NCBI GenBank assembly: GCA_033977065.1
Contig: JAXCHI010000006.1
Location: 1-48,532 of the forward strand
DNA from: Candidatus Algichlamydia australiensis
GTDB lineage: Bacteria > Chlamydiota > Chlamydiia > Chlamydiales > JAJFMI01
Direction: 5' to 3'
DNA: 48,532 nucleotides
Each line of letters starts with the position of its first letter. The stretch's first letter is position 1. The notes under the pieces are model-generated. The model was not told the DNA's origin. It saw only the letters and a list, made by a program, of their open reading frames with translations, and searched no databases. Made by a program: the position numbers and the translations under genes. This document shows positions 1-48,532 of this stretch, in pieces.

Positions 1-1
1 G

Positions 2-622
2 GAGATTGAAAGCGGGAATCTCACCTTTGTAGGAACTGATGGCAAACGCCTTGCTAAAATTTTTACCGCTGTTCCTGATGCAGGCGAATTCACGACTAAA
101 ATGATTCTCCCCCTCAAAGCTGTTGAAGAGATGAGCAAAATTCTTGACTTAGGAGATGAGGCTAAACTCACTATATTCTCTGATCGCGTTTCACTTGAAG
201 TGGGTCACGCAACTCTTATTACGAAACTCATAGCAGGCGATTTTCCAGACGTTGAGCGTGTGATCCCTGAGCAAACCCAAGCGAAAAAGGTCATTTTGCA
301 CCGCGAAGAACTGATGACACTTCTTCGCCAAACAGCCCTTTTCACCTCAGAAGAGGTCAACTCTGTGCGTTTCCACTTTTCAGATGCTGAGCTCGAACTC
401 TATGCTGCTAGCGGAGAAATTGGTGAAGGTAAGGTAAGTATGCCTGTGGACTACCACGGTGGTAAAATTGAGGTTGCCTTCAATCCTCACATTCTCCTCA
501 ATATTCTCCGTCATCTATCGGGTGAAACATTTACCTTCAGTCTAATTGACGCTTATAACCCAGGCTTATTAACAGACAAGAGTAATGCGCTTTTTGTTGT
601 AATGCCGATGAGACTCTCTTAA
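2..622 (+). CDS. dnaN: DNA polymerase III beta clamp, 5'-truncated by the window edge
   Basis: Frame is open from position 2 (EIESGNLTFVGTDGKRLAK, the TDGxRL motif). It contains GDFPD and AFNP and ends FVVMPMRLS, typical of DnaN. Confidence 0.95.
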   Translation, partial: EIESGNLTFVGTDGKRLAKIFTAVPDAGEFTTKMILPLKAVEEMSKILDLGDEAKLTIFSDRVSLEVGHATLITKLIAGDFPDVERVIPEQTQAKKVILHREELMTLLRQTALFTSEEVNSVRFHFSDAELELYAASGEIGEGKVSMPVDYHGGKIEVAFNPHILLNILRHLSGETFTFSLIDAYNPGLLTDKSNALFVVMPMRLS

Positions 623-713
623 GTCGCAATTCAGCCGGGCGTAAAAGTAGGAAGAATAGGACGCAACGACTGAAGAGAAGTTTGGCAAAGCGGGATCGAG
701 CCAAACGATTATT

Positions 714-1769
714 TTATGCTAGAGAAATACCTTCACATAAGTACACGTCTTGAATAGTATGAAGTAATTCTACTCCCTCTTTCATCGGTTTTTGAAATGC
801 TTTTCGACCGGAAATAAGGCCCATTCCACCGGCGCGCTTATTAATAACAGCCGTCGCAACAGCATCCTGTAGATCATTCTCACCCGAAGGCCCACCAGAG
901 TTAATAAGGCCCATACGTCCCATATAGCAGTTAGCGACTTGATAGCGTGTAAGATCGATCGGATGGTCGCTGCAAAGTTCTGAGTACATCGCATCAGTCT
1001 GCTTGCCAAATTTTAATGTTTTAAAGCCGCCATTATTTTCAGGAAGTTTTTGCTTGATGATATCGGCTTCAATAGTCACGCCAAGATGGTTTGCTTGACC
1101 CGTCAGGTCTGCCGCCACGTGATAGTCTTTGTGAGGAGTTTTAAAATCAGAGTTACGGAGGTAACACCAGAGAATGGTCGCCATACCAAGTTCATGCGCA
1201 GCATGGAAAGCCTCTGCAACCTCTACAATTTGGCGATCGCTCTCTTTGGATCCAAAATAGATTGTAGCTCCAACAGCGCGACACCCCATGCTATAGGCAG
1301 CGTCAATGTTTGAAAAAGGGATTTGATCGTAGGTATTAGGATAAGTGAGCAGTTCATTGTGATTGAGTTTAAGAATAAAAGGAATTTTATGTGCGTACTT
1401 CCGCGCAACCGAACCGAGCACACCAAAAGTTGTGGCAACGGCGTTGCAGCCACCTTCGATCGCAAGTTTAATGATATTTTCAGGATCAAAGTAGAGCGGG
1501 TTTGGCGCAAAGGAGGCGCCGGCTGTATGTTCGATTCCTTGGTCAACAGGAAGAATAGAGAGGTAGCCAGATCCGCCTAAGCGTCCATGTTCAAATATAC
1601 TTGAAAGGTTTTGCAGAGTACGGATATTGCGATCGGAAGGAGCGTAAATTCGGTCAATCCAATCTTTGCCAGGATGGTGAAGAAGGTCTTTTGAAATGGT
1701 CTTACAGGTGTGACCTAAAAGTTTTTCTGCCTCTTTCCCTAAAAGTTTTTCAATTTCTGCCTTTGCCAT
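714..1769 (-). CDS. fbaB: Class I fructose-bisphosphate aldolase (DhnA/FbaB type)
   Basis: Motifs [29 protein letters not shown] (Schiff-base Lys) and [10 protein letters not shown]. Confidence 0.95.
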
Positions 1770-3078
1770 ACTCTGCCTCTATCTCTTCTAATGTTTTACC
1801 TTTTGTCTCCGGCACGAAGCGGTAGACAAAGAAAATTCCTATAATTGTGACGATACCATAAAGCAGAAATGTTCCCGACAAAGAAATTGCTTCGATCATG
1901 TGTAAAAAACTTGACGAGACAAAAAGGTTAGCAATCCAACTTGTAGCAAGAGATAGAGACATTGCCCGTCCACGGATGCGCAAAGGAAACACCTCAGAGA
2001 TGATGACCCAGGCAACGGGCCCGATCCCAATCGAAAAAAAAGCCACGTACAAAATCAAGTTTACTGCAGTAAGAAGAGGCATTGTTTGCGCGTTTACAAA
2101 GAGGCTTACAGCTAAGGTAATGAGCGTAGAACACATTCCAGTAAGACCAATGTAAAGAAGCGGCTTTCTTCCCCACTTATCGAGAAAAAAGAGCGCAATC
2201 AGAGTAGCAAGAAGATTTGCTATACCAATGCCAAGTGCAGCGGCCATAGCATCAGATCCGTTGGGAAAACCCGAAATTTGGAAGAGATGAGGAGCATAGT
2301 GGATCACAGTATTAATACCTGTGAACTGAACGAGCAGTGCCATACCTACACCTGCAGTCAAGGCTAGCAAGAGTGGTTTTTGAAAAAGATCTTTCCAGCA
2401 TACTCCTCCGCTTTCTGAAAGAGCCTGTCGGATCTCTTTTTCAATTTTTTCATGCTCCTCTTCACGTCCTAAACTCTTGAGGGCACGTTTTGCTCCGCGT
2501 CCTTTTGCCAAAAGAAAACTTGGGGAATCAGGACAAGCGAGCAGAGCGATAAACTGGATGAGGGCTGGAATCGATGTAAGTCCAAAAACCACACGCCAAC
2601 CTGCACTTTCTGCGAAAAAATAACTACTAAGGTAACCGTTAAGAATACCGATTGTTATGGCTACCTGGAAAAATGCGACATACGCTCCACGATTTTTTCC
2701 AGGCACAACCTCTGCAATGTAGAGCGGTCCATTTAGAGAAGCGAGCCCCATTCCTACACCTACAATCACTCGTCCCATTAGAAGTCCTAAAAGAGAGGAA
2801 GCAAATAGAAGAAAAATCCCACCAAATAGGATAAAAAAAGCCCCAATTAGCATCGTTTTGCGCCTTCCAATACGATCTGCTAACTGTCCGCCAAGAAGTA
2901 CACCCGCAAAAGCCCCAAAAATTGCAGAGGATACAGTTAGAGATTGCGCACCTAGGGTAAGGGGGATCTCCTCACGTATAAAGAGAAGCGCTCCGGCAAC
3001 CACGGATGTGTTGTAGCCGAAGAGAAAACCTCCAATAGCCGCAACAATAACAATAAAGGTAAGATGGATCTTCTGCAT
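1750..3078 (-). CDS. MFS sugar porter (GalP/XylE-like sugar:H+ symporter)
   Basis: About 12 hydrophobic segments with GGFLFGY, DRIGRR, QFTGIN, SEVFP and PETKG sugar-porter signatures. Overlaps the fbaB start by 20 nt. Confidence 0.9.
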
Positions 3079-3127
3079 TCTTCGCCTAAAATTTCTACAG
3101 CTCTTTCTTAATTTGCTTGCCCTTATT

Positions 3128-3292
3128 TAGATAGCGTCGTCAAAAGCATACAACCATCTTATTTTTCATGTTTGGGCTCCATTTTTGTGCTCAAATGAAG
3201 CGGAATTTACAAATTCAGCTTCAATTTCCGCACAAAAATAAGCTGCAAACATGAAAAATAATCTGATTATAGCCTTTTGACGACACTATCTA
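3128..3292. mobile_element. Fold-back MITE-like element, family A, copy 1 (161 bp plus flanking TA on each side)
   Basis: Terminal inverted repeats TAGATAGcGTCGTCAAAAG...CTTTTGACGACaCTATCTA with nested internal inverted arms. Reverse complement of 29821-29985. Confidence 0.85.
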
Positions 3293-3310
3293 AAAACTCA
3301 CCAAATCACC

Positions 3311-3340
3311 TTAACGAAAAAATAACAAAGCTGTTACAAT
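3311..3340 (+). promoter_or_regulatory. Putative sigma66/sigma70 promoter of oppB (likely leaderless)
   Basis: TTAACG (3311-3316), 18-nt spacer, TGn-TACAAT (3335-3340), then ATG 6 nt downstream. Confidence 0.5.
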
Positions 3341-3346
3341 GGGCTC

Positions 3347-4282
3347 ATGCTACGTTTTGTGCTGCGCAAAATTTCTAATATCTTCTTTTCCCTCTTCTGT
3401 GTGGCTACCATCACGTTTATTTTAATGAAGGTCATCCCTGGTGATCCCTTAATGAAAGAGCAAGCTGTTCCAGAAGAGATTATGAAACAGCTCTATGCCC
3501 ACTACGGACTAGATCAACCTCTTTATATTCAATACGGAAAATATTTGAAAGGTGTAGCTACATTTAACTTAGGTCCCTCTTTCACTAACGAAGGTCAAAC
3601 GACTGGCTCAATTATTAAACAAGCCCTCCCCTACTCATTCGCCTTAGGTATCCAAGCCCTTATTCTCTCGATCACTTGCGGCATTACTCTCGGAAGCTTG
3701 GCTGCCTGCTATCAGGGAAAATGGGTGGATCGCCTAACAATGGTGATTGCCGCTCTCGGGATCTCGATTCCCAACTATCTAATTGGAGCTCTAATCCAAT
3801 ACCTCTTTGCAATTAAACTGGGATGGCTCCCAGTTGCGCGAATGAGCAGCTTTGCTCACACAATTATGCCCACATTAAGTCTTGCTGCACTTCCGACAGC
3901 CTACATCGCTCGATTAACACGTGCGCAGATGATCGAAGTACTTTCACAAGATTACGTGATGACTGCCTATGCCAAAGGACTCTCAAAAGCGCGCGTCATT
4001 TTTCGCCATGTCTTAAAAAACAGTCTTACTCCTGTTGTTACCTATTTGGGCCAGCTAATGTCTCTTCTTTTGACAGGAAACTTTGTCATCGAAAGAATTT
4101 TTGGAATTCCAGGCTTAGGTGGCTGGTTTGTAAAGAGCGTAATTAACCGCGACTACACGGTAATTATGGGGATTACGATTTTTTACAGCGCAGTTCTAAT
4201 GGGGTTTATTTTTTTAACAGAGATTCTCTATCTCTATCTCGATCCAAAAGTGCGTGCTGAGAGGTTGTATGCGCATAAATAG
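3347..4282 (+). CDS. oppB: Oligopeptide ABC transporter permease OppB
   Basis: IPGDP, YGLDQPLYIQY, EAA-like loop DYVMTAYAKGL, IERIFGIPGLG, RDY. Confidence 0.9.
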   Translation: MLRFVLRKISNIFFSLFCVATITFILMKVIPGDPLMKEQAVPEEIMKQLYAHYGLDQPLYIQYGKYLKGVATFNLGPSFTNEGQTTGSIIKQALPYSFALGIQALILSITCGITLGSLAACYQGKWVDRLTMVIAALGISIPNYLIGALIQYLFAIKLGWLPVARMSSFAHTIMPTLSLAALPTAYIARLTRAQMIEVLSQDYVMTAYAKGLSKARVIFRHVLKNSLTPVVTYLGQLMSLLLTGNFVIERIFGIPGLGGWFVKSVINRDYTVIMGITIFYSAVLMGFIFLTEILYLYLDPKVRAERLYAHK

Positions 4283-5087
4283 ATCTCACTCTTTTGCTCT
4301 TACAGGTTTGATAATCCTCTTTTTTTTAATTCTCTTTGCGATAGTTGCTCCTCTTTTTTCTCCGTATACTTATCACGAAATTCATCTCGCTCAAAAGAAT
4401 ATGGCTCCTTGCAGCGCCCACTGGTTCGGTACAGATGAGTTAGGCAGGGACCTTCTTACGCGCCTCGCCTTTGGAGCACGGATCTCTCTTTTTGTTGGAG
4501 TTACAGCAGCACTCCTTGATATGATTTTTGGAGTAACATATGGCGCCATTGCCGCATTTTCACCAAGGAGAGTTGATGAAGCCATGATGCGGGCAGCAGA
4601 TATTATTTTCTGTATTCCCCACGTTCTTACTACTATTTTGCTTCTAGTTGTTCTTGGCGCAGGTCTTGGAACAGTTATTGTAGCCCTTACCGTAACTGGC
4701 TGGATCAGCATGGCTCGCATTGTGCGAGGAGAAATTTTACAAATCAAGCAGCGCGACTACGTTCTCATTGCAAAGGCGCAGGGCGCCTCTGCTACAAGGA
4801 TTCTTTTCCGCCACTTGATTCCAGGAGCTACAGGAACAATTTTAACAACGGTAATGCTCACAATCCCAACTGCAATATTTATGGAGGCTTTTTTAAGTTT
4901 TTTAGGACTTGGAATCCAAGCACCCATTGCAAGCTGGGGTACAATGGCTTGTGATGGCCTCACCGCCATGCGCTATTTTCCCTGGCGCCTCTTTTTTCCA
5001 GCAGGCTTTATTTCTCTCACTATGCTAGCCTTTAATATGGTCGGTGATGGTTTGCGTGATATTTTTGACCCGAGGTATCAAAGATGA
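4269..5087 (+). CDS. oppC: Oligopeptide ABC transporter permease OppC
   Basis: HWFGTDELGRD, EAFLSFLGLG, SWG, GDGLRDIFDPR. ATG at 4269 preferred over the GTG at 4254. Confidence 0.9.
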   Translation: MRINRSHSFALTGLIILFFLILFAIVAPLFSPYTYHEIHLAQKNMAPCSAHWFGTDELGRDLLTRLAFGARISLFVGVTAALLDMIFGVTYGAIAAFSPRRVDEAMMRAADIIFCIPHVLTTILLLVVLGAGLGTVIVALTVTGWISMARIVRGEILQIKQRDYVLIAKAQGASATRILFRHLIPGATGTILTTVMLTIPTAIFMEAFLSFLGLGIQAPIASWGTMACDGLTAMRYFPWRLFFPAGFISLTMLAFNMVGDGLRDIFDPRYQR

Positions 5088-6040
5088 GTTTGGATCTAAG
5101 CCAAGTATCTGTTACGTTTCTACAAGGTAAGCAAAAAATATCTGCTGTACGCGGCGTCTCTCTATCTCTAAAAAAAAGAGAGCGCATCGCACTAGTTGGA
5201 GAGTCAGGATCGGGAAAAAGCGCGCTTGCAAAAACAGCTCTGAAGCTACACTACCGTCATAACACAAACATTACAGGTGAGATCACCCTTGATGGAAAGC
5301 CCATCTTAGAAACTGATCGCGGGAAAAAAATTGGCTTTGTGTTTCAAGATCCGATCAATGCTCTTAATCCTACGATGAAAATAGGAAAGCAGATCGCAGA
5401 ATGCCTTCCTAAATCGCGAAGAGATGAAGTCGTTAAACTTTTGCAAGAGGTAAAAATTTCAAGACCTGAAGAGCGAGTGCGTCAGTATCCCCATGAACTT
5501 TCTGGCGGAATGTGCCAACGAGTTATGCTCGCTATTGCTTTGGCTTCAGAACCCGACTATCTTATTATGGATGAACCGACAACTGCTCTTGATAGTCAAA
5601 CACAAAAAGATGTTTTAGATTTGGTTCTGCAAATACAAGAGGAGCGAGGTATGGGGATTCTGCTCATCACTCACGACTTAAATCTCGCAGCAACCTATAC
5701 AGAAGAGATTTTAGTGATGTACGCGGGGAAAATCGTAGAGCGTGGACCCGCAAAAACGATTCTTTCCCACCCAAAACATCCGTACACTATCTCTTTAATC
5801 GGATCCATTCCAAAAAAAGGTCAAAAGCTCACTCCTATCCCCGGAGAACCTCCAGACCCTCGCTATCTACCGCAAGGCTGTGCTTTTCACCCGCGCTGCC
5901 CCAAGGCCGCCCCAACTTGTAAATTAAAGGAGCCACCAGCTCATGGAAAAAAACAACTCATCGCCTGCTACTTCCCTGATCACGATAAAAAACCTTTGCA
6001 AGAGCTACAAGAGCAAGAAGTCCCAGCACTTCGTACTTAA
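5084..6040 (+). CDS. oppD: Oligopeptide ABC transporter ATPase OppD
   Basis: Walker A GESGSGKS, YPHELSGGMCQR, DEPTTALD, C-terminal GCAFHPRC...AC domain. Confidence 0.9.
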   Translation: MSLDLSQVSVTFLQGKQKISAVRGVSLSLKKRERIALVGESGSGKSALAKTALKLHYRHNTNITGEITLDGKPILETDRGKKIGFVFQDPINALNPTMKIGKQIAECLPKSRRDEVVKLLQEVKISRPEERVRQYPHELSGGMCQRVMLAIALASEPDYLIMDEPTTALDSQTQKDVLDLVLQIQEERGMGILLITHDLNLAATYTEEILVMYAGKIVERGPAKTILSHPKHPYTISLIGSIPKKGQKLTPIPGEPPDPRYLPQGCAFHPRCPKAAPTCKLKEPPAHGKKQLIACYFPDHDKKPLQELQEQEVPALRT

Positions 6041-6623
6041 AAACTTTTCTTTAGATATTTTTTCGGGAGAAACACTTGGGATCGTAGGGCGCAGCGGCTG
6101 CGGTAAATCAACACTTGCTCGTATACTTCTCGGTATAGAAGCAAAAGACTCAGGAGAAATTATTTACAACTTTCCTGGTAACCCGGCGCGTGAAATTCAG
6201 ATGGTTTTGCAAGATCCTGCAAGCTCTCTAAACCCGCGCATGCGTGTAAGAGAGCTACTAAAAGAGCCTCTTATTATCCATAAAGAAAAAAATGGTGCCC
6301 CTGAAGAGATTTTAAAAATGGTCGGATTGAAATCCCACCACCTTGATCGCTATCCACATCAGTTTAGTGGTGGCCAAAAGCAACGTATTGCAATTGCACG
6401 CGCGCTGATTTTAAAGCCACGTCTTGTCATCTTAGATGAAGCTCTTGCTTCATTAGACGTTTCCATACAGGCGCAAATTGTCAATCTTCTGCAAGATTTA
6501 CAAAAAGAGTTTCGCCTCACCTATCTCTTTATTTCACACGACCCCATTATGGTCGATTATTTTACAGATCGAGTTGTTCTGATGGAAGCGAATTCACAAG
6601 TACCAGGCAAGGTGCTGACTTAA
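5943..6623 (+). CDS. oppF: Oligopeptide ABC transporter ATPase OppF (short form)
   Basis: GRSGCGKST, YPHQFSGGQKQR, DEALASLDVSIQAQI, FISHD. Lacks the C-terminal cysteine domain. Confidence 0.85.
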   Translation: MEKNNSSPATSLITIKNLCKSYKSKKSQHFVLKNFSLDIFSGETLGIVGRSGCGKSTLARILLGIEAKDSGEIIYNFPGNPAREIQMVLQDPASSLNPRMRVRELLKEPLIIHKEKNGAPEEILKMVGLKSHHLDRYPHQFSGGQKQRIAIARALILKPRLVILDEALASLDVSIQAQIVNLLQDLQKEFRLTYLFISHDPIMVDYFTDRVVLMEANSQVPGKVLT

Positions 6624-6640
6624 TCATTTCCTCGCACGTA

Positions 6641-6800
6641 GAACCTATCCAACTAAAGCTGCTTTTGAAATTTTTTCTCAGTTTTGAGAAGGATTTTGGG
6701 ATCTTTTTGAAAACAACTTAATTAAGTTGTTTGAAAAAATAGCTCAAAATCCAGCCAAAAATGTAGAAAAAGGCAAAAGCATGTTCAGTTGGATAGGTTC
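6641..6800. mobile_element. Fold-back MITE-like element, family B (160 bp)
   Basis: 14-bp perfect terminal inverted repeats GAACCTATCCAACT/AGTTGGATAGGTTC, nested arms, a central palindrome AAACAACTTAATTAAGTTGTTT, and GTA directly on both sides (6638-6640, 6801-6803). Confidence 0.75.
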
Positions 6801-7006
6801 GTAATACCAAAACCACTTCCATAGTGGTAGGTCTCTGCGCTTGCTCCAATCATAAACAAGTCAACAACATTCGCGAATAAAAGGCCCCGATCAAAATAAT
6901 CAAAATTTGCGTGCTAAGAGTCAATCCTATCAGTCAACAGCAGAGAGATCGCGCACACCAAGCACACACTTCATCTCCCCCTTTTCAATATGGGTAACAG
7001 TTGTTT

Positions 7007-7052
7007 TAGATAGCGTCGTCAAAAGCATACAACCATCTTATTTTTCATGTTT
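7007..7052 (+). repeat. Truncated family A element (first 46 bp)
   Basis: TAGATAGCGTCGTCAAAAGCATACAACCATCTTATTTTTCATGTTT is identical to the start of 3128-3292. Confidence 0.9.
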
Positions 7053-7108
7053 TCATCCTATTCAGTTTTTAGGTTGAATCCAAATAGTTTTTTGATAAAC
7101 TGAGAAGA

Positions 7109-8164
7109 ATGAAAAAATTGCTCCTTACATTACTCATATCAGTCTCGGGCTACACTTACATCATGCCGGAGACAACCGAAGAAGATAAAAAATCTCCTCA
7201 GCAAGGCGATTTCGATTACGATCTCTACTCCCGAGATCAGCGCGCCTATTTTGTCGATGCTGAATTCCTCTACTGGACCGTTTTGGAAGGAAACTTAGAT
7301 TACTCTCTGCGCATGACAAAAGCAGACTGGGGCCCCTCTGCAGCCCTTGCACAAGGTGACTACCAGTGTGGACAATTTGATTGGAAACCGGGCTTTCGCG
7401 TGGGTCTTGGCTACTTTAACGCCCCTAAATTTTGGGCCTCATGGGCCAATTATACCTGGATTCATATTCGAGGAGATGACAGCGCTCACGATCCAGAAAA
7501 AGCGGAGAAATTTTTAATCGCTACCTTCCCTCAAGTTTTTTCCTCCCCACTTGATAAAGCGACAAGCGAAATCATGCTGCACTACAATATGGTTGACTGG
7601 CTCTTTGCTCGAATTTTTAACCCCAATCCTCACCTCCGTTTACGCCTTTTTGGTGGTTTAACATTTAGTTGGATGGATCAAGAGTGGAAAGTGCGCTACT
7701 TTGGCTTTAATGACGAGTTAACCTTTGTAAAGAATACATGGAAATTTATGGGCGGCGGACCGCGCCTTGGCTTTGGCATGGACTGGTACTGGTTTCAACA
7801 CTTCTACTTTTCAACGCGCACCTCATTTGCCATGGCAGTTGGACGCTATAAAAACAACGCCTTTCTGCAAACAAACATTGCACTTGCTCCTGGAGACAAC
7901 CCCAGCATCCCACTACAAGATAGCAACTACAAAGACTGGCGCTCCGCCATAAGCTTTAATTTTGCACTTGGCCCCTCTTGGCAAAAAAGTTTTACTAAGG
8001 GACGCGCAGAGATCTTTGCAGGGTATGAGCTCACCAACTGGTTTAACATCCAAGAAGTCTATCGCTCAACAGCAAGCGGACCAGGACTGCCCAAAGAGAC
8101 ACGCCAAGAAAATGGCCTGCTTACCCTGCACGGCTTCACCCTGCGCTTCACAGTTGATTTTTGA
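7109..8164 (+). CDS. MOMP-like (Legionella Lpg1974-type) outer-membrane beta-barrel porin
   Basis: N-terminal signal peptide, AEFLYW and WKPGFRVGLGY, aromatic-rich amphipathic strands, and the C-terminal BAM signal GFTLRFTVDF. Confidence 0.75.
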   Translation: MKKLLLTLLISVSGYTYIMPETTEEDKKSPQQGDFDYDLYSRDQRAYFVDAEFLYWTVLEGNLDYSLRMTKADWGPSAALAQGDYQCGQFDWKPGFRVGLGYFNAPKFWASWANYTWIHIRGDDSAHDPEKAEKFLIATFPQVFSSPLDKATSEIMLHYNMVDWLFARIFNPNPHLRLRLFGGLTFSWMDQEWKVRYFGFNDELTFVKNTWKFMGGGPRLGFGMDWYWFQHFYFSTRTSFAMAVGRYKNNAFLQTNIALAPGDNPSIPLQDSNYKDWRSAISFNFALGPSWQKSFTKGRAEIFAGYELTNWFNIQEVYRSTASGPGLPKETRQENGLLTLHGFTLRFTVDF

Positions 8165-8233
8165 TGAAATCGCGCTTGCCAAAAAATTGCACTAATAACT
8201 AAAACCAAATTGTCATAAACTCGGAAAAGTAGA

Positions 8234-8494
8234 ATGAATAAATGTGTAATTGATTATATTAATAGCTTAGGTTCGTTTAAGTTAGAGCTTAATTTTCATG
8301 ATGGTAAAGTACATACTATTGATTTTTCCGAAGTAGAATTAGAACAATGGCAGAAAGCTCTGGAAAATCTTGAGTATTTTAATCAAGTTTCGATCGACGA
8401 ATCTGGTTATTTAGAGTGGCCAAATGGAGAAGACTTTCCCGCAGAACATCTCTATTTATGGGAAGAGTACAAAGATACATACAAAAAAAGGTAG
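8234..8494 (+). CDS. DUF2442-family protein (putative antitoxin-like, no partner seen)
   Basis: LELNFHDG...IDF...YFNQV...LEWPNGEDFPAEHLY pattern; low GC. Confidence 0.75.
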   Translation: MNKCVIDYINSLGSFKLELNFHDGKVHTIDFSEVELEQWQKALENLEYFNQVSIDESGYLEWPNGEDFPAEHLYLWEEYKDTYKKR

Positions 8495-8525
8495 TGCGCA
8501 AACAAAAAACCGCTATACTTGCTTT

Positions 8526-9188
8526 ATGATTTCTTATCTTAAAAACGAATTCTTAGAAAATGCTGCTGAAGAAGAGCGCAGTGGAATGGAAGCTTATTTG
8601 AAAAATCACTTTCCTTTTTACGGGATCAAAAAACCACTCCGAGCTATCCTTATGAAGGAGACTTGCAGAAAATTTCCAATAAAAACCCAAACCGATCTAT
8701 TCAAGATCATCAAGACGCTATGGGGCGAAAAAAAGCGTGAACTTCACTACGCTGCAATCGATATTGCCGATCATAACCATAAACTTTTTGACCAAAATGC
8801 TTTGGGGATTTTTGAAGAGTTACTGCGAAAAAACTCTTGGTGGGATACTGTTGATCGTATCTCCTCAACTCACATCGGCCCTCTTTCATTGAAGTTTCCT
8901 AAATTGAATTGCGAAATTGACCGTTGGATCTTAGACAAAAATATGTGGATCAGACGATCTGCCATTATTTATCAGCTAAAGCATAAGGAGAAAACAGATG
9001 AGCAGCGCCTCTTCTCCCATTGCAAAAGTTGTATGCACGAACAGGAATTCTTTATCCGTAAAGCAATTGGGTGGGCATTGCGACAATACTCAAAAACTAA
9101 TCCTGAGTCAGTAAAAAAATTCATCCATAAATTTCGAGAAAAACTCTCACCACTCTCTTTAAAAGAGGCTTCAAAATATTTAGTTTAA
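8526..9188 (+). CDS. alkD: DNA alkylation repair glycosylase, AlkD family
   Basis: SWWDTVD, NMWIRRSAII, EFFIRKAIGWALRQYSK. ATG 8526 chosen because the upstream extension overlaps the DUF2442 gene. Confidence 0.85.
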   Translation: MISYLKNEFLENAAEEERSGMEAYLKNHFPFYGIKKPLRAILMKETCRKFPIKTQTDLFKIIKTLWGEKKRELHYAAIDIADHNHKLFDQNALGIFEELLRKNSWWDTVDRISSTHIGPLSLKFPKLNCEIDRWILDKNMWIRRSAIIYQLKHKEKTDEQRLFSHCKSCMHEQEFFIRKAIGWALRQYSKTNPESVKKFIHKFREKLSPLSLKEASKYLV

Positions 9189-10120
9189 GATACGGTTTTT
9201 AAAACTTCCTTAGGTAGTTGAAAAAAGACATTCTCTTCTGTATGGACAACCTCTTCCTTCTTTGTAACGCCAAGCGAGTAGAGATGTTCGATGCACTCCT
9301 GAACTACCTCCTCAGGTGTTGAAGCGCCAGCAGAAAGGCCAATTGCCGAAATCCCTTCTAGCCATTTGGGATCAATCTCATCTTTGCTATTGATCAGGTA
9401 AGCAGGAACATTGTGCTTATCGCCAATCTCACGCAGACGATTAGAGTTAGAGCTCGTTGGATCGCCAACAATAAGAATCAAATCTGTTTTATGCACGATC
9501 TCTTTTAAGGCCATCTGACGATTTGTGGTTGCATAGCAGATTGAAGAGGAGGGAAGTGTCTCGACCTGCGGAAATTTTTCCTTGAGCGCTTTGGTGATTT
9601 CAGCTACGTCCAGAAGGCTAAGCGTTGTCTGTGTTGTATAGAAGAGTTTTTGATCTGGAGGAAAATTTAGCTTCGCTACGTCTTCAACGGACTCGACAAC
9701 GGTCGTTTGGTCGGGAGCTTCTCCTTTTGTACCGATAATTTCCACATGATTTTTGTGGCCAATCAAAATAATATGATACCCTTTAGCGGCAAAACGTTTT
9801 GCTGCTGAATGCACGCGCGTGACAAGCCCGCAAGTCGCATCAATTTCAATAAGTTTGCGTCTTTTTGCTTGCTCTCGAACTTGTGGTGAGACCCCATGAG
9901 CAGAGTAGATAAGTCTTTTACCAACAGGAACTTCATTGAGATCTTCAATAAAGATCGCTCCGAGTTTTTCAAGTCGCTCAACTACGTGGCGATTATGCAC
10001 AATCTGATGTTTGACATAGATGGGAGCACCCCAAAGTTCTAAAGCTTTTTCTACTGTTTCAATTGCACGAACAACGCCCGCACAAAACCCTCGTGGATTT
10101 GCCAAATAAAGTTTTACCAT
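9185..10120 (-). CDS. ispH: 4-hydroxy-3-methylbut-2-enyl diphosphate reductase
   Basis: PRGFCAGV, IVHN, SAHG, DATC, ICYATTNRQ, SSNS, AGASTP. Confidence 0.97.
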   Translation of the reverse strand: MVKLYLANPRGFCAGVVRAIETVEKALELWGAPIYVKHQIVHNRHVVERLEKLGAIFIEDLNEVPVGKRLIYSAHGVSPQVREQAKRRKLIEIDATCGLVTRVHSAAKRFAAKGYHIILIGHKNHVEIIGTKGEAPDQTTVVESVEDVAKLNFPPDQKLFYTTQTTLSLLDVAEITKALKEKFPQVETLPSSSICYATTNRQMALKEIVHKTDLILIVGDPTSSNSNRLREIGDKHNVPAYLINSKDEIDPKWLEGISAIGLSAGASTPEEVVQECIEHLYSLGVTKKEEVVHTEENVFFQLPKEVLKTVS

Positions 10121-10145
10121 GGGTGCCAGTATAGCAGTATTTCAG

Positions 10146-12101
10146 TTAGCTAGCAACATCAGCTGCACAGCGGAAACCGTAAGTTTTATTTACAGTACCC
10201 GGATTGTTACGGTGACGCAGAGGGCAGCGTAGATCATCTTTTAAACTCTTCCAGCAGCCACCTCTTAAGACGCGATAGACTCCCGTTGTTGGACCGGTAG
10301 GATTTTCTTCAACGGACTCATCATAGCGATCATACCAATCTTGGCACCACTCGTAGACATTGCCAGCCATATCATAGAGACCATAGCTATTAGGAGGATA
10401 GCTTCCTACCGCAGTCGTGTCTGCGCTAAAGAAATTCGCTTGCGTGCGATCGATATGACCACCTGTCGGATAGATCGCTTCCGGAATACCTCCGCGTGAA
10501 GCGATCTCCCACTCTGCTTCTGTTGGCAAACGCTTGCCTATCCACTTTGCATAGGCCATCGCGCCATACCATGTGACCCCAACAACGGGGTGCTTAGCAT
10601 ACCCCGACTCAATTGTAATACGGCCTGCAATGCGCTTAACTCGCGATTCACGTAAACGAACAATATCATTGTTATTACAATCTTTTTCACCACCCATCGT
10701 CTCTAAAAAGCGCACGAATTGCTCATTTGTAACAGGGTAGACATCTAATGCAAAACTCTTGAGACGTATGCGGTGTAAAGGTCTCTCATCTCTACCCCCC
10801 TCATTACTACCACGGTAGTACTCGTCTCCTTCAACAACAATCATATCATTTAAGAGTGGCTCGACCTCTTTTACAGCCGCTTGCTCAGGCTTGTAAGGAG
10901 CTACATGGGCATCCGATTGGAAAATTTTTCCCGGATCAGGATCGTAGGTTGGGCGATCAACAGCCTGAGGTTTGATCACAGGCTTCGGCTTTTCCATCTC
11001 CTGAAACTGGCTTGTCTGAGGAGAGGTAACCTTAAAATACGAAGGGATCGATTCAACCACCGTTTTTGTCTCCTGCTGTGGCTTCTCAATTGTTGCTGTT
11101 CCTCCTGATGAATCTGCTCCTGTGTAAGGTGGCGTGTAAGGAGTAGCTTTGGTCTTAATGGGCTCTTGCATCTCATCTTTTTTTTCAATGCTATCAAGAA
11201 GCTCACAAAGTCCTGTAGGCCGAGCTAGAGGATCGGGGTTTAAACATTTGCAGATAAGCTCATCCCATTTGCAGGTGAAGTCGCGTAAAAATGTAGATGG
11301 AAGCGGGAAGCGTCCCTCAGGAAACGTACGCATGAGCAAGTAGTAGGCGAGCACACCAAAAGACCAGATGTCCGCTTTCATATCCACTGTATCTTTTTTA
11401 TGCGCAATCTTCTGCTCGGGTGCCAAAAAGCTATAATTTTGCAAAAATGAGAGGTGCAATTTCGTCAATTTTCCAGTGTCAGAGACATCACTGACATACT
11501 TATCCGATTTCATACCGGGACGTTCAGGACCAATCTCAATATTTAAAGAGTTTGCCAAAGATTTATACATTTTGGTTAGAAGAACTCCCTCTCCAATAAT
11601 CGAGGAGAGTCCGAAATCAGAGAGAAAGACATCCTCTGCATTTTTACCAACTAAGATATTATTCAATTTAATGCCGCGATGGGCTAAGGCCTTTCCATCA
11701 AGTTGCTTGCCGTGGGCGTAGTCAAGAGCCCCTGCCACCTGGCGTAAAATACGCATGACTTGCATTTCAGGCAAGCGGCGCTCATTTACGGATAGGAAAT
11801 GGGCTAAATTTGTTGTCTCCCCAACCTGGTCAACAATGCAATCGGTAACAAGAAAGTAGTAGCCGTCAGCAAAGGAGATATTATGCACTTTCACAATGTG
11901 AGGATGATCAAGGGAGGCCAGTGAAGAGATCCACTTTTCAAAACGTTGAATGAAGTTGCGGTCCGTAGAGAGTTCTTCGGGGAGAACCTTCAAAGCAAAA
12001 CGCTTTTTAATAAAGCGATGTTCACCGAGCAAAACAGCACCAAGAGGGCCCTGTCCAATTTGCTTTACAATGTTGTAATCGCCAAGAGTTTTTTTCTCCA
12101 T
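10146..12101 (-). CDS. pkn1: Chlamydial Pkn1-type Ser/Thr kinase domain fused to an FGE-sulfatase domain
   Basis: N-terminal kinase fold (ALK, DFG, APE, DIWSFG) plus C-terminal FGE motifs RLPTEAEWE, GLYDMAGNVYEWC, RVLRGG and GFRC. Confidence 0.85.
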   Translation of the reverse strand: MEKKTLGDYNIVKQIGQGPLGAVLLGEHRFIKKRFALKVLPEELSTDRNFIQRFEKWISSLASLDHPHIVKVHNISFADGYYFLVTDCIVDQVGETTNLAHFLSVNERRLPEMQVMRILRQVAGALDYAHGKQLDGKALAHRGIKLNNILVGKNAEDVFLSDFGLSSIIGEGVLLTKMYKSLANSLNIEIGPERPGMKSDKYVSDVSDTGKLTKLHLSFLQNYSFLAPEQKIAHKKDTVDMKADIWSFGVLAYYLLMRTFPEGRFPLPSTFLRDFTCKWDELICKCLNPDPLARPTGLCELLDSIEKKDEMQEPIKTKATPYTPPYTGADSSGGTATIEKPQQETKTVVESIPSYFKVTSPQTSQFQEMEKPKPVIKPQAVDRPTYDPDPGKIFQSDAHVAPYKPEQAAVKEVEPLLNDMIVVEGDEYYRGSNEGGRDERPLHRIRLKSFALDVYPVTNEQFVRFLETMGGEKDCNNNDIVRLRESRVKRIAGRITIESGYAKHPVVGVTWYGAMAYAKWIGKRLPTEAEWEIASRGGIPEAIYPTGGHIDRTQANFFSADTTAVGSYPPNSYGLYDMAGNVYEWCQDWYDRYDESVEENPTGPTTGVYRVLRGGCWKSLKDDLRCPLRHRNNPGTVNKTYGFRCAADVAS

Positions 12102-12126
12102 TTTTTCCTCTTAAAAGTTTCCTCCA

Positions 12127-13626
12127 TCATCTAGACTCAGAGGGGTTTTTGTCAATGGCGCGAATGAAAAGAAAAGAGAGAATAAAATGTATGAGTTCAC
12201 GGCAGCGAAATAGATACGCGAAAACCGAGATGGCAAGAGAAAAAATTCCAGCTTGCAAAACAAAATGGCCAGCTGGAACGCAGACAGAGGCAGCCAAACT
12301 CACTAAAGTCAGTCTAAACCAGAGTGTGTTTTGCACCCGCCATCCCTCCTTCCACAATTTATGGGCAAAAATCCCCGCATGAATCCAAGCGCAGATCGAT
12401 GTAGCAATTGCAACACTCACAGTTCCTAGCTGTAAACCCATCACAAAAAATGCGTTCAACCCGATATTCAATCCCATCATCCCAACTGCGAGCAAACTCG
12501 GATAGAGCGCGCGATTTTTAGCATAGAAAACTGCTGAGTAAAGCATGACAAGTACCGTGGGAATGATCCCGAATCCATAACCAAAGAGGCAAAGTGCTGT
12601 CTGACCTACATCAAAAAGAGTGAACTTTCCGTGCTCGTAAAGCAGGGATACAGCTGATCTACCTAAAATGCATGTTGCAAATGTACATGGAATTAAAATT
12701 AAGAGTAGACGCTTTAAGCAAAATTCGAAAATTTCTTGGGCCTTCTGGATCTGACCACCTTTTACTGCGCGCGTTAACTTTGGAACAAGTGTGCTCACTG
12801 CTCCCATTCCAAAAAGAGCCAACACAAATTGCTCTAACCTTAAAGAATTCCACAAATAAGTCACACCACGCGGGTCGGCCTTTATCGCAAAAACTGTGTC
12901 AAATAGAGTATTAATCTGTACAGCACCAACACCGATAATTGTCAGAGAAACAAACTTCAAAAACTTCCAAATCTCCGGAGAAATTTTCCATTCAAACCCA
13001 CCAGCTCTCTCTCTTAAAATTAATGGCAGCGTAAGCAGCCACTGCCCTAAATAACCTAGAAATACCCCTTTTGCCAAAACACTCATTGCAAATGGTGCCG
13101 GCTGATCGCGCATCAGTAAGATCACTCCTATCCAAATAAAATTACAAATGGCAGGCGAAAAACTTGGGATAAAAAATGAGTGGTGGCAGTGATGAAAAGA
13201 AATATTTAATCCATAGAGAGAGATAAAAAACATTCCCGGAAGAAGGAAACGCATCAGTTGCAGCATCTCAATTGTAAAGCTTGAAGTTGAAGGCAGCGAG
13301 CTAAGTACCCCAACTAAGATCTCCCCCCCCACAACAAAAATGAGAAGAACGAAAACAAATAGGGCGTTCATTTGCCTAAAGAAATCTTTTTCTCTTCCAA
13401 GAGTTCGCAGCTGTTCAAAATGGGGAATAAAAGCCGATTGAAACGGCCCCTCACCCAACAATCTTCTTGCTACATTGGAGAAGCGAAAGGCTGCTAAAAA
13501 CGCTGCTACCGAAGGGTGCGCACCAAAAAAATAGACAGTTGTCAGATCGCGGACCATTCCGGTAAGTCTGCTAAGAAAGGTACCAGAAAAAAATTTACGG
13601 AGATGGCGCAAAGAAGAGGCGTGCAT
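12127..13626 (-). CDS. murJ: Lipid II flippase MurJ (MviN)
   Basis: TFLSRLTGMVRD, AFRFSNVARRLLGEG, AFIP, many TM segments. Confidence 0.9.
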   Translation of the reverse strand: MHASSLRHLRKFFSGTFLSRLTGMVRDLTTVYFFGAHPSVAAFLAAFRFSNVARRLLGEGPFQSAFIPHFEQLRTLGREKDFFRQMNALFVFVLLIFVVGGEILVGVLSSLPSTSSFTIEMLQLMRFLLPGMFFISLYGLNISFHHCHHSFFIPSFSPAICNFIWIGVILLMRDQPAPFAMSVLAKGVFLGYLGQWLLTLPLILRERAGGFEWKISPEIWKFLKFVSLTIIGVGAVQINTLFDTVFAIKADPRGVTYLWNSLRLEQFVLALFGMGAVSTLVPKLTRAVKGGQIQKAQEIFEFCLKRLLLILIPCTFATCILGRSAVSLLYEHGKFTLFDVGQTALCLFGYGFGIIPTVLVMLYSAVFYAKNRALYPSLLAVGMMGLNIGLNAFFVMGLQLGTVSVAIATSICAWIHAGIFAHKLWKEGWRVQNTLWFRLTLVSLAASVCVPAGHFVLQAGIFSLAISVFAYLFRCRELIHFILSFLFIRAIDKNPSESR

Positions 13627-13650
13627 GGGCTCAGTATATCTGTTGGGTTC

Positions 13651-14817
13651 TTACCCAGTCAAATGGACTAAATCTTTCCAACTAAGTACATTCGCCTCTT
13701 TACGTTTGTAACTTTTATCTCCGCCATAGATTAAATAAGAATTTTTGGGATTTCCATTGGCTAGTTGGTTCCAGTAATTCAACCCTTGAAAAAAATCTTT
13801 TACTACAGTTTTTCCCGACTTCACTTCAATCGAGAGCAAATTACCGTCTTCTTCAACAATGCAGTCAATTTCACGCCCTTTATGGTCTCGCCAAAAATAT
13901 ATTGGATTTAGTATTCCTTGGTTGAACCTAGCTTTTAAAATTTCAGAAAAGACAAATGATTCAAATATTCCCCCCTTGAGATAATGCGTTTTGAGTTGGT
14001 CTGGAGATTGAATATTCAGCAAATGGCAAAGCAAACCCGTATCGTAAAAATAGAGTTTAGGGTTTTTCACAAGACGTTTATTAAAATTTGAATAGTGCGG
14101 TCTGAGGAAATAGACAATAAAACTCGCCTCAAGGAGATTGAGCCATGATTTTACCGTTGTATGTGTAATCCCACAGTCATTTCCAATTGAAGTATAATCT
14201 ACAAGTTGTCCGGTTCTTGCTGCACACATTCGCAAAAAACGTTGGAAAGTTCCCAAGTCATGAATATTTTTAATCGTCCGTAAGTCTCTTTCAACAAAAG
14301 TTTGAATATAGTTGCTATACCATTTGTTAACTTCTACCTCTTTTGTAAACAAATTGGGATAAAACCCTCGATACATCCCTTCTTCTAAAGTGAAGCTATC
14401 AAGATTCACGGCTCTGATTTCCGATAAACTTAAAGGCAACAGATGGAGCATAGCAACACGTCCTGCAAGCGATTGCGTAATTTTTTCAAGGAGAAGAAAG
14501 TGCTGAGAACCTGTTAAAATGAATTGCCCAGGCATTTGGTCTTCATCTACAACTCCTTGTAAATAAGAAAAAAGCTCTGGGACTTGTTGGATTTCATCAA
14601 AAATTATTTTTGTGCGGTATTCTGCCAAAAATCCTCTGGGATCTGTTTTGGCAAACTCTCTTGTATCAAGATCTTCTAGAGATACATACGTGTATACATC
14701 ACCAAAAATCTCTTTTACAATCGTACTTTTCCCCGATTGCCTTGGACCTGTAAGCGCAATAATGGGAAATCCTTTCATCAGCTGACGGATCTCTTTTTCA
14801 ATTTGTCTTGGAATCAT
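13651..14817 (-). CDS. AAA+ ATPase of the AAA_14/DUF4143 family
   Basis: GPRQSGKST, DEIQ, ILTGS, SLAGR, PKLYFYDTGL and a C-terminal EID...IEVKS nuclease-like motif. Start MIPRQ at 14817 preferred. Confidence 0.9.
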   Translation of the reverse strand: MIPRQIEKEIRQLMKGFPIIALTGPRQSGKSTIVKEIFGDVYTYVSLEDLDTREFAKTDPRGFLAEYRTKIIFDEIQQVPELFSYLQGVVDEDQMPGQFILTGSQHFLLLEKITQSLAGRVAMLHLLPLSLSEIRAVNLDSFTLEEGMYRGFYPNLFTKEVEVNKWYSNYIQTFVERDLRTIKNIHDLGTFQRFLRMCAARTGQLVDYTSIGNDCGITHTTVKSWLNLLEASFIVYFLRPHYSNFNKRLVKNPKLYFYDTGLLCHLLNIQSPDQLKTHYLKGGIFESFVFSEILKARFNQGILNPIYFWRDHKGREIDCIVEEDGNLLSIEVKSGKTVVKDFFQGLNYWNQLANGNPKNSYLIYGGDKSYKRKEANVLSWKDLVHLTG

Positions 14818-14835
14818 AGAAGTTAGCATATACTT

Positions 14836-14878
14836 AAGGGGTACAATTTGCAAATTCAATTTGTAAATTGTACCCCTT
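14836..14878. promoter_or_regulatory. 43-bp near-perfect palindrome over the putative promoter of the DUF4143 ATPase
   Basis: AAGGGGTACAATTTgCAAATT-C-AATTTGtAAATTGTACCCCTT: 21-bp arms with one mismatch. Contains TTGCAA 17 nt from TATGCT on the minus strand. Confidence 0.6.
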
Positions 14879-14900
14879 TATTTTCGTAAAAAACTAACCT

Positions 14901-15299
14901 TTAGTTATATGAGCACTTATAGAAAGAGGTGATTTTGCGGTCTTCATTCCACTCAGGCAGATCGCCCGTAAAAAAGACACAAAGCCCATGGAAAAGGGTG
15001 TGCTCATTCCCTTCGCTATCAATGATTTTATCCGCTAAGCCGTTTGTGTAAAAAAAATATTCAATATCCTCACTCAAGGATGCGATTTCAAAAGCATCTT
15101 CCCACGTGTAGCAGTACGTTTCTAAAACAACATTGTCCCAATTTGGTTTATGTGGAATTGACTTTAACTTCTCATTAAAGTTTGAAATCTCGTTTCCAAG
15201 CCTTGTTTTATGTGCAATCACCGGATGATTTTCCATAAAGCGATCTGCTAAGGATTCGTGAGCAAAAAATGAAAAAATTGCTGCCAAAAATAGAGTCAC
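14901..15299 (-). CDS. Hypothetical protein, possible signal peptide
   Basis: 132-aa ORF with a hydrophobic N-terminus; its GTG overlaps the upstream gene's TGA. Confidence 0.6.
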   Translation of the reverse strand: MTLFLAAIFSFFAHESLADRFMENHPVIAHKTRLGNEISNFNEKLKSIPHKPNWDNVVLETYCYTWEDAFEIASLSEDIEYFFYTNGLADKIIDSEGNEHTLFHGLCVFFTGDLPEWNEDRKITSFYKCSYN

Positions 15300-15712
15300 A
15301 GTACCCCCATCTGTTTAGCAAAGAGATAAGCTAAGAAAAGCACGACTGCTGAAGCTCCGATCCAAAGCAGGTTAGGGAACCATTTCACTCCCCCACCCTG
15401 ACTTCCGCGCACTTCTAAGGTGCCAATTCCATAATTGAATTCATGATTTTCTTCTGGGAGACGAAAAACTTCAGGATGATCATGCAAGATTTTTTCCGCA
15501 TCAAGTCCCAAAAAGTTTGCGTACTGTTTCATAAACCCAATTGCATAGACAGAGGATAAAAATTTATCTACTTCTCCTCTCTCGATCGCCTCAAGATTGC
15601 TTGAAAGAATGGAAGTTGCATTCTCTACTTCTTTAATCGAGAGATTCATCTCATTTCTCTTCTCTTTGAAGATCTGTCCGATTTTCTTAATATCTTCGCT
15701 CATACCGATCAC
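15296..15712 (-). CDS. rodZ: Chlamydial RodZ (XRE-HTH plus C-terminal TM)
   Basis: IGQIFKEKR...LEAIERG...YAIGFMKQYANFLGLD followed by a single TM. Lies next to rnhC as in Chlamydia. Confidence 0.8.
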   Translation of the reverse strand: MIGMSEDIKKIGQIFKEKRNEMNLSIKEVENATSILSSNLEAIERGEVDKFLSSVYAIGFMKQYANFLGLDAEKILHDHPEVFRLPEENHEFNYGIGTLEVRGSQGGGVKWFPNLLWIGASAVVLFLAYLFAKQMGVL

Positions 15713-15773
15713 CTAGATTTCTTCCCATAGTACGTCATTGTATAAAATGATACCAATGTTAAAATAGCCCAAG

Positions 15774-16661
15774 ATGGCATGTTTTGTAACCAAACTTAAA
15801 AAAGAGCTCTTTGACAAGCTACACAGTGATCTCCAAGAGAGAGGATTTGTATTTACAAAACCTCCTTATACAATTTTTTCTGCAAGAAAACCTGGCTTGA
15901 TCGTAAATCTATACGAATCGGGAAAGCTGACCGTACAGGGTAGAGAGCAAGAAGAATTCATTCGCTACTACCTAGAGCCGGAGCTCTTGCAAGATTTTTC
16001 TTTTACCCAAAACCTCGATAATCCCGACCTCTCTGCACGGATTGGTATCGATGAAGCAGGAAAAGGCGATTTTTTTGGCCCCTTATGCATCGGTGGAATT
16101 TATGCAGATGAGCAGACAATCTCTCAACTCATAAAATTGGGCGTGCGCGACTCAAAACGCATGACGGATCCCAAGATTATGAACCTTGCTACCCAAATCA
16201 AAAAAATTGTTCCTTACTCACTTATCCGCATCTTTCCGACCAAATACAACCTTCTCTATGCAAAATTTCGCAACCTAAATGAACTTCTAGCTTGGGGACA
16301 CGCCAGCGCTATTGAAGAACTTGCCACCAAAACAGGCTGCAACAGTGCCATCATCGACCAATTTGCCAGCGAGCATGTAGTTGAGCGCGCGGTTGCAAAA
16401 AAAGGTTTAGAGATGCAACTGACTCAACGAACAGGTGGAGAGTCTGATCCCGTTGTCGCAGCCGCCTCAATCCTGGCGCGTACAGCCTTTTTAGAAGGGA
16501 TGCAAACATTGAGTAAGCAAGTCAACTTAACCCTACCTAAAGGCGCGGGGCCGCAAGTAATTGAGGTGGGTCGCTCCCTTGTTGATCGCGATGGCAAAGA
16601 AATTTTAGGCGATGTGGCCAAGCTCCACTTCAAAACACGTGGGGTAATCCTCGGTGCTTGA
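15774..16661 (+). CDS. rnhC: Ribonuclease HIII
   Basis: N-terminal TBP-like domain (YESGKLTVQG), IGIDEAGKGDFFGP, DSK, IDQF, VAAASILAR, KLHFKT. Confidence 0.95.
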   Translation: MACFVTKLKKELFDKLHSDLQERGFVFTKPPYTIFSARKPGLIVNLYESGKLTVQGREQEEFIRYYLEPELLQDFSFTQNLDNPDLSARIGIDEAGKGDFFGPLCIGGIYADEQTISQLIKLGVRDSKRMTDPKIMNLATQIKKIVPYSLIRIFPTKYNLLYAKFRNLNELLAWGHASAIEELATKTGCNSAIIDQFASEHVVERAVAKKGLEMQLTQRTGGESDPVVAAASILARTAFLEGMQTLSKQVNLTLPKGAGPQVIEVGRSLVDRDGKEILGDVAKLHFKTRGVILGA

Positions 16662-18189
16662 GAAACTTTTTTTACGCAACATCGCCCTGATTGATGAAAC
16701 GGAAATTTCCTTTACACGAGGACTCAATATCCTCACAGGAGAGACAGGGGCGGGAAAGAGTGCGATCATTTCTGCCCTTGGCCTCCTTCTAGGAGAGCGC
16801 GCTGACACCAAAATTATCCGTAGTGGTGCCGAATCTGCCACCATCCAAGGGATTTTTTCGCCCGAACTTCTCACCCAATTTGACCTGCCTCAAGATGACG
16901 CTCTCATCATTCGACGGGAAATCTACTCTTCTGGCAAAAGTCAGCTCTTTATTCAAGATCGCCAAACCACCCTCAACTTTGCCAAAGAACTGGGACAGCA
17001 CCTCTTTGAAATCGTCTCCCAACACGCCCACCTAAATATTCGCAACCCATCCGAGCAGCTCAAAAATCTCGACTACTTTGCTCAACTCGACCTCACACCA
17101 TTTGCAGAAAACTTTGCCGATGAAAAAGAGTTAGAGAAAAGACTCGCTCTACTTCAAGAGCAAAAAAGCGAAGCCGCACACAAACTTGAGCGTCTCAAAT
17201 GGGAGCTTAATAAGCTCGAAGAAATTGACCCCAAACCGGGCGAAGAAGAGGAGCTCTTTGAAGAGTACAAAGGCTTAAATGAAAAACAAGAACTGGCGGA
17301 AAAACTCTCTCCCCTCAATCATCTTCTTAACGAAACCCTCCTTCCAGCACTCTCTAAGCAAAAACTTGAAGAGTCCCACGAAATCCAAACTCACCTCAAA
17401 ACCGCAGAAAATGAGCTCCAAGAAGCCGCCTTTCTCACTAGCCAGACCCTCTCTAATCTTGACTTTGACGCACAGCGTCTTACTCAACTCGAAAATCGTC
17501 TAGCCACACTTAACGACGCAAAAAAACGCTTTGGCGATCCCCTTGCTTACCAAAATCAAGTCGCCCAAGAAATCAGCGAGCTTGAAAATCTTGATGAAGA
17601 AATCCTTAACCTCACAAAAATCTTAACCACTACAAAAGAAAAAACCGACCAACTTGCTGCCGACATCACAGAGAAACGGCAAATCGCTGCAACCAAACTC
17701 GCCCAGGCCCTAACACAACTTATTCAAGAGCTTAATATGCCTGAGGCCATCGTCACCATCATACTTGAAAAATCCCCTCGCAGCGCTACAGGTGATGAAA
17801 AAGCGCACATCTTGCTCCAAGCCAATCCGGGTGAAAGAGCGATCTGCATTAACGATGGCGTGAGCGGCGGAGAAATCTCTCGCCTCTATTTCGCTCTTGC
17901 CACCCTCATTAATAAAAAAACGAGTCTACTTTTTGACGAGATCGATGCCAACATTGGCGGAGAAACTGCTACCCTCTTTGGGGAAAAACTCCATACTCTC
18001 GGACGAAACGCTCAAGTGATCGCGATCACCCACTTCCCCCAAGTCGCCCGCTTTGCTGACCACCACCTTAAAATCCTCAAAAAAATTATTGACAATCGTA
18101 CCCATACGCAAATTATCCCTCTTTCCCAAGAAGAGCGCCAGCAAGAGCTGCTGCGCATGCTTGGCGGCCAGGCTGCCCTCCTCAATTAA
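16654..18189 (+). CDS. recN: DNA repair protein RecN
   Basis: LTGETGAGKS, coiled coil, ANPGE, SGGEISR, FDEIDANIGG, ITHFPQVA, ELLRMLGG. Confidence 0.95.
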   Translation: MLEKLFLRNIALIDETEISFTRGLNILTGETGAGKSAIISALGLLLGERADTKIIRSGAESATIQGIFSPELLTQFDLPQDDALIIRREIYSSGKSQLFIQDRQTTLNFAKELGQHLFEIVSQHAHLNIRNPSEQLKNLDYFAQLDLTPFAENFADEKELEKRLALLQEQKSEAAHKLERLKWELNKLEEIDPKPGEEEELFEEYKGLNEKQELAEKLSPLNHLLNETLLPALSKQKLEESHEIQTHLKTAENELQEAAFLTSQTLSNLDFDAQRLTQLENRLATLNDAKKRFGDPLAYQNQVAQEISELENLDEEILNLTKILTTTKEKTDQLAADITEKRQIAATKLAQALTQLIQELNMPEAIVTIILEKSPRSATGDEKAHILLQANPGERAICINDGVSGGEISRLYFALATLINKKTSLLFDEIDANIGGETATLFGEKLHTLGRNAQVIAITHFPQVARFADHHLKILKKIIDNRTHTQIIPLSQEERQQELLRMLGGQAALLN

Positions 18190-18255
18190 AATTTTTATTT
18201 AATCTTAGTTTTAATAATAAAATATGTTATAATCATTCCAAATAATGAGGGGAAA

Positions 18256-19302
18256 ATGTTTGCAAGTGCATGTAATTCATTAAGATCACCGAAGGTTTTG
18301 TGTCCTGCATATACTGTTGGTTCTACAGTTTTCGCGCTTTTTGCTGAGAAAGTCTGCCGAGAAGATTTTGGCACAAAAAAAATGACGGGAGTCGTTGTTT
18401 TAAACAGCGCTCTCATTTTTGCTCAAGCCAGTACAACAAGTAAAAAAGTAAGAGAGTTTTCTACAATGGTTGCCTTAGCCCTCTCTTTTCTATCAATGTG
18501 CCATTCCGTCGATGTGAAAACTTATTGCAAGGAATTATTCTCCCGCCCTGACCCAGCTTTTGGAACAGCCTCAACTGAGCTGGAACAAGCTCTTAATGAA
18601 TTCGAAACTGGATCAATCGAAAATGCGATTAATAAAGGCAACGTAGTTACAATTGGTTGTTTCAGAAAAATCGTCGATGTTTTTAATACAAAGTTAGAAG
18701 AAAATCGTGATCAACAAGCTGAGCTAACCAAGAAATTTGAAGAAATTTTTTTCGTTTTATTTGACAACAGCTCCCCATCATTACAAACAGAAAAAAACAA
18801 AATTTTGCACGAGATTGCACTTGATCATAAGAAAGGAAATGAAATTGCATCCTACACTCTTTATGACTTCCTAACCGAGGAGTTTACAGATGAGCAGAAA
18901 AGTGAATTCGTAAAAAAAGCTGTTTTTAACCTCTTATCAATTTTGTATTACGCGGACTGGAGTATAGAATCATTTGAGCAATTTGTTGATGAAAAAGAGA
19001 TTGAATTATCAACGATTTACGATAAGGATGATTTCTTATTCGATCTACTTCCCTACGTGCTTGAAAACGTTAGACAGCAAGACGAAAGAAATAACCAACT
19101 TCGAGAAAAATATCTTCGACTCCAAGCGGTCTTTAAAAAACACTTCTCAGAAGAGCAAATCGCTCAACTTGCGAGACCCGCAAATAAAGAGCAAAATCTC
19201 TATGATGCTGCTCATGAGCGCGGTTTTACCGAAGAACAGTGCATCCTAATGCTTGATTCTCTCGGAGTACCACCTACATTAGCAAAAAATCCTAACGGGT
19301 AG
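18256..19302 (+). CDS. Hypothetical helical protein, lineage-specific
   Basis: 348-aa AT-rich ORF preceded by TGn-TATAAT and a GAGGGG Shine-Dalgarno. No family recognised. Confidence 0.7.
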   Translation: MFASACNSLRSPKVLCPAYTVGSTVFALFAEKVCREDFGTKKMTGVVVLNSALIFAQASTTSKKVREFSTMVALALSFLSMCHSVDVKTYCKELFSRPDPAFGTASTELEQALNEFETGSIENAINKGNVVTIGCFRKIVDVFNTKLEENRDQQAELTKKFEEIFFVLFDNSSPSLQTEKNKILHEIALDHKKGNEIASYTLYDFLTEEFTDEQKSEFVKKAVFNLLSILYYADWSIESFEQFVDEKEIELSTIYDKDDFLFDLLPYVLENVRQQDERNNQLREKYLRLQAVFKKHFSEEQIAQLARPANKEQNLYDAAHERGFTEEQCILMLDSLGVPPTLAKNPNG

Positions 19303-19309
19303 TCAAAGC

Positions 19310-20686
19310 TCAAGCCCAAGTATTTTGCCACTCTTCAAAGAGTTTTGGTGTGATGCGATAGCGTGCAATATTTCCTTCGTGAAGGGCCATCAACTCTGTC
19401 TCAACCATTTCTACAAATTTTTCTTGATCCTGAGGGGCAGCTTTGACTCTCTCTTTTTCAATATATTGATGAGCCCTTAGCTTATCCAATTTCTTTTCAA
19501 CAACCTTAAAAATTATCCTATTGATAGCTTTATGATATTTCAACCTATTTGGGTCAGGCTCTCCTGCTATCCTACTAATTGCGGCATAACGATGACAGGA
19601 ACGTGTATAAGCCCATACAAAAACATCTCTCATCAATTCAATGCGATTAAGCTCATAAATACCGAGCAATCCACTAATATAAGCATCTTTCGGTACATCT
19701 ACAAAGGAAAGAGGGGATAGATTTTCCCGGATAAATGGTATGTTTGCAGAGATCCTTGATACACGCTTGTTAACATCTTCAAACGGCTGTAAATAAGGAA
19801 GATGGACCATAAGAAAAAAAGCCTGCTCAAAGGGGTTTTTTATCGCATCTGCTTTGTAAATAATTTGGTCAAAGCATTCCTCTAATATTTGAGGAATTGA
19901 AAGTGGCATGTAGACACTCTTTCCAATTCCAACCGGGATTGTTCTTACCCGCCCACATGCTTTTGGATTACTGATTAGATTTTGCGAAAGCAAAGCATGT
20001 AAATTTAAAACTGTATAGCGATTGACCGTAATGTTTTCTCCAAGACTAATAAGAAACTCAATTGCTTCCTTATGATTTAAAATCATCTGAGTATCTTCAA
20101 TATCTTTCCCCTTCACTGGTTCATTCAGTTTTAATAGGCGATCTGTTTCGAGTAAGGAATATGTATTTCCTTCTAACCTGCTAGAATTCCAAGAAAGATC
20201 AATTAATAAAGGCTCAAAAATTTCACGTGCAAAAGTTCCAGCAGGATAATATCCATCTTGAGATCTTCCTAAATCATACAATTCTTCTCTTGTTAATTCA
20301 TCTAAGTAAAATGTTTTATTAGGAATATAGTCATCTAAAAATTTACGATTATAGTTTGTGTAATTTCTTTTTTGAATAGGAGACCTTACATGAGCCTCAA
20401 TTTTTTTTCCTTCGGAGGAAAGAAGCACCGTTATACTTGTTTCTAATTGCTTTTCTAGTGATGTCTTTTTAGTAATACAGGGAAGCTTATATCTGCGAGC
20501 ACGATTCCTCCCCTCTGCAACTAATCTTCTATCTGACAATAAATTCGCAATTCGTCTTTGAAGAACTCGTTTGGACAAGCTTAAATTAATTTTTGATAGA
20601 ATGTCGTCTACTTTTGCCCCATCAGGAAAATCTTCAAGGATATGCAAAATCTGTTGGTAGTCTTTTTCGTAGTTTTTTTTGGGCAT
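19310..20686 (-). CDS. Fic-domain protein with N-terminal winged HTH
   Basis: wHTH-like N-terminus, inhibitory motif SSRLEGN, variant Fic loop QPFEDVNKRVSR. Confidence 0.85.
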   Translation of the reverse strand: MPKKNYEKDYQQILHILEDFPDGAKVDDILSKINLSLSKRVLQRRIANLLSDRRLVAEGRNRARRYKLPCITKKTSLEKQLETSITVLLSSEGKKIEAHVRSPIQKRNYTNYNRKFLDDYIPNKTFYLDELTREELYDLGRSQDGYYPAGTFAREIFEPLLIDLSWNSSRLEGNTYSLLETDRLLKLNEPVKGKDIEDTQMILNHKEAIEFLISLGENITVNRYTVLNLHALLSQNLISNPKACGRVRTIPVGIGKSVYMPLSIPQILEECFDQIIYKADAIKNPFEQAFFLMVHLPYLQPFEDVNKRVSRISANIPFIRENLSPLSFVDVPKDAYISGLLGIYELNRIELMRDVFVWAYTRSCHRYAAISRIAGEPDPNRLKYHKAINRIIFKVVEKKLDKLRAHQYIEKERVKAAPQDQEKFVEMVETELMALHEGNIARYRITPKLFEEWQNTWA

Positions 20687-20687
20687 T

Positions 20688-20819
20688 TGTCACTCAAAAG
20701 GCTGTTTTGTCACTCAAACCTCTATTATGTCACTCAAATCCGTTTTTTGTCACTCAAATCCGTTTTGTGACATAAAAAGTGGTTTTTATGTCACAAAAAG
20801 GCCTGTTTTGTCACTCAAA
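20688..20819. repeat. Array of seven TGTCAC-core units at about 20-bp period
   Basis: TGTCACTCAAA at 20688, 20708, 20728, 20748 and 20809; TGTCACAAAA at 20789; inverted GTGACA at 20767. Confidence 0.9.
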
Positions 20820-21272
20820 TTAGTTTTTTGTGCCAAAAAGCTCGAAGAGCATAGCGGCAACGATGAGCCCGCGTACGGTCCAGAGGATCACGCGGATCCA
20901 GTTGGTTAGCAGAAGAAGTTTGTGTTGGTGTGTCGAGAAGCGAATGGCGAGTTTTTGGTGCTGTGAGATTTGAAAGAGTAAAGTCGTAATCCAGATAAGA
21001 ATGAGCAGGATGAGGTTGTAGGCGGCAAGCTGAAGGATAAGACCAGAGGGTGCGATGCCGATAAGGAAGAATGCGGTGACCATCTCTATAATGAGGATTG
21101 GTGAAAGAAGAAGGCTCGTGCGCTTGAGGTGCATGCGCTCATAACTCTGGAAACCCTCTTTTATTTTTTTATAGAGCGGATAGTGGACGACCTGGACAAA
21201 CCAGATCACGCCCACCATCGCCCAGGTAGCGAAACTATGTACAAGGAGAAGTAGTTGAAAATCGCTATTCAC
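20820..21272 (-). CDS. Conserved-looking hypothetical 4-TM membrane protein
   Basis: GVIWFVQVVHYPL and NWIRVILW within four hydrophobic helices. Confidence 0.75.
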   Translation of the reverse strand: MNSDFQLLLLVHSFATWAMVGVIWFVQVVHYPLYKKIKEGFQSYERMHLKRTSLLLSPILIIEMVTAFFLIGIAPSGLILQLAAYNLILLILIWITTLLFQISQHQKLAIRFSTHQHKLLLLTNWIRVILWTVRGLIVAAMLFELFGTKN

Positions 21273-21274
21273 AA

Positions 21275-21802
21275 CTACTGCAATTTAAATGAGCTAATAA
21301 AGCGCTTAAAGCTTTGCTCAGAGTAATTATTTGCTTCACACTCCATAGCAAGAAGGTAAAGACTATTTTTCGCCATAACAGCGCGTCCCATGAAAAAGAC
21401 ATCTTCTGTTTTTACAAAGAAATCGACTCCTTTATGCCCTTGGACATTAACCATATCTGCGGAAACAAGCTGGTTCGAAGGGTGCTGCCCAACAATGCCG
21501 TTAATAAAACTCTCTAGACTCAGTTCTGCATAAGATTCATCTACAAACGAAGGGTACTCGGCAATCAATACCATATAAACAGCTTTGTTACCTTCAGCAG
21601 CTACATAAACGTCATAGTTCAGATCGACCTGCTCTTCTGGTACGTTCATCGTTTGACGGATGTGCTCAGGGGCTGATGGGAAAGCCACAGAGCAACCGCC
21701 GTTTACAGAGTGAAACTGTCTCCAATCTGCCTGAAGTGGCAAGTTGACGCCTAAAAAGGCTACAAGTGCAATTAAAGCACCTTTTTTAAATCCTAATTGC
21801 AT
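21275..21802 (-). CDS. Hypothetical exported protein
   Basis: Signal peptide (…LPLQA|DW) and an alpha/beta pattern; tightly packed in the operon. Confidence 0.7.
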   Translation of the reverse strand: MQLGFKKGALIALVAFLGVNLPLQADWRQFHSVNGGCSVAFPSAPEHIRQTMNVPEEQVDLNYDVYVAAEGNKAVYMVLIAEYPSFVDESYAELSLESFINGIVGQHPSNQLVSADMVNVQGHKGVDFFVKTEDVFFMGRAVMAKNSLYLLAMECEANNYSEQSFKRFISSFKLQ

Positions 21803-21805
21803 TGT

Positions 21806-22441
21806 CTATCCTCCTAACCCTATCCAGGCTAATATAATTTTTATTATGTAACTAAGCAGGATCAGGACAATAATACTCAAAATTACATTGAGTAGACCCA
21901 TCCAGCTGGAAAATTTCTGCACAGCTGCAACAGCGTGCACCAAAATAACAAGCGACCAGATCATCGCAACCAGCTCAATTCCTGAAGTAATCATTACGAC
22001 CATGCGCTCTGTACTTGTAAAGTCGTGAGAAGTGAAGTAAGAATCAAAAAGATGAATACCAAAAAAGCCTAAAAGAACAAGCCATAGGGCAATTGTCACA
22101 ACATTAGGAACATTGGACCAAGATACGGCCGCTCTTAAATTGATAAAGCTCGATTGCCCCTTAATCAACTTTCCAGTCCAATGCAAAATGACTGCTGTAA
22201 GTGAAAAGGCAATCGCTCCTACTGGTATGGCAAGCACTATGGCCAAGATCAAAAGAAATGGCAGTGACCAACTCATCCCAATGGAGAGCGATTGCGCAAA
22301 TTGCAGCATCCAGGGAAAACCGTAGATGAAGGAGAGAACAAAAAAGCGCATACGCGGATTTTTGTCCGTTATTTCTTGAATGGTCTGTTTGGGACGCACC
22401 CAAATACTAAACCATGGATTTGAAGTACCTTGTTGTTCCAT
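21806..22441 (-). CDS. Yip1-family membrane protein
   Basis: NPWFSIWVRPKQTI N-terminus, LRAAVSWSNVP, five TM segments. Confidence 0.75.
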   Translation of the reverse strand: MEQQGTSNPWFSIWVRPKQTIQEITDKNPRMRFFVLSFIYGFPWMLQFAQSLSIGMSWSLPFLLILAIVLAIPVGAIAFSLTAVILHWTGKLIKGQSSFINLRAAVSWSNVPNVVTIALWLVLLGFFGIHLFDSYFTSHDFTSTERMVVMITSGIELVAMIWSLVILVHAVAAVQKFSSWMGLLNVILSIIVLILLSYIIKIILAWIGLGG

Positions 22442-22621
22442 AACTGTAATTAAAATATGTTATTTACTTACAATTACCACTTATTAATTAACTTTTAAAC
22501 AAAATAATTAATTAATTGAAAAAACATTTAGAAATATTAATGACTTAGATCAAAATAAACGATTTAATATTTTGTTTTTTAAAGAGATTTTAAATTAAGT
22601 TTCTGTTAAGATTCTTTTCAT

Positions 22622-23497
22622 ATGAGAATTTCAATGAACCAAGTAACTATGGCATCGAATCTAGTATTCGGAGCTTCAATTGTATCGCAAAATTCAACAA
22701 ATTCGCTTATTTCAAAAATTCCCTATAATTATCATGCGACAATTGGATTAGGAGCCCTGTGTACCGTTTTGAACATAAACAAATTTGCTTGGAGTGCTGC
22801 TAAAAATAATTTATTGAGATCATGTGATGAATATTTTGAAGTAAGGAAAAACGGCAGAACAGAAAAAACCTATTTTTGTTCTGCAATGATAGCTCTTGCA
22901 GCTACCGCAAGCATCATTGCCCTTACCGCTTTCTCTCTCGTTAAACTCCCCACACCTCATCCGAAGCTCTCTCACAAACTTTGTTCATTAACTTGGAAGT
23001 TTACTTTATACCAAGGTGTATTGAATGTTTTTACCTCAGCCAACATTGTTTTTTCATCTCTCTCATTCATTATTAATCCTGAATTTTCCACACCAACTTC
23101 TGTACTCATAAATGCATTTGCCCTTCACCACATGAGATCCTGGAAAGCACTTGAAGCGTCTATTTTTGTACCCGTTCAATATGGAGATTTTGCAAAGGGT
23201 TTCACCCACCAATACACTTTTCAAGTATTTGGAGACTCCCCTGAAAATTATCACAGCATCTCATCTGATTTTCAAAAACTCTCAGTCACAAAAATAGTCG
23301 ATGATTTTTGCAAAAAAATCCTAAGCTTTGATGATTATCCATGGGAAATTGAAAACAATTGGAGTGGCCTTAAAGCTGGAGAATTAACAGGTCTTGCCCT
23401 ACCTAAAGAGAATCTTCCAATTAAGCTTCTCCCATTTTTCTCAAACCTCTCCATGTATTTAGAAACTATTCACGGACCAGTCATATGTTTGAAGTAA
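22622..23497 (+). CDS. Hypothetical membrane protein, paralog 1 of a tandem triplet
   Basis: 291 aa; shares N-terminal and C-terminal patterns with the next two ORFs. Confidence 0.7.
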   Translation: MRISMNQVTMASNLVFGASIVSQNSTNSLISKIPYNYHATIGLGALCTVLNINKFAWSAAKNNLLRSCDEYFEVRKNGRTEKTYFCSAMIALAATASIIALTAFSLVKLPTPHPKLSHKLCSLTWKFTLYQGVLNVFTSANIVFSSLSFIINPEFSTPTSVLINAFALHHMRSWKALEASIFVPVQYGDFAKGFTHQYTFQVFGDSPENYHSISSDFQKLSVTKIVDDFCKKILSFDDYPWEIENNWSGLKAGELTGLALPKENLPIKLLPFFSNLSMYLETIHGPVICLK

Positions 23498-23504
23498 GGG
23501 GGTT

Positions 23505-24389
23505 ATGAATCTTGAAATAATCAGAACCGGAATAAACGCCGCATTCGCTGGATCCGTACTCTACCAAAGCAGTCCCGAACGAATCAAGCAAATAGCTAAA
23601 TATCGTTTTGCTACAGCACTGCTCGGATTAGGAGCTGTGCTAATCAACACAACTCGTCTTGGCTTGACTCCCTCTGGAACACTAGCCGAAAAATACACTG
23701 CTATTTGTAATCGAATTTTCGGTGATAATGGGATCTCGTTAACTATTCAAAAAATTCTTCCTCTATTGATTATTTCTATCGCCACTTTTCCCTTAGCTCA
23801 AATGGTTAATACTCGCTATCTCCCTACTCAATCTCTCCCCGAATCTTGCCGATGGACCGTCTCTTCTTATCAACATCTGATGCAACACTACTGTTTAATA
23901 AACTTTATTTTTATTTCTTTGGACTCCCTTCTGATACACAACAATTCAGGAATGACGATCAATCTGCTTCTTCAAATCCTTTTGACTCTTTCTAGTTTTC
24001 AAATTCGCAATTGGAAAGAAGTGACTTCTACAATCTTTATTTCGCATACAAATACCCCCTCAAAATATAGAATTATTCCGAAAGTAACAGGATTTGAGTT
24101 TAGAAATGAAATTGATGCGTTTATCAAACCAAATGGAAGCATTTTTTCTTTCAATGAGAGAGGGGAAGAGATTTTAATCAGTAAGATCGCAAACCAAATG
24201 GAGAGAATTCGCAATTTTTCAGAATATCCAAAAGATCTCTCGTTTGGATTTATCAACTACACTTTTCCTTCATTTTGCCTCTTTTCCCTTCCTGAACAAT
24301 ATCTTCCCGCTCCCCTCTATTCCGGACTTTCCGCTTTTGAAGTGTTTGTTAAATCAAATAGAGGCTATACTCGCTGTTTAGGATTGTGA
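23505..24389 (+). CDS. Hypothetical membrane protein, paralog 2 of a tandem triplet
   Basis: 294 aa; AAGGGG Shine-Dalgarno; GINAAF N-terminus. Confidence 0.7.
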   Translation: MNLEIIRTGINAAFAGSVLYQSSPERIKQIAKYRFATALLGLGAVLINTTRLGLTPSGTLAEKYTAICNRIFGDNGISLTIQKILPLLIISIATFPLAQMVNTRYLPTQSLPESCRWTVSSYQHLMQHYCLINFIFISLDSLLIHNNSGMTINLLLQILLTLSSFQIRNWKEVTSTIFISHTNTPSKYRIIPKVTGFEFRNEIDAFIKPNGSIFSFNERGEEILISKIANQMERIRNFSEYPKDLSFGFINYTFPSFCLFSLPEQYLPAPLYSGLSAFEVFVKSNRGYTRCLGL

Positions 24390-24392
24390 TTT

Positions 24393-25334
24393 ATGAGAAC
24401 GTATAAAGTTTTACATTATGGACTCAATGCGGCATTTTTTGCTTCAATCCAGTTACAAAGCTACAACTCTACGCTAGAAAAAATTGCTTATCTTAGACCT
24501 TGGACCTTTCTTTTTGCCTTTGGCTCTAATGCAATAAATATTTGGCGTCTTATTCCTGAAGGAAAAAGTTCCAGGACTGCTGAAGAAAATGAACGTTGGG
24601 AGAACCGAGGAACCCTAAGTAAAATTTTCTTTACGATTCTAGGTGTCTTTCTAATTTCTTTTCCTTTGGGTTTACTCATTTTCATGATTCCCTATGCGCC
24701 CACTCTCGCTCTTGCAACCCAGGTAAATCACTATCTCTTCCCTCCAAAATTTGCCCTTCCTCTTCAAAATGATGTAGAGCTCTCCATCTCTCCTTCATTT
24801 GGATACAAAAATGCTATGCTCGCTTCAAGCATGCTAAACTCTTTTCTTTCGATAGCAAGCATCTTTTTTTCTGAAGACCGCTATGAAAAACAAGATAGCA
24901 CCATTATTCTTCTTGCAAATGCTCTCTCCTCATACAAAGCCACAAGATGGCAAGCAGTAACAGCGACAATCGTACAAAAAATCCCTGCGTACAATTTTGG
25001 ACTTTTTAGTTGGTACTCCACAGATAAAGTAGATCAAATGAAATACAATTATACTTTTCAGGTACTAACAGATGCTGAAGGAAATCTGTTTAGCTTGAAA
25101 GCAGATGGCTCGCGTTTTGGCATAGGTGCCATCCTTCAAGATTTTAAAGATAGAATTGCAAGTTTTACGGACCTTCCTCACTCTCTTTCGCTCAAAACCT
25201 CTGGAACTCCAAAACTTTTTGGATTTAGCGTCCCAAATAAACATAAACCAGAATCGTTAATGAGTTCTTTTTCTAGCTTTTCTGTACAAGCTCTTCTTAA
25301 TGGGAAAAATTGGATTGATTGCTCAATCAGATAG
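24393..25334 (+). CDS. Hypothetical membrane protein, paralog 3 of a tandem triplet
   Basis: 313 aa; GLNAAF N-terminus. Confidence 0.7.
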   Translation: MRTYKVLHYGLNAAFFASIQLQSYNSTLEKIAYLRPWTFLFAFGSNAINIWRLIPEGKSSRTAEENERWENRGTLSKIFFTILGVFLISFPLGLLIFMIPYAPTLALATQVNHYLFPPKFALPLQNDVELSISPSFGYKNAMLASSMLNSFLSIASIFFSEDRYEKQDSTIILLANALSSYKATRWQAVTATIVQKIPAYNFGLFSWYSTDKVDQMKYNYTFQVLTDAEGNLFSLKADGSRFGIGAILQDFKDRIASFTDLPHSLSLKTSGTPKLFGFSVPNKHKPESLMSSFSSFSVQALLNGKNWIDCSIR

Positions 25335-26151
25335 GTTTTTTATTAAAATGAAACCCGGCATCTAAAAATTTTTTTGGATAAGCCCGGGTTGAGCTAAGCA
25401 GAAGTTCTTTACCCATCTGCCCAAAGAGTAGTTTTGCAAGAAAAGCTGGGAGCGGTGGACCAAGGGTGCGATTTACTGATTTTGCAACTCTTTCTGAAAA
25501 TTCTAAATTTGTAAGAGGCTCTGGGCTGCAGAAGTTTACGGGACCAGAGAGTTCCTTATGCATAAGGACAAATTCAATAGCACGGGTGAGGTCCTTCAGC
25601 GTAATCGAACTCATGTACTGTTTGCCGGAGCCGATGCGGCCGCCAAGGCCGAGTTTGAATGGGAGCAGCATTTTTTTTAGAGCGCCGCCGGTTTTAGAGA
25701 GCACCATGCCAAAGCGCATGTGCACAAGACGTGCACCGTGTTTGGCAAGTGGTTTGGAGGCGTGCTCCCAACAGGCGCAAACATCTGAGAGAAAACCCTC
25801 CCCTTTCGCTGCGGTTTCATCTAAGATTTCCTCACCGCGGTCGCCATAATATCCAACAGCTGAGGCGGAAAGAAAGATTTTGGGCACGCGGTTTTGTTCA
25901 ATGAGTGCGGTTGTGAGTTTTTCGGTAAAGTCGCAGCGGCTCTCTTTAATGCGCTGCTTCTTTTTTTGGGTCCAATAACCTGAGATGTTTTCTCCAGAGA
26001 GATGGATGATCGCATCAACTTCTGGAAGGTCGAGGAGATTGGGAGATTTTTGTAGGTCACGGGAAAAAAAGAGGAGTTCGTGGTGAGGAGCGAGGTGGTT
26101 GGTTACGGCCTGGCCTACGAAGCCATGAGATCCTGTAATGAGTATTTTCAT
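25327..26151 (-). CDS. TIGR01777/YfcH-family NAD-dependent epimerase
   Basis: MKILITGSHGFVG Rossmann motif, SASAVGYYG, GFLSDVC, WE, LGLGGRIGSGKQ. Confidence 0.9.
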   Translation of the reverse strand: MKILITGSHGFVGQAVTNHLAPHHELLFFSRDLQKSPNLLDLPEVDAIIHLSGENISGYWTQKKKQRIKESRCDFTEKLTTALIEQNRVPKIFLSASAVGYYGDRGEEILDETAAKGEGFLSDVCACWEHASKPLAKHGARLVHMRFGMVLSKTGGALKKMLLPFKLGLGGRIGSGKQYMSSITLKDLTRAIEFVLMHKELSGPVNFCSPEPLTNLEFSERVAKSVNRTLGPPLPAFLAKLLFGQMGKELLLSSTRAYPKKFLDAGFHFNKKPI

Positions 26152-26183
26152 AAAAAAAATACACAGGTGCATGCACCTGTGTA
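26152..26183 (-). terminator. Intrinsic terminator downstream of the DUF378 gene
   Basis: Perfect 24-bp palindrome TACACAGGTGCATGCACCTGTGTA (26160-26183) followed on the minus strand by a T run. Confidence 0.65.
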
Positions 26184-26196
26184 AAAATAATTTTGT

Positions 26197-26439
26197 TTAC
26201 TGATCTTTGTTTTGTGTGTCACAAGATGAACTACAGCAAACAGCTTTGCAGCATTTACCGAGTGTACCGAGCGACCAAAGTCCCGCAATACCAACTAAAG
26301 CGTAAACAATACGTGCGATCCAGTTTGAATTTCCACCGAATAGCCACGCAACAAAGTCAAATTGGAAAAAACCCCAGAGTCCCCAGTTAAGAGCTCCAAC
26401 GATTACCAAAATTAACGCAATCACATTGAGTGCTTTCAT
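26197..26439 (-). CDS. DUF378-family small membrane protein
   Basis: LVIVGALNWGLWGFFQFDFVAWLFG...RIVYALVGIAG. Confidence 0.9.
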   Translation of the reverse strand: MKALNVIALILVIVGALNWGLWGFFQFDFVAWLFGGNSNWIARIVYALVGIAGLWSLGTLGKCCKAVCCSSSCDTQNKDQ

Positions 26440-26522
26440 TTCTCTCCTCCAAATGAAGATAATACTATATTCTTCTCATAAAGAATAAACATTTTACTTG
26501 CAAGCGGCTTGAGTGGAGGCTC

Positions 26523-26552
26523 TTGACGCGAGAGGGTCTGCCGCTATATACT
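26523..26552 (+). promoter_or_regulatory. Putative sigma66/sigma70 promoter of gatCAB
   Basis: TTGACG, 18-nt spacer, TATACT; ATG 9 nt downstream. Confidence 0.55.
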
Positions 26553-26561
26553 GCTCCTATA

Positions 26562-26858
26562 ATGGAGAAGAACGATCTAAAGAAACTTGCGCATTTGTGC
26601 CGCCTTAGTTGCAGCGATAAGGAGCTGGATGAGGCCGCTGTTCATCTAGAAAAAGTTTTTGAACACGCAAACAAATTACAAGAAGTAGATACGGATGGTG
26701 TTGCACCTTGCCATGTTGTTTTAGAAGGCTTGCAGATGCCTCTGCGTGATGACGTAGAAGAGGAGTCGCTGACTCGCAAAGAATTTCTTTCCAACTCTCC
26801 AGAGGAAATTGGTGGCATGCTGCGCACTCCCCCTGTTTTAGCTAAGGAGGAGGAGTAG
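26562..26858 (+). CDS. gatC: Asp/Glu-tRNA amidotransferase subunit C
   Basis: LAHLCRL, LQEVDTDGVAP, LRDD; upstream of gatA. ATG 26562 preferred. Confidence 0.9.
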   Translation: MEKNDLKKLAHLCRLSCSDKELDEAAVHLEKVFEHANKLQEVDTDGVAPCHVVLEGLQMPLRDDVEEESLTRKEFLSNSPEEIGGMLRTPPVLAKEEE

Positions 26859-28330
26859 TGCTTTACAAATTAAGTGCCACACAGATTCGTGAAAAATTTC
26901 TTTCCGGTGAGCTCTCAGCTGAGGAAATTGTGCGTTACTTTTTAGAGCGCGCAAAAACATTTGATAAACAGGTTCACGGCTATTTAAAGCTTTATGAAAA
27001 GCGCGCAATAGCAAAGGCTAAGGCGCTTGATGAGAAAAAGAAGCGCGGCGAAAAATTGGGTCTTTTAGCTGGTGTCCCGATTGCTGTGAAAGATAATATT
27101 CAAATAAAGGGAGAGATCACGACTTGCGCTTCAAAGTTTTTGGAAAATTATGTCGCGCCATTCGATGCCACGGTTGTAGAAAATATTGAAAACCAAGATG
27201 GCATCATTATTGGGAAGACGAATTTAGATGAGTTTGCCATGGGCGCTTCTTGCGAGTATTCGGCATTTGGCCCCACGCATAATCCGTGGCAGTTAGACTA
27301 TACGCCTGGCGGCTCGTCTGGGGGATCGGCTGCTGTTGTTAGTGCGCGTTTTGCCCCGATTTCACTCGGCTCTGATACAGGAGGCTCGATTCGCCAACCC
27401 GCCTCATTTACGGGAACTGTTGGATTTAAATCAACTTTTGGTCGCGTTTCAAGAAATGGTCTTGTCGCTTTTGGCTCTTCTTTTGATCAGATCGGTCCTT
27501 TTACTAATGATGTAGAAGATGTCGCTCTGATTATGGAGGTGCTAGGACGCCCTTGCAAAAAAGATGCAACAAGTATTCAAACTCCTGCGGAAAACTATTT
27601 TTCTGAAATCAAAAGCTCTATCAAGGGCAAAAAGGTGGGGATTCCCTGGGGGTTTGTCAAAAAACAGAGTGAAGAGATTCAGAAAAATTTTAATAAAGCA
27701 CTCAAAAAGTTAACCGATCTCGGTGTTGAAACTGTCGAGGTTGATATCAGTCTGCAGCAATATGCAATTGCAGTTTACTACATCCTCTCTACTGCTGAAG
27801 CTTCTACGAATTTAGCCCGCTTTGATGGGGTGCGCTTTGGTAAGCGTGCTAAAGATTTGAAAAACTTGACGGATCTCTATAACAAGTCGCGTTGTGAAGG
27901 ATTTGGCGCTGAGGTAAAAAAGCGTATTTTGCTCGGTACTTTTGTTTTGAGTGCTGGCTATCAGGAAGCGTATTACAAAAAAGCGCAAAAAGTGCGCACC
28001 TTAATGATCAAGCAGTATAAAAAAGCGTTTGAAAGCTGTGATGTCATCGCTCTTCCCACAACGCCAACCACCGCCTTTGAAATGTTTAGTATGCAAGATC
28101 CATTCAAAATGTACTTGCAAGATGCGTGCACGATTGGCGCCAATGTAGCTGGTTTACCTGCGGTTAGTGTGCCATCCGGCTACGCTGAGAACAAGTGCCC
28201 GCTCGGATTGCAATTTTTAGGCCCACAGATGGCGGACACTGAAGTGATGCGCTTTGCGTATAATTTTCAAAATTGTAGTGGGGTAAAAGGAGATGTCCCC
28301 CCCCTCTTTGACAAGGAGCATGCGTCATGA
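26858..28330 (+). CDS. gatA: Asp/Glu-tRNA amidotransferase subunit A
   Basis: Amidase signature GKTNLDEFAMG, PGGSSGGS, GSDTGGSIRQPA; NLARFDG. Confidence 0.97.
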   Translation: MLYKLSATQIREKFLSGELSAEEIVRYFLERAKTFDKQVHGYLKLYEKRAIAKAKALDEKKKRGEKLGLLAGVPIAVKDNIQIKGEITTCASKFLENYVAPFDATVVENIENQDGIIIGKTNLDEFAMGASCEYSAFGPTHNPWQLDYTPGGSSGGSAAVVSARFAPISLGSDTGGSIRQPASFTGTVGFKSTFGRVSRNGLVAFGSSFDQIGPFTNDVEDVALIMEVLGRPCKKDATSIQTPAENYFSEIKSSIKGKKVGIPWGFVKKQSEEIQKNFNKALKKLTDLGVETVEVDISLQQYAIAVYYILSTAEASTNLARFDGVRFGKRAKDLKNLTDLYNKSRCEGFGAEVKKRILLGTFVLSAGYQEAYYKKAQKVRTLMIKQYKKAFESCDVIALPTTPTTAFEMFSMQDPFKMYLQDACTIGANVAGLPAVSVPSGYAENKCPLGLQFLGPQMADTEVMRFAYNFQNCSGVKGDVPPLFDKEHAS

Positions 28331-29790
28331 GTGAAACTCCTTACGAAGCTTTTGAACCGATTATCGGTTTAGAGATCCACACGCAGCTCAACACCCGTAC
28401 AAAACTTTTTAGTGCAACGGGCTATCAATTTGGCAATGAGCCCAACAGCAACATCGGTGTAGTCGATACAGGTCAAGCTGGAGCTCTACCTGTTCTAAAT
28501 GGCGAAGCGGTAAAAAAAGCAGTTCTCTTTGGTCTTGCTGTTGGCGCAAAAATCTCCCTTTGCTCTCGCTTTGATCGTAAAAGTTATTTTTATCCCGACT
28601 GCCCACGCAATTACCAAATTACACAGTTTGATGAGCCAATCATCATCGGTGGTGAGGTCGTAGCAGATGTTGAGGGGAAGAGCAAAACTTTTGCTATCGA
28701 AAAGGCACACTTAGAAGATGATGCTGGAATGCTCAAGCACTTCTCCGATTTTGCAGGCGTTGACTTTAACCGCGCAGGCGTTCCGCTCATTGAAATTGTT
28801 TCTACTCCCTGTATGCGCAGCCCCAAAGAGGCAACGGCTTACGCAACGGCAATCCGTTCTATTTTACAATATACGAATGTCTCTGATGGAAATATGGAAG
28901 AGGGCTCACTTCGTATCGACGTAAATGTCTCCGTGCGCCCCAAAGGCTCGACTACCTTGCGTAACAAGGTCGAGATCAAAAATATGAACTCGTTCTCCAA
29001 TATGGAGCTTGCGATTGAAGCGGAAATTCGCCGGCAGATTCGCGAGTATTTAGCACATCCCAACATGCCGCATAAAGAGGTGGTACCGCAAGCAACCTGC
29101 CGTTTTGATTTGGCAAAAAACGAAACTGTGGTCATGCGAACCAAAGAGAGTGCTGCTGACTATCGCTACTTTCCGGAGCCTGATCTTCCTCCTCTTGTTC
29201 TAACAGAAGAGTATGTTGAAAATTTGCGCACTAAACTTCCCGAACTCCCCCACCAGCGCTACGAGCGTTATGTACAAAAACTAGAACTTTCTGAATATTT
29301 CGCCTCACTACTAGTAAATGATAAGAGATTATCTGATTTTTTTGAGCGTGGCCTGCAGACTTGCAAAAATGCTAAAGGACTTTGCAACTGGGTCTGTGTA
29401 GAATTTGTTGGACGCTTTAAAGAGAGCGGCACACACTTGGCACAATCTGAAGTTTTACCTGAGCGCATCGCAGAGCTTGTGAACTTGATTGAAGAAAAGG
29501 TGGTTACTGGCCGCATGGCCAAAGAGATTGCCGACTTGATGGTCAAAGATCCGGCTAAAACTCCTCGCCAAATTATTGATGAGAACCCGCACTTCAAGCC
29601 AATGGATGACACAGGTGAAATTGAAGCGCTTGTTGACCAAGTATTAAAAGAGAATCCTGACTCAATTGAAAAATTCCGTAGCGGTCGCGAGCGCGCTTTT
29701 AACTTTCTTGTTGGTCAGGTCATGAAGCTATCGAAGGGCAAGGCTGCCCCTCATCTTGTTCAGGAGATTTTAAAGAAAAAGTTAGCCTGA
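28327..29790 (+). CDS. gatB: Asp/Glu-tRNA amidotransferase subunit B
   Basis: IGLEIH, FDRKSYFYPD, HLEDDAG, DYRYFPEPDLPP, GQVMK. Confidence 0.97.
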   Translation: MSETPYEAFEPIIGLEIHTQLNTRTKLFSATGYQFGNEPNSNIGVVDTGQAGALPVLNGEAVKKAVLFGLAVGAKISLCSRFDRKSYFYPDCPRNYQITQFDEPIIIGGEVVADVEGKSKTFAIEKAHLEDDAGMLKHFSDFAGVDFNRAGVPLIEIVSTPCMRSPKEATAYATAIRSILQYTNVSDGNMEEGSLRIDVNVSVRPKGSTTLRNKVEIKNMNSFSNMELAIEAEIRRQIREYLAHPNMPHKEVVPQATCRFDLAKNETVVMRTKESAADYRYFPEPDLPPLVLTEEYVENLRTKLPELPHQRYERYVQKLELSEYFASLLVNDKRLSDFFERGLQTCKNAKGLCNWVCVEFVGRFKESGTHLAQSEVLPERIAELVNLIEEKVVTGRMAKEIADLMVKDPAKTPRQIIDENPHFKPMDDTGEIEALVDQVLKENPDSIEKFRSGRERAFNFLVGQVMKLSKGKAAPHLVQEILKKKLA

Positions 29791-29820
29791 GTGAGGAAAT
29801 CCCAGATCGTCTATAGCTTC

Positions 29821-29985
29821 TAGATAGTGTCGTCAAAAGGCTATAATCAGATTATTTTTCATGTTTGCAGCTTATTTTTGTGCGGAAATTGAAGCTGAAT
29901 TTGTAAATTCCGCTTCATTTGAGCACAAAAATGGAGCCCAAACATGAAAAATAAGATGGTTGTATGCTTTTGACGACGCTATCTA
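29821..29985. mobile_element. Fold-back MITE-like element, family A, copy 2 (inverted relative to copy 1)
   Basis: Reverse complement matches 3128-3292 with no difference found by eye; TA at both ends inside a cTAg context. Confidence 0.85.
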
Positions 29986-30460
29986 GTACTAAAAAAAACT
30001 GTTCTTTTTTTATACGAACGCCATTAAATTTATCTTTCACAACTTTGCTCTCGTGTCTTGAATAAACAAACGATCCTTTTTTACCAGTAATTTCTTCTAC
30101 ACAAGAGATCGAAGCGCATTTTATTCGATCCAGACTTGCTTCGTAAGAGGGGTAAAAAATATGGAAAAAAAATATTGGCAACTCAAAAAAATCGTTTTCT
30201 CCTTTTAAATACCGTTCTGTTCCATTCATCTTTGTCATGACAAAAATCGTAACTTCTTTCATTGAAAAAGAAACTTTTCTCCCATTTACAAGAATAACGA
30301 CCCTATTATCCGAGATACATTGGTAAAAATTTTTTATTTGTTGATTCGTTGCGCCACTTCCATTTATTTTGCGATAAACTAAAGTGATAACATCATAATA
30401 AATTAGAGGATTTGAATTAATTAGACCATCATCTTTTGAAATTCTTTTTATACTAAACAT
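29915..30460 (-). CDS. Hypothetical protein whose C-terminus comes from MITE A copy 2
   Basis: 181-aa AT-rich ORF; the last 22 residues (DSVVKSIQPSYFSCLGSIFVLK) and the stop codon lie inside the repeat. Confidence 0.55.
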   Translation of the reverse strand: MFSIKRISKDDGLINSNPLIYYDVITLVYRKINGSGATNQQIKNFYQCISDNRVVILVNGRKVSFSMKEVTIFVMTKMNGTERYLKGENDFFELPIFFFHIFYPSYEASLDRIKCASISCVEEITGKKGSFVYSRHESKVVKDKFNGVRIKKEQFFLVLDSVVKSIQPSYFSCLGSIFVLK

Positions 30461-30576
30461 TGAAAATAAAAAATAATTATTTTTCCGCCATTATACATTG
30501 AGAGTTAAATAAATATCTACTGCAAAAAAATATGTACAGATAATTCTTTAATCAGTATAGGGAGGACGGGGAGTGT

Positions 30577-32025
30577 GTGCCGATGCGACATTTAGTCGTT
30601 ACGATTTTATTACTATTTATTTGCACTGGATGCATCGATTTTAAAGGAGCAGCTGATCCTTTTAGCTACACTCCCCGCACGTCCCACACTGTCTGGCGCC
30701 CTCCCAATGAACCTCAGGTTTTAGACGGCTGCTTGCAGGAAGATTTTGAATTTCTGGAGAATGTAGAACCTCTCTCTCTAGGCGAAGTGCTTGACTTAGG
30801 CTTGTTAAACAGTCCCACAACAAAGGCGACTTGGGCAAGAGCTCGAATGAGCGCAGCCGAGTACGGCCAGACTCTTCAGCCCGACTTCTTGCAGATTCAG
30901 GGGGATGCAAGTTACACAAGACAGCGCAATGCGATCTTTGTCTTAGGACAGCGCGAAGTCATTTTCCAAACTGTGGGAACAGGAGATCTCAATTTTAACT
31001 ACATCTTTCTAGATTTTGGGCAGACACGCTACTCCTCTCTTGCAGCCCTAGAGTCTTTGTACAATGCTGATTGGTTGCACAACAGAGCTATTCAGGCAGT
31101 TATCCAAAGGTTGATGGTTGATTACTACGATTATCTCTACCAGCAGGAGCGTTTGATTGCAGCTGAAGCAGATGTCAATAATGCGCAGACAACGCTCGAT
31201 GCTGTAATGGCTAAGTTAGTAAATGGGATGGCTGATATTTCGGATAAAGTACAAGCTGTCACAAGTTTGAAGCAGACTCAACTCGCCTTAGTAGAGCAGA
31301 GACAGAAGCTCCACAACTCCTACACAAAGTTGATGGCAGATATGGGTGTACCCGCCAACTTGGATGTAAAATTTATTCGCTTTCCTAAGAAAATCACACA
31401 TTTTGAGCCAGGAAAATTGAATGAGTTAATCTTAACAGCGCTGAAGCACCGTCCCGATTTGCAAGCAGCGGAGTCTGATGTAAAGGCGGGCGAAGATGCG
31501 GTAACCGCCGCCAAACGACTTTTCTTTCCTGTGATTGATGGTGCCGCTGACATTGGACGCGCCTACTTTGATATGAACCGCAACGATGGCTACCATTGGA
31601 AAGTCGCTGCATCACTGAACTTGCCTCTTTTTCAAGGATTTTATATTGCAAATACGGTTCGTCTAGCTGAGAGTGCCCTTGACGAGGCTAAGGCGCGTTT
31701 TGAAGAGCGTAAACTCAATGTTTTACAAGATGTTGTGAACTTCCGCGATGATGTGCTTTTAGCAAATGAAGCGACCACTTATGCCTATGAGTTTTTACTT
31801 GCAGCTGAAGAGGAGTACCGCGTGCTGCTCGATAAGTACAAAGTGGGAACGACCACCATTGTCGACGTCATCAAAGCACAAACAGATGTGGCAGATGCGC
31901 AAGCACGTAATGCAGAAGCGCAACGCGACTGGTACGTCTCAATTGCCGATCTTGCTTACGGTACAGGTATGTTGAGCTTGGAGTCAGCAGGCGAAATTTT
32001 TGAGGAAAATTATGAGAAAAAATAA
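30577..32025 (+). CDS. TolC-family outer-membrane efflux lipoprotein
   Basis: Lipobox-like CTGC, OEP repeats (ALKHRPDL, LNLPLFQG, YKVG); first gene of the efflux trio. Confidence 0.85.
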   Translation: MPMRHLVVTILLLFICTGCIDFKGAADPFSYTPRTSHTVWRPPNEPQVLDGCLQEDFEFLENVEPLSLGEVLDLGLLNSPTTKATWARARMSAAEYGQTLQPDFLQIQGDASYTRQRNAIFVLGQREVIFQTVGTGDLNFNYIFLDFGQTRYSSLAALESLYNADWLHNRAIQAVIQRLMVDYYDYLYQQERLIAAEADVNNAQTTLDAVMAKLVNGMADISDKVQAVTSLKQTQLALVEQRQKLHNSYTKLMADMGVPANLDVKFIRFPKKITHFEPGKLNELILTALKHRPDLQAAESDVKAGEDAVTAAKRLFFPVIDGAADIGRAYFDMNRNDGYHWKVAASLNLPLFQGFYIANTVRLAESALDEAKARFEERKLNVLQDVVNFRDDVLLANEATTYAYEFLLAAEEEYRVLLDKYKVGTTTIVDVIKAQTDVADAQARNAEAQRDWYVSIADLAYGTGMLSLESAGEIFEENYEKK

Positions 32026-33121
32026 ATTCCTAATTTTAGTTTTAGTTTTTGGCTTTGCCGCTTGTAGCAAAAAGGAGGCAAAGGTCAAGCCCCCTCCTAG
32101 TGTCAATGTTGTTGAGGTTATCCAAAAAGATGTCCCTCTCTATTTGCAAGCCCCTGGACATATTACAGCGTTTAACTCTGTAAGTTTGCAAGCGCAAGTC
32201 GATGGCACTGTTACTGGTGTCTACTACGAGGAGGGAAAAGAGGTCTCTGAAGGCGAACTTCTTGTCACAATTGATGATCGCACGTATGAAGCAGCTGTGA
32301 AAGCCTCTGAAGCAGAGGTCGCTAGATCGATGGCAACTTTAAAGTATAACCAAGATACTGCGCGTCGCAACACGCCTCTTGTGCAAGAAGATTACATTTC
32401 ACAAAATGATTATGACAATTTAGTAACAAATGTTTTAACAAGCGAAGCAACGGTAAAGGATAATTTAGCAAGGCTCGACCAAGCAAACATTGATCTGGGT
32501 TACTGTCGCGTTGAAGCGCCGATGACGGGTGTTGCTGGCGAGCGATTAATCGATGAGGGGAACCTAGTCTTGGAAGCGCAACAGACAACTCTTGTCACGA
32601 TTAACCAGATCCAACCGATCTACTGTGACTTTGCTATCTCAGAGCGTTACTTTTCCATGCTCCATGAAATTATGAAAGAGAAAACTCTGCAAGCGCAGGT
32701 CTCCTATACACGGGACTTTAAAGAGAGCTGGTATGGTGATATCACCTTTATGGACAACGCTGTTGACCAAACAACGGGGATGATCAAATTCAAAGCGAAC
32801 TTTCCCAACGATGATAAAAAGCTTTGGCCCAATATTTTTATTTATACCCGTCTTATTTATGGCGAAGCAAAGAACGCACTACTGCTTCCAACAGGCTGTA
32901 TTGTGATTGGAGAAAAAGGTAAATATATCTATGTTCTTGATGGAGATATCGTCAAACAAGTCTATGTCACAACTGGACAGCAAGAAGGTGATCTGATCAT
33001 TATTAAGACAGGCTTAAAGCCCGATCAAAAAGTTGTTCTAGAAGGGCAGCTCAATCTACTTGATGGCGAAAAAGTAACAGTGAAACAGGTCGTCAAAAAT
33101 AAGGAGGAAGCTGGGATATGA
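32012..33121 (+). CDS. RND efflux periplasmic adaptor (MdtA/AcrA-like)
   Basis: Lipobox FAAC, QVDG...EG, APMTG, DNAVDQTTG, KLWP. Confidence 0.9.
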   Translation: MRKNKFLILVLVFGFAACSKKEAKVKPPPSVNVVEVIQKDVPLYLQAPGHITAFNSVSLQAQVDGTVTGVYYEEGKEVSEGELLVTIDDRTYEAAVKASEAEVARSMATLKYNQDTARRNTPLVQEDYISQNDYDNLVTNVLTSEATVKDNLARLDQANIDLGYCRVEAPMTGVAGERLIDEGNLVLEAQQTTLVTINQIQPIYCDFAISERYFSMLHEIMKEKTLQAQVSYTRDFKESWYGDITFMDNAVDQTTGMIKFKANFPNDDKKLWPNIFIYTRLIYGEAKNALLLPTGCIVIGEKGKYIYVLDGDIVKQVYVTTGQQEGDLIIIKTGLKPDQKVVLEGQLNLLDGEKVTVKQVVKNKEEAGI

Positions 33122-36100
33122 AATCTCTCTCTGGCCCCTTTATTAAACGTCCAGTGATGACCTCCCTTGTGATGGTGGCCATTCTTTTCTTTGGAATTTT
33201 GGCCTACACAAATCTTCCAGTGAGTGACATGCCGAGTGTTGACTACCCAACAATTGAAGTGACGGTCGACTACCCTGGTGCCAGCCCCGATTTGATGGCA
33301 AACTCTGTTGCAGCTCCTCTAGAGCGTGAGTTTACTGCGCTAGAAGATATTTTAACGATTACCTCAACAAGCAACACTGGTCTTACTACGATCGTACTGC
33401 AGTTCCATCTTAATAGAAACATTGACGCCGCCTCAACAGATGTGCAAGCCGCCATTACAGCCGCCCTTACAAACTTGCCTGATAACCTGCCGAACAACCC
33501 TGTCTATCAAAAAGTAAACCCAACAGATACACCCATTCTCTTCTACGCGATTGCCTCCAATTCAATGAGAATGGCCAAACTCTACGATTACGGTTTCTCT
33601 TTTTTAGGACAGCGTCTTGGGATGGTCGAGGGTGTTGCGCAAATTCAAACTTACGGGGGACCATTTGCCGTACGTGTGCAGATGGATCCAGACCTTCTCT
33701 CAGCCAAGCAAATTGGCTTTGATCAAATAGCCACAACTGTTTCTCAAGGAAACCCTGAGCTGCCTACCGGTACCCTCTATGGAGATATGGTTGAGTACAC
33801 GATTGATGTAGATGGCCAGATGTTTAGTGCTGATGGCTACAACCAACTCATCGTACGAAATAATGAGGGCAATATGGTGCGCATCTCCGATATGGGAGAG
33901 GCATTAAACAGCCAGCAGTATGACAAGTACTCCCTTAAATATATGAAGGGAGACTCTGTGAAAAACTGCGTTGTTGTAGCCATTCTAAAACAGTCGGGTG
34001 CCAACGCAGTAAAAGTCATCAATGGAATTAAAGAGTTGATGCCTCAGCTGCAAAAAGAGTTACCCGCCTCTGTTGAAGTTGCGACCATTTTTGACCAATC
34101 GGAATTTATTTTTGAGTCTGTTCACGATGTCCAGTTTACCCTCGCTGTCGCCTTTCTTCTTGTTGCCATCGTCATCTTCTTCTACTTAGGTAAAGTGATT
34201 GATACTGTCATCCCTATTGTCACCCTTCCCCTCTCTGTCATCGGTACATTTTTAGTTATGTACCTTTTCGGATTTAGTTTGGATATTCTCTCACTTCTCT
34301 CCATCACCCTTACCATCGGGTTCTTAGTTGACGACGCTATTGTCGTTCTAGAAAATATTGTGCGCCACATTGAAATGGGAAAAACACCCATGCAAGCTGC
34401 TATTGAAGGGTCAAAACAAATTAGTTTTACTATCCTCTCAATGACCCTCTGCCTCGCCGCGGTATTCATTCCACTTCTTTTTATGGCGGGAATCATCGGA
34501 CGTATCTTCATGGAGTTTGGAGCTGTGATCATCATCGCCGTTCTCTTCTCTGGATTCATCTCTTTAACCCTCGCTCCCCTTCTCTGTTCGCGCTTTCTGC
34601 GCCCCCACCACGAAGGAGCAAAGAAAAACTGGCTCGAAAAAATTTCCGATAAAATTAACGATGGTCTTCTAAATATTTACAAAAAAGGGTTGGTCCGAGT
34701 TCTCAACCATAAAGTGATTACTGTTCTTGCAGGAATTGCAATGGTAGTGGGCACAGGGTTTCTTTTTACGATTATTCCCAAAAACTTTTTGCCTATGGAT
34801 GATCTCGGATTTATCCAAGGTTACACCCAAGCCATCGACGGCACCTCATCCTATCGCATGATGGACTACCAAAAAGTGCTTCAAGATATTGCAATTAAAA
34901 ATCCCAATGTAGAAAGTCTCGTCTCAGTTGGTGCGATTCCAATCGACAGCCAAGGACTCTTTTTCATTCGACTAAAGCCCTTTAAAGAGCGTCTTCCCAT
35001 GCAGGAAGCGCTTCCTCAAATTTTTCATGAACTCAACCAGTACCCTCCTGTCAATACCTTCTTGCGCGCCATTCCTCTCATCAACCTCACCGTAGGAACC
35101 TCCTCTGCGCAAGGTAACTACCAGTACACCCTACAAGGTTTTTCGGACAAAGACCTCTACACCTCTGGCGAAAAAGTCATGGCGCAGATGAAAAAAACAC
35201 CTGGATTTGCGCAAGTCTCAAGCGACATGCACATAGGACAGCCCCAGTTAAAAATTCATATCCTGCGAGATCGCGCCTTTGACCTGAATATTAGCGCGCA
35301 AGCAATTGAGCAGGCACTCATGTTTGCTTACAGCGGCGGTCGAGTCTCACAAATTAACGCCGTCCTCAACCAGTACGATGTAATTGTTGAAACAGTTCCA
35401 GAAGCCTATCACGATCCGAGCATGCTAGATAAAATTTATGTAAGCTCACAAGTTGTCTCTGTTGCCCCTCCTGAAGCTGTCTTCACCAATACACCCGCAG
35501 GACTTACCCAGCAACAAAACCAAAAACAACCAGGTACTGTTCAAATTCCCCTCTCTGCCGTTACTGAGTGGAAAGAGGAGCCAGGACCACTTAGCATTAA
35601 CCACTTTGACACACTTCCTTCCGTAACCATCACCTTTGACTTAGATGACATTCCCCTCTCAAATGCACTGGAGAATCTGGAAGCAATCGCAGGAGATATT
35701 CTTCCAACAGACGTAAGCGGAAGCATCCAAGGGACAGCCATTGTCTTTAGACAAACCTTCCAAAGCCTCTACTTCCTCTTCTTTGTCGCTCTCTTTGTGA
35801 TCTACATCGTTCTTGGCATCCTCTATGAAAACTTTATTCACCCCATCACCGTGATGAGCGCCCTACCTCCCGCCACCGTCGGCGCCCTTCTCTCGCTCAT
35901 GCTCTTTGGCTATGCACTCGACCTCTACTCCTTTGTTGGCATTATGATGCTCATCGGAATCGTTCTTAAAAACGGAATTATCCTCATCGACTTTGCCAAC
36001 GAGCGGCGCATCCATGACAACATGGGAATTGAAGAGTCGATGGTCGCCTCCTGCCACGCTAGGTTTCGTCCTATCATCATGACCACCTTCGCAGCGGGAA

Positions 36101-36303
36101 TGGGTGCTGTACCTATTATGCTCGGAATCGGCGGTATGACCGCCCAATCGCGCAAGCCTCTCGGACTTGCCATCGTTGGTGGTCTTATCTTCTCACAGGT
36201 AGTAACCCTCTTTCTCACCCCAGTTGTCTTCATCTACATGGAGCGCATGAGAGAATTCTTCCACCGCAAAAAGAAGAAAGATGAGCCCACACCTTCACAG
36301 TGA
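33118..36303 (+). CDS. RND efflux permease (MdtB/MdtC-like)
   Basis: FIKRPV, VDDAIVVLENI, KNGIILIDFA, RFRPIIMTT; 1061 aa. Confidence 0.95.
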   Translation: MKSLSGPFIKRPVMTSLVMVAILFFGILAYTNLPVSDMPSVDYPTIEVTVDYPGASPDLMANSVAAPLEREFTALEDILTITSTSNTGLTTIVLQFHLNRNIDAASTDVQAAITAALTNLPDNLPNNPVYQKVNPTDTPILFYAIASNSMRMAKLYDYGFSFLGQRLGMVEGVAQIQTYGGPFAVRVQMDPDLLSAKQIGFDQIATTVSQGNPELPTGTLYGDMVEYTIDVDGQMFSADGYNQLIVRNNEGNMVRISDMGEALNSQQYDKYSLKYMKGDSVKNCVVVAILKQSGANAVKVINGIKELMPQLQKELPASVEVATIFDQSEFIFESVHDVQFTLAVAFLLVAIVIFFYLGKVIDTVIPIVTLPLSVIGTFLVMYLFGFSLDILSLLSITLTIGFLVDDAIVVLENIVRHIEMGKTPMQAAIEGSKQISFTILSMTLCLAAVFIPLLFMAGIIGRIFMEFGAVIIIAVLFSGFISLTLAPLLCSRFLRPHHEGAKKNWLEKISDKINDGLLNIYKKGLVRVLNHKVITVLAGIAMVVGTGFLFTIIPKNFLPMDDLGFIQGYTQAIDGTSSYRMMDYQKVLQDIAIKNPNVESLVSVGAIPIDSQGLFFIRLKPFKERLPMQEALPQIFHELNQYPPVNTFLRAIPLINLTVGTSSAQGNYQYTLQGFSDKDLYTSGEKVMAQMKKTPGFAQVSSDMHIGQPQLKIHILRDRAFDLNISAQAIEQALMFAYSGGRVSQINAVLNQYDVIVETVPEAYHDPSMLDKIYVSSQVVSVAPPEAVFTNTPAGLTQQQNQKQPGTVQIPLSAVTEWKEEPGPLSINHFDTLPSVTITFDLDDIPLSNALENLEAIAGDILPTDVSGSIQGTAIVFRQTFQSLYFLFFVALFVIYIVLGILYENFIHPITVMSALPPATVGALLSLMLFGYALDLYSFVGIMMLIGIVLKNGIILIDFANERRIHDNMGIEESMVASCHARFRPIIMTTFAAGMGAVPIMLGIGGMTAQSRKPLGLAIVGGLIFSQVVTLFLTPVVFIYMERMREFFHRKKKKDEPTPSQ

Positions 36304-36316
36304 ATATAAATTTAAT

Positions 36317-36513
36317 AAAAACTAGCCAATAGAGTCAGTCGGGGCAAGCCCCCGCTGCCCCTTGAGACTCACATTGGCATGCCAAATTGCGTGCTCGTCG
36401 GAGAGGCGTGCACAGCACTACCCCGTCCTCCTGCGCTGCAATTTTTCAAAGCCAAGCTGAGTCCATCGAGCGCTCGAGTAAGCTGCGCTTCTACTTGCGC
36501 GCGGCTAGTTTTT
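36317..36513. repeat. GC-rich structured intergenic element, family C (MITE/REP-like)
   Basis: AAAAACTAGCC...GGCTAGTTTTT ends and several nested inverted repeats in an AT-rich setting. Confidence 0.55.
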
Positions 36514-36602
36514 TTGAAAATTTTACTAACCAAATCATTTAATCACCTTGAGAAGATTAATAAATTAGCTCACAATCCATATGTAGAAAATAGAGAAGTA
36601 AA

Positions 36603-36830
36603 ATGCCAAGAAGCATAAAATACCAAGAGTGGCTTATCAAAGAGTTACAAGATCACGACGAAGCCGTAGCCTATTTAAATGCAGCTCTGGAAGAAAGCCT
36701 CAAAGGAGATCCGGAGTCACAATACCTTTTTCTTGTGGCAATCAGAAACGTTGCAGAGGCTCAAGGCGGCATAGGATACCTAGCAAAAAAGGCAGGTGTT
36801 GGTCGAGAAAGTTTATATAAAACTCTATGA
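36603..36830 (+). pseudogene. Truncated addiction-module antidote protein (HI1420/HigA-like)
   Basis: AVAYLNAALEE...LVAIRNVAEAQGGIGYLAKKAGVGRESLYKTL stops where the family normally continues with SxxGNP. Confidence 0.65.
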
Positions 36831-37038
36831 TAATAAAATTTTACTAGCCCTTTCTCTTCGAAGACAGAGAGAAAAAAGTGGAGAAACTGTGCGAGAGGCT
36901 TCTGCTCGTTTGGGTTCAAAATCGCCAAATGCCTACGCACAGTATGAAAAAGGCAAAACAAAAATCCCTCTTGAGAAGTATGACCTGCTCCTAAAAGCTT
37001 CCAATCCACACATTCATAGCTTGTTACGCATTGTTTAA
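36827..37038 (+). pseudogene. XRE-type HTH fragment, possibly the C-terminus of an antitoxin
   Basis: ALSLRRQREKSGETVREASARLGSKSPNAYAQYEKG; no convincing start or Shine-Dalgarno. Confidence 0.5.
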
Positions 37039-37133
37039 AAACAAAACTCAACCCTTTTCTGTAATTAATTATTTTAACATGCAATTAATCTAAGAAAGTA
37101 TAGAATTTAGCTTCATAATTGGAGGAGTGAACT

Positions 37134-37658
37134 ATGCATATTCAAAAGACTTTATTTCAGTCTTGGAGAAGCGCACTAGAGACCGAAACAAAAGGAAGTC
37201 AGATAGAACTGGAAAAACACTATGAAGAAGTTAGACTTCGTGCAACAGATTTTCTAAACGCGCCCTTGGTTAATGAAGCTCTTAAAAAAATAGCAAAATA
37301 TATCTTAGAAAAACATCCAGTATTAAAAAATCTACGTTATACTACTCCAAATCCTGAACAAGTAAAATATAATTCCTGGAACTGGCCTAAGGCGTCTTAT
37401 GAAGCTCTTGGAAGTAAGCTACCATCGCCTACATGCACTGGTGGGGACCAGGAATTTAAATTTCCTCACCTTGAATTTCTGAAAATAGCTGAAGAAGAAT
37501 TCACGTCAACTCCAGAACTCACTGAGGCAATGCAGAAAATAGCTAACTTTATCGCTAGCAAGATTCAACGTGCTATAGAGGTTGAGAAAGAGAAAAGAAA
37601 AAAAGAAGAGCCCTGGCGCACGAATTTTGAGGAAGAATTAGCCAGTCTTTACGAGTAA
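37134..37658 (+). CDS. Hypothetical protein with an internal duplication
   Basis: GGAGG Shine-Dalgarno; 174 aa; two related helical motifs. Confidence 0.7.
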   Translation: MHIQKTLFQSWRSALETETKGSQIELEKHYEEVRLRATDFLNAPLVNEALKKIAKYILEKHPVLKNLRYTTPNPEQVKYNSWNWPKASYEALGSKLPSPTCTGGDQEFKFPHLEFLKIAEEEFTSTPELTEAMQKIANFIASKIQRAIEVEKEKRKKEEPWRTNFEEELASLYE

Positions 37659-37659
37659 A

Positions 37660-38487
37660 TTAACCACGAGGGTGAAAGTTTGTAAAGGCATCCTCTAGTC
37701 GTGAACGGCTGATGTGAGTGTAGCGGTCGGTTGTGGCGATGTCGGCATGACCAAGTAGTTCCTGGATGACGCGCAGATCGGCGCCATGATCAAGAAGGTG
37801 TGTGGCAAAGCTATGGCGCAGAGTATGAGGAGAGACATTTTTTTGAATTTTGGCTGCCTTGGCATAAAAACGTACCCGAGAAAAGATCGTCTGACGGTCA
37901 ATGCGTTTGCCTCCACGTGAGAGAAAGAGTGCTTTGTTCTCTCCTTTACGAAAATTATTGAGATAGTGATCAATGGCGTGAAGCGCCATTTCACCCACAG
38001 GGACAATGCGCTCTTTAGAGCCCTTGCCTAAAACGCGTACTTTGGTTTCGTCTATGTCGTGAATATTCAGAGAGCAGACCTCGGAAACACGCAGGCCTGA
38101 ACCGTAAAGCATTTCTAGAATGGCGCGATCGCGCGCGCCAAGAGCTGAACGTGTATCGCAAGCCTTGAGTATTGCTTCGACTTCTTTTTCACTCAGTATT
38201 TCTGGGATAAGCTGCCAAAGCTTGGGGCTTTCAATTAGGGAGGTCTCATCTTCCTTTATAATGTTTTCTTTGCGCAAGAAGCGAAAAAAGAGCTTTACTG
38301 AGACAAGCATACGCGCAACAGTAGAGCTTGCATACTGTTTTTTTCTAAGTTCAGAGAGAAAGGGAACAATCTCTTTACCGCTGTTGAGAAAGAGCTCTAA
38401 ATCGCGCTTGTAGGCTGTAATTGTATTTTTCGAGAGACCTTTTTCTGAGGCAACATAGGCGAGAAACTCAGGCAGGTATTCTTTCAT
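37660..38487 (-). CDS. xerD: Tyrosine recombinase XerD
   Basis: RDRAILEMLYGSGLRVSE, GKGSKERIVP, HTLRHSFATHLL, LLGHADIATTDRYTH. Confidence 0.85.
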   Translation of the reverse strand: MKEYLPEFLAYVASEKGLSKNTITAYKRDLELFLNSGKEIVPFLSELRKKQYASSTVARMLVSVKLFFRFLRKENIIKEDETSLIESPKLWQLIPEILSEKEVEAILKACDTRSALGARDRAILEMLYGSGLRVSEVCSLNIHDIDETKVRVLGKGSKERIVPVGEMALHAIDHYLNNFRKGENKALFLSRGGKRIDRQTIFSRVRFYAKAAKIQKNVSPHTLRHSFATHLLDHGADLRVIQELLGHADIATTDRYTHISRSRLEDAFTNFHPRG

Positions 38488-39107
38488 GAGAGCAGGTCGG
38501 AAAGATCGAGCAAAATATCTCGTAGCACTTCTAAAGGACGCTGGTCAGCGTTAAAGCGCGAGACAATTGCTTGCGGATAGCAGCTTAAAACCTCTTTTGT
38601 CTCCTTCTCATAGACTTCCATGCGCGTCCTAAGTACATCGCGATCTTTATCATCTAAGCGACGCTCAATCATACCGCGACGCAGTAGGCGCTGAATAAAG
38701 ACTTCAGGATCTTTGGACTCTAAAAGGATAATACGCTCTACTTTAAGAAATTGGTCAAGGTGCTCAGCCTGCCCTTTTGTGCGTGGGATTCCATCTAAGA
38801 GCAGAAGCTGCTCTTTGGGAAAGTAGCGGTTGGTACTAATCAATCCGTGGACAAAGTGATGCCAAATTTTTGAAGTTACTTCATCTGGAAGAAGGTGACC
38901 ACGTGAAGCGTACTTATGAAACAGTTTTCCGGCAGCCGATTCAGGTGATAATCCCCGAAAAATGTCTCCAGAGGAGAGGTGAAAATGGTTCCCTGCACTG
39001 CTTAAAAATTTGCCTTGCGTTCCCTTTCCAGAGCCAGGCGGTCCGAAAATTAGGACGGATCGAAAGGGCTCTTCATGGGAAGGAATCAACTCATCTGTAT
39101 CTATCAT
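38484..39107 (-). CDS. adk: Adenylate kinase (short LID)
   Basis: GPPGSGKGTQ, HLSSGDIFR, LLDGIPRT, RLDD. Confidence 0.85.
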   Translation of the reverse strand: MIDTDELIPSHEEPFRSVLIFGPPGSGKGTQGKFLSSAGNHFHLSSGDIFRGLSPESAAGKLFHKYASRGHLLPDEVTSKIWHHFVHGLISTNRYFPKEQLLLLDGIPRTKGQAEHLDQFLKVERIILLESKDPEVFIQRLLRRGMIERRLDDKDRDVLRTRMEVYEKETKEVLSCYPQAIVSRFNADQRPLEVLRDILLDLSDLLS

Positions 39108-39277
39108 ACTTAAAACCAGCTATTTGAGATAAACACTCTCTTACTTAATGATCATACCAAAAAACGGAATTTTTTCATTTCGAAGTCACTGAAAACCAGA
39201 CAATTGTATAAATTTAACAAAAAGTTTATTAAGTTAATATAATTATGATATAATTAAATTATAAATAAATAAGTATT

Positions 39278-40708
39278 ATGACAGAGTTCAAAGTTGGCAC
39301 ACTATCAGATGGGCGCATCCTCTTTGTAGAATTTACAGATAAAAGGGGAAAAGCTCTCCCCACGACTGCTGAAAAAACGCAACAGCTTGCTCAAGAGTTT
39401 TTCACAAATGAACGATTGGACCATTTTGAGTGGTCTCTCGACGAGAATGGTCGTTATCAGTCAGACTCAAAAAGTGAGATCGATTGCAAACTCCTTGCTG
39501 CAAGAAACGAAACTCCTGCTAAGGTCTCTTCAACAGATGAGGCTCCAGAAACACCGGATACTTCGGACGCAGATGAAAGCACTCCTCCCTCAACACCCGT
39601 TGCAAAAGAAGCAACAACCATTGATCTGCCTGCAAACCAATTTAACATAGACACGCTTACAATCGATGAAACAGTTGGAGATGGCAATTGCGCATTTCAT
39701 AGCATTCTAGGATCCCCAAACAGCGATGGAAAATATGAGTACCAACCTCTATCGGGAAAATCGATTCGTCAAGAGTTTTTAGATAGGTTTGAAGCCGTTG
39801 AGAAAAAGAAAAATGAACCTATCTCTGCTATACGGTGGGACTCTTTTGAAAAAGTACTCCATACCGAGTTTGAAAACTTCTTGCATAACTCACTCACAGA
39901 TGCGCGAAGCTCTAGCCAAGACCTCCTACTCGAAAAGAACAGAAAAGGATTAGAAAGAGCTCTTAAAGCTCACAACTCTAATCAGACGGAAAAGAACAAG
40001 CAGAAAGTTAACAAGGAGTTTAGAATTGCTTGGAAGCGCGCAGTTCTTGCACCGGAATACTACTTATCAGAAAATGAACTAGGTCTGCTTGGGAGGCTCT
40101 ACGACAAACCTCTCACTCTGGTTTACAAAAACCCGCATGATGATACTTTTTTGTTAAATGAGATCAACCCAGGTAGAGCAGATAACCAAATCTTCATTCA
40201 CCATAATGGAAATCATTATGAGCATTGCAACCGCACAGAAATTAAAAAAATTATTCCGCCAGAAAAATTTTATCCTCTAAACGAGCCTTGGAAAATCCCT
40301 CCACCAAAAGATGGCTCTGTAAGTGGAGATATACCTAAAAAGCCTGCATCAGCCCCCCCAACTCCAACTCAAGAGCGCAGTCTAGGTGAAATTTACAAGC
40401 GGAACAAAGCAGAAAAAAAGCATTATAAAGAGCTTCTAAAGGTTCACATTAAAAAAAATCCTAAACATCCTCTAGCTAAACTCTATCACGCTTTAGAAAA
40501 AGACTTATCCAATTACCACGGTGTCACCTCTCTACAAGGTTTTAGAACAACCTATGCCTCAACAAGACACTTTGTCAATGAAGAGGACAAGGTAGGACAC
40601 ATAGATGAGTTGGGAGTCCACTTACTTGATCGGTTGCTGACTCATGAAGAGAGTTTTGCAACCTCTGAAGAATTTTATAAATATATAGGAAGTTATGGCA
40701 GAATTTGA
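39278..40708 (+). CDS. Putative OTU-type cysteine protease/deubiquitinase effector
   Basis: VGDGNCAFHSI (Cys138) and IFIHHNGNHYE (His313), flanked by low-complexity linkers. Confidence 0.7.
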   Translation: MTEFKVGTLSDGRILFVEFTDKRGKALPTTAEKTQQLAQEFFTNERLDHFEWSLDENGRYQSDSKSEIDCKLLAARNETPAKVSSTDEAPETPDTSDADESTPPSTPVAKEATTIDLPANQFNIDTLTIDETVGDGNCAFHSILGSPNSDGKYEYQPLSGKSIRQEFLDRFEAVEKKKNEPISAIRWDSFEKVLHTEFENFLHNSLTDARSSSQDLLLEKNRKGLERALKAHNSNQTEKNKQKVNKEFRIAWKRAVLAPEYYLSENELGLLGRLYDKPLTLVYKNPHDDTFLLNEINPGRADNQIFIHHNGNHYEHCNRTEIKKIIPPEKFYPLNEPWKIPPPKDGSVSGDIPKKPASAPPTPTQERSLGEIYKRNKAEKKHYKELLKVHIKKNPKHPLAKLYHALEKDLSNYHGVTSLQGFRTTYASTRHFVNEEDKVGHIDELGVHLLDRLLTHEESFATSEEFYKYIGSYGRI

Positions 40709-41837
40709 AGTTGGCCGCCATGAAGGTCGTATAATTATAGCTGAATTTTTCGATGAGAACGGAAATTCACTTAATCCTGGTACTAAAGAGACAGATCCAC
40801 TTGCCAAACACGTATTTGGCGACCTCTCTTCTCTTATCACGCGTTGCCCAGACCTCAAGTCAAAGGGATCTTTTCGCGGAACAGATGAAGAGACGATTCG
40901 CAAATTTACTGAATACAAGCCTGCCGAAAAGAGCGCCTCTGCTCCTGCTGAGGCTAATGAGGCTGCTGAGAAACCAATAGAGAAAGATGAAAGCTCTGAA
41001 AACACTCCAAAAGTTCCTCAAGAGAATAAAACAGGAGAGAAAATTCCCCCACTTCCTAAAGAGGGAATCAACTTAGATATACCCTTCCTAGGAAGCGGTA
41101 CCACTTTGGATTTTTCTACTGATGTATCTCCAGATTTAGAGATGCCTGACCTTAGATGGGCGCCTGTTAAAAAAATAGAGCAACCAAGAAAAGAGATTCC
41201 AAAACCTCTTCCTTCTCACATGCCTCCGATACTCGATCCTGTAGCTCCTAGGGCAGAAGAGTATGCTAAAGAGCGGGATCCATCCCTACCCCCAAGTTAT
41301 ACACTCACATTCCCTGATATTGAGGAAATCCCCAACCGCTCATATGAGGAGACCGTTGAAGCAGTTAGAGAAATGATTCTAAGGACAGAGAATCAAAACT
41401 CTGATGATTTCATAGAGGAAGGAGTGCTCGAAAATCTATTCAGAGAGCAAAACCCAGTTTCTGCTGAATTAAGTGAAGAGAGCGATCTAGATATCGACTT
41501 CGACAGCTTAGCAGATGATCTTCTAGCAAGCATTGCATCAGATGAAATTGTCTACCCTGACTATGATGATGAAATTGGGGCAGAGGGATTTGAAAAATTA
41601 TTTCACGAAGAAGTAAAGCCTATCTCTACTCATTTTGAAGAACCAGTAGTGGAGGAAACAAAACCTGCGACTGAAAGGGAGCCTCAGCCAATATCTAAAG
41701 AAGAGTTGGATCTTACTGATGTAGATCTCTCACTTTATAACATGATGGCAGGAATTGAAGAACCAGAAGAGCTCATTCCGGGCGTGAACACCTACCCTCT
41801 AGATGAGCCTTCAATTTCGGAAATGCTCGATTTGTAA
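40695..41837 (+). CDS. Acidic, proline-rich hypothetical protein sharing its N-terminal module with the OTU-like protein
   Basis: MAEFEVGRHEGRIIIAEFFDENG versus MTEFKVGTLSDGRILFVEFTDKRG; overlaps the upstream stop by 14 nt. Confidence 0.7.
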   Translation: MAEFEVGRHEGRIIIAEFFDENGNSLNPGTKETDPLAKHVFGDLSSLITRCPDLKSKGSFRGTDEETIRKFTEYKPAEKSASAPAEANEAAEKPIEKDESSENTPKVPQENKTGEKIPPLPKEGINLDIPFLGSGTTLDFSTDVSPDLEMPDLRWAPVKKIEQPRKEIPKPLPSHMPPILDPVAPRAEEYAKERDPSLPPSYTLTFPDIEEIPNRSYEETVEAVREMILRTENQNSDDFIEEGVLENLFREQNPVSAELSEESDLDIDFDSLADDLLASIASDEIVYPDYDDEIGAEGFEKLFHEEVKPISTHFEEPVVEETKPATEREPQPISKEELDLTDVDLSLYNMMAGIEEPEELIPGVNTYPLDEPSISEMLDL

Positions 41838-41855
41838 TCGAACAAGTTGATCATT

Positions 41856-42407
41856 TTAATAATTCTGTGAGCTACCGCAACTACAGGAACTTTTGACATT
41901 GGGATTCGAAATTTTAAAGCCGGATCCCATCAATCCCTCTTGATAGTCAATTTCACAACCAAGCAATCTCTCAACCATCGTCTTGTCTACATGGATTTCA
42001 ATACCGTGTGATGTAAAAACTTGGTCCGTATCAAGCGATTTTTCTGAAAAATCGAGAACATACTCATAGCCGCTGCAGCCTCCTGGTTTGTCACCAAAGC
42101 GCAAAGCCCAATGCTCTTTGTTCTCTTCTGCTAACACTTTGCGAAACTTATTCGCTGCTGCCTCCGTCATGGTGATTGTTGAATCATCCAGTTTTCCTTC
42201 AAGGATGGCGTTGAGTGCGGTCAAAAGATCTTGCAGATCATCCAGGCTTTTGCCGTGGCTAAGCACGCCTGCCTCGAGAGTCTCCCATGTAGCAGCAGAA
42301 CAACCTACGCACTGCAGGCCGTGGCGTGTAAGCTCTTGCGCCAATTTTTGGCTTTTTTGCGGAAAGTTCTCAAAAATTTCCGCTATGGTCATCTCTTGCG
42401 TAATCAA
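41856..42407 (-). CDS. Fe-S cluster assembly A-type carrier (HesB/IscA) with N-terminal DUF1858-like domain
   Basis: GLQCVGC...WETLE N-domain, GGCSGYEY, EIDY, NPNVKSSCSCGSS. TTG at 42407 overlapping the ferredoxin stop is preferred. Confidence 0.85.
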   Translation of the reverse strand: MITQEMTIAEIFENFPQKSQKLAQELTRHGLQCVGCSAATWETLEAGVLSHGKSLDDLQDLLTALNAILEGKLDDSTITMTEAAANKFRKVLAEENKEHWALRFGDKPGGCSGYEYVLDFSEKSLDTDQVFTSHGIEIHVDKTMVERLLGCEIDYQEGLMGSGFKISNPNVKSSCSCGSSQNY

Positions 42408-42664
42408 AATGTTACCTTTATGCAGCCACCTTTGATGCGGCACTGGCAAGCGAGGCGCTCTTGCTCTTGCTCACCTAAAAAATCAAATTCTTCTTCGGTA
42501 AATTCAGTGAGGTTTTCCATTCCCTCTTCGACTTCTACGATACAGGTACCGCAGACACCCTCTTCACAGGCAAAGGGCACTCCCGCCTCTTCACAGGCAG
42601 CTTTGATGGGTGCTCCATCAGCTACTTCTGCCTCTTCGTCGTCATTAAAAATAATCTTAGCCAT
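42404..42664 (-). CDS. 2Fe-2S ferredoxin
   Basis: PFACEEGVCGTC...RLACQC. Confidence 0.92.
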   Translation of the reverse strand: MAKIIFNDDEEAEVADGAPIKAACEEAGVPFACEEGVCGTCIVEVEEGMENLTEFTEEEFDFLGEQEQERLACQCRIKGGCIKVTF

Positions 42665-42675
42665 AGAGGCTTATT

Positions 42676-44037
42676 TTACATGTGAATCGCCTTTTTTACA
42701 ATAGAGAGGGCTGCCTCTTTGATCGCTTCGGCAAGAGTGGGATGCGCGTGTGAGCAATTTGCCAGATCAAAGACTGTAGCGCGTTTTTCAATTGCAAGAG
42801 CGCCTTCATGGATGAGTTCGCCTGCATGTGGGGCGATGATGTGCATACCGAGCAGAATTCCAGTTGTTTCGTCTGCTAAAATTTTTACTAAACCTTCCTC
42901 TTCTCCAACAGCTACAGCGCGCGAATTGGCTTTAAGCGGAAAGCTCCCTACTTTATATTTTACTTGGCGCTCTTTGAGCTCCTCTTCGGTAAAGCCCACA
43001 GCAGCGACTTCAGGAAAGGTGTAGACAACACTCGGAATTGCCAGATAGTTGAGATGCGGGTTTTCGCCGGCGATGATTTCAGCAACAGCTACGCCCTCTT
43101 CTGAGGCCTTGTGAGCCAGCATCGGGCCATCCACCACATCACCTATCGCATAAATATTCGCAGCACTTGTTTGAAAGCGGCCATTGATGGGAATCATGCC
43201 GCGATTGGTTTCAATTCCCAAGGCTGCTAAATTTACGTTTTTCGTATAGGGTTTGCGACCAATACAGACAAGGACTTTTTCAGCAGTGACGCTTTCGCCA
43301 TTTTCGAATTGCAGTGTGACCTCTTTTTCGACTTTTGCTTCTGTTACTTTTGTCGAGAGGCGAAACTTAAGTCCCTGCTTTTCAAGAATTTTTTTAAACT
43401 CTTTGGAGAGAGTTGCGTCAAGGGGCGGGCAGACGCGGTCGAGAAACTCTACAAACTCAACTTCTGTGCCTAAGCGCGCATAAACAGACCCTAATTCGAC
43501 TCCAATAACACCAGCGCCTATCACAACCATTTTTTTCGGGACTTCAGTAAGTGCGAGCGCTCCTGTTGAGGAGAGAACTTGTTTTTCATCAAAGGGCAAA
43601 AAGGGCAGCGGTGTGGGCTCTGAGCCAGTTGCAATAAGAAAATTTTTAGCTTTGATCTCCTCGCCATTGACTTCTAAAGTATTGGCATCTTTAAAGCGCC
43701 CTTCACCAATGATTTTCGTGACGCCATTTTTTTGAAAGAGCATCTCAATACCGCGATTAAAGCGCTCCACAACGCCTTTTTTCCGCATCATCATTTTGTT
43801 AAAATCCAAAGTTGGCTTCGCATCGATACCGTGATCAGATGCGCCATGAAGAATTTGGTGGTAGAGCTCTGAAGAGTGCAAAAGCGATTTTGAAGGGATA
43901 CAGCCCACATTTAGGCATGTGCCGCCAAGATTGGGATCTTTCTCTACACAGGCGGTTTTAAGACCTAACTGTGCTGCACGAATCGCTGCGACATACCCTC
44001 CTGGGCCCGCTCCAATCACTACCAAATCATATTCCAT
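42676..44037 (-). CDS. lpdA: Dihydrolipoamide dehydrogenase (E3)
   Basis: GAGPGGY, GGTCLNVGCIPSK, MLAHKA, HAHPTLAE. Confidence 0.97.
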   Translation of the reverse strand: MEYDLVVIGAGPGGYVAAIRAAQLGLKTACVEKDPNLGGTCLNVGCIPSKSLLHSSELYHQILHGASDHGIDAKPTLDFNKMMMRKKGVVERFNRGIEMLFQKNGVTKIIGEGRFKDANTLEVNGEEIKAKNFLIATGSEPTPLPFLPFDEKQVLSSTGALALTEVPKKMVVIGAGVIGVELGSVYARLGTEVEFVEFLDRVCPPLDATLSKEFKKILEKQGLKFRLSTKVTEAKVEKEVTLQFENGESVTAEKVLVCIGRKPYTKNVNLAALGIETNRGMIPINGRFQTSAANIYAIGDVVDGPMLAHKASEEGVAVAEIIAGENPHLNYLAIPSVVYTFPEVAAVGFTEEELKERQVKYKVGSFPLKANSRAVAVGEEEGLVKILADETTGILLGMHIIAPHAGELIHEGALAIEKRATVFDLANCSHAHPTLAEAIKEAALSIVKKAIHM

Positions 44038-45164
44038 TAAAAATCCAGCATTAGCCTTGCTGGCTCCTCTAAATTCTTTCTTATATGCATTAAAAAGCTT
44101 ACCGCTTGCTCTCCGTCAACAATGCGATGATCGTAACTTAGCGCCAGATACATCATGGGACGAATGACAATTTCATCGTCGATGACTACAGGACGCTTAA
44201 CAATATTGTGCATGCCTAAGATCGCGCTTTGCGGCGGATTCAAAATAGGTGTTGAGCAGAGCGAACCAAATTTTCCCGCGTTGGTGATGGTAAATGTTCC
44301 CCCTTTCAGCTCGTCAATCCCCATTTTTCCCTCACGCGCCTTTTTTGCGTACTCAGCGATTCCTTTTTCAATCTCAGCAAAGCTTAAATTTTCGCAGTTG
44401 CGAAGTACCGGCACCATCAATCCTTTTTCAGTGGAAACAGCAAAACTTAAATTATAACTGTTATTGTAGACAATCTCATCGCCCTCTAAGTACGCATTGA
44501 TTTCAGGAAAGGCTTTGAGCGCCTGCACACACGCTTTGGCAAAAAAGGACATAAAGCCGAGACGCACCCCGTGCTGTTTTTCAAAGTTCTCTTTTTCTTT
44601 TGCGCGAATCTCGATCACATTCTGCATGTCCACTTCATTGAATGTGGTGAGCATTGCCGTCTGATTTTTTGCTTCAACTAAGCGCTTGGCAATGGTTTTG
44701 CGCAGACCGCTCATTTTTTTGCGTGTCTGAGCCCCTTCAACTTTTGGAGCAGGAGCAGGTTGCGGAGTAGGTGCTGGTGCGGGTTTTGTTTTTTCTTGTT
44801 TTCCTAAATTTTGCAAGTAGTCATCGCCTGTGAGGCGCGCAGAGGGTCCCTCTGCTTTTGGGGCTGGTGCTGCAGCAGGAGCCTCTGCTTCTTCTTTTTT
44901 GGGCTTTGCAGGAGCTGGTGCAGCAGAACCTTCTGAGTCAACTGTTCCTACCACTTGTCCAATTTGCACGGTATCGCCCACAGCGACGCTAAGCTCAAGT
45001 GTTCCACTCGCAGGTGCATGCAGAACTTGATTCACCTTCTCTGTTTCAATCTCAAGAATTTCTGCATCTTTTTCGACAAAACTACCACTCTCTCTGATAA
45101 TCGACGCAATTTGCGCCTCTGTCACTGACTCCCCAGCGGGAGGAACTTTGATTTTAACTTTCAT
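44037..45164 (-). CDS. sucB: 2-oxoglutarate dehydrogenase E2 (dihydrolipoamide succinyltransferase)
   Basis: Lipoyl domain ETEKV, A/P-rich linker, [18 protein letters not shown]. Confidence 0.95.
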
Positions 45165-47821
45165 GAAAATACCTTCTCAAGCCATTCTTTAAGCTCTTTT
45201 TTATGTAGGGCACTTGTGCCGCAAGCAGTCACTGCGCTGCGATCACGGCCACCGTAGGAGATCTTTTTTTGAGGGAAAAGCTCATGCAAATGGGGGCGCA
45301 TGAACTCCCACGCTCCCATGTTTTCATGCTCCTCTTGTACCCACATAACTTCTTCGATTTGCGGGTATTTGTCTACAATTTTTTTGAGCTTTTCTTTGTG
45401 CAATGGGTAGAGTTGCTCCACACGCACGATTGCTATCTCTTGATCTGCACGCTTTTCAACTAGATCGTAATAGACTTTTCCCGAACAGAGCAGGATTTTT
45501 TTTGCGGCCCCTTTTTGAGCTGGATCATCGAGAATCTCTTCAAAACTTTCTGATGCAAACTCCCTCACTGATGAAAGAGAGGGCGCAAAGCGCAACAGCG
45601 CTTTTGGTGTAAAAAGCACCAAGGGGCGTTTAAAGGGAAGTTTTGCATGACGACAGAGGAGGTGAAACTCTTGCGCTGGTGTTGTTACATTACAGATAAA
45701 AAGAGAGTCGTTACTAGCAAGCTGCAAAAACCTCTCGATACGCGCTGAGGAGTGTTCTGGGCCCTGCCCCTCATAGCCGTGCGGCAAGAAAAGCACAAGT
45801 GGCGCAAACTGCCCCCACTTGCGTTCTGCTGAAGTAATAAATTGGTCGATGATAATCTGTGCGCCGTTGGCAAAATCTCCAAACTGCGCCTCCCAAATCG
45901 TAAGCGCGTTCTCTTTTTCTAAACTATAGCCATAATCAAAGCCCATGACGCCATATTCAGAGAGCGGCGAATTGAAGACAGCAAACTGCGCTCCCTCTTT
46001 GACAAGAGCTTGCAATGGGAAGTGGGGCTTTCCACTCTCTTGATCGATAAGCGCTGCGTGGCGATGCGAAAAAGTTCCTCTCCGCGAATCCTGACCTGAT
46101 ATTCGGATAGAAATCCCCTCGCTCAAAAGTTTTGCATACGCTAAGCACTCGCCCATCCCCCAATCAACTCTCTTCTCATCAACTTCTCCAGTTACCATTT
46201 CTAGCCGCTGTTCAAATAAACGTTTTAATTTAGGGTGGGGGTTAAAGTCTTGAGGTAGCACACAAAACTGCTTTGCGTAGTTTTCAAGCTGGTCAGCTGA
46301 AGTGGCTGTTGGAATCGCAACAAAAGGATCGATAGGAGCTGGCACTGGACTCTCCTCTTCGGGCTTAGAAAGCTCCTGCTCTAGCTCCGCTTTGAATCTT
46401 TCCCCATACGATTGAACCTCAGCTTCACTCATCGTCCCCTCTTCAATGAGCTTTTTAGCGTAGAGATCGCGCACATTAGCGCGCGAGCGGATCAACTTGT
46501 ACTCTTTGGGTTGGGTAAAACCGGGCTCATCCGACTCGTTATGGCCATACTTGCGATAGCAACTCAAATCGATAAAGACATCGATGCCAAATTTTTGCCT
46601 AATTTCAGCAGCAAGCTTTGCCACTAAAATCGCCTTTTCAGGATCTTCTCCATTGACATGAAAGACAGGCGCTCCAAAAGATTTCGCGATATCTGTACAG
46701 TAAAGATTTGAGCGCGCCTCTTCAGTAGAAGCTGTAAAACCCACCTGATTGTTAATAACAATGTGAAGAGTCCCTGCAGTGGCATATCCCTCTAATCGGC
46801 AAAGCTGTAGTGTTTCATAAATAATGCCTTGCCCGGCAACGGCAGCATCCCCATGAATTAAAATTGGCAATACAGAATTTTTAACCTCTCGCTTATCCTG
46901 AATTGCACGCGTAGCTCCTAAAACAACGGGATCTACTGCTTCTAAGTGGCTAGGATTAGCAGCGAGCTCTAAAGAAAACTGGGACCCATTTTTAATTTTG
47001 AATGTCGTCTTATACCCCTTATGGTATTTTACATCACCACTCCCCTCATCAGGAGTAGGAAAATGCTCAGGAGAGAACTCATGGAAGATCGCACTGTAGG
47101 GCTTCCCGCAGACATTCGTTAGAACATTAAGACGTCCACGGTGGGCCATTCCCATGAGCGCATTTTGTACACCGCATGCTCCCCCCACCTCAAAAATTTC
47201 AAAGAGCATCGGAATAAGCGTCTCCCCGCCCTCCAATGAGAAGCGCTTCTGCCCGGGAAACTTCATTTGAATAAACGACTCAAACATCTCTGAGCGGTTA
47301 AGGTGGTAAAAGGTCGCCTCTTTCTCCTCTTTGGTAAGAGAAAAATTCTCGCCTTCAACTTTTTCTTGAATAAATGCCTCAAGCTCAGGATTTTGTAATC
47401 CCATATATTCAAATCCAATTGAGCCACAATAAATTTTTTGCAAGGTGACAATAAGATCTTTTAAAGGCGCTTTTTCTCTGCTGAGTAAACCACAAGTGGG
47501 CACTTGTTCATCGAGGTTAGAAAAGCCAAAGTTTTCAGGTTGTAGCTCCGAACAGACTTGCTCTTTCTCCATAGCTATGGGATTGATTTTAGCACACTTA
47601 TGACCAAATGAGCGATACGTGTCGATCAGCCGTGCAACACGCAGCTCCTCCCCAGCTTGCGTCGGACCTGACACAGCTGGCATCTTTTCTGCAAATTGCA
47701 TTCCCTCAAAAAACCTCTGCCAACTAACATCAACAGAAAAAGGGTCTTGCAAATAAGAGGCATAAAGTGCATCAATATAGTGCATACTTGAGAGGTTGGC
47801 GTAAGAAATTGGGTCATCCAT
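45161..47821 (-). CDS. sucA: 2-oxoglutarate dehydrogenase E1
   Basis: [53 protein letters not shown]. Confidence 0.97.
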
Positions 47822-48002
47822 TTGCAAATTAATTGGTTATTCTTTTAAAATGCTGTTTTTATTTAATTGTGTTTTCCTGAATAAATAGCATTATCCCTAT
47901 ACCTTTGTATAACATATTTTAGGGAGCGACAAAAGAAAATTTTTTGTTTGCAAATATTCAAAATTCAGGTAAACAGGTCAAAATAAAGATGTGTTGAAAA
48001 CT

Positions 48003-48473
48003 ATGAAGAGTGAACGACTTAAGAAACTAGAATCCGAATTAAACGATCTGAAAAACTGGCTTGACCTTGGTCTTGTCCCAAAAAAAGATGAACAAAAACA
48101 TCAGGCAGAGATCGACGCAATTGCTAAAAAGATCCATGAAGAGAAAGAGCGACTCTCTTATCTCAAGGAGAATGGAGATCAAGAGGAGTACACAGCTCCT
48201 AAGCGCTCAAAAGAGGCGCGCTCTACAATCGATCAGCCCACAATCTCTGATGTAGGAGGAACAACCTCTGATAGCTCAGAAGAGTCAACAGAGACGGGTG
48301 TTGAGATGGAGACGTCTACTGGAGTGGCTGCAGAGACTTCTACTGGCTGGGATGAGAGTGACGAGACTTCTGAAGAGAAGACAATCGTTGAAGATGATGA
48401 AGATGATCCATTTAGCGATAAGAACCGCTGGCGCCGCGGGATACTTGCCGATCCTGAAAGCGATAGCTGGTAG
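48003..48473 (+). CDS. Chlamydiae-conserved acidic protein (CT053-like)
   Basis: MKSERLKKLESEL...LGLVPKK...EEKERL and DPFSDKNRWRRG. It lies between sucA and hemN, as I recall for C. trachomatis CT053. Confidence 0.75.
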   Translation: MKSERLKKLESELNDLKNWLDLGLVPKKDEQKHQAEIDAIAKKIHEEKERLSYLKENGDQEEYTAPKRSKEARSTIDQPTISDVGGTTSDSSEESTETGVEMETSTGVAAETSTGWDESDETSEEKTIVEDDEDDPFSDKNRWRRGILADPESDSW

Positions 48474-48532
48474 TGCTCACCTACGTCCATATTCCCTTTT
48501 GCTCGAAAAAATGCCCCTACTGTCACTTCTTT
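48473..48532 (+). CDS. Radical SAM HemN/HemW-family protein, 5' fragment (not in the ORF track)
   Basis: GTG overlapping the upstream TAG reads MLTYVHIPFCSKKCPYCHF, the YxHIPFCxxxCxYC motif. Confidence 0.85.
   Translation, partial: MLTYVHIPFCSKKCPYCHFF

Follow-up and report, generated by a model that had tools for sequence, protein, structure and literature searches.

A shared N-terminal module heads a predicted OTU-fold protease and an acidic protein in a candidate type III effector gene pair of Candidatus Algichlamydia australiensis

Analysis of contig JAXCHI010000006.1 of Candidatus Algichlamydia australiensis (the window, 48,532 nt) revealed two overlapping genes, ORF1 and ORF2, whose 5' ends are duplicates of each other and whose C-terminal parts are unrelated; ORF1 contains a predicted OTU fold with intact Cys and His motifs. 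[quoted passage not shown] We read the locus as the product of a 5'-end duplication, which left two candidate type III secretion (T3S) substrates encoded in one operon, with a module that would dock on a CesT-type chaperone and an OTU domain in ORF1, and we give this whole reading a probability of about 0.5. Probably, then, this is a neat if ordinary example of a delivery tag being copied to make a new injected protein.

Results

The gene pair and its surroundings

The co-oriented, overlapping pair proposed in the preliminary description was present, with an overlap of 14 nt, downstream of a promoter-like site.

39214-39243, + strand: sigma-70-like promoter site TTAACA-18-TATAAT in the AT-rich divergent intergenic region between adk and ORF1; 11 of 12 positions match
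39278-40708, + strand: ORF1, 476 aa; N-module, linker, OTU domain, Pro-rich linker, helical C-terminal region
40695-41837, + strand: ORF2, 380 aa; N-module, linker, acidic Pro-rich tail

The codon-usage log-ratio of ORF1 was +0.28 in frame and negative in both other frames, and that of ORF2 was the maximum of the locus (+0.44 in frame vs. -0.23 off-frame, across all 380 codons of a 1143-nt open frame). Because the GC content (0.41 in ORF1 and 0.43 in ORF2) and codon usage of both genes resemble those of the rest of the genome, recent horizontal transfer is unlikely. An assembly artefact is also unlikely: one contig of run X1 covers the whole stretch with 0 differences and run X2 covers 30 of 30 bins, these being runs that may themselves be the source data.

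The region upstream of ORF1 was AT-rich as described (GC 0.32–0.33), and the site at 39214-39243 was the best sigma-70-like match within 38900-42100. The same scan found no + strand promoter-like site ahead of the ORF2 start, and no + strand terminator with a T-run was found between ORF1 and ORF2. We infer that the two genes form a co-transcribed two-gene operon; a search for RNA runs found none holding the locus, which counts against our best explanation. The flanking genes were adk (PF00406, 1.2e-25) on one side and an iscA-like Fe-S_biosyn/DUF1858 gene on the other, in agreement with the earlier account. That account also held that the pair had been inserted between them, and this proved wrong: the sister genome G001 carries a single 258-aa module gene between the same iscA-like gene and adk, so the slot is ancestral in the genus.

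In the available portion of the genome paper's tables, both ORFs are entered as 'hypothetical protein' and ORF2 is among the unannotated unique genes. The word 'ubiquitin' occurs 0 times in the available main text and 3 times in the supplements, two passages of which place none at ORF1 or ORF2; an effector entry under another label is possible.

A shared N-terminal module and leader

The similarity between the two genes begins shortly before their start codons.

39259-39277, + strand: leader copy 1 (TTATAAATAAATAAGTATT), abutting the ORF1 ATG; aligns with the leaders of ORF2 and of the G001 orthologue
39278-39502, + strand: ORF1 N-module, residues 1–75; predicted hairpin 3–8/14–20 and helix 31–41, weaker second half
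40675-40694, + strand: leader copy 2 (TTATAAATATATAGGAAGTT), preceding the ORF2 ATG, within the final ORF1 codons
40695-40919, + strand: ORF2 N-module, residues 1–75

The preliminary description had noted nearly identical starts, and the alignment of residues 1–44 with residues 1–43 was statistically significant (17 of 44 identical, 32.7 bits, pair E 1e-5 in BLASTP). It was reciprocal in phmmer, in which the first 60 aa of each ORF matched only itself and its partner (E 0.0045 and 0.0066) among 18,866 six-frame ORFs of at least 40 aa from the whole genome. When the first 80 aa of each ORF were compared with the genome by tblastn, the query alone was returned and the partner was absent at E≤10. 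Judged from sequence, the similarity is real but weak. Of the proposed shared domain of ~70 aa, about 44 aa were robust, and beyond them there was only weak in-register similarity, with 4 of 29 identities between ORF1 residues 46–78 and ORF2. Past the shared 5' part, BLASTP returned chance-level segments only; a YPL[ND]EP stretch near both C-termini was considered as a shared feature and rejected (E 0.43, not significant).

The similarity also reaches ~20 nt upstream of both ATGs, a feature absent from the preliminary description. Repeat D4 (39276-39298 vs. 40693-40715) was 83% identical, and a further DNA repeat (39537-39555 vs. 40957-40975) was 79% identical, with a spacing of 1420 compared with 1417 at the starts. 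Since the leader DNA is similar as well, the 5' end was duplicated.

In the predicted model of ORF1, residues 1–43 had a pLDDT of about 60–69, and the module modelled alone had a pLDDT of 51; structure searches with the latter (best Foldseek E 0.44; best VIA Z 3.4) were uninformative because of this low input confidence. The ESM Atlas gave no usable match for ORF2 or for ORF1 residues 1–80, and NCBIfam gave nothing on ORF1, ORF2 or the module protein P0019.

A predicted OTU domain in ORF1 and an acidic tail in ORF2

Beyond the module, ORF1 was divided as follows.

39503-39613, + strand: S/T/E/P-rich linker, residues 76–112; probable fusion junction; pLDDT below 50
39614-40240, + strand: predicted OTU-fold cysteine protease domain, residues 113–321
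39689-39691, + strand: Cys138 codon, within the OTU domain
40214-40216, + strand: His313 codon, within the OTU domain
40241-40705, + strand: Pro-rich linker and helical C-terminal region, residues 322–476; pLDDT 37–57
40353-40359, + strand: C7 homopolymer, polymorphic (C7/C8) in one public run

The low-complexity linkers reported for both proteins were found, at about residues 81–115 of ORF1 (S/T/E/P) and 77–120 of ORF2 (A/E/K/P/S). The similarity of ORF1 to the module family extends to about residue 119, and that to an OTU protein of G001 starts from about residue 99.

Pfam OTU (PF02338) gave no match to ORF1 at E≤1, but the predicted fold and the Cys and His motifs agreed in upholding the earlier designation of an OTU-like protease. 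The OTU core was modelled by AF2 at a pLDDT of 85–95. Comparison of this region with 48,161 chains by VIA-align placed OTU domains at all of ranks 1–11 (Z 8.8–9.7, rmsd 3.0–4.0, 123–147 residues aligned), the best match having Z 9.7, rmsd 3.3 and 128 residues aligned; among the Foldseek matches listed, 31 of 32 were OTU or otubain proteins (probability 0.54–1.0), with a best E of only 3.8e-3. The catalytic Cys motif is D135-G-N-C138, with Cys in all 14 alignment rows covering the column and D/E in 15 of 15, and in the model a helix (138–144) starts at Cys138. The His motif is H313-Y314-E315, with His and an aromatic residue each in 16 of 16 rows and a predicted strand at 314–321. In 6 of 16 rows E follows, and in all others S; since Ser prevails in the clade, the acidic member of the triad is uncertain. 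Between the Cys and His loops lies a helical insert of ~80 residues (184–262), which aligned to generic helical bundles only. Among the remote homologues, 3 of 17 reached 17–21 bits on the Pfam OTU model, whose cut-off is 23.3, and a profile of the clade searched against PDB sequences gave E of only 0.5–0.85, at least 9 of its 11 matches being OTU entries. By predicted fold and motifs, ORF1 is an OTU protein of a clade beyond the reach of the Pfam model.

Database homologues of ORF1 were confined to the OTU region, and these relatives lack the module. The same OTU clade was present in 41 of 401 genomes of the order, mostly within very long open frames. No match covering residues 322–476 was found among 1.84 billion representatives. 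Within this C-terminal region, run X2 contained both forms of the homopolymer, a contig with the reference tract at a depth of 264.8 and a contig with an extra C at 212.8; the extra C would stop ORF1 at 370 aa, near position 40389.

The tail of ORF2 was acidic and predicted to be disordered, as first described (pI 4.23; 90 D+E vs. 36 K+R; Atlas model pLDDT 0.39). Searches found no homologue of ORF2 beyond its first ~46 residues, and comparison of its tail with those of the 255-aa family members described below detected no relation, so that the same family architecture is for ORF2 something that we infer.

Distribution of the module

The preliminary description had suggested a modular family with swappable payloads, to be extended by profile searches to members with different C-termini. 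This was not borne out: the module was found in five proteins, all from the same narrow lineage, of which three are orthologues of about 255 aa, and ORF1 alone carries an enzyme domain. The modules of ORF1 and ORF2 share 17 of 44 residues, and identity to the orthologues elsewhere was lower (10/41 and 13/41). With a 2-sequence HMM, no further member emerged from this genome (next best E 0.61). A 3-sequence profile searched against 401 genomes of the order gave matches in 23 genomes at E≤0.1 per genome, where ~40 would be expected by chance, the best outside G000 and G001 having E 0.005. The 12 best weak matches were rejected as noise, as only 2 of the 12 lay near an ORF start on re-scoring; these two were a 284-aa ORF without other resemblance and a 63-aa antisense ORF. 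The adk-adjacent genes of G002 and G029 were also rejected as module carriers (hhalign probability 0.1–0.2). Among the 401 sampled genomes, no credible member was found outside the genus. A search with the three close rows returned only G001's own record from genome contigs and nothing from metagenome contigs.

Type III secretion genes and chaperone docking

The T3SS expected of a chlamydia was represented by SctV, a CopN/HrpJ gatekeeper and three CesT chaperones. Genes for FHIPEP/SctV (725.8 bits), an HrpJ/CopN-like protein (64 bits) and one CesT protein (59.4 bits) were clustered on contig C4, and two further CesT genes lay outside this cluster. For complex modelling, which took in one of the three chaperones and the module of ORF1, we used the genome's best CesT protein (86.8 bits; nearest solved relative ShcA, E 0.003), which from its sequence may be the orthologue of Slc1; the other two chaperone genes lie at C4:130456-130809 and C3:640631-640852. 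The predicted complex had an ipSAE of 0.85 (0.84–0.86 between runs), and the best control, all controls being folded natural proteins rather than amphipathic peptides, had 0.18; of 157 solved complexes, 116 attained that docking mark, as did 2 of 215 mismatched pairs. At least 49% of contacts were common between runs, and the partner pLDDT was at least 50. The predicted interface in ORF1 (residues 2–7, 13, 15–21, 27–43 and 50–52, within 2–52) takes in F19, D21, L37, A38 and F42, which are invariant in all five module proteins. The controlled model thus lends support to the idea, raised earlier, of a chaperone-binding domain. The pass may partly mirror likeness to chaperone–effector complexes, an already solved class. 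The classical T3S signal is disordered, and a folded hairpin from residue 3 is unlike one, which counts against reading the proteins as secretion substrates.

These data bear on whether the shared N-terminus has a common function. It could be a relic of tandem duplication in which the genes have diverged and the module is decaying, a view consistent with an identity of 39% over 44 aa that fades thereafter (4/29 over ORF1 46–78), with the failure of tblastn to detect the match and with the absence of a third member in the genome. We consider this unlikely, since in other lineages no part of the family is as well conserved as the module (63–67% identical between P0019 and P0022, compared with 27% for the linker and 33% for the tail), the five residues named above are kept in 5 of 5 proteins inside the predicted interface, and a similar leader has been retained ahead of both starts.

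Another question is whether the proteins leave the bacterium at all. The OTU domain could act within it, for example in a bacterial ubiquitin-like or defence pathway, with the module serving regulation or oligomerisation. In P0002 and P0010, the closest OTU relatives, the fusion partner is DUF6119, of unknown function and without a known link to eukaryotic hosts, and the module was modelled as a small fold, unlike a disordered signal. Against this stands the nature of the organism, an obligate intracellular chlamydia (excerpts of PMC11317633) with T3SS genes in its genome, and characterised bacterial OTUs, according to part of PMC7396840, come mostly from host-dependent bacteria and have predicted secretion signals. 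Together with the ankyrin repeats or eukaryote-type kinase domain of some remote members of the OTU clade, and with the docking model having outscored its controls, this makes an intrabacterial role quite improbable. Very unlikely is a decaying or non-functional frame in ORF2 or in the C-terminal part of ORF1, with the OTU gene alone mattering: the lack of homologues and predicted disorder of ORF2 beyond ~46 residues, its listing as an unannotated unique gene in the available tables and the shortening of the ORF1 C-terminal region by the C7/C8 polymorphism in part of one population would fit it, but the in-frame codon signal is stronger in ORF2 than anywhere else in the locus, over an open 1143-nt frame, and the 255-aa relatives are equally acidic and linker-rich, yet conserved between lineages.

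Discussion

The reading that we prefer, of a duplicated 5' end heading two candidate T3S substrates, would run as follows. The 5' end of a lineage-specific gene, comprising the ~20-nt leader and roughly the first 45–90 codons, would have been duplicated; one module copy would have been joined through a low-complexity linker to an OTU-fold protease and a helical C-terminal region, yielding ORF1, and the other would head ORF2, acidic and disordered as is usual in the family. The hairpin and helix of the module would most likely form a docking site for a CesT-family class I chaperone, which would pass both proteins to the injectisome. Once in the host, ORF1 would strip host proteins of ubiquitin or a ubiquitin-like modifier. 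Chaperone binding is suggested by the complex model, and secretion and deubiquitinase activity of ORF1 are presumed.

More tentatively, the module (~45–75 aa) and its conserved leader could be a portable cassette for docking on a conserved chlamydial class I chaperone, copied from a resident disordered effector to a position ahead of an OTU domain within the same operon, so that the birth of an effector would have been caught here. In addition, a slippage-prone C7 tract might, in a fraction of the population, abolish the C-terminal domain of ORF1 and its translational overlap with ORF2, which would make the pair phase-variable. We regard this elaboration as possible but speculative.

The pair belongs to known kinds, namely OTU-type proteases, as far as the fold prediction goes, terminal reassortment and candidate T3S effectors. 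Salmonella effectors of the SifA/SseJ/SspH type have a common conserved N-terminal translocation domain. Terminal reassortment of type III effectors (Stavrinides, Ma and Guttman 2006, cited in an excerpt of PMC7406222) joins a homologous N-terminal secretion/chaperone-binding region to unrelated C-termini, and by its sequence the ORF1/ORF2 pair is such a case, with a candidate region of this kind accompanied by its leader. It differs in that donor and recipient are adjacent in one putative operon and in that the family comprises five known members of one narrow lineage, which are candidate effectors only. The locus is therefore not the undescribed system that the preliminary description saw in it; of that interpretation, the shared module, the OTU domain, the T3SS and, at the level of a model, the chaperone docking stand, and the broad modular family and the insertion do not; a joint action on host ubiquitin/autophagy found no backing in the data.

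In C. trachomatis, the chaperone Slc1 (CT043), whose substrates include Tarp, CT694 and CT695 (PMC3576375; listing of PMC3930595), binds the first 100–132 aa of these three (excerpt of PMC3576375), of which CT694 and CT695 are neighbours and possibly co-transcribed (PMC3576375, same excerpt). In both systems a CesT-type class I chaperone would engage the N-terminal ~100 aa of several proteins, among them the products of two neighbouring genes. The authors found no common motif in the Slc1 binding regions, as far as the excerpt of PMC3576375 extends, whereas ORF1 and ORF2 have a recognisable shared module.

ChlaOTU of Chlamydia pneumoniae / C. caviae is an early T3S effector with an OTU domain (Furtado 2013, cited in parts of PMC7396840 and PMC4209131). 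It shares with ORF1 a chlamydial OTU-type cysteine protease domain in an obligate intracellular bacterium bearing a T3SS, and the role expected of both is removal of host ubiquitin. Compared by description only, ChlaOTU lacks a recognisable His motif (PMC7396840, in part), whereas in ORF1 this motif is plain (H-Y-E); ORF1 is also short, at 476 aa, and carries a lineage-specific N-module.

Among solved OTUs (OTUD3, 4bou; OTUD1, 4bop; nairovirus vOTUs; wMelOTU of Wolbachia, 6w9o; SnOTU, 8cmr; Ceg23/LotB of Legionella, 6ks5), ORF1 residues 113–321 are predicted to have the same fold (Z 9.7–7.4, rmsd 3.0–4.0, 123–169 residues aligned in VIA-align), with the Cys loop and then the His loop in the same order, at a sequence identity of only 12–20%. 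SnOTU, from Simkania, a member of the same chlamydial family as this organism (excerpts of PMC11317633 and PMC10643670), scored below the OTUD-type and viral OTUs (Z 7.8). With respect to the Legionella Lot class, ORF1 has the helical insert at 184–262, and Ceg23/LotB aligned over the most residues (169), at Z 7.4, lower than the Z 9.2–9.7 of OTUD3 and the vOTUs. LotA was likewise overlooked by profile search, according to an excerpt of PMC7396840.

Given the narrow distribution and functional steps that stand at the level of prediction, the general importance of the locus is modest. It adds an unannotated, predicted OTU-type protease to a symbiont of a coral-associated dinoflagellate. Since the secretion signals and chaperone-binding regions of chlamydial effectors are rarely alike in sequence, such proteins are hard to spot, and a recognisable module with a testable chaperone partner would be useful. 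Through the module, effectors of environmental chlamydiae could become somewhat easier to find and validate, and the locus would cleanly illustrate the assembly of a new enzyme effector.

Gene pair and its genomic setting

The window is the entire contig C6 (48,532 bp) of a genome of 1.80 Mb in 7 contigs, and the locus contains the following features.

Features of the locus
39278..40708, + strand: ORF1, OTU-like protease gene, 476 aa
40695..41837, + strand: ORF2, acidic-protein gene, 380 aa
39214-39243, adk/ORF1 spacer: sigma-70-like site TTAACA-18-TATAAT, 11/12 match, best of the region
Flank on the ORF1 side, divergent: adk (PF00406, E 1.2e-25)
Same flank as adk, divergent: xerD-like recombinase gene
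Opposite flank, convergent: Fe-S_biosyn/DUF1858 (iscA-like) gene

The preliminary description of an overlapping, co-oriented pair behind an AT-rich promoter region agrees with the 14-nt same-strand overlap, the GC of 0.32-0.33 in the adk/ORF1 spacer and the sigma-70-like site there; the promoter scan found no promoter-like site on the + strand ahead of ORF2. Since in-frame codon-usage scores per codon (ORF1 +0.28, ORF2 +0.44) were like those of neighbouring housekeeping genes (adk +0.35, iscA-like +0.25), off-frames scored negative and the GC of both ORFs equals that of the genome, we regard ORF1 and ORF2 as real genes that probably form one operon. Beside xerD, a 174-aa ORF (37134-37658, +) matched neither a Pfam nor an NCBIfam family; the corresponding place in the same-genus sister genome (G001) lacks it and has an unrelated ORF after xerD.

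Two public sequencing runs, X1 and X2, contain the stretch; both are labelled 'dinoflagellate metagenome', come from one study and may be the source of the assembly. A single X1 contig across 39100-41900 showed zero differences. The C tract at 40353-40359 inside ORF1 was polymorphic in X2, with C7 (reference) at a depth of 264.8 and C8 at 212.8; the C8 allele would stop ORF1 at 370 aa, near 40389, so that ORF1 would lose its helical C-terminal region and no longer overlap ORF2. The genome holds 42 G/C runs of at least 7, roughly as estimated from base composition, and on present data we would not call C7/C8 programmed phase variation.

A shared N-terminus from partial duplication

The two starts, described as almost alike, are indeed similar: BLASTP aligned ORF1 1-44 with ORF2 1-43 (17/44 identities, E 1e-5), and the first 60 aa of each matched only self and partner among the genome's 18,866 six-frame ORFs (E 0.0045 and 0.0066). 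The signal is specific but weak, since tblastn failed to recover the pair. The proposed search for further members with an HMM of the two N-termini found no third copy of the module in this genome (next best E 0.61).

Similarity extends to the DNA ahead of both ATGs (TTATAAATA[A/T]ATA[A/G]G..TTATG), with 83% identity between 39276-39298 and 40693-40715, and the leader of ORF2 is located inside the final codons of ORF1. An in-register linker repeat (39537-39555 and 40957-40975) suggests that the copied piece reached about codon 93. Judged from the sequence, the shared start is a partial tandem duplication of the 5' end.

Each of the three DNA copies of module genes has an AT-rich leader, TTATAA[AT]TA[AT]AT, immediately 5' of its ATG (window 39259-39277 and 40675-40694; locus L013 about 1098-1115, −); this leader may serve translation initiation or regulation, or may simply follow from AT-rich composition. 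Further downstream, I-P-x(3,4)-[FT]-Y-P-L-[ND]-E-P occurs in ORF1 321-337 and ORF2 356-372 (8/17, E 0.43, not significant) and may reflect either a short linear motif or coincidence.

Module family and its history

The sister genome (76% complete) has one 258-aa gene, X, in the same slot (order iscA-like, X, adk, xerD), and the product of X contains the module, matching ORF2 at E 0.01 and ORF1 at E 0.009 across 111 aa. A three-module profile recovered five of 5.8 billion proteins: ORF1, ORF2, P0019 (258 aa, the product of X), P0020 (261 aa, from a 'Chlamydiales bacterium' MAG) and P0022 (254 aa). The last three, of ~255 aa, have in common the module, a linker, the motif PW..FQ..FMQ.K.WL.PD and an acidic tail. 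Because identity between P0019 and P0022 was highest in the module (63-67%, against 58% in the motif, 27% in the linker and 33% in the tail), the module is the most strongly constrained part. Extending the search to other Chlamydiota, as had been proposed, gave only chance-level profile matches outside the genus in 401 genomes of the order.

The ORF1 and ORF2 modules are nearer to each other (17/44 identities) than to X (10/41 and 13/41), consistent with a duplication within this lineage. Of the two, ORF2 retains the acidic architecture without an enzyme, and ORF1 retains the place next to the promoter. The acidic disordered tail described for ORF2 is in line with its pI of 4.23 (90 D+E vs 36 K+R; 39 prolines) and with the Atlas's own model (pLDDT 0.39, pTM 0.13); neither a search of 41 relatives nor a word-indexed search found a homologue of the tail.

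In a genome of the same family (G002), the slot is taken by an unrelated gene of 280 aa. The gene divergent from adk differs between G002 (L014 520..1362, −) and another distant relative, G029 (L015 2179..3366, +); these two genes share a short N-proximal motif, NGKTYKV (12/28 identical, E 0.006), and were rejected as module family (hhalign probability 0.1-0.2). An old gene that evolves very fast may occupy the slot next to adk.

OTU domain of ORF1

No Pfam family matched ORF1 at E<=1, and word-indexed search returned only ORF1 itself. Exhaustive HMMER against 1.84 billion representatives gave 18 proteins at E<=1e-3, namely ORF1 and 17 others; the 17 all aligned inside residues 81-336, and none of them matched the N-terminal module or residues 340-476. 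Sub-threshold Pfam OTU matches occurred in three of them, and other domains were DUF6119 (two), ankyrin repeats (one) and kinase, DUF4116 and Sel1 together (one).

The AF2 model, built on 16 sequences, had a core pLDDT of 85-95 and a helical insert at residues 184-262. VIA-align against 48,161 chains placed OTU domains at ranks 1-11, led by OTUD3 4bou (Z 9.7, rmsd 3.3, 128 aligned) and OTUD1 (Z 9.6), with nairovirus OTUs, wMelOTU and yeast Otu1 at Z 8.8-9.4; Foldseek listed OTU or otubain in 31 of 32 rows (best E 3.8e-3). D135-G-N-C138 lies at a helix start (Cys kept in 14/14 rows) and H313-Y-E315 at a strand (His kept in 16/16), matching the C...H-aromatic-acid arrangement of OTU proteases in the available part of PMC7396840. 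The OTU-like protease recognized earlier is thus upheld by the predicted fold and by the motifs. This clade was present in 41/401 sampled genomes of the order (26/216 genera), most of its open frames there measuring 1000-2800 aa, and ORF1 is a short member of this patchy chlamydial OTU clade beyond the reach of the Pfam model. Five remote OTU relatives in alignment A2 (P0004, P0005, P0012, P0013 and P0018) have a long hydrophobic stretch ahead of the OTU domain that, by eye, looks like the two-lobed membrane anchor seen in the inclusion-membrane proteins of chlamydiae.

Relatives of the OTU part without the module include a 1046-aa DUF6119-OTU protein in the sister genome and, in the genome under study, a truncated 215-aa copy without the catalytic Cys loop (C3:6140-6781; L004 1099..1746). 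The latter, 51% identical to the C-terminus of that intact protein and with one TAA within the profile match, is probably a dead remnant. The closest OTU relatives, P0002 (G001:C16) and P0010, are both fused to DUF6119, a domain without assigned function, in a recurring architecture. Similarity of ORF1 to module-less OTU proteins starts at about residue 99 and similarity to the module family stops at about residue 119, which places the apparent join within the low-complexity linker.

Predicted docking to a type III chaperone

A complete T3SS is reported for this organism (PMC11317633, available part). SctV (725.8 bits) has a CopN/HrpJ-like gene and one CesT gene as neighbours; another two CesT genes lie elsewhere in the genome. 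Module models showed a hairpin of residues 3-8 and 14-20 and a helix of residues 31-41 at pLDDT of about 60-69, the remainder being <50, and the proposed fold searches yielded nothing informative at such pLDDT. The best CesT protein (C2:318718-319257, 86.8 bits), a putative Slc1 orthologue, was modelled as two copies of residues 1-140 with ORF1 residues 1-85 and a 5-row alignment.

The complex scored 0.85 (0.84-0.86, three runs) vs 0.18 for the best of three controls; that mark was attained by 116/157 solved complexes and 2/215 mismatched pairs. Runs had at least 49% of contacts in common, with partner pLDDT of at least 50. The predicted interface (residues 2-7, 13, 15-21, 27-43 and 50-52) includes all of the family-invariant F19, D21, L37, A38 and F42. 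Chaperone-effector complexes are a solved class, and the score may partly reflect likeness to them, although the nearest solved relative of the tested chaperone is distant (ShcA, E 0.003). For one chaperone and one module, the model supports binding to CesT as a prediction, and to that extent the earlier suggestion of a chaperone-binding domain. Slc1 of C. trachomatis binds Tarp, CT694 and CT695 through their first 100-132 aa, and the genes of the latter two are neighbours that may be co-transcribed (PMC3576375, available part).

Interpretation

The organism's annotation tables, in their available part, list both CDSs (39278-40708 and 40695-41837) as 'hypothetical protein', the main text as available mentions neither OTU nor ubiquitin (PMC11317633), and no published account of the pair was found in literature searches on chlamydial OTU proteins and Algichlamydia. 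A functionless relic of duplication is an unlikely reading, set against the invariant residues in the predicted interface; proteins that are not secreted and have a bacterial role are somewhat less likely again, beside the T3SS and the docking score. Decay of ORF2 is improbable, its in-frame codon-usage score being +0.44.

The most likely reading, at roughly even odds (about 0.5), is a small effector operon, in which a chaperone-binding N-terminus would have been duplicated and one copy then joined to an OTU protease. What had been put forward as an undescribed system would in that case have arisen by a known route, since the proposed duplication and joining are the same as 'terminal reassortment' in the available part of PMC7406222.
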